Below, in pieces: positions 1 through 32,000 of a stretch of DNA of 32,000 bases. How positions within the stretch are numbered: the stretch's first letter is position 1; the number at the start of each line of letters is the position of its first letter. The stretch is from Alkanindiges illinoisensis DSM 15370 (GTDB lineage: Bacteria > Pseudomonadota > Gammaproteobacteria > Pseudomonadales > Moraxellaceae), in the NCBI RefSeq assembly GCF_000619845.1, contig NZ_KK211037.1, forward strand, positions 365,941-397,940, in the 5' to 3' direction. The position numbers and the translations under genes were made by a program. The notes beneath the pieces were generated by a model, which saw only the letters and a program-made list of their open reading frames with translations, did not search any database and was not told where the DNA came from.

Positions 1-858
1 GGCAGCATAGCTAAAATTCACGCCGCCAAAAGCCACTTGAGTACTGAGTACAACAAAAACTTTGGCAAGCTGTGCCTGTTGTAATACTGCTTCAATGGCT
101 GCATGTTGTGGCAGATTACCTGCACCAAACGCCAGAATAATCAAAGCCTGTGGTTTGCTACTTAGCAGATGTTGGAGCTGCTGCGCCAGTATTGCAGGGC
201 TTAAAGGAAGCGCGTAATACACGGCAATATTCAGGCTGGACAGGGCTTCAAGCGCTAGTAGAGGCTGCTCAGGCGCTGGACGTGATGCCACTGATATACC
301 AGCAAAGGCAGGGGTCCTGCTGGTATGAATTTTTTGCACGGTGTGGGCAGGCCAGATGTGTCCATCAAAAGCCACCCAACAGTTGCTATGCGCTAACGAA
401 GAACTATGACAAAGCTGCTGATAGGCTGTGGCTAAATTGCTTAAGGCATCACTGTGTGGATTGATCGCATTACCACTGGATTCCAATAGAGGATACTGGC
501 TACCCGTAAGGACTAGCTGGACAGGCTCTGCCACCATAGCATGAATAAATTCCGCTAAAAAGGCAGCGGTATATGCCAGCGTATCGGTGCCATGCACAAT
601 CAGGATCTGGTGAATGCCCTGCTGTACCATTTGCTGAATTTTTTGCAGCAAATCCTGCCAGTCTTGTGGCTGAAGCTGGCTGCTATCGCGGATCTGCTGG
701 CTAGCCACAAAATATTGCAGTGCGGGGTAATCATCCTGCAAGAGCTGTTGCAGCCTGGGTAAAAAAATCTCAGCAGGTAGCGGCACTAAGGGCTGGCCTG
801 TACAGCCAAAGGTGCCACCCATGTAGAGCAGTGCGATTGTGGAAAGCGCTGTGTTCAT
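1..858 (-). CDS. L-asparaginase family protein (type I/AnsA-like); 3' end lies outside the window
   Basis: I translated the minus strand by hand from the ATG at 858-856, and it stays open through position 1 (286 codons). It is absent from the ORF track because it runs off the edge. The product reads MNTALSTIALLYMGGTFGCTG...QILIVHGTDTLAYTAAF...VFVVLSTQVAFGGVNFSYAA. The GGT(F/I)G and HGTDT threonine motifs are the two asparaginase/glutaminase signatures. Confidence 0.7.
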   Translation of the reverse strand, partial: MNTALSTIALLYMGGTFGCTGQPLVPLPAEIFLPRLQQLLQDDYPALQYFVASQQIRDSSQLQPQDWQDLLQKIQQMVQQGIHQILIVHGTDTLAYTAAFLAEFIHAMVAEPVQLVLTGSQYPLLESSGNAINPHSDALSNLATAYQQLCHSSSLAHSNCWVAFDGHIWPAHTVQKIHTSRTPAFAGISVASRPAPEQPLLALEALSSLNIAVYYALPLSPAILAQQLQHLLSSKPQALIILAFGAGNLPQHAAIEAVLQQAQLAKVFVVLSTQVAFGGVNFSYAA

Positions 859-972
859 GAATTTCCTTAGCCTGCAAATCATTGTTTCCAGCCACAGGAT
901 TTAACGGCTAATGCTGGATCAGCAAAAAACAGGCATCACTGTAATCAAAAAAGATTCATCCAGCTTTATAAC

Positions 973-1009
973 AAAAAAGGCAACTTTAGTTAACTTAACC
1001 AAAGTTGCC
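973..1009 (-). terminator. Rho-independent terminator downstream of fimV
   Basis: A 9-bp stem, GGCAACTTT (979-987) with AAAGTTGCC (1001-1009), is followed on the minus strand by a T6 run (the complement of AAAAAA at 973-978). It lies 26 nt past the fimV stop. Confidence 0.7.
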
Positions 1010-1034
1010 CTTGAAGTGTAGGAGAGCTATTAAA

Positions 1035-3743
1035 TTATGACGCCAGCTTTTGCATTAAATGCTGTGCTTGAGCCTGTTGCTGGGGGTTACCCTGATTGAT
1101 TACTTCACCCAGCAGTTCACGGGCGCTGGCACGTTCACCCAGATTAATATAGCTTTCAGCCAGCTCAAGGTTGGTTTGCTGGACGTCCAGGTTAACCAGA
1201 AATGGAAATTCCTTGGCCAGAAAATCTTCCGGACTGGCAGAAGTATCGGCAGGCGTGACTGATACAGTAGCAGTGGACGTTGGCGTGGTTGAGGTGCCAA
1301 TGTTGAAGTCCTGATCGTCAAAACCATCAGCCCAATTGGTATCCGTAACTTCCAGGTTTTCCAGATTCACCTGCGGCACTATTGGTGCTTTTGCCGCTTC
1401 TTTTGGCTGATCCAGTTCAAGGTTAAAGCGGGTTGGCGCTGGTTCGGGAACCTTTACTTCTTCCAGAACAAAAGAATCATTCAGGTCGAATTCCAGATCA
1501 ATCGGCGCGTCTTCTGGTACTGCTTTCGCCGTAACAGGCTCAAAATCAACAGGCTTGGCCTGTGGTTGTACCTGAGGTTTACTGTCAAACTCATCCAGAT
1601 TCAGGTCAAAAGTGGCTGTTTCGGTCTTGTCAGCAGGTTCCTGTGTAAAACCAAACTCAGCTTCCAGTTCAGCCAGTGACTGGTCGGCAGCAGAAGAAGG
1701 GACTTCCACTTCCTGTGGCATGGCAGGAGCAGATTTTGCATCAAATTCAATAACATTATTTTCAGCAGTGGCAGGTTTGCTACTTTCGAAATTAAAGCTT
1801 AAATCATCAACTGGCGTAAACTCTTCAGCAGGTTTTGGCTGCAACAGCATGCGCATTTTTTCAGCGTGCTGAGTAGTTTCTGGCTGATTAAACGCTGTAA
1901 CAATACTAAACTGCTGTTCAAAACCATCAATTTCATTTTGCAGGGCATACACTTCAAGCAGTTTTACCTGAAGATCAACGCGCTCTGGATTCTTGCCAAT
2001 GGCATCCTTAAGCAGGCCAACCGCCTGAGTATAGCGATCACGCTCAATATAGCTTTGTACTTCCTGCAGCACATCGGTTTTTACCGCCTGAGCTACAGGC
2101 CGGGCAACGGGTACAGGTGCTTCAGTAGCAACCGGCGCCGCTGGGCGGGCAACAGGCTGTTCTTTTGCAGCAACTGGGGCTGGGCGCTTGGCGACTGGGC
2201 GCTTGGCTTTGCCACGGGCAGCAGGCTTTTTGGCAGATTTGCCCATCAAGACCTTGGCTGCAATCGCACCAATGACCACCACTGCTACAGCAATGATGAT
2301 CCAGATCGGGAAACCTCCGCCACTGTCACCTTCTGCGGCGCGTGCCATATTGGGCGCAAACCCAAACAGGCCCATACTGGCAAAAGCAACGATAGGGAGA
2401 ATGGCATTGGCTGCCTTTTTGGGAGGCAGGGCTTGCAGGGGCTGCTTTTGCGCAGGCAGTTTTTTAGCCTGATTGCGCGTTTTCAGCTGATGTTCCAGTT
2501 CGGCGAGTTTAGCGTTTAGCATGGCGATCTTCTTATCGTTTAGCGCGAGTTGAGCGTCCAGCTCACTCACTTCATGTTGCATTAAAACTGTTTTACGACG
2601 TTCTTGACCAATTTTCAAGACTATTTCGCGCGGCAGCGGTTGAAAACCTACATTTTGACCAGTCGTGCTGTTTCCTTGAGCACTTCCTTGCACATTTGGT
2701 GCCACAAGGGTTAGCTCGGCTTTGGGCAGGCGGCCACTACGATTAACTGGCGCACTGCTGGAAGCTGCTGGCGTTTTAGGCACAGGCTTGAATGGCGGTG
2801 TTGTTTGTGGCGTAGCAACCAGTGCCGTGTTTTGTTCACGCTCTGGCAGGATCAGGGTTGCACCACGCTTAAGCTGGTTCGGGTTGCCGGCAATAAAGGC
2901 ATCCTGATTCAGGTTGCGGATCTGCTGCATGATCTGGCCCACAGGCTGCTTGAGCTGTGGTTCCAGTTGCTTGGCAATTTTCCACAATGATTCATTTTTT
3001 TTGACCACATGGCGCGGTTGATTTTTTCTGGGCGCAGTAGACACTTCAACTTCTTTAGGCACAGCCACGGACTTACTGGTAGCTGGCTGACTGGCTGACG
3101 GCTGGGCTTTCATGTCTGGTGGCTGGGCATTTGCCACATTTAACCTGCGCTCGGTACTGGGCAGCGGGCGTTCATTACGACTGGCTGGCACGTCAATGGT
3201 GGGCATGCTGGAAGTAGCTAGGGATACCGGGGGCGTGCTGCTGGCCTGAGCTTGTATCTGTACTTGATTCTGGGCTTGTGTGTTCAGGTTAATAACTTTC
3301 TTGTTTTTATCAGCCGGGTCAATCATGGCACTCACCCGTTGCAGACGCGTATTCTGGCCATTTTTAACCCGCAGTACAAAGTCAACAAATGGTTCATTTA
3401 CCGGCTGGCGGCCACGAATTACAATGACACCACGGTCACTGGAAATGGCTTGAACATTAAAGCTTAATGTCCCGTTATAGGAACCTGATTTCACTCCAAG
3501 GTCAGCCAGTTCCTGAGAAGTGGCCATGCCTACGGAAAGATCCTGTAGTCTCACTGCGCCAAGATCTGATAATGCAACTTCGGCATAGAACGGCTCACCC
3601 AGCGCAGACTTGACCTGAACCGGCTGGATAATCAGGGCATGCGCGAGGGACGGCGAAAGCACGGAAGCAGGCACCAGTGAGAAAGAAAACAGGGGTAATA
3701 ATCCGGTGCTTAAGCTGGCAAAAAGACGCTTACGCAAGACCAT
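1035..3743 (-). CDS. fimV: FimV-family peptidoglycan-binding pilus/polar-organisation protein
   Basis: The 902-aa product has an N-terminal signal sequence and a LysM-like segment (HVVKKNESLWKIAKQL...LKRGATLILP). It also has a coiled-coil, one TM helix (FPIWIIIAVAVVVIGAIAAKVLM), a Pro/Ala/Lys-rich low-complexity stretch and an acidic region. The C-terminus carries the TPR-like FimV motif (LELAESYINLGERASARELLGEVI). The gene sits next to asd, as in many gammaproteobacteria. Confidence 0.85.
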   Translation of the reverse strand: MVLRKRLFASLSTGLLPLFSFSLVPASVLSPSLAHALIIQPVQVKSALGEPFYAEVALSDLGAVRLQDLSVGMATSQELADLGVKSGSYNGTLSFNVQAISSDRGVIVIRGRQPVNEPFVDFVLRVKNGQNTRLQRVSAMIDPADKNKKVINLNTQAQNQVQIQAQASSTPPVSLATSSMPTIDVPASRNERPLPSTERRLNVANAQPPDMKAQPSASQPATSKSVAVPKEVEVSTAPRKNQPRHVVKKNESLWKIAKQLEPQLKQPVGQIMQQIRNLNQDAFIAGNPNQLKRGATLILPEREQNTALVATPQTTPPFKPVPKTPAASSSAPVNRSGRLPKAELTLVAPNVQGSAQGNSTTGQNVGFQPLPREIVLKIGQERRKTVLMQHEVSELDAQLALNDKKIAMLNAKLAELEHQLKTRNQAKKLPAQKQPLQALPPKKAANAILPIVAFASMGLFGFAPNMARAAEGDSGGGFPIWIIIAVAVVVIGAIAAKVLMGKSAKKPAARGKAKRPVAKRPAPVAAKEQPVARPAAPVATEAPVPVARPVAQAVKTDVLQEVQSYIERDRYTQAVGLLKDAIGKNPERVDLQVKLLEVYALQNEIDGFEQQFSIVTAFNQPETTQHAEKMRMLLQPKPAEEFTPVDDLSFNFESSKPATAENNVIEFDAKSAPAMPQEVEVPSSAADQSLAELEAEFGFTQEPADKTETATFDLNLDEFDSKPQVQPQAKPVDFEPVTAKAVPEDAPIDLEFDLNDSFVLEEVKVPEPAPTRFNLELDQPKEAAKAPIVPQVNLENLEVTDTNWADGFDDQDFNIGTSTTPTSTATVSVTPADTSASPEDFLAKEFPFLVNLDVQQTNLELAESYINLGERASARELLGEVINQGNPQQQAQAQHLMQKLAS

Positions 3744-3836
3744 ACTAAAATTCCATTATGCTAGTGAATGATCTTTTTCCGTAGGAAAATGAAGACAATA
3801 AATAGGTTGGATAACAAGATGATTTGTAACATAAAT

Positions 3837-3868
3837 GGGCAAGCGACTCAATCAGAGATTGCTTGCCC
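3837..3868 (-). terminator. Hairpin downstream of asd (probable terminator or attenuator)
   Basis: An 8-bp stem, GGGCAAGC (3837-3844) with GCTTGCCC (3861-3868), lies 25 nt past the asd stop. The trailing minus-strand sequence ATTTATGTT is only moderately T-rich. Confidence 0.5.
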
Positions 3869-3892
3869 ATATATTATGCAGGCCGTATTAGA

Positions 3893-5017
3893 TCAGGCAG
3901 ACTGATGCTCAATCAGCAGGCGTAACATCCGGCGCAGTGGCTCGGCAGCGCCCCATAACAACTGGTCACCCACGGTAAATGCACCCAGATACTGGTTACC
4001 CATGTTCAGCTTACGCATACGGCCAACCGGAACACTAAGTGTGCCAGTAACGGCAACCGGAGTCAGATCAGTCATGCTGGCTTCACGAGTATTGGGCACG
4101 ACTTTAACCCAGTCGTTGGATTCACGGATCATGGCTTCAATTTCATCCATGGGCACATCCTGTTTCAGCTTGATGGTAAGGGCTTGGGAGTGACAACGCA
4201 TGGCGCCAATCCGTACACACAGGCCATCAATTGGGATAATATCTTGGCCTTGCAGACCCAGAATCTTGTTGGATTCGGCCTGGCCTTTCCATTCTTCCTT
4301 GGACTGGCCATTGTCCAGCTGCTTGTCAATATAAGGAATCAGGGAGCCTGCCAGCGGTACACCAAAGTTGGCTTTGGGGAAACCATCGCCACGTTGCAGT
4401 TCGGCCACCTGACGGTCAATATCCAGAATGGCACTGGCCGGATTGTCCAGCAAATCCTTAACGCCATCACGCAGGTAGCCCATGCCGCCAATCAGCTCAC
4501 GCATGTTTTGAGCACCGGCACCGGACGCAGCCTGATAGGTCATGGCAGTCATCCACTCCACCAGATTGTTCTGGTACAGCGCACCCACAGCCATCAGCAT
4601 GAGGGATACAGTACAGTTGCCGCCTACATAATTCTTGATGCCTTTGCTTAAGCCATCTTTAATGACATTGAGGTTTACCGGATCCAGCACAATAATGGCG
4701 TCATCCTGCATGCGCAGGGTACTGGCAGCGTCGATCCAGTAGCCTTTCCAGCCGTCATTGCGCAGCTTGGGAAAAACGTCACTGGTGTAATCGCCGCCCT
4801 GACAGGTCACAATTACATCCATTTGCTTCAGGGCGTTAATATCAGTGGCGTTCAGCAGGGCAGGCGCGGTTTTATTGCCATATGTTGGCGCATCGCCGCC
4901 TGCATTACTGGTTGAAAAATAGTATGGCTCAAAATGCGCAAAGTCATTTTCCTCAACCATACGTTGCATCAGCACAGAACCTACCATGCCGCGCCAACCA
5001 ACCAAACCCACTTTCAT
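3893..5017 (-). CDS. asd: Aspartate-semialdehyde dehydrogenase
   Basis: The product is near-colinear with the E. coli Asd sequence as I remember it: [23 protein letters not shown]..., [52 protein letters not shown] moved the start from the track's 5068 to the internal ATG at 5017, because the family N-terminus begins MKVG. Confidence 0.95.
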
Positions 5018-5200
5018 ATCATTACGCCTCAAGTCGCATGTCGTGTACAAAGTAGCCGAGTTTAACAAAACTACGACCTGCCTGCACGTTTAGCATGCAA
5101 TAAACCATAAAAAGTTCAAATTTTTAGGGCTACTAAATACCCTGCAAAAAATCCTAGAATTAAGGCATGATTAAGAATGAAAGATATTGACTGTTAAAAC

Positions 5201-6307
5201 ATGCCGGAATTCATTTTAAATAGCCTGGAAGTGCTGGCTTTAATCGTGGTGTTTGCAACAGTATGGTCGCTGATTCCCCGTGACGAATGGTGGATTCGCG
5301 ATCTTGATTTTCCACGCTTGCAAATCCTGTCACTGGGCCTGACCGATTTTTTAGTATTGCTGGTACTGCCTTCGCCATGGGATGCATGGCGCGCCGGAAT
5401 CCTGTTATTACTGGCCGCTGCACTGGCCTACCAGATCAAGATGGTGATTCCTTATACCAGGGTTTGGCCCAAGCAGGTTAAACAGGTCACTATCCCGCAC
5501 CCGGATCAGCAGATTTGCATGCTGGTATCCAATGTGTTAACACCCAACCGCAAGCATTATTTGCTGATTGAACAAATCCGTAAGCATCAGCCGGATCTGG
5601 TGCTAACGCTGGAAACTGATAAGGTCTGGGAACAGGCGCTAACCAGCATTGAGCCAGATTATCCGCATGTGGTGCGTATTCCGCTGGATAACCTGTATGG
5701 CATGCATCTGTATAGCCGTTTGCCGCTTGAAAAAACAGAGGTCAAGTTTTTACTGAGCAAGGAAATTCCGTCTATTCATACCACAGTGACCTTGCGCTCT
5801 GGCAAAAAGGTTAAGCTGTATTGCCTGCATCCCAAGCCGCCTAGCCCAACCGAAGCCTATGAATCGACCCTGCGTGATGCCGAGTTGCTGACGGTAGGCC
5901 GCCACATTGCGTCAGTAGACCAGACCTGTATTGTGATGGGTGATTTGAATGATGTGGCCTGGTCACGCACCACACGGTTATTCCAGCGCATTAGTGGATT
6001 GCTTGATCCCCGGGTTGGCCGCCAGTTTGTCAATACATTTCATGCCAGTTATCCCTTGCTTCGCTGGTCACTGGATCACGTGTTTCACAGTACCGATTTT
6101 GCTCTGATTACCATGCAACGGCTGCCCAACATCGGCTCGGATCACTTTCCGGTCTTAACACGTTTACAATACATGCCATCGGCTCAGGCTGAACAGCAAC
6201 CCTTGGAAGTTGAGGCCAGTGACCACGAGGAAGCCAGTGAAAAAATCAAGGAAGGGATAGATAAAGCCGAAAAGGTAGTGACAGATAAAATCGTTATTGG
6301 GCAATAA
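5201..6307 (+). CDS. Endonuclease/exonuclease/phosphatase (EEP) family protein with an N-terminal membrane domain
   Basis: The 368-aa product has 3 predicted N-terminal TM helices followed by EEP-fold motifs (LTLETD, MGDLNDVAWS, SLDHVF, GSDHFPV). Confidence 0.8.
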   Translation: MPEFILNSLEVLALIVVFATVWSLIPRDEWWIRDLDFPRLQILSLGLTDFLVLLVLPSPWDAWRAGILLLLAAALAYQIKMVIPYTRVWPKQVKQVTIPHPDQQICMLVSNVLTPNRKHYLLIEQIRKHQPDLVLTLETDKVWEQALTSIEPDYPHVVRIPLDNLYGMHLYSRLPLEKTEVKFLLSKEIPSIHTTVTLRSGKKVKLYCLHPKPPSPTEAYESTLRDAELLTVGRHIASVDQTCIVMGDLNDVAWSRTTRLFQRISGLLDPRVGRQFVNTFHASYPLLRWSLDHVFHSTDFALITMQRLPNIGSDHFPVLTRLQYMPSAQAEQQPLEVEASDHEEASEKIKEGIDKAEKVVTDKIVIGQ

Positions 6308-6327
6308 TGTGTCAATAAGTGACATTC

Positions 6328-6345
6328 TGTAAGCAATTACTTACA
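6328..6345. promoter_or_regulatory. GacA/UvrY-type upstream activating sequence (GacA box)
   Basis: TGTAAGCAATTACTTACA is a perfect match to the palindromic consensus TGTAAG-N6-CTTACA found upstream of rsmX/Y/Z and csrB-type sRNA genes. It lies about 70 bp upstream of the GGA-rich region. Confidence 0.75.
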
Positions 6346-6404
6346 TTAAGTGCCGAGTTTAGCGTCTATGTTGCCAAGTGGAAAATTTATAAGATAGCTT
6401 CATC

Positions 6405-6592
6405 AGCGCAGGACATGGCACGGAACAGGCCAGCTAAGGATAGACACTCTGAAAAGGGTAATGCTGAACGGAAAAGACAGTATCACGGATCGGATACGGG
6501 ACAGGGAAAGCAGGTTACAATAACACACGAGAGCACAGCCGCAAGCATCAACCCGAGCAGGCAGGACGCCACGCTCGGGTTTGTGTTATTTG
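6405..6592 (+). ncRNA. Csr/Rsm-family protein-sponge sRNA (RsmX/Y/Z- or CsrB-like); the 5' end is approximate
   Basis: Nine GGA motifs fall within 156 nt (6411, 6422, 6438, 6470, 6487, 6492, 6499, 6505, 6564). Most sit in an A(N)GGA context (CAGGAC, ACGGAA, AAGGAT, ACGGAT, AGGGAA), and one lies in the terminator loop. A GacA box is upstream and an intrinsic terminator closes the unit. The TSS was not determined. Confidence 0.7.
6551..6592 (+). terminator. Intrinsic terminator of the Rsm-like sRNA
   Basis: An 8-bp stem, ACCCGAGC (6551-6558) with GCTCGGGT (6573-6580), carries a GGA-containing loop and is followed by TTGTGTTATTT. Confidence 0.7.
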
Positions 6593-6684
6593 AAAATAAT
6601 AAAATTTTTTATAATCAAAATCATGCAATACAATCTAAAAAATCCAATTTTTAGAATGCGCTAATGTGTCGTAAAGAAAACTGC

Positions 6685-7800
6685 TCACAGGGTTTTAATT
6701 ACATCCTCATATAAAGCAAGGGTTTGATCGGTCATTTGGGATAACTGAAAATCCTGTACTGGCGCAGGCGGCATTGGCGTAGCCAGCAACTGGTGAATTT
6801 TTTTAAACAATGCTTCGGCATTTTCGGGTTCTACCAGTCCAGTGGGATAACAGCGATTGAGGATTTCTGCCACCCCGCCACGGTTCCACCCCACTACCGC
6901 CGTGCCCAGTGCCAGTGCTTCCAGCGTAGTACGACCAAACGTTTCCGGCTGGATGGAAAGCGACAGTACCAGATCACTGGCCGCCAGCCATTCGCGAATA
7001 TCACTGCGGTGGCCGACAAAGGTCACATGCTCCTGCAAGTCCATATCCACAACACGCTGATGTAGCTCATCCAGATAGCCCTGTTTTTTTTCATCGGCGC
7101 CGCCAACCACCACCCCATGCACATTAAATTCCTGTTTTAATTCGCTAATCAGGTTGAGCAGGTATTCATGGCCCTTGAGGCGGGTAATGCGGCCGGGCAG
7201 GGTAATCAGGGTTTTGTTTTCCAGATGTGGAAAAAGCTGGTACACCATTTGCCACCAGGCTGCTGAAGGCTGGTAGCCATGTGGAAATTCCTGCAGATTA
7301 ATGCCGCGATAAATCCGCACAATGCTGGATTTGGGGCAGTGCGGATAATGCCGATGAATGTAATCCACCACGCTATCAGATACCGCAATCACCCGTTCTG
7401 CTTTGGTCATAATGGCGCTATAACCATTGACTGAATACATGCCATGTACAGTGCTAATCAAGTGCGGACGGTGCTTTGCAGGAATACCGCGCAGGGCAAA
7501 GTGGGTAATCCATGCGGGCACACGCGAGCGAACATGCACAATGTCCGGCTTTTCCTGCAGGATCAATCGGCGTAGTGGTCTGATCTTAAATAAACTGCCT
7601 AATGATTTTTTATGAATGGCCAGTTGCAGGTGACGCGTCCCTTCCTGTTCCAGTTGCGGCACTAGTCGACCACCATTGGACACCACCACCGAGGTATGGC
7701 CTTTAGCCACTAGGGCACGGCCAATTTCCAGCGTACCACGCTCTACACCACCACTGTTCAGTTCGGGAAGAAGTTGCATGACTTTCATAGGGCGGCTCAT
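6685..7800 (-). CDS. Glycosyltransferase family 4 (GT-B; LPS/LOS core-type)
   Basis: The 371-aa product has the N-terminal motif MKVMQLLPELNSGGVERGTLEIGRAL and a C-terminal GT1/GT4 EX7E-type region (ETFGRTTLEALALGTAVVG). It sits directly downstream of lpxL. Confidence 0.85.
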   Translation of the reverse strand: MSRPMKVMQLLPELNSGGVERGTLEIGRALVAKGHTSVVVSNGGRLVPQLEQEGTRHLQLAIHKKSLGSLFKIRPLRRLILQEKPDIVHVRSRVPAWITHFALRGIPAKHRPHLISTVHGMYSVNGYSAIMTKAERVIAVSDSVVDYIHRHYPHCPKSSIVRIYRGINLQEFPHGYQPSAAWWQMVYQLFPHLENKTLITLPGRITRLKGHEYLLNLISELKQEFNVHGVVVGGADEKKQGYLDELHQRVVDMDLQEHVTFVGHRSDIREWLAASDLVLSLSIQPETFGRTTLEALALGTAVVGWNRGGVAEILNRCYPTGLVEPENAEALFKKIHQLLATPMPPAPVQDFQLSQMTDQTLALYEDVIKTL

Positions 7801-7945
7801 GGGCTATGTTTAGGGCTGGATTTAAAATTGAGTGTTTTGAAATAGTAGTTAGTTTTAGTCACGAGTCAAAATCAGTTTGGTAAATACAGTTTATGCAAGG
7901 TTGACCTGTGTAGCTGTATTTACACCAATGACTAAGTGCATCCGT

Positions 7946-8881
7946 TTAATAAATACGTGAGTAACCTTCGGGTCGGGTTTTAAAGCGACGGTGAAACCAC
8001 ATGTACTGGGTGGGAGCCAGGTTTAATTGCTGTTCCATAAGCTGGTTGCTGGTGGTGGCATCAGCCACTTCATCGCTGGTGGGATAGCTTTGCAGGGCTG
8101 GCGTAATGTTCAGGTGATAATGCGGTTTACGATCATCGTTGCGATAAAAATGTAACGACATCACTGCGGCATTGGTCATTTTGATCAGGCGACGCTGTGC
8201 AGTCACGGTTGCCGCAGGAACACCATAAAAAGGCGCCATTACGCCCTGCTTGAGGCCAAAATCCTGATCCGGTGAATACCATACAATCTTTTTGTCTTTA
8301 AGCCGACGCACCAGCAAACGAATATTGTCGTGATCAATTTGCTGCTCATAAATGGTATGGCGCGAGCGATAAATCAGCCAGTCCAGCATGGGGTTATTTT
8401 GCGGACGGTACATCACATCCGGTGTGAAATAATAGCTGCACAGCAAGCCACCGGCATCCAGCAGGGTAGAGTGCAGGCCTAGTAGTAAAATGCCACGTTG
8501 TTCAGCCTGCGCCTGTTGCAAGTGTTCAAGCCCGCTAATACTCACCTTGCCATTAAAGCGCTTGGGGTTATACCATGCGGTCAGGCTTTCAAAAATGCCG
8601 ATCCCCATGTTTTCAAATACATCTTGGCCCATGCGCTGGTATTCAGGCTCAGACAGGCCCGGATAACAAACCCGCAGGTTGGTAAGTGTGGTTTTGCGTC
8701 TGGATTTTAGGGCTTTCCAGAGCAACTGGCCAATGGCACGGCCAAGACTGCGTTGCACCAGCCACGGTGCATAGGCCCAGGGCAACAGCAGGAAAATGCC
8801 CAGCCAGATGCCCCAGTATTTTGGGGCAAGAAACGCAGGTAAGAATTGAGGTTGTGCAGAATGGGGATGTGATGAACTCAT
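7946..8881 (-). CDS. lpxL: Lipid A biosynthesis lauroyl/myristoyl acyltransferase (LpxL/HtrB family)
   Basis: The product is colinear with E. coli LpxL as I remember it: LAPKYWGIWLG, the TM helix, the catalytic H of GLHSTLLDAGG, YRPQNNPMLDW, WYSPDQDFG, APTQYMWFHRRFKTRP. I set the start at the ATG at 8881, which overlaps the upstream gene's stop as ATGA. The track's 8887 is a TTG. Confidence 0.9.
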   Translation of the reverse strand: MSSSHPHSAQPQFLPAFLAPKYWGIWLGIFLLLPWAYAPWLVQRSLGRAIGQLLWKALKSRRKTTLTNLRVCYPGLSEPEYQRMGQDVFENMGIGIFESLTAWYNPKRFNGKVSISGLEHLQQAQAEQRGILLLGLHSTLLDAGGLLCSYYFTPDVMYRPQNNPMLDWLIYRSRHTIYEQQIDHDNIRLLVRRLKDKKIVWYSPDQDFGLKQGVMAPFYGVPAATVTAQRRLIKMTNAAVMSLHFYRNDDRKPHYHLNITPALQSYPTSDEVADATTSNQLMEQQLNLAPTQYMWFHRRFKTRPEGYSRIY

Positions 8882-9594
8882 GAACAATGGGCAGTTTTCT
8901 TCCAGTCTGCCAATTGTGCCGGGGTCGCTGTGGCTAAATCAATGGATAATGCCAGCTCGGAACCAGACTTTTTAAGCTGGCGACCCGGAATTTGCATATT
9001 TTTGGCCAGTTGAGCCAGGGTTTGCTGCATGCTGGCTTCATCATATTTGGCCTGACTGTGCTGAAGCACATAAGCATAGTCACCGCGCTTATGGATGAGC
9101 AGGCCAATAAAACGCTCATTATTCTGGCTTAATACCAGATAACCCGAGGCGCCAAGCTGGGAGCGTACGGGTTTAACAGCACCCTGTGCTTGTGTCTGGA
9201 TTTGTGCATTATAGAGCTGGGTATATAGCTGGCCAATCTGGCTGCTCAAGCCGGAAATATCCTGTGTGCTGGCACCGGGCAGCTTGGGGTTGTTGTTCAG
9301 GTTAATCGCATCAATCCGGTAAAAGCGGCCAATCTGGTCAGTAATGCTTAAGCTATTGCCTTCGGGCGTGCAGCTATCCTGTAGGGCCAGCTTGCCTGCC
9401 AGTACGGCTGAATTGAGGTCCAGATTGTAGGTTTGTGCCGGGGCGTAATACACCTGATTGGTTTGGACTAGTGGCTTGTTGGGCTGAATTTTTGCCGCAT
9501 GACCATGCCCAAAATGACTACAGCCACTCATGGCCATAGACAGGCCAGCCATAACCCATAAGGTTTTGATTGGTGTTTTTTTCATACCCAGCAT
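8878..9594 (-). CDS. Hypothetical lipoprotein
   Basis: The signal peptide has a lipobox (MLGMKKTPIKTLWVMAGLSMAMSGC). I moved the start to the ATG at 9594, which sits 7 nt after GGAGAG and avoids overlapping the uup stop. I recognise no family. Confidence 0.6.
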   Translation of the reverse strand: MLGMKKTPIKTLWVMAGLSMAMSGCSHFGHGHAAKIQPNKPLVQTNQVYYAPAQTYNLDLNSAVLAGKLALQDSCTPEGNSLSITDQIGRFYRIDAINLNNNPKLPGASTQDISGLSSQIGQLYTQLYNAQIQTQAQGAVKPVRSQLGASGYLVLSQNNERFIGLLIHKRGDYAYVLQHSQAKYDEASMQQTLAQLAKNMQIPGRQLKKSGSELALSIDLATATPAQLADWKKTAHCS

Positions 9595-9598
9595 TGTC

Positions 9599-11560
9599 TT
9601 ACTCTCCTTGACTGGCGGCCTCAAGCTCGGTCCAGCGCTCCAGTTTGTCCATCAGTTCTTGTTCTATCCCGGCCAGCCGTGTAGCGGCCTGGGTTGCTGC
9701 CTGTGCATCGGTGGTAAACCAGCTACCATCGGCCAGCTTTGCAGACAGCTGTTGCTGTTCAGCCTCCAGCGCGGCAATTGCACCCGGCAAGGCTTCCAGT
9801 TCCCGTTGATCTTTATAACTCAATTTTACTTTTTTGGATACGACAGGCTGATGATCTGCCTTGGCTTTTTGCCCTGAGTTTTGACTCGGCTTTTGCTCGC
9901 TTTTTTGTGCTGCTTTCTGATCCTTAAACGAATCGCGGCTGCTGGCCTGTACATTTTGATATTTGGATTGCTGGGCTTTTTGCGTCAGATAATCCTGATA
10001 ACCGCCAATATATTCTTCAATGCCACCCTTGCCATCAAATACCCAGGTTGAAGTCACCACCTGATCCACAAATGCGCGGTCATGGCTGATTAGCAGCAGG
10101 GTGCCCGGATAACTGCCCAGCATTTCTTCTAGCAACTCCAGCGTTACCATATCAAGGTCATTGGTTGGCTCATCCAGCACCAGCAGATTGGAAGGCTTTA
10201 ACAGCAGGCGGGCTAACAGCAAACGATTGCGCTCACCGCCGGATAAGGCCTTAACAGGCGTTCTGGCGCGTTGCGGGGAAAATAAAAAGTCCTGCAAGTA
10301 GCTGAGGATATGTCGTCTTGCCCCGTTGAGTTCGATAAAGTCGCTGCCGGCACTCACGTTTTCCTGCACGGTTTTTTCCAGATCCAGCTGATTACGTAAC
10401 TGGTCAAAATACGCTACATCCAGCTGTGTACCGACCTGAACTGTACCACCATGTTCCTGTTCACCCAGCAAGGCGCGGATTAACGTGGTTTTACCCACGC
10501 CGTTATCGCCAATCAGGCCAATACGGTCGCCACGCATCACCAGTGCAGAGAAGTCATTGACCAGTATATTGTCGCCAAACTGCAGAGATAAATGCTCGAT
10601 ATCAAACACCAGTTTGCCGGATTTTTTGGCATCCTGAATGTTGAGCGTCACATTACCCTGCTGGCTGCGACGCGCCTTGAATTCTTCACGCAGGGCTTTC
10701 AATTCACGCACACGGCCTTCATTGCGGGTACGACGTGCCTTGATGCCCTGACGAATCCACACTTCTTCTTCAGCCAGTTTTTTATCAAAATTGGCATTTT
10801 GTTTTTCTTCGGCTTCGAGTTGCTGGGCTTTAAGCTCAAGGTATCTGGCGTAGTTGCCTTCATAACTACGCAGGATACCGCGATCCAGCTCAACAATACG
10901 GGTGGCTACATGATCCACAAACGCGCGGTCATGCGAAATGAATAGCAGAGTTAGATTGGGCCAGTCGAGCAGAAATTGCTCCAGCCACTCAATACTTTCA
11001 ACATCCAGATGGTTGGTCGGTTCATCCAGCAGCAGTACATCCGGCTCAGTGAGCAGTGCCCGTGCCAGCAGCACCCGGCGTTTACGGCCACCAGACAGGT
11101 CAGATAGGTCTGCATGCCCATCCAGATTCATTTTGGCCAGAATGGTGTCCACCTGACGTTCCAGCGCCCAGCCATCCAGCGCATCCAGCTTGTGCTGCAA
11201 TTCACCCATGTGATCACAGGCCTGCATGTCACCGGCTACACAGGCATCGCTGGCCGCATGATAATCAATCAGTACCTGTGCCGCTTCACCTGCACCGCCC
11301 GCGACAATATCGGCCACACGGCCAGTACTCATGGGCACATCCTGTTCCAGCATGGCAATGCGCAAATTATTTTGTTTGCTGACTTCGCCGCTGTCTGCCA
11401 TTAAGCTACCATTGATCAGCTTGAGCAGGGTGGATTTACCCTCACCATTGCGGCCAATCAGACACACGCGCTCACCGCGCTCAAGGGCAAAGCTTGCGCC
11501 ATCCAGCAGGGCAGGGCCGCCAAAGGCCAGATGAATGTCGCGTAAGCTAATAAGTGCCAT
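9599..11560 (-). CDS. uup: ABC-F family ATPase Uup
   Basis: There are two ABC cassettes (Walker A GRNGEGKST and GDNGVGKTT; signatures LSGGRKRRV and LSGGERNRL; Walker B LLLDEPTNHLD and LVLDEPTNDLD). The charged inter-domain linker and C-terminal coiled-coil are typical of Uup. I moved the start to the ATG at 11560 (MALISLRDIHLAFGG). Confidence 0.9.
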   Translation of the reverse strand: MALISLRDIHLAFGGPALLDGASFALERGERVCLIGRNGEGKSTLLKLINGSLMADSGEVSKQNNLRIAMLEQDVPMSTGRVADIVAGGAGEAAQVLIDYHAASDACVAGDMQACDHMGELQHKLDALDGWALERQVDTILAKMNLDGHADLSDLSGGRKRRVLLARALLTEPDVLLLDEPTNHLDVESIEWLEQFLLDWPNLTLLFISHDRAFVDHVATRIVELDRGILRSYEGNYARYLELKAQQLEAEEKQNANFDKKLAEEEVWIRQGIKARRTRNEGRVRELKALREEFKARRSQQGNVTLNIQDAKKSGKLVFDIEHLSLQFGDNILVNDFSALVMRGDRIGLIGDNGVGKTTLIRALLGEQEHGGTVQVGTQLDVAYFDQLRNQLDLEKTVQENVSAGSDFIELNGARRHILSYLQDFLFSPQRARTPVKALSGGERNRLLLARLLLKPSNLLVLDEPTNDLDMVTLELLEEMLGSYPGTLLLISHDRAFVDQVVTSTWVFDGKGGIEEYIGGYQDYLTQKAQQSKYQNVQASSRDSFKDQKAAQKSEQKPSQNSGQKAKADHQPVVSKKVKLSYKDQRELEALPGAIAALEAEQQQLSAKLADGSWFTTDAQAATQAATRLAGIEQELMDKLERWTELEAASQGE

Positions 11561-11885
11561 AAACAAGGGTTTCCATAGATGAGGAGAGCAAGACCGTGGA
11601 CAAACAGTTACGCCAGCTGGAAAGCACATTTTCCGCACGGATTGAGAATTTGTAAGTTTAAATTGCTAAGATTAAGTATGCTTTTGATTGCAAACGAAAT
11701 TTTTTAATAATTTAAACCTTACTCACAAAGTATTTTGGCGTATTTCATTAAAATGCTTTAGCCATGCAGGATATAGAATATTAGCATTTTTCCTTTGAGG
11801 AGACATCATCTCTGATAACAAAGCTAAAGCAAAAATTTAGGCGATTAAATAAATTAAAATAAAGTCTACTACGCTAATTAATAGC

Positions 11886-12860
11886 GTGGCTTGCCATCTT
11901 TATCTATACCAAGTCCTAAGGGGGACTAATAATCTGGTCTTTCCAAATAGCCGGGGACAGGTGGAATGGTATACCGATCTATTACGGCGTCTATGTGAAA
12001 AGGAAGGTATTCCTAGTCAGTTCTGGGCGCATCATGGCAATTTATCCAAGGAATATCGAGAAGATGCTGAAAAAGCTTTAAAAGATAAGTCCCAGAATGC
12101 TACAGCAATTTGTACTACTACCCTTGAGCTTGGCATTGATATTGGACATGTCAAAAGTATCTGTCAAATTGGTTCTCCACCATCGGTTGCCAGTCTCAGA
12201 CAGCGCCTTGGCCGTTCGGGAAGGCGTAAGGACGAGCCTGCTATATTAAGAGGATATTGTATAGAATGTGAGCTAACACCTGATTCAGGTCTCTCAGATC
12301 GTATTCGGGAAGGACTGCTACAGATGATAGCTATGATTCAACTATTGCTTGAAGGCTGGTTTGAACCACCGCGGATTAAGGGTCTACATTATTCAACACT
12401 GGTGCAGCAGATACTATCGGTTATTGCCCAGAAAGGCGGAGCTACAGCCGCTGAGCTATGGCATACATTGATTCATCAAGGGCCTTTTGAGGGGATAGTA
12501 CGAGAAGACTTTCTTTCATTACTACGGGGAATGGGCGAAGAGCTGTTACTCATGCAGGAAAGTACAGGGCTTTTATTGCATGGTGAGAAGGGTGAAAATC
12601 TCGTTAATCACTATGATTTTTTTGCAGCATTTGTTTCAACGGAGGAGTTTAGACTGATTGTTGAGGGAAAAGCACTTGGTTCTCTACCCATTAAGCATAT
12701 TCTTATCCCTGGGCAATACCTGATTTTTGCAGGAAGGCGCTGGCGTGTCTTGGATGTTGATGTAGAGAAAAAAGTAATATCGGTGAAAGCTGACAAAGGT
12801 AGAGCACCACCTAACACCCGCCTATTTATAGTTCAGGTGAGGTTGGTAGATCTTTTCTAG
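11886..12860 (+). pseudogene. Fragment of a large Lhr-like DEAD/DEAH-box helicase (RecA2 plus WH/associated domains only)
   Basis: The fragment contains helicase motifs IV-VI only (LVFPNSR, TTTLELGIDIG, QRLGRSGRR) and a downstream domain (LLQMIAMIQLLLEGWFEPP). The ATP-binding RecA1 half (motifs I-III) is missing. An in-frame stop lies at 11850-11852 just upstream, and the reading frame ends abruptly after ...KADKGRAPP. Confidence 0.65.
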
Positions 12861-13156
12861 CCCTTGCATTACCAAACGGTTAATCAGCAAGACATCATCG
12901 GTGGCATGCGGTAGGTTAATAAGCAGGAACGGATGACAATAGGGCTGGACAAAGCGGTTGGTTTTAATGCTAATGCCGACCCTACCACACAGTAGTTTTT
13001 GTTTACTTAACTTGGCCAACCATGCGTGAACTGGACGTATTGACAGGCTGTTCTAATCATAAATTTTAAGTATTGTGCTTAGGTGAGCGTATTGACCTGC
13101 TGGTTGTTGTTTAGGAAACGTGAGGTAGTAATCGGCATTTTTTATTTTCAGATTTA

Positions 13157-13480
13157 ATGTTGTGTACTTGTTATTCTCCATTGTTTAAAACATATACACG
13201 GTATACTCGTGACTCTCAGGATAAATTAAGAAAAAAGCAAATGAACAGAGTTTTAATGAATATTATTGATGTGATAAATAATAGTGATGGGACCAAAGAT
13301 CAAATCTTTATGTATCAAGAGAAAGAAGTGAGAATAAGTACAAAAGGATTTAAGTCACTGGTCAATACTGAAATAAGTTATTTTAATCTTAAAGAAGAAC
13401 GCGTTACGCCTTATTTAGAGGGTTTCCGGAAGTTCGCTATCGGTAGTACCACACACTACAGTACTAAAAGCCTTCATTAA
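13157..13480 (+). CDS. Hypothetical protein (alternative start ATG 13241)
   Basis: This is an open frame in AT-rich DNA, followed 14 nt later by a good terminator. I see no recognisable motif and only a weak RBS. Confidence 0.3.
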   Translation: MLCTCYSPLFKTYTRYTRDSQDKLRKKQMNRVLMNIIDVINNSDGTKDQIFMYQEKEVRISTKGFKSLVNTEISYFNLKEERVTPYLEGFRKFAIGSTTHYSTKSLH

Positions 13481-13493
13481 AAAATAACTTTAT

Positions 13494-13521
13494 AAAAAGC
13501 CGCCCAATCAGACGGCTTTTT
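13494..13521 (+). terminator. Rho-independent terminator
   Basis: The sequence AAAAAGCCG-cccaatcaga-CGGCTTTTT forms a stem with a trailing T-run. The A-tract upstream would make it bidirectional. Confidence 0.7.
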
Positions 13522-13933
13522 ATTGGCTTAATAGTTTCTCTGGGTATTGGCAGGCCAATAGGAATTTTATCGGGGTAGTACACATGGATCGTGACTACGG
13601 AATGTACTTTTTAGTAGGAACATTAGTCTTATTATTACTATATTTATTTATATAGCTGACCAATTTTCTTTGGACAATTTACATTACTTTTAAATAAAAG
13701 ATTGTATAACTGGATTTATAGGCGTATAAATACTAAACCGAAAGGTTATTGGTTAAAGTCCATGACTGATTTCAGGTTAAATACTCTATAAAATAATTAT
13801 AGCTTTATTAAGTCTCTCGTTCCGCAGTTTTATTTATAATTCTCCGTTTTCATAAGATTTTAGCTTCATAAATTATTTTTTGAGTGATCTATATGGATTA
13901 AATTCATATTAATTTTTCAAATAGGATTATAAA

Positions 13934-14143
13934 ATGTCTACTACTGCTACCGGCGTTGTTAAATGGTTTAATGAAACTAAAGGTTTTGGATTTATTCAAC
14001 AAGAATCTGGACCAGATTTATTTGCCCATTATAGTGAAATTCAAAGTAATAGTTTTAAGACTCTTCATGAGGGACAGCAAGTACAGTTTACTATTACCGA
14101 GGGTCAAAAAGGCCCTCAGGCAAGTAAAATTTACCCTCTTTAA
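13934..14143 (+). CDS. Cold-shock protein, CspA family
   Basis: The 69-aa product is a cold-shock domain with RNP1/RNP2-type motifs ([24 protein letters not shown]). An AGGA sits 7 nt before the ATG, and a long AT-rich leader lies upstream. Confidence 0.9.
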
Positions 14144-14198
14144 ATCATCTTTTAACTGATAGGTAGGCCAATACGTCTATCTATTCTTTTTAAGTTTA

Positions 14199-14229
14199 AA
14201 ACCCTTACTTAAATGGTAGGGGTTTTTTA
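14199..14229 (+). terminator. Rho-independent terminator after csp
   Basis: The stem pairs CCCTTAC (14202-14208) with GTAGGGG (14216-14222) and is followed by T6. Confidence 0.65.
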
Positions 14230-14408
14230 TAGCTTAAATTCAAAACTATATTTTTAGGATATTTAGCGGGCAATATATTAATACTAAAATTGAAGACCTA
14301 ATCAATGTGTATTATAACAATAGTAAGAAATGCCATCAGTGCAAGCCTTGTATTAATACTTCTATCCTGTAGCATTAATCAGATAATCCCTCAATCAAGG
14401 CAACCCTA

Positions 14409-14828
14409 ATGGTTGTTCACAAAGCTGTAGGGCGATTTGCTGTTAAGCAGAAAATTGATTTCAAATACTATTTTGAAATCACAGGATTTGAAAAAGTCTC
14501 AGGTACCGGCAGCATTATTATTGATAGTAAAACCTGGACACAAGAAAGTATTAAAAAATCAATTAATAAGTTTGTTTTAGCACAAGTAAATGAATTTTTA
14601 GTAAATAAAAACATTACTCAGACTTCCAACTTTGGAGTAGATACCGGTATTGAAATACTAGCGGTGCATGAGCCTACGATAGCGCAGCGTCTTACTGAGC
14701 ATGGTGGTAAGGCTCAGGTTACCAGCCAAAAGTACATTGTGTTTATAGTAGGGCTTGCCATAGTAATCATGTCCTTTCTTGTTCTATGTATGAATCACTA
14801 TTCTTTCGCGTTTAACTCTTTCAAGTGA
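14409..14828 (+). CDS. Hypothetical tail-anchored membrane protein
   Basis: The 139-aa product has a soluble N-terminal part and a single C-terminal TM helix (KYIVFIVGLAIVIMSFLVLCMNHY). That tail resembles the C-terminus of the next gene. Confidence 0.45.
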   Translation: MVVHKAVGRFAVKQKIDFKYYFEITGFEKVSGTGSIIIDSKTWTQESIKKSINKFVLAQVNEFLVNKNITQTSNFGVDTGIEILAVHEPTIAQRLTEHGGKAQVTSQKYIVFIVGLAIVIMSFLVLCMNHYSFAFNSFK

Positions 14829-15085
14829 AATAAAGTTAGATAATAACTTGACGTAACCAATATCTTACTTAAAAAATAGACGAGTAAATGTTTTAATAAT
14901 ATAGATGATATTAAATCTATCAGTATCTAATTAATATTACAGTTAATAAATTTATTAGAAAAATTGTTCTATCTTTAAACTGATATGTCATAAAAAATCT
15001 TTAGAGAAGTTACGAACTACTCGTAAAAACAAGTGTATATTACAAAGTGATAAAAAATCTACCTTATTATTATATCGAGTATTTA

Positions 15086-15694
15086 ATGCCGCATCCTACG
15101 AGATTCTCGTATGCAAGCACATCCACTGCTTTACCTTCTACAATTAAGGATCATCTGGTTAGTATAACTAGAAATGCTGAAACTAATACCGTCCGTGGAG
15201 AAATGGCCGGTATTTTGATTTACGGGAATAAATGTTTTTTTCATTGCATTGAAGCACCTGCCTCAACAATTAACAGAATTTATAACGAAGCTGTTCAGAA
15301 TCCACTTGACCAACGGTTTGAATTATTAAAACGTGAGTTAATTTCAGAGCGTTATTTTAAAGGCTGGGAAATTAAATATTTTGTTCGGGAAAAAGCACTA
15401 CAAGAGTTTTTTCTTGAGCATTATGGAAAGCATGAATTTGATCCTTACATGCTTGAAGGAAATCGCCTTGATGCCTTTATTAAGCTACTGGCACGTCCGA
15501 AGCATGAGCGATTGTCAGGATTTCCTTGCCCTACAGAGGCTTCCATATTCGCAGGCAGTTCAAGTTCAGGCCGATTGCTAAATACCCATTACATTGGCTT
15601 TATGATAATGGTAGCCATCCTTATTTTTTTATTTTACCTCATGATGGATCACTACATGGGCTGGGATACTTTTCAGAGCATATATCGCTCATAA
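15086..15694 (+). CDS. BLUF-like domain protein with a C-terminal transmembrane anchor (non-canonical; Gln replaced by His)
   Basis: The domain follows the BLUF pattern: RFSYAS (Tyr9), GILIYGNKCFFHCIEA, DQRF, FKGWEIKYF (Trp94). I chose the start at ATG 15086 (MPHPTRFSYAS) over the track's GTG at 15047. The C-terminal TM is YIGFMIMVAILIFLFYLMMDHY. Confidence 0.75.
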   Translation: MPHPTRFSYASTSTALPSTIKDHLVSITRNAETNTVRGEMAGILIYGNKCFFHCIEAPASTINRIYNEAVQNPLDQRFELLKRELISERYFKGWEIKYFVREKALQEFFLEHYGKHEFDPYMLEGNRLDAFIKLLARPKHERLSGFPCPTEASIFAGSSSSGRLLNTHYIGFMIMVAILIFLFYLMMDHYMGWDTFQSIYRS

Positions 15695-15732
15695 AATGAA
15701 AACTCCTAAAATAAGGGTATAGGGATTTTGAC

Positions 15733-16025
15733 CATATCCTTATCAAATCCAAATTAAGTCGCCGTATTGCATTACTTGAGGAGCGCTTGAATATTCATTT
15801 AATTTAGCGGTCATCCCGACAGTTTAAGGCTATCGGAACCGGACAGCAGTGTTATTAATATTGTTAGGCAATGCTTGCTGAAGCCAAGGCTGGACAAGAG
15901 TTTATCGATTCCCATATTGATGAACCACAGGGTCTTATTCGGATGAGTTGTCCCCACCATTGCTGTATTCCCAGATCAAGGATATGCTTGCATTACTCCT
16001 TAACAACCCCCTTTAAATTCCTAAG
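15733..16025 (+). pseudogene. LysR-family transcriptional regulator remnant (truncated and frameshifted)
   Basis: One frame reads ...KLSRRIALLEERLNIHLI*, the LysR HTH recognition-helix region, and is interrupted by stops. A second frame gives RSSRQFKAIGTGQQCY, then AMLAEAKAGQEFIDSHIDEPQGLIRMSCP, the typical linker leading into the co-inducer domain. A further frameshift follows (PPLLYSQIKDMLALLLNNPL*). The N-terminal 30 aa or so and most of the effector domain are missing. Confidence 0.6.
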
Positions 16026-16040
16026 CCCCAAAGTTTTTAA

Positions 16041-16337
16041 TCATCGCGCTTGGCTGTAAGGGAATGGGTAATCGTGCAGCTCTAGGGTAATCAATAGTTG
16101 CCAGATAAAATCCTGCGTGGTTGGCGACATTTGCAGGGTAGCAAACACAGGCGTGCTGGCACCTTTAATATCAATTCGAATGTTCCTGCTTGAGTGTTCC
16201 TGCTGTGATTTTACCTCTATATTGGTTTTTGCTTCTGTACGGCATGCATCAAGCCCCAACATTATGCAGACAATCGATAAGCCCGTGCGGATAAGGGCTT
16301 GACAATTTTTAATGAAACATTTGATACTTTGCGCCAA
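16041..16337 (-). CDS. Secreted cyclophilin-like-fold protein, probably 3'-truncated
   Basis: A signal-like N-terminus is followed by IRIDIKGASTPVFATLQMSPTTQDFIWQLLITLELHDYP. This resembles the first half of the small cyclophilin-like proteins (pattern I.I..G....A.L.DN.TA..F...LP). The ORF stops where the second half would begin, abutting the LysR remnant. Confidence 0.4.
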   Translation of the reverse strand: MAQSIKCFIKNCQALIRTGLSIVCIMLGLDACRTEAKTNIEVKSQQEHSSRNIRIDIKGASTPVFATLQMSPTTQDFIWQLLITLELHDYPFPYSQAR

Positions 16338-16386
16338 CCGTGTCCGTCAAGAGATTAGCTGCTTGGGCAAACCATTACACCGCAAG

Positions 16387-17391
16387 ATGATTCCAGAGAC
16401 TTATGTGCAATTGCTATTTGAGTATCTGGAAGCGCAGGGCCATGACCCTGAAAGCGTACTGGGTGAACCATGGCCTGTACCTGATGTGCAAGGACTTGGC
16501 GGTATGCCTGTAGCGCACTGGGATCAGCTTTTAGAAACTGCAAAACAGCATTTGAATGATCCCCTTATTGGTTTGCATGTAGGACAAACCATTACTGCCC
16601 GGCATCTGGGCATTCTGGGTTCGGTGCTGCTGGCCTGCGATAATTTTGGCGCACTCATGCAGCGTTTTGAGCGTTATCAGCGGCTGATTTTTGATGTTGT
16701 GCCTGCAAGCATTGATATTGGGCCAGCGTATATTGAATTAACCTGGGATATTCAGGACTATCAAGCTGGGGGCTTGGTGGATGAAACAGGACGGACGGTG
16801 ATGGTGCAGTTTTGCCGTAGCCTGATTCGGGGCACTACTTCATTGCTGGCCGTGCATTTTATTCATGAGCAGCCCGCTGACATTAAGCCCTATGAAGACT
16901 ATTTTGGTTGTCCGGTGTTATTTGAGCAGCCTAAACCGCTGTTGCGTTTTGGCCTGAATATGCTGAGCTTGCCATTAAAAAGCCCTGATCCTGCATTGAT
17001 TGCCGTGCTGGATCAGCATGCTGATCAGTTGTTGGCCAAATTGCCTCAGGTAGAAGAAATCGTTGAGCAGATAAGGAAGCATATCGCCTATTTGCTGCAT
17101 CAGGGTGAACCTGATATTGCACAACTGGCAGACTTGCTGTGTTGTTCACGCCGCACCTTGCAACGACGCTTGATGGAAGCAGGAACCAGTTTTCGGCATG
17201 AATTAAATACGGTAAGGCACGAGCTGGCACGATCTTATTTACAGGACCCCAGATTGCAAATTGTCGACATTGCCTTATTGCTGGGTTATTCCGAACATAG
17301 TGCATTCACCCGTGCCTACAAGGAGTGGACAGGCCACACACCTCAGCAGGAGCGTGAATCACATGTCAAAGATAGTCTTAAAAACATGTGA
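16387..17391 (+). CDS. AraC-family transcriptional regulator (N-terminal AraC-binding-like domain)
   Basis: The C-terminus carries a double HTH (SRRTLQRRLMEAGTSFRHEL...IVDIALLLGYSEHSAFTRAYKEWTGHTPQQ). I moved the start to ATG 16387 (MIPETYVQLLFEYLEAQG), which also removes the overlap with the divergent gene. Confidence 0.85.
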   Translation: MIPETYVQLLFEYLEAQGHDPESVLGEPWPVPDVQGLGGMPVAHWDQLLETAKQHLNDPLIGLHVGQTITARHLGILGSVLLACDNFGALMQRFERYQRLIFDVVPASIDIGPAYIELTWDIQDYQAGGLVDETGRTVMVQFCRSLIRGTTSLLAVHFIHEQPADIKPYEDYFGCPVLFEQPKPLLRFGLNMLSLPLKSPDPALIAVLDQHADQLLAKLPQVEEIVEQIRKHIAYLLHQGEPDIAQLADLLCCSRRTLQRRLMEAGTSFRHELNTVRHELARSYLQDPRLQIVDIALLLGYSEHSAFTRAYKEWTGHTPQQERESHVKDSLKNM

Positions 17392-17412
17392 TTAAGGCTA
17401 TTCAGGTACTGT

Positions 17413-17436
17413 ATCCAGATCAGCATCAATCTGGAT
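17413..17436. terminator. Hairpin between the convergent AraC and SDR genes
   Basis: An 8-bp stem, ATCCAGAT (17413-17420) with ATCTGGAT (17429-17436), is followed on the plus strand by AATATGTTTT. Confidence 0.45.
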
Positions 17437-17461
17437 AATATGTTTTGACCTAAAATGTAAA

Positions 17462-18298
17462 TCAACCATGCTGTTTTGCATCAATCTGCATGGTTTTTTT
17501 CAGATCTTTACGGTTAAAACCAATCAATTCAATGAGGTTACGAAGCAACCCTGGCGCACGGGCAACCAAAGTATTGGCTTTAGGCACAATTACAATATCA
17601 CGGCGCCGTTCAATAGCATCTACCAGCCCAGCCACCACGTCTTCAATGGGAACGTATTTCCAGATACCGGTATTGCCACTCCAGACGGCTTGACCGGCAG
17701 GATCAGCTTGTACTGCTTCCATCATCGGGGTTTGAAAGAAGGTTGGATGCAGGCTGCCTACACCGACGCCCAAATGCTTGAGTTCTAAACGCAGACTATC
17801 ACATAAGGCCCATACACCCGCTTTGCTGGCAGTATAATGGGTATTAAGTGGTGAATGGACAAAGGCTGCCATGGACGATACGGCCAGCAAATAACCGCGA
17901 TTATTCTTAACATAAGGTAAGGCAGCCCTAAAGGTGCGGAATACCCCGACAAGATTAATGTCAATGGTACGTTCAAAAGTTTTGGGATCGATATGCTCCA
18001 GTGACTCTGTTGAGCCAATGCCGGCATTGGCAATCACCACGTCAATCCTGCCAAAATGCTGCGTCACTTCTGCCATCGCAGTTTCCAGACTTTCTAGCGA
18101 GCGAACATCGGCTACCCAGCCCTTAGCCACCTGATCACTCCCTAATACGCTGGCTTGCGCAGTCACACTGGTGAGATCAAGATCCAGTAGTGCTAGCTTA
18201 GCCCCTTTACCAGACAGTGCCTGTGCCGCAGCTTGCCCAAGACCACCGGTTGAGCCGGTAATCACAATCACTTTATTTTTGAGTTGATATTTACTCAT
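17462..18298 (-). CDS. Short-chain dehydrogenase/reductase (classical SDR)
   Basis: The product has the cofactor motif TGSTGGLGQ (TGxxxGxG), NAG (IANAGIG) and the catalytic S...YTASK (YxxxK). Confidence 0.9.
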   Translation of the reverse strand: MSKYQLKNKVIVITGSTGGLGQAAAQALSGKGAKLALLDLDLTSVTAQASVLGSDQVAKGWVADVRSLESLETAMAEVTQHFGRIDVVIANAGIGSTESLEHIDPKTFERTIDINLVGVFRTFRAALPYVKNNRGYLLAVSSMAAFVHSPLNTHYTASKAGVWALCDSLRLELKHLGVGVGSLHPTFFQTPMMEAVQADPAGQAVWSGNTGIWKYVPIEDVVAGLVDAIERRRDIVIVPKANTLVARAPGLLRNLIELIGFNRKDLKKTMQIDAKQHG

Positions 18299-18340
18299 AA
18301 CGTATTCCCCCTACGATATTAATGAATTAGGCGTGTTTAA

Positions 18341-19252
18341 TTAGCGAACAGGAACTGTATGTTTAAGAAAGTTGATCTGGTCCTGTACCACATGCTCAAA
18401 CGCATCACCAACATAAATATCGAAGTGACCATAATCATAGCGTTTAATGTCCTTGCATGGAGTACGCTTGGCATGCCGTAAGGTGGCTTTAGCGGGGGCA
18501 ACCGTATCGGGATCACAGATACAGAACAACACAGGGGCTTTGATCTTGGGGGTACTGCGGCCAGGATAGTAGCGAATAATATCCAAGGCAAAACGGGCAG
18601 CCACAAAGTTCTTGTAGTCTGGGTCACACTGGGTCAGTGCTGTCAAACCTAACATGGCATCTGGGGCATTCATCAGGGCCATTTCGCCAGGATAGGCTGA
18701 CAAAGGCACCATTACTGGTGCTTGGCCAAATGCGGCACCAACCCGGTCACGGATTGCCAGTGCAGTGAGCTTGACTGAGGTGACAGGATGCATTACCAGA
18801 CTGGAGGCCAGACCATCAGTAAATGGACATTGTGAAACCACTGCTGCTAGTTTCGGTTCAGAGGCTGCAGTTGCCAGTACATGTCCACCGGAAAACGAGG
18901 AACCCCATAGAATGACTTTTTTTGGGTCTATATCAGGCAGACTGCGTGCATAGACAATCGCGGCCTTCCAATCTTCTAGCTGTTTATTGATGTCAAGCAG
19001 TTGGCGTGGTTCACCTTCGCTATCACCAAAGTGACGGTAATCAAATACCAGGCAGGCATACCCTTGTGCTACAAAGCGTTCGGCAAAAGCAGTCAAGCGC
19101 ATTTTTCGCGTGCCACCCAGACCATGCGCCATCACAATAATGGGAGAAGGTTTAGCTGCGGCCGGACGGTAAAGATAGGCACTACATTGAATACCGCCTG
19201 AGGCAAACTGGACATTAGCAGGTTGCAGCGGATTGGCTACTTTTTTGTTCAT
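18341..19252 (-). CDS. Alpha/beta-fold hydrolase
   Basis: The 303-aa product has the oxyanion region VMAHGLGGT, the nucleophile elbow LWGSSFSGGH and a C-terminal His region (YDYGHFDIY). Confidence 0.85.
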   Translation of the reverse strand: MNKKVANPLQPANVQFASGGIQCSAYLYRPAAAKPSPIIVMAHGLGGTRKMRLTAFAERFVAQGYACLVFDYRHFGDSEGEPRQLLDINKQLEDWKAAIVYARSLPDIDPKKVILWGSSFSGGHVLATAASEPKLAAVVSQCPFTDGLASSLVMHPVTSVKLTALAIRDRVGAAFGQAPVMVPLSAYPGEMALMNAPDAMLGLTALTQCDPDYKNFVAARFALDIIRYYPGRSTPKIKAPVLFCICDPDTVAPAKATLRHAKRTPCKDIKRYDYGHFDIYVGDAFEHVVQDQINFLKHTVPVR

Positions 19253-19365
19253 GGTAAAAATTCCATCAGGCGGTTGATGATGGGATTTTCACGCAATGCC
19301 GACCAGACAGCTTGACGCTTGCTGCCAGAATGCTTGATATTTTGCGCCATAAAAAAGTTAAACAT
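19249..19365 (-). CDS. Candidate 38-aa small protein, translationally coupled to the hydrolase gene
   Basis: I found this ORF by hand; it is below the track's size cut-off. The product is MFNFFMAQNIKHSGSKRQAVWSALRENPIINRLMEFLP. AGGAAA sits 5 nt before the ATG, and its TGA overlaps the hydrolase ATG as ATGA. I recognise no family. Confidence 0.25.
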   Translation of the reverse strand: MFNFFMAQNIKHSGSKRQAVWSALRENPIINRLMEFLP

Positions 19366-19753
19366 ATCGTTTCCTGTAATTGAATAGTTTTTAGGGTTTA
19401 ATCTGGGACTACTCATTAAGGTGAGAATTGAAAGTATAGGGTACGTTGATGGTTACTAGTTTGAGTAGATTTCCCCTAACCCTATTAAATGAAAGTCATA
19501 TTGATGAGGCAGCCTTAATCAGGCTGGTTATCTTTATTTAAGTCACATGCTGCTTCAAAATTTGCTGTTTTTTATTATTTAAACCAGGCAAAAAATAAGT
19601 TCTTTTATAACTTGTTTGAATTGAATTTTATGGTGCTCGTTTGTAGTGCATTAAAATGATGCTGGAGCAGTTTTAGTGCATTCACTTAATAAATAAAAAA
19701 TAGAATATTAATAGTTTTATAAAAAAATAAATAAAATCAATTAATTAAAAACA

Positions 19754-19769
19754 TGGCGCATACTTTGCA
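19754..19769 (+). promoter_or_regulatory. Sigma-54 (RpoN) -24/-12 promoter
   Basis: TGGCGC-ATACT-TTGCA matches TGGCAC-N5-TTGCW, with the GG and GC dinucleotides at the exact canonical spacing. It lies about 115 nt upstream of the riboswitch aptamer, and an AT-rich bendable region is further upstream. Confidence 0.6.
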
Positions 19770-19884
19770 TTATAGCGTGTATTGAGAGTACATCAATCAT
19801 GCTGCGATTTGCATCATTGGGTACATACACTCATGATGGAAAGGCTTGAACTTAAGGCCATTTGCATCACAGTCTATTTAAAGT

Positions 19885-20032
19885 TTGCTAGGGTTCCGGT
19901 TTTTGTAGGTCACAAAGATGCCTGGTCCGAGAGCAAACGGTTCTAACCAATTTTTGGTTTGGAACTACACGGCGGGACAAAAGCCCGGGAGATAAAACAC
20001 CTGCACCAGCCAGTGTGTACTCTCTGTTTTTT
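19885..20032 (+). promoter_or_regulatory. Guanidine-I riboswitch (ykkC-yxkD class) with a terminator-type expression platform
   Basis: All three conserved blocks of the ykkC aptamer are present in order: CTAGGGTTCCGG (19888-), CTGGTCCGAGAG (19922-) and ACACGGCGGGACAAAAGCCCGGGAGA (19967-19992). Downstream, a hairpin forms from GAGA...ACACCTG-caccagc-CAG(T)GTGT...TCTC, followed by T6 (20027-20032). Its 5' arm reuses the aptamer's 3' GGGAGA, as expected for an ON switch. Confidence 0.9.
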
Positions 20033-20058
20033 GGTTTGTCCTGTTGTGGAGTATGAGC

Positions 20059-20823
20059 ATGTCTTATTCATTATATTCTGTTGATCAGCCATTATGGTAC
20101 GAGCGATTACCCGGCGGACATCACTGGTCTGGCCGTGTTCGCCGCGGTACTGTGCTGCAATTTAAGGCCGAAGCAAGTAACGCCAACCTGTCGGTACTGT
20201 TTTTTAATGCCGAGGAAAAGCTGGAACGCTATAACATGCCGGATACCCTAAAGGCACAGCACACGGCATTTTTAACGGCCGGCCATGTCTGTTATTCCGA
20301 CATGGGCCGGGTGATGTGCTCAATCATTCGTGACGATACCGGCTGGATTGATACACTTTGCGGTGTGGCCGATGCTAGCCAGATTCAGGCGCAATACGGC
20401 AGTAAAACCTTTGGTGACGCCCGCAATGCCATGTTCCGCAATGGACGTGATGGCTTTCTGGTGGAAATGGAAAAGTGGGGACTGGGCCAGCAGGATCTGG
20501 TGGCCAATATCAACCTGTTCAGCAAGGTCAGTGCTGATGACCACGATGACAATCAGGGCGCACTGGTGTGGGCTGAGCAGCACAGCAAGGCAGATAACAT
20601 CATTGAGCTGCGTTTTGAGATGGAAACCCTGCTGATATTGTCCAGCGCGCCGCATCCACTCAATCCGGCGACCATTTACCAGCCTGCTGATATTTCAATC
20701 ACCGCTTATAAAGCAAACCCCATTGCACCTGATGACCTGTGCCGCAATTCCTGCCCGCAAAACCAGCGCGGTTTTGCCAATAACGCCCGCTATTTTGCTG
20801 AGCCCAGTTTAAGCCAATTTTGA
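20059..20823 (+). CDS. DUF1989 / urea-carboxylase-associated family protein (carboxyguanidine deiminase subunit type)
   Basis: This is the first gene after the riboswitch and one of two paralogous DUF1989-type ORFs preceding the carboxylase. I set the start at ATG 20059, 7 nt after GGAG; the track's 20044 is a TTG. Confidence 0.85.
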   Translation: MSYSLYSVDQPLWYERLPGGHHWSGRVRRGTVLQFKAEASNANLSVLFFNAEEKLERYNMPDTLKAQHTAFLTAGHVCYSDMGRVMCSIIRDDTGWIDTLCGVADASQIQAQYGSKTFGDARNAMFRNGRDGFLVEMEKWGLGQQDLVANINLFSKVSADDHDDNQGALVWAEQHSKADNIIELRFEMETLLILSSAPHPLNPATIYQPADISITAYKANPIAPDDLCRNSCPQNQRGFANNARYFAEPSLSQF

Positions 20824-20889
20824 CCAGAATAGTGACGAATTGAGCGTATCTAATTTCGTGCATCACGACTGAATTTAAGGAATAACAAC

Positions 20890-21588
20890 ATGGTCATTCA
20901 ATTTAAAGAAAGTACTTTACTGGAAAGCAATGCCATCCTGAATGAAGTTTGCCCTGCCGGTGAAGCCTGGATGGGCCTGGTCAAAAAAGGCCAGACGTTT
21001 CGTATTGTGGATCTGGAGGGCAATCAGGCCGTTGATACCCTGTTTATTAGTGCGCATGATGCCAATGAACGCTACAGCCCTAGCCAGACTATTGTGGCTA
21101 GCAGCCAGCTTTATCTGGGGCTGGGTTCAAGGTTGTATAGCAATGAAAACCGTCATATTGCCACCATCACAGCAGATACCTGTGGTCGCCATGACACCCT
21201 GGGTGGCGCCTGTTCGTGCGAAAGCAATACCGTGCGCTATGCTCATGACAAATATCCCATGCACAGTTGCCGCAATAATTTTATGTACGCGCTGGCCAAC
21301 CACCCGATTGCCCAAAAGGCAGGTTTAACCGTGCGGCATATTGGTGCCAACATTAACTTTTTTATGAATGTGCCCGTAACGCCAGACGGCCATTTACGCT
21401 TTGCTGATGGCATTTCTGCTGCCGGTAAATATGTGGAGCTGCAAGCCCAGATTGATTTGATTGTGCTGATTTCCAACTGTCCGCAGCTTAATAATCCGTG
21501 TAATGCCTACAACCCGACAGCCATTCGCTTGCTGGTCTGGGACACCATCGCAGATTCAACCACCCCACACTGCGGAGAGGCAGCCTGA
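20890..21588 (+). CDS. DUF1989 / urea-carboxylase-associated family protein (second carboxyguanidine deiminase subunit type)
   Basis: The 232-aa product is a paralogue of the previous gene (TFRIVDLEGNQAVDTLF, Cys-rich GGACSCESN). Its stop lies 1 nt before the carboxylase ATG. Confidence 0.85.
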   Translation: MVIQFKESTLLESNAILNEVCPAGEAWMGLVKKGQTFRIVDLEGNQAVDTLFISAHDANERYSPSQTIVASSQLYLGLGSRLYSNENRHIATITADTCGRHDTLGGACSCESNTVRYAHDKYPMHSCRNNFMYALANHPIAQKAGLTVRHIGANINFFMNVPVTPDGHLRFADGISAAGKYVELQAQIDLIVLISNCPQLNNPCNAYNPTAIRLLVWDTIADSTTPHCGEAA

Positions 21589-21589
21589 T

Positions 21590-25245
<3,656 letters not shown>

Positions 25246-25249
<4 letters not shown>

Positions 25250-26610
25250 CTGAGCACACACGAGAATTTGATTTGACTGATCTCAGTATTAGTAATCTGC
25301 GGACGGCTTATGCACAGGGCCTGACTCCGCTGCAACTGGTGGAATATCTGCTTGAGCGCATACAGGCGGAAGATTCTGGGGACAGCCATCAGGTCTGGAT
25401 TTATCAGCTCAGTGCAGACTGGCTGCGCGATTATACGCAACAACTGGCCCGTAAAAACCCGGCTGACTTGCCACTGTATGGGATTCCCTTTGCTATCAAG
25501 GACAATATTGATCTGGCAGGCGTGCCAACCACAGCCGCGTGCCCGAACTTTGCTAATGTACCAACAACTTCTGCCACCGTGGTGCAAAAGCTCATGGATG
25601 CTGGGGCCATTCCACTGGGCAAAACCAATCTGGACCAGTTTGCTACGGGATTAAATGGTACGCGGTCACCGTATGGCGTAGCGCGCAATAGCATTAATCC
25701 GGAATATATTGCTGGTGGTTCCAGCTCAGGTTCGGCACTGACAGTGGCTTTAAATCTGGCGTCATTTGCATTAGGCACCGATACGGCTGGTTCAGGCCGG
25801 GTGCCTGCTGCCTTTAATCAATTGGTGGGTGTAAAACCAACCTGCGGCTTATTGTCCAATAGTGGGGTTGTGCCTGCGTGCCGCAGTCTGGACAGTATAT
25901 CGATTTTTGCCAAAAATGCCGCCGATAGCCTTACCGTGCTAGAGGTTGCGCAAGGCTTTGATCCTAAAGAGCCGTATAGCAAGCCCATCCTGCTGGCAGA
26001 GCCAAAACTAGTAAAAACCATTGGCATTCCCCGGGCGGATCAGTTGCAGTTCTTTGGCGATAGTGACTATGCGGCGCTGTTTGCCAAGGCAATTCATCAA
26101 CTGCAAGCTCAGGGCTTTAGCGTGCAGGAAGTAGATTTTACGCCATTTCTGGAAGCGGCAAAATTGCTGTATGCCGGGCCATGGGTGGCTGAGCGCTACC
26201 ATGTGGTGCAGCATTTAATCCAGCAGCAGCCGGACAGTTTATTGCCCGTCATCCGTCAAATTATTGGCAAGGCCACGCAATTTAGTGCCGTGGATTGTTT
26301 TGCTGCCTTTTACCAGTTGGCCGAATACAAGTGTCAGGCTAACCAGATCATGGCATCGGTGGATGTAATGCTCACGCCAACGGCAGGCACTATTTTTAAA
26401 ATTAATGACATGCTAGCCAATCCGGTTGAACTCAATAACCAGCTCGGCTATTACACCAACTTCATGAACCTGCTGGATTTCTCGGCAATTGCGCTCCCAG
26501 CCGGACAGCGTGCTGATGGCTTGCCGTTTGGTATTACCTTCTTTGCAGCGGCGGCACAGGATTTAACCCTGCTTGATCTGGCGCAGCAACTGGAACAGGT
26601 ACTGGGCTAA
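25246..26610 (+). CDS. Allophanate hydrolase, amidase-signature (AS) catalytic domain only
   Basis: The product has the AS motifs FAIKDNIDLAG (catalytic Lys) and GGSSSGSA (Ser-cisSer). Its ATG overlaps the carboxylase stop (ATGA). At 454 aa it ends at the usual boundary between the AS domain and the C-terminal domain. Confidence 0.9.
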
Positions 26611-26647
26611 CCCGTAACAGGAAAGAAAATAGGATAGGAAAGAAAAT

Positions 26648-27043
26648 ATGAAAGACACGATTGATGTGGTGGTATGCGGCGCACATTTATCCGGCATGGC
26701 CTTGAATCCACAGTTGATTGAACGCGGCGCCATGCTAATCGAAACCACTGAATCTGCTGCTGAATACCGCTTGTATGCCATTGCAGGTGGCCCACCGTTT
26801 CGTCCTGCCATGGTAAAAGTTAGTCAGGATGGTGTGGCTATTCCTGTCGAGGTATGGCGTTTGTCGGCGGCGGCCTTTGGGGATTTTGTCAGCCTGATTC
26901 CAGCGCCACTGGGTATTGGCAAGGTCAGGCTGGCAGATGGCAGAGTAGAGTGCGGTTTTATTGCCGAACCGATTGCACTGGACGGCGCAACTGATATTAG
27001 CCATTTTGGGGGTTGGCGCAATTATCTTGCCAGTGTGCAGTAG
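26648..27043 (+). CDS. Allophanate hydrolase C-terminal domain protein (stand-alone)
   Basis: The 131-aa product (IDVVVCGAHLSGMALNPQLIERGA...YRLYAI...VEVWRLSAAAFGDFVSLIPAPLGIGKVRLADG) matches the C-terminal domain of about 130 aa in full-length allophanate hydrolases. It has its own AGGA RBS and lies in a different frame from the AS-domain ORF. Confidence 0.75.
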   Translation: MKDTIDVVVCGAHLSGMALNPQLIERGAMLIETTESAAEYRLYAIAGGPPFRPAMVKVSQDGVAIPVEVWRLSAAAFGDFVSLIPAPLGIGKVRLADGRVECGFIAEPIALDGATDISHFGGWRNYLASVQ

Positions 27044-27124
27044 CAGTTTTGAGGTGAATGGCTGAATTTTTATTGCCAAAACAATTCAGCGTTAACAATC
27101 CAATGCTAATAGCCTAACGCTTAA

Positions 27125-27158
27125 TAAAAAAGCAGTACCGTACGGGCTGCTTTTTTTT
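27125..27158 (+). terminator. Rho-independent terminator ending the riboswitch-controlled operon
   Basis: The sequence AAAAAGCAGT-accgtacg-GGCTGC is followed by T8. Confidence 0.75.
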
Positions 27159-27347
27159 ATAAAGACTGGTCGAAAGGGCAATCACAGTGCATCTACCCGC
27201 TTTTGTAAAACAAGCTGGGCCATAACGGTGCATGGCAGATCACAAGGGAAATTTATCTTGTTTATTTAGAATTCTTATTTCAAAAATAATTAATTTTATC
27301 AAATGCTTAGTTGGATAAAAATTTTACCTGAAACATGATTTTTGTTC

Positions 27348-27363
27348 TGGCACAGGGCTTGCT
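27348..27363 (+). promoter_or_regulatory. Sigma-54 (RpoN) -24/-12 promoter of the ABC transporter operon
   Basis: TGGCAC-AGGGC-TTGCT is a near-perfect match to TGGCAC-N5-TTGCW. It lies about 60 nt upstream of the SBP start codon. Confidence 0.7.
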
Positions 27364-27423
27364 TAGTACTCAGTATTACTAAAAGCAGTTTTTGTCATAC
27401 TGCATTGTCTTGAGGATATTCAC

Positions 27424-28485
27424 ATGATGAGTTTGTCCGTTTTACCGTCCAGAATGCCTGCCACGGCCTTACTGATTGCCATGCTGGCAAGTATCAGCCT
27501 GTTGTCGGGCTGTAGTAAAAGCAATGAGTCACCCACCACAACATCGGATAGCACTACTGCGGCCTCATCCAGCAGCAGTGCCGCACCCTTAAAGGTGGGT
27601 TATAGCGACTGGCCCGGCTGGGTGGCATGGCAGGTGGCCATTGAAAAAGGCTGGATTAAAGAGGCTGGCCTGAACGTGGATTTTCAGTGGTTTGATTATT
27701 CGGCATCATTGTCTGCCTTTGCAGCAGGCAAGCTGGATGGCGTGCTGGTCACCAACGGCGATAATCTGGTCAATGCTTCATCTGGCAGTCGTGGCATCAT
27801 CATTCTGGCTACCGATTACTCCAGCGGCAATGACATGATCATTGGTAAAAAGGGCATCAATTCACTGGCCGACCTAAAAGGCAAAACTGTGGCGGTAGAA
27901 AAAGGGCTGGTGGATCACCTGCTGCTTAACACCGCACTGGCCAAAAATAATATTGCCCCGGATTCCATTACCTTACTGAATGCACCCACCAATGAAATGC
28001 CGCAGGTACTGGCCTCTGGCAAGGTCGATGCAGTTGCCGTATGGCAGCCCGTTGCCGGACAGGCCCTCAAGGCTGTGGCTGGTTCCAAGGCACTGTATAC
28101 CTCTGCTGATGCACCGGGCCTGATTTACGATACGCTGGCAGTTTCGCCCAGCAGCCTTGGCCAGCACCGCGCTGACTGGGTAAAACTAAGCAAGGTCTGG
28201 GACAAAGTGGTGCATTACATCAATGACCCGAAAACCCAGCCGGATGCCTTAAAGATTATGTCAGCACGGGTAGGGCTGGAACCTGCCGCCTATGCCGAGT
28301 TTTTAAATGGTACCCACCTGCTGGACCTTGAAGGCAATAAAGGCGTGATGGTGAAAAAAGACGGCCTGGATTCACTGTATGGCTCGTCCTATAACGTCAA
28401 TAAATTCAACGTGGACAATGGCATTTATAACAAGCCAGTGAATGTTGACAGCCTGATTGATCCATCCGTGGTCAATGCAAAGTAA
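27424..28485 (+). CDS. ABC transporter substrate-binding lipoprotein, NitT/TauT (NMT1/SsuA-like) family; putative guanidine/nitrogen-compound binding
   Basis: The signal peptide has a lipobox (LLSGC) followed by a Ser/Thr-rich linker. The periplasmic-binding fold begins LKVGYSDWPGWVAW. GAGGA sits 7 nt before the ATG. Confidence 0.85.
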   Translation: MMSLSVLPSRMPATALLIAMLASISLLSGCSKSNESPTTTSDSTTAASSSSSAAPLKVGYSDWPGWVAWQVAIEKGWIKEAGLNVDFQWFDYSASLSAFAAGKLDGVLVTNGDNLVNASSGSRGIIILATDYSSGNDMIIGKKGINSLADLKGKTVAVEKGLVDHLLLNTALAKNNIAPDSITLLNAPTNEMPQVLASGKVDAVAVWQPVAGQALKAVAGSKALYTSADAPGLIYDTLAVSPSSLGQHRADWVKLSKVWDKVVHYINDPKTQPDALKIMSARVGLEPAAYAEFLNGTHLLDLEGNKGVMVKKDGLDSLYGSSYNVNKFNVDNGIYNKPVNVDSLIDPSVVNAK

Positions 28486-28796
28486 CTAAATGAATGAAAT
28501 GCGTGTTCACGCAGCAGGTATCCGCATGTCCAAAGCCATGTATTCCATTTATCAGCAACTGGTGCAACCACTTGGCCGCTACGGGCTTTTGCTGCTGCGT
28601 CTTTTAGCCCTGCGCGCTGGAGACAATGCACAGACACACCAGCTTTTATTGCAAAAATCACAGGCAATCAAGCCATCAAAGCAATCATAGCGAAGCGCAT
28701 TGCATTATTTTTAGGGGAGTAGGGCAGCTATTCAGGCTGCCAATGCTAGGGCTGGGCCTGGACAAGAGACTTGCTCAACCGGGGTAAAGTGGAATT

Positions 28797-29744
28797 ATGG
28801 TAAAAATATCTCAGGCCTTAAGTGCCAAACAAAATATTAGCCTGGGGGTACTGTCTTTCTTGCTGCCCTTACTGGTGTGGTGTGCAGTCAGCTATTTGCC
28901 GTTTATCTGGCATTCGCAGGTCATGATCAAGAATGCGGGCGATGTGGTTTATTTTGAACCAAATACCCGGATTGAACGTGATGTGTTTAATATGGAAGCC
29001 CACAATATGCAGACGCAAGGTTTGCAGATTCCTGAGGGCACACCCGTCAACCCGGTATATTTACCAGCCCCGCATGAAGTTGCCAAAGCACTGGTGACTG
29101 CATTTACCACGCCACCACCACAACCTACTGATCCGTGGCTACATCAAAGCCTGTGGCATAGTGTCAAACTGGTGTTTATTGCCTTTTTTATTTCATCGCT
29201 GATTGGTGTGCCTTTAGGGGTGTTGTGTGGCCATTCCCGCATTATTTCGCGGCTGGTGGAACCATTTGTGGAATTTTTTCGCTACTTGCCAGCACCTGCA
29301 TTTGGTGCCCTGATGGTAGCAATTCTGGGTATTTATGATGCGCCCAAGATTGCCATTATTGTAATTGGCACCTTGTTTCAGCAAATCCTGATTATTGCCA
29401 ACACCACCCGCAAGCTGGAAAACGGCTTGCTGGAAGCGGGCTTAACACTGGGCGCCAACCGCCGCCAGTTGCTGGGTCATGTGGTAATTCCCGGCATTTT
29501 ACCCGATGTGTACCGTGACCAGCGTGTCCTGCTGGGCTGGGCCTGGACTTACCTGATTGTGGCAGAACTGGTGGGCACCAGCTCCGGTATTACCTGGTTT
29601 ATTACCCAGCAGGCGCGTTACCAGAATTTTGACAATGTTTACGCAGCTATTTTGATTATTGGCGTGATTGGACTGGTGACCGACCTGATTCTGGCCTGGC
29701 TGGGCAAACGTCTGTTCCGTTGGGATAAAGGAGCAAAAAAATGA
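28797..29744 (+). CDS. ABC transporter permease (NitT/TauT family)
   Basis: The 315-aa multi-TM protein has an EAA-like loop (LEAGLTLGANRRQLLGHVVIPGILP). Its stop overlaps the ATPase ATG (ATGA). Confidence 0.85.
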   Translation: MVKISQALSAKQNISLGVLSFLLPLLVWCAVSYLPFIWHSQVMIKNAGDVVYFEPNTRIERDVFNMEAHNMQTQGLQIPEGTPVNPVYLPAPHEVAKALVTAFTTPPPQPTDPWLHQSLWHSVKLVFIAFFISSLIGVPLGVLCGHSRIISRLVEPFVEFFRYLPAPAFGALMVAILGIYDAPKIAIIVIGTLFQQILIIANTTRKLENGLLEAGLTLGANRRQLLGHVVIPGILPDVYRDQRVLLGWAWTYLIVAELVGTSSGITWFITQQARYQNFDNVYAAILIIGVIGLVTDLILAWLGKRLFRWDKGAKK

Positions 29745-30667
29745 CCGAACTTCAAATAACCGAACTCAAATCCTTGCAGTTTTACCAGATGCAGCCTGAG
29801 GTACAGGCCCGCTTTGGCCAGATTTACCAGCGTCCGGTGGTACTAAAAGTAGAAAAGCTGTCCAAGTATTATCACGGACAGGGCGAGAAAAAACTGGCAT
29901 TAAAAGACCTGAGCCTTGACATTTACCGCCGCGAATTTGTTTGCGTGATAGGGCCGTCCGGTTGTGGCAAGTCTACCTTTAGCCGCATTGTGGCCGGGCT
30001 GGAACCCTATGATGGCGGCAACGTTAAAGTGGATGATGAACAGGTGGGTGGCCCCTGCCGTAACCGGGGCATGGTGTTTCAGGGCTATACCCTGTTTCCA
30101 TGGCGCACCGTCAAGCAAAATGTCATGTTTGGCCCGCAAATGAACGGGGCTGACCGTGACAGCGCCGAAAAAGCTGCCCTGCAATGGCTGGAACTGATAG
30201 GGCTTGAACAATATGCCGATGCCTTTCCTGACCAGTTATCTGGTGGCATGAAACAACGGGTGGCCATTGCCCGTGCGCTGGTCAATGAACCTAAAATCCT
30301 GCTAATGGATGAACCCTTTGGCGCACTGGACCCGCACACCCGACAAAAAATGCAGCAACACCTGCTGGATATCTGGCGCAATATTGACATCACGGTGATT
30401 TTTGTCACCCATGACATGGATGAAGCTATTTTGCTGGCTGACCGCATTGTGGTGCTCAAAGCCAACCCGGGTGAACTGATTGAAATTATTGAAGTGCCCG
30501 TGTCCCGTCCGCGTCATCCCAGCCAAATGAACAGTCCAGAATTTATTGCCGTGCGCAACCATATTAACCAACTGGTGCATGGCGACGATGAAACGGAAGT
30601 GGAACCTGCACTGGCGGAGTTACCGCATATTCCACGCATGACCCGCGTGGATGACCGGGTTGAGTAA
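29741..30667 (+). CDS. ABC transporter ATP-binding protein (NitT/TauT family)
   Basis: The product has Walker A GPSGCGKST, a Q-loop, signature LSGGMKQRV, Walker B ILLMDEPFGALD and an H-loop (VTHD). Confidence 0.95.
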   Translation: MTELQITELKSLQFYQMQPEVQARFGQIYQRPVVLKVEKLSKYYHGQGEKKLALKDLSLDIYRREFVCVIGPSGCGKSTFSRIVAGLEPYDGGNVKVDDEQVGGPCRNRGMVFQGYTLFPWRTVKQNVMFGPQMNGADRDSAEKAALQWLELIGLEQYADAFPDQLSGGMKQRVAIARALVNEPKILLMDEPFGALDPHTRQKMQQHLLDIWRNIDITVIFVTHDMDEAILLADRIVVLKANPGELIEIIEVPVSRPRHPSQMNSPEFIAVRNHINQLVHGDDETEVEPALAELPHIPRMTRVDDRVE

Positions 30668-30732
30668 ATCAAGATGCAAAGCAGATCAATGTAGCGCCAG
30701 TTAAGACAGCAAATTTTTCTAAGAGATCAGCA

Positions 30733-31233
30733 ATGGATACACCGCTAAAAGATCTGACGGCAGAAATACACAGTCAGGCGTGTTCATCAGTTGCGCCGGT
30801 TAGCCGGATTACCATGTCCTTGCCGCAGGAATTGCTGCGGGCACTGGACGACATGGTTACGCAGCGCGGGTTTGACAGCCGTTCGCAGGCTATTGCCGAC
30901 ATGATTCACCAGCAGGTCATGGCGCACAAGCAAAAGCTTGGCAATGAGGTAATGGTGGGTACGATTACCTTGCTGTATGATCGCTCCATGCCAAACCTGC
31001 AACGCCAGATTGCTGACCTGCAATACCAGAACTTAAGCGAAGTGATTAGCTCGCTGCATGTCAGTCTGGCGGATAACCAGATGATGGAGGTGGTGCTGAT
31101 ACAGGGCAGGGCCTGCCAGCTGGAAAAAATTGCTAACCAGTTGATTACCCTGCGTGGTGTGATTACCGGAAACTTGCAGTTGCTCACCGCCATCATGCCG
31201 CCCATTTCTTCACCAGCCACCGCACCCGCATGA
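30733..31233 (+). CDS. NikR-family (ribbon-helix-helix plus ACT-like domain) transcriptional regulator lacking most canonical Ni ligands
   Basis: The N-terminus is an RHH domain (RITMSLPQELLRALDDMVTQRGFDSRSQAIADMI). The C-terminal domain is colinear with the E. coli NikR metal-binding domain (GTITLLYD...SSLHVSLADNQMMEVVLIQG...ITLRGVITGNLQ). Confidence 0.7.
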   Translation: MDTPLKDLTAEIHSQACSSVAPVSRITMSLPQELLRALDDMVTQRGFDSRSQAIADMIHQQVMAHKQKLGNEVMVGTITLLYDRSMPNLQRQIADLQYQNLSEVISSLHVSLADNQMMEVVLIQGRACQLEKIANQLITLRGVITGNLQLLTAIMPPISSPATAPA

Positions 31234-31297
31234 GCCAAACAGAAAACTGCATTTTTCAGGCCTTTATTTAGAGATCACTATCAGGACTTAAGCCATT

Positions 31298-32000
31298 ATG
31301 AGCAAAACAGACTGGACACGAGGTGAAGTGGCGCAGATTTATGGACAGCCGTTTAATGACCTGCTGTTTACTGCCCAGACTGTGCACCGCCAGCATTTTG
31401 ATCCCAACACCGTACAGGTTAGCACCTTATTGTCGATCAAGACCGGCGCCTGCCCTGAAGACTGTGGTTACTGCTCACAATCCAACAGCTATGACACCCC
31501 GCTCACCCCGCAAAAGAAACTGCACATTGATGAGGTGCTAAAGGCTGCACAGGCCGCCAAAGACAGTGGCTCATCACGCTTTTGCATGGGTGCTGCGTGG
31601 CGTAACCCGCATGAAAGGGATATGCCGTATGTGCTGGAGCTGGTACGTGAAGTCAAAGGTATGGGGCTGGAAACCTGCATGACGCTGGGAATGCTGACGC
31701 CCTCGCAGGCAGAACGGTTAGCCGATGCAGGCCTGGACTACTACAACCATAACCTCGATACCTCACGCCAGCATTACAGCAATGTGATCACCACCCGCAG
31801 CTTTGATGACCGCCTGCAAACTTTAGAGCATGTGCGTAACAGTGGCATGAAAGTGTGTAGTGGTGGCATTTTAGGCTTAGGTGAGCAGCAAAGCGACCGC
31901 ATCAGCTTATTGCATGAACTGGCCACCCAGCCCATCCATCCCCAGTCAGTACCCATCAATATGCTGGTGCCGATTGCAGGCACTCCCCTTGCAGATGCCC
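31298..32000 (+). CDS. bioB: Biotin synthase (radical SAM); 3' end lies outside the window
   Basis: I translated this by hand from ATG 31298: [24 protein letters not shown]...[13 protein letters not shown] (CxxxCxxC), [19 protein letters not shown]. The frame stays open to the window edge, so it is absent from the ORF track. Confidence 0.95.

Follow-up and report, generated by a model that had tools for sequence, protein, structure and literature searches.

The EEP-linked locus in Alkanindiges

What is encoded in the spacer that separates a gene of the EEP family (5201-6307, plus strand) from a GT4 glycosyltransferase gene (6685-7800, minus strand, with the gene end at 6685) in DNA of Alkanindiges, a member of the Moraxellaceae? 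The window, by which we mean the whole stretch of 32 kb that was analyzed, has the gene order fimV, asd (3893-5068, minus strand), the EEP-family gene, the spacer, the glycosyltransferase gene and an lpxL-type acyltransferase gene (7946-8887, minus strand), and its EEP protein is 97% identical to an EEP protein of A. illinoisensis. Between the end of the EEP gene at 6307 and the glycosyltransferase gene at 6685 lie 377 bp, and the first-pass annotation of this DNA had described them as a probable sponge RNA of the Csr/Rsm type hidden under an open reading frame (ORF) call of 111 codons at 6319-6654. The spacer and the frame, which has a GTG start, are both present at these coordinates. The notion of an ORF call that conceals the RNA had to be given up, as the spacer is empty in public gene calls (Logan SRR3313971, with an identical EEP protein); the region is therefore unannotated and not misannotated as a protein.

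Judging from the sequence, the locus is an unannotated sRNA gene of about 190 nt between the EEP and glycosyltransferase genes. We consider an independently transcribed sponge sRNA gene of the Csr/Rsm type to be the best reading of this gene, with a probability of roughly 0.86. The features of the window make a good case when taken by themselves, albeit not a conclusive one, and the comparison with related loci is set out below together with the other explanations that were weighed.

Conservation of the element across Moraxellaceae

For comparison, 80 loci that encode EEP-protein relatives were taken from Acinetobacter, Alkanindiges and Moraxellaceae MAGs. In 77-78 of the 80 loci the EEP gene is followed by the same succession of elements, namely a GacA-type box, a 72-nt spacing, a -10 element of the form TAnnnT, a GGA-rich RNA and a terminator, the last of which has a form that is conserved among the EEP loci (CCCGAG...CAGGA...CUCGGG). 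Synteny is kept as well, with the RNA lying directly 3' of the EEP-family gene that adjoins asd and sharing its strand.

A covariance model, termed R1, was built from 28 Acinetobacter sequences, and the window copy was excluded from it along with four other sequences of the Alkanindiges clade. Searched against the 32-kb window, this Acinetobacter-only model gave a single match, at 6400-6591 on the plus strand (57.4 bits, E = 1.2e-10), which covers model positions 1-175 of 175; the small RNA is accordingly placed at about 6401-6591 of the plus strand, with a length of about 190 nt and nine GGA motifs. The match to a model built without the window copy, together with the conserved synteny, places the Alkanindiges RNA in an EEP-linked sRNA family. 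Over 54 sources, one full-length match at the corresponding place was obtained in 51, the exceptions being L008, where the match is truncated by the contig end, L073 (A. rudis), where it is weak (27 bits), and the short contig L078, in which the R1 search found no match. Copies from Acinetobacter score 150-190 bits with R1 and the window copy 57, which identifies the latter as divergent.

In the R1-based alignment 96.5% of the pair cells are canonical, as compared with 23-43% when the partners are slid by 1-3 columns, and compensatory double changes occur in 14 of the 24 modelled pairs, a level reached by 0 of 500 shuffles; these pair counts come from an alignment that was itself fitted to R1, and this favours the structure. 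A raw two-genus MAFFT alignment submitted to RNAalifold yielded only 10 pairs because the hairpins are 1 nt out of register between the clades, and it was replaced by clade-wise folds and the model-based alignment. A possible phage-borne copy was also considered and rejected: the invariant 16-mer GAAAGCACAACCTCAT has 13 exact matches in viral contigs, none of which is an R1 match (best 17.6 bits, E = 0.07).

Counterparts in Acinetobacter

An RNA at the equivalent place has been predicted before. Kulkarni et al. 2006 (PMC1488887) computationally predicted an 'rsmY' in A. baylyi ADP1 at ACIAD0480/gltP, in the orientation -> -> ->, and the A. baylyi element of our comparison sits between the EEP gene and gltP, that is, in the position and orientation of this prediction. 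For ADP1 as a whole, three sRNAs of this type were predicted, and a weaker fourth candidate that has no box. In A. baumannii AB5075, sRNA97 is a 169-nt RNA at 3495801-3495969 of the minus strand (Hamrock et al. 2024, PMC11472050 Suppl. Table 3), and its flanks are gltP (3494075-3495361, minus strand) and an 'endonuclease' gene (3496051-3497172, minus strand), which is the EEP gene (PMC11472050). The length of sRNA97 agrees with that of the R1 matches in the A. calcoaceticus-baumannii complex, which measure 173-174 nt with the U-tail included. This RNA is abundant, with TPM values of 3,900-61,000 and the ninth-highest mean TPM in Suppl. Table 3, about 50-600 times the values of the EEP gene (about 50-110) (PMC11472050). 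The locus had initially been presented as new for its lineage; it is instead the syntenic counterpart of the ADP1 'rsmY' and of the expressed sRNA97 of AB5075.

A full-text literature search for the name 'sRNA97' found nothing. Reviews that cite Singh et al. 2025 list three CsrA-sequestering sRNAs in A. baumannii, namely CsrB, CsrC and CsrD (PMC13516227, PMC13643297), and A. baumannii CsrB is enriched in CsrA RIP-qPCR (PMC13516227, PMC13643297). It is probable that sRNA97 is one of these three RNAs. In ADP1, gacA, gacS and csrA are all present, and genetic epistasis is consistent with the cascade (PMC12455638).

The Alkanindiges copy and the Acinetobacter EEP/gltP sRNA share their position, strand, 72-nt spacing, -10 element, order of helices and six aligned GGA motifs, and a terminator with a CAGGA loop is common to both. 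They differ in several respects. The Alkanindiges copy is about 15 nt longer owing to a clade-specific insertion (H3/H4, one hairpin of which is of the GNRA type), there are two additional GGA motifs (6492 and 6499), and its terminator is richer in GC and contains an internal loop. The upstream box is perfect in the Alkanindiges window, whereas most Acinetobacter copies have TGTACG, and the downstream neighbour is a glycosyltransferase gene in Alkanindiges but gltP in Acinetobacter.

RNA structure and terminator

All structural elements described here lie on the plus strand. The 5' part of the RNA is predicted to be held together by a closing helix, H1 (6403-6467), in which UCAGCG at 6403-6408 pairs with UGCUGA at 6462-6467 and which encloses hairpins H2 to H4. 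It appears both in the MFE structure and in the alifold result, with 99.6% pairing over 52 sequences and a compensatory change from AU to GC. Hairpin H2 (6416-6432) presents GGA 6422 in its loop with an unpaired probability of 0.98, and all three of its modelled pairs covary. Hairpin H3 (CUA-AGGA-UAG, 6434-6443), taken from the consensus fold of the Alkanindiges clade, has GGA 6438 in a 4-nt loop (unpaired probability 0.91). Hairpin H4 (6446-6459) is a clade-specific insertion without GGA that ends in a GNRA tetraloop (GAAA in the window, GUAA in relatives); it is found only in the window and in the four nearest relatives, L001-L004, and all Acinetobacter rows of the alignment are gapped there.

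Downstream of H1, a linker at about 6470 leaves GGA 6470 single-stranded. It is followed by hairpin H5 (GUAUC-ACGGAUCG-GAUAC, 6480-6497), a structure obtained from MFE and alifold whose helix is 96.4% paired among homologues; GGA 6487 lies in its loop and GGA 6492 largely in its 3' stem arm. The single-stranded segment GGGACAGGGA (6499-6507) carries the clade-specific GGA 6499 and the invariant GGA 6505. Further downstream, the block AGCACAGCC (6532-6540), which contains no GGA, corresponds to the family sequence AGCACARCC, and its columns are invariant in both the 33-sequence and the 28-sequence alignments. An A-rich stretch, also without GGA, adjoins this block 5' of the terminator. An additional helix, H6 (GC-AUGGAU-GC in Acinetobacter), gave no consistent alignment and was omitted from the model.

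The RNA would end at a Rho-independent terminator (6550-6592) with the stem AACCCGAGC / GCUCGGGUU, an inner stem GGC/GCC, the loop AGGAC, which includes GGA 6564, and a U-rich tail. The original description of a GC-rich terminator with an AGGA loop and a U-tail was thus accurate, with the hairpin at 6550-6581 reaching -23.9 kcal/mol (z = -4.73). Among homologues, compensatory changes affect 9 of its 12 modelled pairs, and 98.8% of the cells are paired. A simple terminator scan of the window did not flag this hairpin, probably because its internal loop breaks the rule of an uninterrupted stem. The fold of the RNA as a whole is unexceptional (z = -1.75).

GGA motifs and a possible base-pairing role

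GGA motifs are located at 6411, 6422, 6438, 6470, 6487, 6492, 6499, 6505 and 6564, that is, nine within 156 nt (6411-6566), and a tenth, at 6380, is upstream of the RNA. The count of nine in 156 nt against a chance level of about 2-3, on which the first-pass annotation had relied, was reproduced, the expectation from the window composition being about 3.0. A density of 9 per 160 nt is the maximum of the window on both strands (means 2.07 for the plus and 1.55 for the minus strand), and the RNA region is the sole cluster in the window with at least eight GGA on either strand. When the purine-rich RNA itself is shuffled with its dinucleotides preserved, 5.5 +/- 1.6 GGA result, and 153 of 5000 shuffles reach nine (p ~0.03); measured against these shuffles the excess is modest.

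The context of the motifs and their exposure were both in line with what had been proposed. Seven of the nine are found in an A(N)GGA context, as had been stated for most of them. In the folding analysis, seven of the nine have an unpaired probability of at least 0.75, the average over the entire RNA being 0.47, and four are situated in hairpin loops; the value for GGA 6499 is intermediate (0.48). Of the tandem pair to which attention had been drawn, both motifs exist in the sequence, but GGA 6492 lies hidden within a stem, with an unpaired probability of 0.12. Each of the 49 distinct full-length homologues has six of the motifs (6411, 6422, 6438, 6487, 6505 and 6564) at aligned positions, 63% of them also have GGA 6470, and GGA 6492 and 6499 are restricted to the Alkanindiges clade. 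As the sequence between the invariant sites drifts, selection acts on the GGA motifs themselves.

This pattern bears on the alternative that survives best, although we regard it as improbable: a trans-acting, base-pairing sRNA, possibly dependent on Hfq, in which the GGA motifs would be there incidentally or as seeds for UCC-containing targets. It draws on two features that the sponge model leaves unexplained, the A-rich linker and the invariant block AGCACARCC. Six separate invariant GGA sites with drifting sequence in between argue against it, as does the display of GGA in the loops of covarying hairpins, which is the architecture of CsrA sites and unlike a single seed. A GacA box at a fixed spacing, moreover, marks Csr/Rsm sRNA genes in gammaproteobacteria. 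The absence of the abundant sRNA97 from the RNA-RNA chimeras listed argues in the same direction, if weakly.

GacA box, promoter and probable independence from the EEP gene

Upstream of the RNA, TGTAAGCAATTACTTACA (6328-6345) is a predicted upstream activating box of the GacA/UvrY type with a perfect palindromic consensus. The report of a perfect TGTAAG-N6-CTTACA at this position was borne out; no second perfect instance occurs in the window, and a perfect match arose in 0 of 100 dinucleotide shuffles. With up to two mismatches allowed, 1.19 boxes per window are expected by chance, so the box is significant by itself in its perfect form only. Among the related loci, a box with at most two mismatches occurs at the equivalent place, just past the EEP stop codon, in 78 of 80, and 13 of the 80 have the perfect form, as does L081, the contig of the window itself. 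Counted from the first base of the box, the 5' anchor of the RNA (AUCAGC) follows at exactly 72 nt in 77 of the 80 loci; the remaining three have a distance of 70-71 nt.

An alignment of 60 distinct promoters shows two further elements on the plus strand: a mid-promoter block between the box and the -10 element, with conserved columns (6362-6367; GCGTCT in the window, consensus GCGAAT), and the -10 element itself, TAAGAT (6390-6395), which is conserved in position and in the family pattern TAnnnT. No -35 element is recognisable in the same alignment. The combination of an absent -35 element with a fixed box spacing and a -10 element gives a geometry that is typical of activator-dependent promoters. 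Transcription would start at about 6400-6402, as we infer from the position of the -10 element. The pair GTGACA-17-TACATT returned by a promoter scan was disregarded, as it merely overlaps the GacA box.

These promoter features are what counts against a second alternative, which we rate as slightly less probable still than base pairing, namely that the RNA belongs to the EEP gene as its 3' untranslated region and terminator, or is a processing product derived from that region. The RNA gene begins 94 nt 3' of the EEP stop codon on the same strand, the EEP gene needs a terminator, and RNA and EEP gene stay together in 80 of 80 loci. The conserved -10 element and the box at an invariant spacing of 72 nt nonetheless indicate a promoter of its own, and the distance from the EEP stop codon to the box varies among species whereas that from the box to the RNA is fixed. 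In addition, the counterpart in A. baumannii carries its own sRNA annotation, as a discrete RNA with TPM far above those of the EEP gene.

Coding potential of the spacer

The weakest alternative, a protein-coding gene for 111 amino acids at 6319-6654 (plus strand) with a GTG start, has already been refuted by the comparative test and is extremely improbable: its frame is uninterrupted in the Alkanindiges window, but it is broken in four of the four nearest relatives, by a 1-nt insertion that brings a stop after 42 codons in L001 (EEP protein 97% identical), by indels leading to stops in L002 and L003, and by the lack of a start and several stops in L004; no reading frame is kept at this locus across Acinetobacter, the ORF has no Pfam match and was not called by the gene caller on the source contig, and it would start within the region of the GacA box and then run across a strong terminator. 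Conservation of this frame had been named at the outset as the observation that would speak for a protein.

Relation to known Csr/Rsm RNAs

The spacer RNA combines exposed and over-represented GGA motifs, a box that precedes a promoter of its own, and a non-coding sequence that ends in a Rho-independent terminator, and these are the characters by which we assign it to the Csr/Rsm class. The original proposal of a Csr/Rsm sponge sRNA is supported by the box, the spacing, the GGA sites and the terminator, all of which are conserved across two genera. An Rfam scan with RsmX, RsmY, RsmZ, CsrB and CsrC, which the first-pass annotation had put forward as a means of checking its assignment, was negative, with no match at E up to 10 at 6250-6700. 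No Csr/Rsm family was detected with Rfam 15 in the whole window at the gathering score, and nothing was found with Rfam on four orthologous loci. Chance-level Rfam matches on the spacer, to mir-7948, snoRNAs, U4 and SurA, were set aside. Given the negative Rfam results, the RNA belongs to the Csr/Rsm functional class but lies outside those families. No csrA, gacA or gacS gene and no CsrA-like ORF were found within the 32-kb window.

With the RsmY, RsmZ and RsmX RNAs of Pseudomonas the Moraxellaceae RNA has in common a GacA box, GGA motifs in loops and linkers, a GGA-bearing terminator loop, a size in the range of 110-190 nt and the same proposed mechanism, titration of RsmA/CsrA. It has no detectable homology to them in sequence or structure (Rfam, E up to 10), and the order of its helices and the AGCACARCC block are seen in the Moraxellaceae RNA only and not in Pseudomonas RsmX/Y/Z. 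The enterobacterial CsrB and CsrC RNAs resemble it in sequestering CsrA, in their repeated GGA hairpins and in their activation by UvrY/BarA, UvrY being the orthologue of GacA. CsrB is, however, about 370 nt long with about 18-22 GGA sites, whereas the Moraxellaceae RNA is half that size, has 9 sites and gives no Rfam match.

Proposed mechanism

By analogy with these systems, we infer GacA binding, CsrA binding and a regulatory outcome at the locus. Phosphorylated GacA would bind the box at 6328-6345, the centre of which lies about 65 nt before the start, and would activate a promoter that has the -10 element at 6390-6395 and lacks a -35 element. Transcription would proceed from about 6401 to the terminator at 6550-6592 and yield an RNA of about 190 nt, in which seven to eight GGA motifs are expected to be accessible, four of them in hairpin loops (the terminator loop included) and the others in single-stranded linkers. 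One CsrA dimer binds two GGA sites, so that one RNA molecule could hold about 3-4 dimers. On accumulation, the RNA would titrate CsrA away from its mRNA targets.

A more elaborate version of the sponge reading, which we put forward as speculative and rather unlikely in its entirety, is that of an evolutionarily independent Csr-sponge family with a second invariant module, consisting of AGCACARCC and the A-rich linker, that would recruit Hfq or a turnover or processing factor of the CsrD/RNase E kind. The RNA could then be a regulator with two inputs, and its remodelling in Alkanindiges, by a GNRA hairpin and two added GGA motifs, might alter its capacity for CsrA.

Implications for Moraxellaceae

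The element improves the annotation and represents neither a new kind of element nor a new mechanism. The gene coordinates are fixed for Alkanindiges, and two genera at least have kept the EEP-linked sRNA, with a promoter geometry that does not vary. The 2006 prediction of 'rsmY' in ADP1 becomes tied to the abundant and uncharacterised AB5075 transcript sRNA97, and the alignment (A3) together with the covariance model R1 may serve as a seed for an Rfam family, EEP-linked sponge RNAs being absent from Rfam-based annotation across Moraxellaceae.

The RNA is most likely a real and conserved sponge sRNA of the Csr/Rsm type that would bind CsrA and depend on GacA. The Gac-Csr cascade is a master switch of gammaproteobacteria, and sponge RNAs are its output. 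Acinetobacter needs CsrA for growth on rich media, and the virulence switch, biofilm formation and survival of desiccation are likewise under its influence.

Conserved elements of the sRNA gene

Immediately 5' of the terminator of the putative CsrA-titrating sRNA lies an invariant block without a GGA motif (AGCACAGCC, window 6532-6540), which is present as an aligned block in all related loci. Its family form in the alignments of these loci is AGCACARCC, with GAAAGCACAACCUCAU as the Acinetobacter form. The block is preceded by an A-rich linker and equals the GGA sites in its degree of conservation; it is unaccounted for by a model in which the sRNA acts as a sponge titrating CsrA through its GGA sites. 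Across the 60 distinct loci whose promoters were aligned, the stretch separating the GacA box from the -10 element contains, halfway along, a conserved block resembling GCGAAT, which reads GCGTCT in the window (6362-6367). Its distance to the -10 is too great for it to be a -35 element, and it may represent the site of a second DNA-binding factor.

For the spacer that harbors the sRNA, the public gene calls were available on a Logan contig carrying the exact locus (L081, SRR3313971_50). The 377-bp spacer (3608-3984) is empty in these calls, and the 111-aa ORF that the first-pass annotation had expected a gene caller to report is uncalled there.

Lineage-specific variation

In the Alkanindiges clade (the window and the related loci L001-L004), an inserted segment folds into an additional hairpin capped by a GNRA tetraloop, either GAAA or GUAA (window 6446-6459 and its equivalents). 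Two additional GGA sites, at 6492 and 6499, are also found in this clade, and neither is present in any Acinetobacter copy among the aligned homologues. The orthologous copy in Acinetobacter rudis (L073, 4271-4374) is degenerate, retaining only three GGA motifs and scoring 27 bits, and its GacA box has two mismatches; this copy of the gene may be decaying in A. rudis.

Other features of the window

A Guanidine-I riboswitch (Rfam RF00442) was identified on the plus strand at 19877-19993 with 91.7 bits. Downstream of it (20044-26610) are two DUF1989 genes, a gene for a 1248-aa enzyme of the urea/guanidine carboxylase type and an amidase gene, and together they have the classic layout of a guanidine-degradation operon. 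A low-GC island at approximately 11700-16000 (GC 0.26-0.40 vs 0.48 window-wide) contains long ORF-poor stretches, a 324-aa helicase fragment with the C-terminal helicase domain only (11886-12860), a 69-aa CspA-like ORF (13934-14143) and a 215-aa BLUF-like ORF (15047-15694). This island may be acquired or decaying DNA.

A possible second Csr-type sRNA in A. baumannii

In A. baumannii AB5075, the most abundant sRNA is sRNA2, of 157 nt (chromosome 154783-154939, minus strand; PMC11472050, Suppl. Table 3). Both sRNA2 and sRNA97, the counterpart of the window sRNA in this strain, reach levels several times greater in the early-stationary sample without induction than in the samples induced with arabinose (PMC11472050, Suppl. 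Table 3). Thus far a candidate only, sRNA2 may represent a second sRNA of the Csr type that shares a common control with sRNA97.

What the first reader, a model, noticed from the sequence alone, without database searches (positions are those of the whole stretch)
14409..15694. Membrane-tethered BLUF-like protein lacking the photoactive Gln and Met, paired with a second protein that shares its tail anchor
The 202-aa product of 15086-15694 aligns to short BLUF photoreceptors with a constant offset of +2. As I recall the Acinetobacter BlsA residues Tyr7/Gln51/Trp92/Met94, the equivalents here are Tyr9/His53/Trp94/Ile96. The electron-donating Tyr and the Trp are retained. The glutamine whose rotation or tautomerisation drives the BLUF photocycle is His (codon CAT at 15242-15244; FFHCIEA against the family's F.Q.LEG). 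The signalling Met is Ile. The protein also ends in a hydrophobic helix (YIGFMIMVAILIFLFYLMMDHY), whereas known short BLUF proteins are soluble. The upstream 139-aa ORF has an unrelated soluble part but a clearly related tail (KYIVFIVGLAIVIMSFLVLCMNHY). By eye, roughly 11 of 24 positions are identical, including the terminal (N/D)HY. This suggests a shared membrane-anchor module, or that the two proteins associate in the membrane. Three readings are possible: a flavin-binding domain repurposed as a light-independent (for example redox) sensor, a variant photocycle, or a decaying gene.
Basis: partly seen in the sequence, partly recalled or inferred. Interest (0 to 1): 0.65.

Follow-up and report, generated by a model that had tools for sequence, protein, structure and literature searches.

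The report
Membrane-anchored BLUF domain without photoactive residues
An Alkanindiges bacterium encodes a membrane-anchored relative of the blue-light sensor BlsA in which the residues that drive the light reaction have been replaced as a set yet kept under selection, next to a small membrane-anchored partner protein, so it is probably a repurposed rather than a broken light sensor.

Summary
Window 15086-15694 encodes a 202-aa protein with a significant BLUF domain (Pfam 48.7 bits). Its closest solved relative is a BLUF protein whose numbering matches Acinetobacter BlsA. It has Tyr9, His53 for the photoactive Gln, Trp94, Ile96 for Met, and one C-terminal transmembrane helix.

Three points change the picture:
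- The membrane tail is not special. Of the 150 best relatives, 72 have one, and 57 of those keep Gln and Met.
- Q-to-H marks one clade, named members of which are Alkanindiges or Moraxellaceae. The clade also lost the Asp-x-Arg-His motif, the Gly of LEG and, in this window, the flavin-contacting Asn. Fold residues, Tyr and Trp are kept. dN/dS is 0.13-0.27, and both His codons occur.
- The 139-aa upstream ORF is a real gene for a tail-anchored protein. It lies next to this BLUF type in four lineages, in either gene order. Its tail resembles BLUF tails more than decoys do.

Decay is rejected. My best reading is a membrane-tethered BLUF-derived adaptor without the canonical photocycle, working with the partner protein. 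A variant photocycle remains possible, and only spectroscopy can decide. I rate it a new variant of a known kind, of moderate interest.

The parts
15086..15694 (+). Gene for the 202-aa tail-anchored BLUF-derived protein. The conserved start is MP(H/Q)PTRFSYA; the GTG at 15047 is not supported by homologues.
   Evidence: dN/dS is 0.13-0.27.
15101..15373 (+). BLUF domain, residues 6-96. It holds Tyr9 (15110-15112), His53 in place of Gln (15242-15244), Trp94 (15365-15367) and Ile96 in place of Met (15371-15373). Further changes are Thr35 for the canonical Asn, Ala57 for Gly, and Asn72-Pro-Leu74-Asp75 for Asp-x-Arg-His.
   Evidence: Pfam PF04940 at 48.7 bits. PDB alignments. Column comparison with 125 canonical relatives.
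15383..15493 (+). BlsA-type C-terminal helical extension, residues 100-136. It includes the F-(D/N)-P-Y motif; F118 and P120 are conserved in all relatives.
   Evidence: The alignment to 6w6z runs to residue 136. F118 and P120 are conserved at 99-100% in both the canonical and the His clade. Helices are predicted at 102-113 and 126-135.
15590..15646 (+). Transmembrane tail anchor of the BLUF protein, residues about 169-187. A poorly conserved linker (137-167) precedes it and a 13-15-residue extracytoplasmic end follows.
   Evidence: Kyte-Doolittle maximum 2.55 at residue 169. Helix predicted at 167-201 with pLDDT about 80. A tail is present in P0001-P0009, the full-length relatives aligned with the window protein.
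14409..14828 (+). Gene for the 139-aa tail-anchored partner protein (ORF1 family). It has a soluble beta-beta-alpha-beta-beta domain (about residues 10-92), a linker and a TM helix (about residues 109-129, nt 14733-14795).
   Evidence: No Pfam, NCBIfam or PADLOC family matches. The family has about 10 clusters. It is adjacent to the His-type BLUF gene in four lineages. dN/dS is 0.2-0.48. AlphaFold2 mean pLDDT is 73.5. Foldseek finds nothing at E<0.01.
15034..15041 (+). Candidate extended -10 promoter element, TGTATATT, about 45-52 nt upstream of the BLUF start codon.
   Evidence: TGTATA(A/T)T occupies a similar position (about 41-56 nt upstream of the start) upstream of the orthologues in L004, L005, L001, L002, L013, L006 and L010. 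This is inferred from sequence, not tested.
15010..15026 (.). Palindrome TTACGA-N5-TCGTAA just upstream of the -10 element. It is a candidate operator.
   Evidence: L004 has TTATGA-N5-TCATAA, changed in both arms so that the palindrome is kept. L005 has one mismatch. Only three sequences are available.

Best explanation
The 202-aa protein is a tail-anchored member of the BlsA lineage of short BLUF proteins, and its domain faces the cytoplasm. The residues that carry out BLUF photochemistry have been replaced as a set:
- Gln to His
- Met to Ile
- the flavin-contacting Asn to Thr
- Asp-x-Arg-His to Asn-Pro-Leu-Asp
- LEG to IEA

The fold-determining residues, the Tyr and the Trp are preserved under purifying selection.

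I infer that it can no longer run the canonical Gln-dependent, red-shifting photocycle. I propose that it works as a membrane-tethered adaptor or pseudo-photoreceptor. It would use the BLUF surface and the BlsA-type C-terminal helices to bind partner proteins at the inner membrane. It would act together with the adjacent tail-anchored ORF1-family protein, and possibly by pairing with a canonical BLUF domain.

Shown here:
- family membership
- the substitutions
- the membrane tail
- purifying selection
- conserved adjacency to ORF1

Inferred only:
- N-in topology
- loss of the photocycle
- physical association with ORF1
- the adaptor role
For: **Membership and lineage**
- Pfam BLUF scores 48.7 bits.
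- The alignment to 6w6z extends through the C-terminal helices to residue 136.
- F118 and P120 of the F-(D/N)-P-Y motif are conserved at 99-100% in relatives.

**Coordinated loss of photochemical residues**
- In 125 canonical relatives these columns are conserved at 98-100%: N35, Q53, G57, D72, R74, H75 and M96. The window protein has T, H, A, N, L, D and I there.
- It keeps Y9, S11, G42, L44, F51, E56, F91 and W94.
- In the BlsA model, N33, Q51 and D70 are the residues that contact FAD (PMC6695109).
- In PixD, the Asp69-Arg71 pair tunes flavin charge transfer (PMC10448171).

**The clade and selection**
- The His-bearing proteins form one clade in a neighbour-joining tree.
- dN/dS is 0.13-0.27.
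- His is encoded by both CAT and CAC.

**Link to a canonical BLUF**
- A natural 393-aa fusion in A. illinoisensis (P0014/P0182, WP_134245956.1, 14 cluster members) joins a canonical soluble BLUF to a His-type TM-tailed BLUF.

**Partner protein**
- An ORF1 homologue lies upstream of the BLUF gene in window/L005/L004 and downstream in L001/L013/L006-L009.
- All ORF1-family members are tail-anchored.
- Their tails resemble BLUF tails more than decoys do.

**Precedent**
- BlsA signals by binding regulators such as Fur (abstract of PMC5955987).
Against: - No flavin-binding or photochemical data exist, and Gln-to-His has not been characterised in any paper I could find.
- Position 53 is restricted to His or Gln across the close clade, with two nested Gln reversions (P0004 and P0008). 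Tyr9 and Trp94 are invariant. This looks like a pocket that is still in use.
- The OaPAC D67N mutant, which changes the equivalent Asp to Asn, still binds flavin and photocycles (PMC10448171).
- An Asn remains at position 34, next to the canonical column. The pairwise alignment with the BlsA-like chain 6w6z aligns that Asn with its Asn33.
- The AlphaFold2 model of the BLUF protein is poor (mean pLDDT 53.5), so the pocket could not be inspected.
- ORF1 is absent next to the related BLUF genes in L003 and L015, and is not seen on the short contigs L010-L012.
- The spacers between the two genes are 170-260 bp, and the BLUF gene seems to have its own promoter. The link between them is adjacency, not an operon.
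Confidence: 0.5

Rival explanations
1. It is still a flavin-binding blue-light receptor with a variant photocycle. His53 replaces Gln as the hydrogen-bond or proton relay between Tyr9 and the flavin. The signal passes to the membrane-anchored C-terminal part and to ORF1.
For: - Tyr9, Trp94 and the hydrophobic core are invariant.
- Position 53 accepts only His or Gln in the close clade, and His is kept across synonymous codon changes.
- His arose independently in otherwise canonical relatives that keep DPRH and LEG (P0030; P0144, sequence).
- The OaPAC D67N mutant keeps its flavin and has an altered photocycle (PMC10448171).
- Asn34 could substitute for the canonical Asn.
Against: - Seven columns that are 98-100% conserved in 125 canonical relatives are changed together. 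They include all three residues that contact FAD in the BlsA model and the Arg that stabilises charge transfer.
- More distant clade members have no Asn at 34 or 35, for example P0017 and P0018, whose sequences are.
- All known BLUF photocycles need the Gln (general knowledge of AppA Q63 and PixD Q50 mutants).
Confidence: 0.3
2. The BLUF fold has been retuned to sense something other than light. Candidates are redox state through a bound flavin, pH through His53, or a different small ligand. The signal is reported at the membrane.
For: - The pocket residues are replaced by a new set that is itself conserved. FFHC(I/L)EAP and NPLD are nearly invariant in the close clade.
- Selection is purifying.
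Against: There is no direct evidence for any ligand. The new motif is conserved only in the close clade and varies in the wider His clade (SPYT, STLN, YPHH).
Confidence: 0.12
3. The gene is decaying: a former photoreceptor that is drifting.
For: - The canonical residues are lost.
- One relative, P0045, has an aberrant C-terminus compared with P0038. This could be a frameshift.
- The gene lies in a low-GC island, 30-35% against about 48%.
Against: - Intact orthologues of 194-202 aa span 48-98% identity.
- dN/dS is 0.13-0.27 in all pairs.
- Fifty-seven positions are invariant.
- A promoter-like element is conserved upstream.
Confidence: 0.02
4. The adjacency of ORF1 and the BLUF gene, and the likeness of their tails, are incidental. 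The two genes merely ride on the same mobile island, and the tails look alike because all single-pass anchors do.
For: - BLASTP finds no similarity between the two proteins.
- Same-locus tail pairs score no better than cross-locus pairs. The L001 and L006 ORF1 tails are at chance level.
- There is no DNA-level similarity to the best-matching tail.
- ORF1 and the BLUF gene have different divergence histories: window against L004 gives dS 0.25 for ORF1 and 0.93 for BLUF.
- The loci look mobile. Neighbours include HigBA, a polyvalent LPD3/ParB protein, ImmA/IrrE and a 746-aa ORF that I read by eye as a type IA topoisomerase (not searched against any library).
Against: - The pair is kept in two opposite gene orders across BLUF divergence down to 59% identity.
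- Real tail comparisons beat reversed decoys: 20 against 1 at score >=45, and 8 against 0 at >=50. The best score is 79, reached by 0 of 20000 shuffles.
Confidence: 0.2

Closest known systems
BlsA of Acinetobacter baumannii, a short BLUF photoreceptor (matched here to PDB 6w6z/6w72 by residue numbering)
   Same: - It is the best solved-structure match (E 7.6e-11).
- The alignment covers the BLUF core and the C-terminal helices up to residue 136.
- Tyr, Trp and the F-N/D-P motif are conserved.
- Both come from the family Moraxellaceae.
   Different: - BlsA is soluble, 156 aa long, and has Gln51, Met94, Asn33 and Asp70-x-Arg-His.
- The window protein has His, Ile, Thr (with an Asn one position earlier) and Asn-Pro-Leu-Asp at those positions.
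- It also has a linker and a transmembrane tail.
Uncharacterised TM-tailed short BLUF proteins with canonical residues, annotated only as 'BLUF domain-containing protein' (for example NCT66117.1 from a Rhodanobacteraceae MAG and RZK09938.1)
   Same: - They share the architecture: BLUF core, BlsA-type helices, linker and one C-terminal TM helix, 180-220 aa in all.
- 57 of the best 150 relatives are of this kind.
- Tail motifs such as (K/N)-Y-(I/V)-(I/V) recur, as in P0024 and P0032.
   Different: They keep Gln, Met, Asn and DxRH, so they are probably true photoreceptors. The window protein belongs to the separate His clade.
The tandem BLUF protein of Alkanindiges illinoisensis (WP_134245956.1, 393 aa)
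   Same: Its C-terminal half is a His-type BLUF (YYLHCIEAP, WTLKYF) with a TM tail, in the same clade as the window protein.
   Different: It is fused to an N-terminal canonical soluble BLUF (FFQCIEG, DPRH, WAMKYV). It sits at a chromosomal lptD-surA locus without an ORF1 homologue.
Photosensor domains that lack their photoactive residue, such as LOV domains without the adduct-forming Cys or the first BLUF domain of Euglena PAC (recalled from memory, not tested here)
   Same: The concept is the same: a light-sensor fold is kept under selection after losing the residue thought essential for its photochemistry.
   Different: They belong to a different family or a different architecture. None of the examples I know is tail-anchored or paired with a small membrane protein.

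Membership tests
BLUF domain (Pfam PF04940) | Significant match to the family profile over the whole domain | tested here: met
   48.7 bits against a gathering cut-off of 25. Residues 6-96 match profile positions 3-91 of 92. Twenty-two PDB BLUF-related chains match at E<1.
BLUF domain (Pfam PF04940) | beta-alpha-beta-beta-alpha-beta-beta fold | tested here: inconclusive
   The AlphaFold2 secondary structure is E7-10, H18-33, E40-47, E51-58, H59-70, E79-90, E95-101, which fits the fold. Mean pLDDT is only 53.5, so the model is not reliable.
Photoactive BLUF receptor | Electron- and proton-donating Tyr (BlsA Tyr7) | tested here: met
   Tyr9 is invariant in the clade and its codon is TAT in all loci.
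Photoactive BLUF receptor | Photoactive Gln (BlsA Gln51, AppA Gln63) | tested here: not met
   The residue is His53. The column is 100% Gln in 125 canonical relatives.
Photoactive BLUF receptor | Signalling Met on strand beta5 (BlsA Met94) and the neighbouring Trp | tested here: not met
   Trp94 is present, but Met is replaced by Ile96 (ATT in all nine loci). The column is 100% Met in canonical relatives.
Photoactive BLUF receptor | Polar flavin contacts: Asn (BlsA N33) and the Asp-x-Arg-His motif (BlsA D70-H73) | tested here: not met
   The profile alignment gives Thr35 (with Asn34 adjacent), Asn72, Leu74 and Asp75. Canonical relatives have N at 98%, D at 99%, R at 98% and H at 98% in these columns. 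The contacts come from the BlsA model in PMC6695109.
Photoactive BLUF receptor | Binds FAD or FMN and shows a light-induced red shift of about 10 nm | not testable with these tools
   This needs a purified protein and UV-visible spectroscopy.
Tail-anchored inner-membrane protein | A single TM helix within about 35 residues of the C-terminus, no signal peptide, and a cytoplasmic N-terminal domain | tested here: met
   Hydropathy maxima of 2.55 and 3.09 occur only at the C-terminal segments of both proteins. Helices are predicted at 167-201 and 105-138. The N-in orientation is inferred from basic residues before the helix and the lack of an N-terminal hydrophobic segment. It was not tested.

The most novel reading that the evidence does not exclude
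The His-type, tail-anchored BLUF proteins of Alkanindiges and related Moraxellaceae may be a new functional class of BLUF-fold proteins. One possibility is a flavin photoreceptor that uses a Tyr-His rather than a Tyr-Gln relay. That would be a photocycle never yet described, with natural His-to-Gln revertants (P0004, P0008) available as built-in controls. The other possibility is a flavin-free membrane anchor that recruits a canonical BLUF and a small tail-anchored partner into a light-signalling complex at the inner membrane, as the natural canonical+His-type fusion suggests.
Probability: 0.3. Interest if true: 0.75.

Novelty: new variant of a known kind. Interest (0 to 1): 0.55.

Why it matters
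All mechanistic work on BLUF rests on the Tyr-Gln-Met triad. Here is a natural clade that has replaced Gln, Met and the polar flavin contacts and yet remains under purifying selection.

- If it still photocycles, it gives the field a test case for how indispensable the Gln is.
- If it does not, it shows what a BLUF fold does when it is no longer a light sensor.
- Close relatives that carry Gln again (P0004, P0008) and a natural fusion to a canonical BLUF (WP_134245956.1) provide ready-made comparisons.

Separately, the survey shows that about half of the nearest BlsA-like relatives are membrane-anchored. I found no paper describing this architecture (full-text searches). It suggests that much short-BLUF signalling happens at the membrane. 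Such proteins might also serve as starting points for membrane-targeted optogenetic tools.

Tried and rejected
**Searches that added little**
- A single-protein scan of genome contigs found nothing. The alignment-based scan found only two Alkanindiges loci.
- NCBIfam and PADLOC gave no hit for either protein. PHROGs gave only an unnamed BLUF-like family. A defence-system reading therefore has no support.
- Rfam found nothing at 12500-16500. The generic promoter and terminator scan was no better than shuffles.
- The plasmid search found only soluble Acinetobacter and Psychrobacter BLUFs at about 30% identity. It also found one TM-less ORF1-like protein on a Burkholderia glumae plasmid.

**Structure**
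- The AlphaFold2 model of the BLUF protein, built from a 10-sequence alignment, was too poor (pLDDT 53.5) to inspect the pocket or to use for fold search.
- The ORF1 model (pLDDT 73.5) had no Foldseek match at E<0.01 in PDB or BFVD. The ORF1 fold stays unassigned.

**Tail comparison**
- An HMM of the ORF1 tails found nothing in BLUF relatives or decoys; the profile is too short. I used Smith-Waterman scores with decoys instead.
- A DNA-level comparison of the ORF1 tail with the P0024 tail was at chance level, so recent exchange is rejected.
- Co-evolution of tails within a locus is rejected: same-locus pairs score no higher than cross-locus pairs.

**Literature**
- Searches for Gln-to-His BLUF mutants, membrane-anchored BLUF proteins and degenerate BLUF domains found nothing relevant.
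Full report
**1. What is in the sequence**

ORF listing and direct reading confirm two same-strand ORFs.
- ORF1 is at 14409-14828 and encodes 139 aa.
- ORF2 is at 15086-15694 and encodes 202 aa.
- A 257-bp AT-rich spacer separates them.

ORF2 matches Pfam BLUF (PF04940) at 48.7 bits, E 8e-13, over residues 6-96. The gathering cut-off is 25. ORF1 matches nothing in Pfam, NCBIfam or PADLOC.

The best solved-structure relative of ORF2 is 6w6z, a 156-aa BLUF protein, at E 7.6e-11. Its residue numbers (F32, N33, Q51, D70, W92) agree with those used for A. baumannii BlsA in PMC6695109. The alignment runs from residue 8 to residue 136, so it passes through the BLUF core and into the BlsA-type C-terminal helices.

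That alignment places Tyr9/His53/Trp94/Ile96 opposite Tyr7/Gln51/Trp92/Met94. The AppA and Tll0078 alignments put their Gln opposite His53 as well.

Both proteins have one strongly hydrophobic C-terminal segment and no other. AlphaFold2 predicts those segments as long helices.

- (N/D)HY is not the terminus. Eight and twelve further residues follow in ORF1 and ORF2 respectively.
- The +2 offset holds at the four key residues, not at every position.

**2. Organism and setting**

Housekeeping proteins of the window fall into 90%-identity clusters with proteins of Alkanindiges hydrocarboniclasticus and A. illinoisensis. The window is therefore from an Alkanindiges species (Moraxellaceae).

The flanks are chromosomal: FimV, asd, a lipid A acyltransferase, an ABC-F protein, an AraC regulator and an SDR. 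The stretch 13000-15500 is a low-GC island, 30-35% against about 48%.

Related loci elsewhere lie beside HigB/HigA pairs, a TetR regulator and a 746-aa ORF that I read by eye as a type IA topoisomerase (not searched against any library). Others lie beside a polyvalent LPD3/ParB protein and ImmA/IrrE. The module appears to move.

**3. Relatives of the BLUF protein**

A word-indexed search found nine clusters at 98-48% identity. All are 194-202 aa and all have a hydrophobic tail.

An exhaustive profile search found 1140 proteins at E<1e-3. I aligned the best 150 to the profile:
- 72 have a C-terminal hydrophobic tail.
- 57 of those 72 keep both Gln and Met.
- 13 have His at the Gln column, and 10 of those are TM-tailed.

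So the membrane tail is a common architecture of BlsA-like proteins and is independent of the Q-to-H change. I found no paper describing it. Canonical TM-tailed members are annotated only as 'BLUF domain-containing protein'.

A 2013 survey stated that Alkanindiges has no BLUF genes (PMC3554667). The sequences found here show that it does.

**4. The His clade**

In a neighbour-joining tree the His-bearing proteins form one clade. The two Gln-bearing close relatives, P0004 and P0008, are nested inside it. They are therefore reversions, one nucleotide away (CAC/CAT to CAG). One otherwise canonical relative, P0030, acquired His independently.

I compared the window protein with 125 canonical relatives, column by column.
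- Retained: Y9, S11, G42, L44, F51, E56, F91, W94, F118, P120.
- Replaced, at columns that are 98-100% conserved in canonical proteins: N35 to T (an Asn remains at 34), Q53 to H, G57 to A, D72 to N, R74 to L, H75 to D, M96 to I.

The BlsA model names N33, Q51 and D70 as the FAD contacts (PMC6695109). The PixD Asp69-Arg71 pair tunes flavin charge transfer. The OaPAC D67N mutant still binds flavin but has an altered photocycle (PMC10448171).

The pattern is a coordinated replacement of the photochemical residues with the fold kept. In the close clade the replacement motifs, FFHC(I/L)EAP and NPLD, are themselves nearly invariant.

**5. Not decay**

- Nei-Gojobori dN/dS for the BLUF gene is 0.13-0.27 in all pairs where dS could be estimated.
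- His is encoded by CAT in the window and L003, and by CAC in L005, L004, L001, L006, L013 and L010.
- Lengths are conserved.
- One relative, P0045, has an odd C-terminus compared with P0038. This may be a frameshift. It is the only such case I saw.

**6. The partner**

The ORF1 family is small, about ten clusters, all of them tail-anchored. A profile search of every fetched locus shows where ORF1 homologues lie:
- Immediately upstream of the BLUF gene in the window, L005 and L004.
- Immediately downstream in L001, L013 and L006-L009.
- Absent in L003, where a second, convergent His-type TM-BLUF sits instead, and in L015.
- Not seen in L010-L012, which are short contigs.
- Unknown in L002, where the contig ends.

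Adjacency kept in two gene orders is better evidence of a functional link than inherited synteny alone.

The genes are not tightly coupled. Spacers are 170-260 bp. The BLUF gene has its own conserved extended -10-like element, TGTATA(A/T)T, about 41-56 nt upstream of the start in several lineages.

ORF1 has dN/dS of 0.2-0.48. Its soluble domain is predicted as beta-beta-alpha-beta-beta, with a mean pLDDT of 73.5. It has no structural neighbour in PDB or BFVD. A TM-less relative of the soluble domain lies on a Burkholderia glumae plasmid beside IS66 elements.

**7. The tails**

The window pair scores 45, with 11 identities in 23 columns. Layout-preserving shuffles give 27.7 +/- 4.8, so p is about 0.004.

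I compared all ORF1-family tails with the tails of 76 TM-tailed BLUF relatives, and with the same tails reversed as decoys.

| Score threshold | Real comparisons | Decoy comparisons |
|---|---|---|
| >=45 | 20 | 1 |
| >=50 | 8 | 0 |

The best match is the window ORF1 tail against P0024, a Gln-bearing TM-BLUF at an lptD-surA locus. The score is 79, and none of 20000 shuffles reaches it. The aligned segments are VTSQKYIVFIVGLAIVIMSFLVLCMNHYSFA and VKGQKYVIFMIGVALVLFGLLYLCLPNFGLA.

The limits of this result:
- There is no DNA-level similarity.
- Same-locus pairs score no higher than cross-locus pairs.
- The Alkanindiges-type ORF1 tails, which end right after the helix, are at chance level.

A motif (K/N)-Y-(I/L/V)-(I/L/V) sits at the cytoplasmic edge. 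The resemblance is not a specific match between the two neighbours.

**8. Mechanism**

I commit to the following reading. The protein is a tail-anchored BLUF-derived domain, facing the cytoplasm, that cannot run the canonical Gln-dependent photocycle. It acts as a membrane-tethered adaptor together with ORF1.

- BlsA itself signals by binding regulators such as Fur (abstract of PMC5955987). Sequestering a partner at the membrane is therefore a natural extension. This step is inference.
- The natural fusion of a canonical soluble BLUF to a His-type TM-BLUF in A. illinoisensis (393 aa, 14 cluster members) suggests that His-type domains work beside a true photoreceptor domain.

The main rival is a variant photocycle with a Tyr-His relay. 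It is not excluded. Position 53 tolerates only His or Gln in the close clade, Tyr and Trp are invariant, and D-to-N alone does not remove the flavin.

**9. Verdict**

This is a real, conserved feature. It is a member of the BLUF fold family, but it fails three of the sequence-level tests for a photoactive BLUF receptor. I rate it a new variant of a known kind, of moderate interest.

The finding becomes directly testable by spectroscopy on one small soluble domain, with natural revertants as controls.

Noticed in passing
window 13241-13480 (+); L015 4535-4771; L016 215-451: A roughly 79-aa ORF (MNRVLMNIIDVINNSDG...) lies 1.6 kb upstream of the BLUF gene. It has a 50%-identical homologue 230 bp upstream of a distant His-type TM-BLUF (P0016, a Moraxellaceae MAG). 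It may be a third recurrent neighbour.
   Followed up: partly
window 15010-15041: The palindrome TTACGA-N5-TCGTAA lies next to an extended -10-like TGTATATT upstream of the BLUF gene. L004 has both arms changed (TTATGA...TCATAA), which keeps the palindrome. It is a candidate operator.
   Followed up: partly
L017 5001-6182 (P0014/P0182, WP_134245956.1, A. illinoisensis): A 393-aa natural fusion joins a canonical soluble BLUF to a His-type TM-tailed BLUF. It sits at an lptD-surA locus. A 122-aa multi-pass membrane protein is encoded 12 bp downstream.
   Followed up: partly
L003 6521-6945; L017 4263-4834: Pairs of paralogous ORFs of about 63-66 aa as called (the second L017 copy extends to 90 aa from an upstream TTG), ending in (K/R/Q)W(Y/F)LL(N/S/K/G), lie next to TM-tailed BLUF genes in two different loci. 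Their function is unknown.
   Followed up: no
L018 4290-4770 (-): Two tail-anchored proteins of 57-59 aa, each with CxxC...CxxC motifs, lie divergently upstream of the TM-tailed BLUF P0024. This is another case of small tail-anchored neighbours.
   Followed up: no
L003 5625-6215 (-): A second, convergent His-type TM-tailed BLUF paralogue (196 aa; YIFHCIEVP, WDVKYF) lies directly after P0007. A GGDEF protein is encoded nearby.
   Followed up: no
window 13000-15500: A low-GC island (30-35% against about 48% in the flanks) holds the 79-aa ORF, a cspA-like gene (13934-14143), ORF1 and the BLUF gene. HigB/HigA pairs flank the homologous module in L001, L002, L013 and L015.
   Followed up: partly
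window 11886-12860 (+): This ORF matches only the Helicase_C domain and starts at GTG. The L005 counterpart is called as 431 aa. The window copy may be truncated, or its start may be miscalled.
   Followed up: no
window 14409-15694 vs L004 4397-5603: Synonymous divergence between the same two loci is 0.25 for ORF1 but 0.93 for the BLUF gene. This suggests recombination within the pair. P0008 (L002) looks chimeric between P0007-like and P0005-like halves.
   Followed up: no
L014 2938-3309 (Burkholderia glumae plasmid NZ_CP100242.1): A 123-aa protein resembles the soluble domain of ORF1 (33% identity, E 8e-5) but has no TM helix. It lies beside IS66 transposases and a DNA methylase.
   Followed up: partly

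Follow-up and report, generated by a model that had tools for sequence, protein, structure and literature searches.

Described Systems and the Locus Considered Here

The regulator considered in this study finds its closest described counterpart in NikR, and the structures known from P. horikoshii (2bj1, 2bj3 and 2bj7), H. pylori (2ca9 and 6mrj) and E. coli (1q5v, 2hza and 2hzv) share with it a two-domain architecture and a common fold. NikR operators consist of half-sites of 6–7 bp standing 14–16 bp apart, and so does the operator predicted below. In E. coli the nikR gene follows nikABCDE, whose promoter carries the operator, and the same layout recurs here, the regulator gene closing the operon of an ABC importer and the operator standing at the importer promoter. 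The differences from NikR are also several. Its four nickel ligands (His3Cys) are reduced to one in the present protein and range from none to three, the cysteine never among them, across the clade to which the protein belongs, the second-shell histidines and the glutamate of the K+/low-affinity site are replaced, and the clade has an A-x-x-P-P tail and other invariant residues of its own. The predicted target is a NitT/TauT importer within a guanidine locus, rather than a nickel transporter or enzyme, and the promoter is of the sigma-54 type.

The same set of genes is controlled by guanidine riboswitches (guanidine-I or ykkC, RF00442, and guanidine-II or mini-ykkC, RF01068). These are made of RNA and are cis-acting ON switches with a proven ligand, whereas the NikR-like regulator is a protein that would act through a DNA operator at a separate promoter. 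Riboswitch and regulator nonetheless coexist in one locus, the former with the genes of catabolism and the latter with those of import. A search of the literature found no protein sensor of guanidine, only four classes of riboswitch being described, and a full-text search found no description of a NikR-like regulator of guanidine loci.

The importer has a possible precedent in GimABC of Synechocystis, an ABC system of the NitT/TauT family with an affinity for guanidine of about 97 nM; a nitrogen-regulated promoter of its own drives it, while the neighboring catabolic gene has a guanidine-I riboswitch (PMC12704784). Nitrogen control of GimABC is exerted by NtcA, and no dedicated repressor has been described (PMC12704784). 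The window (by which I mean the whole stretch of 32,000 nucleotides analyzed here) contains a substrate-binding protein (SBP), a permease and an ATPase of the same family, linked to guanidine catabolic genes and riboswitches. By family and by neighborhood, therefore, its importer appears to be GimABC-like, differing in that a sigma-54-type promoter and a predicted NikR-like operator are found in place of control by NtcA.

My reading of the locus is that a repressor of NikR fold, without nickel sensing, controls the importer operon through a dyad, TATTAC-N14-GTAATA. I would give it a probability of about 0.7.

The Regulator and Its Former Nickel Site

The nikR-like gene (30733..31233, + strand) is an open reading frame of 166 amino acids, encoding a ribbon-helix-helix (RHH) DNA-binding domain at approximately residues 24–68, a NikR_C/ACT-like domain at residues 74–151, and the tail A-x-x-P-P at residues 153–157. 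Pfam recognizes NikR_C at residues 75–150 (E 8.8e-21) and RHH_1 at residues 25–61 (E 3.5e-5). The NCBIfam models give divided results: the protein narrowly exceeds the cut-off of NF003381 (NikR; 111.7 bits vs. 105) and exceeds that of NF002815 (NikR equivalog; 84.9 vs. 83), and it falls below those of TIGR02793 (79.1 vs. 175) and NF002169 (98.1 vs. 111). The sequence matches found in PDB by phmmer are NikR proteins only, the best being P. horikoshii 2bj1 (E 4.5e-27), followed by those of H. pylori and E. coli. An AlphaFold model, made from an alignment of 29 sequences, has the order beta-alpha-alpha and then beta-alpha-beta-beta-alpha-beta, and its C-domain scores above 90 in pLDDT; the model represents a monomer, whereas the sensor site of NikR sits at a subunit interface. 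The top PDB matches listed by Foldseek are all NikR chains, to which the C-domain compares with a TM of about 0.9 and an rmsd of 1.2–1.7 Å. Pfam, phmmer, AlphaFold and Foldseek all agree, then, on the NikR architecture (RHH plus ACT-like domain) that the earlier note had proposed for this protein. The DNA-binding domain itself has R25 and S29 in common with canonical NikR and keeps the pattern R-x-(S/T)-x-S of the RHH beta-strand.

The nickel site is a different matter. Alignment by phmmer to 2bj1 and to H. pylori NikR places the four columns of the high-affinity nickel ligands at Y98, H109, S111 and M117. In 52 canonical NikR representatives these columns are occupied by H, H, H and C in 100% of the cases. 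The protein encoded in the window retains only one of the four, H109 (the histidine of LHV), and has in place of the cysteine M117, the first methionine of 'MMEV'. The earlier note, on the basis of an alignment by eye, had claimed that this one histidine survives and had named the residues that replace the other three ligands; the residue-level alignment gives the same count and the same substitutions (Y98, S111 and M117). With Y98/H109/S111/M117 the protein does not have the His3Cys square-planar nickel site.

Changes extend beyond the ligands. The second-shell histidine pair that follows beta1, H84/H85, is R84/S85 in the protein and its clade, the glutamate of the 'RSEAI' motif, part of the K+/low-affinity site of NikR, is replaced by Q52, invariant in the clade, and the histidine of the 'GV-x-HG' motif is replaced in the clade by T145. 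As far as can be judged from its sequence, the protein is of the NikR-family fold without the NikR nickel site, and I infer that its effector is something other than nickel. Comparison with the ortholog of A. hydrocarboniclasticus gives a dN/dS of 0.09 for the whole gene and of 0.05 for its core (residues 23–160), with a dS of 0.73, indicating that the gene is under purifying selection and not decaying.

A Clade without the Ligand Cysteine

A search of 5.8 billion proteins yielded 865 matches at E ≤ 1e-10, the best 120 of which are 53–94% identical to the query. Not one of these 120 best homologs has a cysteine at column 117, where M, V, L, I or T stands instead. The residues met with at column 98 are Y, F, C and H, and those at column 111 are H, S, Q and N, H109 being the only constant ligand column. 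The signature Y-H-S-M of the window protein is restricted to its closest homologs (at least 81% identity), those with names being from Alkanindiges. Most members of the clade keep both H109 and H111, and eight of the 120 keep three histidines (HHHT). Among the beta-proteobacterial members, many still have two or three ligand histidines along with further histidines at columns 100 and 114; to judge from these residues, such proteins might bind metal.

A broader view was obtained from a HMMER search of the whole library, with 50%-identity representatives, which gave 1212 relatives, and from a quick maximum likelihood tree (IQ-TREE) of 141 sequences. A branch with a support of 97, as assessed by SH-aLRT only, parts the 52 canonical HHHC proteins from 87 sequences without the full His3Cys, among which one fragmentary row (P0149) still has a cysteine at the ligand column. 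The guanidine-locus group is nested within these 87. There is a wide radiation beyond that group (87 of 141; proteins P0122–P0267), with such signatures at the ligand columns as RHQR, RNLS, RRLV and THFS.

Within the clade the ligand columns vary more than most, the remainder of the protein being highly conserved. Invariant residues are M41, S49, Q52, M57, H65, K66, M74, Q90, A94, E103, V104, L122, Q124, T145, Q149, L150, A153, P156 and P157, the last three belonging to the C-terminal A-x-x-P-P tail. Some distant orthologs with the same operator (described below) have serine or threonine even at column 109 and are left with a single ligand or with no ligand at all. The former nickel site is therefore dispensable for the function of the clade.

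These observations bear on the possibility that the metal site has been remodeled, for nickel or for some other metal, rather than lost. The regulator would then be a nickel-sparing switch, turning on the importer and the nickel-independent but ATP-costly carboxylase route when nickel-dependent urease or guanidinase cannot work. The supposition that the organism has no use for nickel is contradicted by its genome, in which genes for the alpha subunit of urease and for a nickel permease (HupE/UreJ) lie approximately 4 kb apart (G000:C3:431116-436006), even if searches of it found neither NicO nor NiFe hydrogenase. Nor does the genome encode a canonical NikR: the nikR-like protein is the only NikR_C protein in its 3.3 Mb. 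The histidines retained by most of the clade, the eight HHHT proteins and the common extra histidines at columns 100 and 114 also speak for a metal. Against it stand the single ligand of the window protein, the orthologs that have the same operator with at most one ligand, the complete absence of the cysteine from the 120 best homologs, and the variability of just those columns in a protein otherwise so conserved. Furthermore, the urease and HupE genes have no operator-like site nearer than 20 kb; the predicted operator precedes a NitT/TauT importer, not genes for nickel uptake or nickel enzymes, and it is with guanidine riboswitches, rather than metal genes, that the operon is associated. I consider metal sensing highly improbable.

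It might also be supposed that the protein responds to no small molecule at all but is a constitutive autorepressor that damps the output of a strong sigma-54 promoter, the signal entering wholly by way of an enhancer-binding activator. The regulator is indeed encoded within the operon it would repress, and the alignment columns of the clade reveal no conserved polar pocket in place of the nickel site. The invariant residues, however, include the polar H65, K66, Q90, E103, Q124, T145 and Q149, the ACT-like domain and the A-x-x-P-P tail are conserved, and a core dN/dS as low as that found seems beyond the needs of tetramerization alone. Simple RHH autorepressors usually have no ACT-like domain. 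A regulator devoid of an effector is thus improbable, and a NikR-fold repressor that answers to some ligand other than nickel is preferred.

The proteins in question bear the database name 'nickel-responsive transcriptional regulator NikR', a label likely to be mistaken in hundreds of species.

Organization of the Locus in the Window

All of the genes to be described lie on the + strand. The first element is a guanidine-I (ykkC) riboswitch (19877-19993; 91.7 bits), which precedes the catabolic operon (20044..27043). The operon, as identified by domain matches, comprises cgdA/UAAP1 (20044-20823) and cgdB/UAAP2 (20890-21588), both DUF1989 proteins of the carboxyguanidine deiminase type, a biotin carboxylase of the urea/guanidine carboxylase type (21503-25249; 1248 amino acids), and allophanate hydrolase. 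The last is split into two open reading frames (25246-26610 and 26648-27043), an amidase domain of 454 amino acids and an AH_C domain of 131 amino acids in a different frame.

The importer operon begins with an element resembling a sigma-54 promoter, TGGCAC-N5-TTGC (27348..27362), followed by the predicted operator, TATTAC-N14-GTcATA (27374..27399). The first gene (27424..28485, with its ATG at 27424) encodes a periplasmic SBP of the NitT/TauT family (NMT1; Pfam NMT1/NMT1_2), which by analogy with GimABC is the probable guanidine-binding component. It is separated by a spacer of 310 nt (28486-28796), inside the importer operon and free of any operator-like dyad, from the gene for the ABC permease (28797..29744; BPD_transp_1 by Pfam), whose stop codon is overlapped by the gene for the ABC ATPase (29741..30667). 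The nikR-like gene starts 65 nt after the stop codon of the ATPase gene, and a scan found no terminator-like hairpin in the gap, just as the earlier note had it in describing the regulator as attached to the transport operon.

Conservation of the Locus across Species

To describe the locus beyond Alkanindiges, I made use of a scan of one genome per species, which found relatives of the regulator in 514 species genomes. Eighty loci were kept, with flanks of up to 10 kb, and compared to the proteins of the window by tblastn. Genes for the SBP, permease or ATPase are present in 69 of the 80, and in every locus with a match to the ATPase the importer precedes the regulator and is read in the same direction. 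In ten of the 11 loci without a match to the transporter, the contig breaks off less than 2.6 kb upstream of the gene. Genes for cgdA, cgdB, the carboxylase or the hydrolase are present in 64 loci. Altogether 78 of the 80 contain the importer, the guanidine carboxylase genes or both, so that the association with such loci, suggested before on the strength of the window, holds across species; the genomes are related and the samples non-independent, and these counts are to be taken as consistency, not as statistical proof.

Riboswitches accompany the catabolic genes in the loci sampled, guanidine-I before cgdA and guanidine-II between cgdB and the carboxylase gene. Guanidine-II (mini-ykkC) sites were found at L036:15919-15963, L020:11941-11987, L063:11868-11914 and L044:12283-12329. 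These four loci are beta- and gamma-proteobacterial, and in them the nikR-like gene directly precedes cgdA.

A Predicted Operator at a Sigma-54-Type Promoter

When the regions upstream of the SBP genes of Moraxellaceae were aligned, a conserved block appeared directly after the sigma-54-type promoter. All of the loci (1.29 Mb) were therefore scanned for TATTAC-N(13–15)-GTAATA, permitting one mismatch at most. The scan found 63 sites, as compared to 2–4 in shuffled sequence, and the spacing is exactly 14 in all but two of them. Of equal note is their position: 58 sites, that of the window included, are directly upstream of an SBP gene, and at 57 of these 58 the element TGGCAY-N5-yTGC ends 5–20 nt upstream of the operator.

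The consensus may be extended to RTATTAC-N14-GTAATAM, which can be expressed in a 28-bp form as GTATTA-N16-TAATAC. The site in the window, taken with one flanking base on each side, is GTATTA-N16-TCATAC, and the E. coli nik operator, GTATGA-N16-TCATAC, is in the same register. The predicted operator thus has the half-site dyad geometry of NikR operators.

The genome possesses rpoN. Counting from the usual -12 position of the GC, transcription would begin near 27374, where the operator itself begins. Sigma-54 promoters are of the type associated with nitrogen limitation, and an operator that spans +1 to +26 of such a promoter occupies the position of a repressor site. Repression is the sense in which I take the overlap of the operator with the predicted start, and the comparisons of sequence argue strongly that the regulator binds the dyad and represses the importer operon.

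The earlier note had suggested that the regulator acts on local genes and had pointed to two promoter regions. This is borne out for one of them, since a conserved operator at 27.35–27.40 kb tracks the gene, but not for the other, at 19.4–19.9 kb. Around the promoter and riboswitch of cgdA (19.2–20.1 kb) there is nothing better than a site with three mismatches and the wrong spacing, and no comparable operator was found in the 32-kb window besides 27374-27399.

Across the whole genome, 15 sites have one mismatch at most, a number at the level of chance (8–15 in shuffled sequence), and only the site in the window stands at a promoter. The best of the additional sites (C6:89619) was dismissed because it lies within AT-rich coding sequence. 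Also dismissed was a palindrome that a first screen returned in 15 loci, TGAATAT-N5-ATATTCA, which proved to be specific to the lineage of Gallionellaceae and Thiobacillus and so not a shared motif; the stretch consists largely of the left half-site of the operator and its spacer.

Moraxellaceae with and without the Regulator

The family Moraxellaceae, from which 397 genomes were sampled, provides a natural comparison. In one genus (g20), 70 of 121 genomes have a distant ortholog of the regulator (41–52% identity) together with an ortholog of the SBP. In another (g18), 14 of 124 genomes have the SBP ortholog and no regulator of this clade. I obtained all 14 of the loci without the regulator and six of those with it.

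The six loci with the regulator all have operators (0–2 mismatches), one before nikR-like-(hydrolase)-SBP and another before permease-ATPase, and none of the 14 loci without the regulator has one. The operator, in other words, tracks the regulator. The g20 orthologs (L099–L104; 41–51% identity) differ from the gene in the window in that they head their operon rather than end it.

In the 14 loci that lack the regulator, the carboxylase, hydrolase, SBP, permease and ATPase genes form one co-directional string, and in the two of them that were extended upstream a guanidine-I riboswitch is found where the leader of the operon would be expected. Two of the loci with the regulator were extended upstream as well, and these keep the guanidine-I riboswitch, placed as the leader of cgdA should be. 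The regulator takes over the importer and does not replace the riboswitch.

Proposed Control of the Importer Operon and Its Effector

The control envisioned is as follows. A tetrameric RHH repressor would bind the dyad that starts at about +1 of the sigma-54 promoter and so control the operon SBP-permease-ATPase-nikR-like (possibly with bioB as well), that is to say the importer and the regulator itself. The catabolic genes (cgdAB, carboxylase and allophanate hydrolase) would be switched separately, by the guanidine-I riboswitch. That the importer carries guanidine may be supposed from the gene string it shares with a guanidine riboswitch in the relatives without the regulator and from the precedent of GimABC.

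Concerning the effector, guanidine (as guanidinium), a near relative or a metabolite of its pathway is my leading guess, one that I hold at somewhat less than even odds. Should it be right, the sign of the response could go either way. The ligand might free the repressor from its operator, in which case the promoter would function as an AND gate, open only under nitrogen limitation and in the presence of guanidine. This would agree with the situation in relatives that have no regulator, where the riboswitch driving the same importer is likewise an ON switch. Alternatively, the ligand might strengthen repression, as in NikR, giving feedback against the toxic over-import of a chaotrope. I lean slightly towards ligand-induced release.

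The same repressor might, however, control the same operon in response to a different nitrogen metabolite, and the genes that accompany it in many species give some reason to think so. Two further genes, one of the creatininase family (PF02633) and one type III glutamine-synthetase-like (GS-like), lie between those of the ATPase and the regulator in 53 of 70 loci, a hint that the substrate or the effector may not be free guanidine itself. The candidates would be urea, carboxyguanidine, allophanate, glutamine, 2-oxoglutarate, or a compound consumed or made by the creatininase-like or GS-III-like enzyme, both of which are encoded in the operon in most beta-proteobacteria. Besides, guanidine-I and guanidine-II riboswitches already sense guanidine in these loci, and a second sensor could be redundant. 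On the other hand, the loci of Moraxellaceae, including that of the window, lack both of the additional genes and still keep the regulator and its operator; only the importer and the guanidine carboxylase genes accompany the regulator throughout; and the importer belongs to one string of genes with a guanidine riboswitch in those relatives that lack the regulator. Another nitrogen metabolite is on balance a doubtful choice, though one to be taken seriously. The pair of additional genes, examples of which are at L044:7460-9697 and L032:7738-9934, falls within the operator-controlled operon, and the GS-like protein scores 652 bits with TIGR03105. No paper linking creatininase-family and GS-like genes to guanidine loci was found in the literature search.

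If guanidine is nonetheless the effector, the NikR scaffold, in origin that of a metal sensor, would have given rise to the first protein known to sense guanidine, an outcome I regard as possible but short of an even bet. Import would be gated by a protein at a sigma-54 promoter and catabolism by riboswitches, making of protein and RNA a two-layer homeostat that would keep in balance a compound both nutritious and toxic. The regulator is in any case a candidate for a sensor in guanidine metabolism that is a protein and not an RNA. The clade supplies what is needed to pursue the matter: a regulator, a predicted operator of 26 bp, a target operon and a natural comparison of genomes with and without them. 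It also illustrates how the fold of a textbook metalloregulator can part with the whole metal site and yet keep its mode of DNA recognition and its operon layout. Were the regulator to respond to guanidine, the pair of protein and operator would be a useful part for synthetic biology, alongside the riboswitches.

The window ends within bioB (31298..32000, + strand), encoding a radical-SAM biotin synthase and cut by the end of the contig. The gene starts 64 nt after the nikR-like gene and may be co-transcribed with the importer operon. It is found at a similar distance (about 60–100 nt) after the nikR-like gene in two other loci (L002:10555-11256 and L003:703-1404), and among the 80 loci this arrangement occurs only in Alkanindiges. 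There bioB adjoins a locus whose key enzyme needs biotin.
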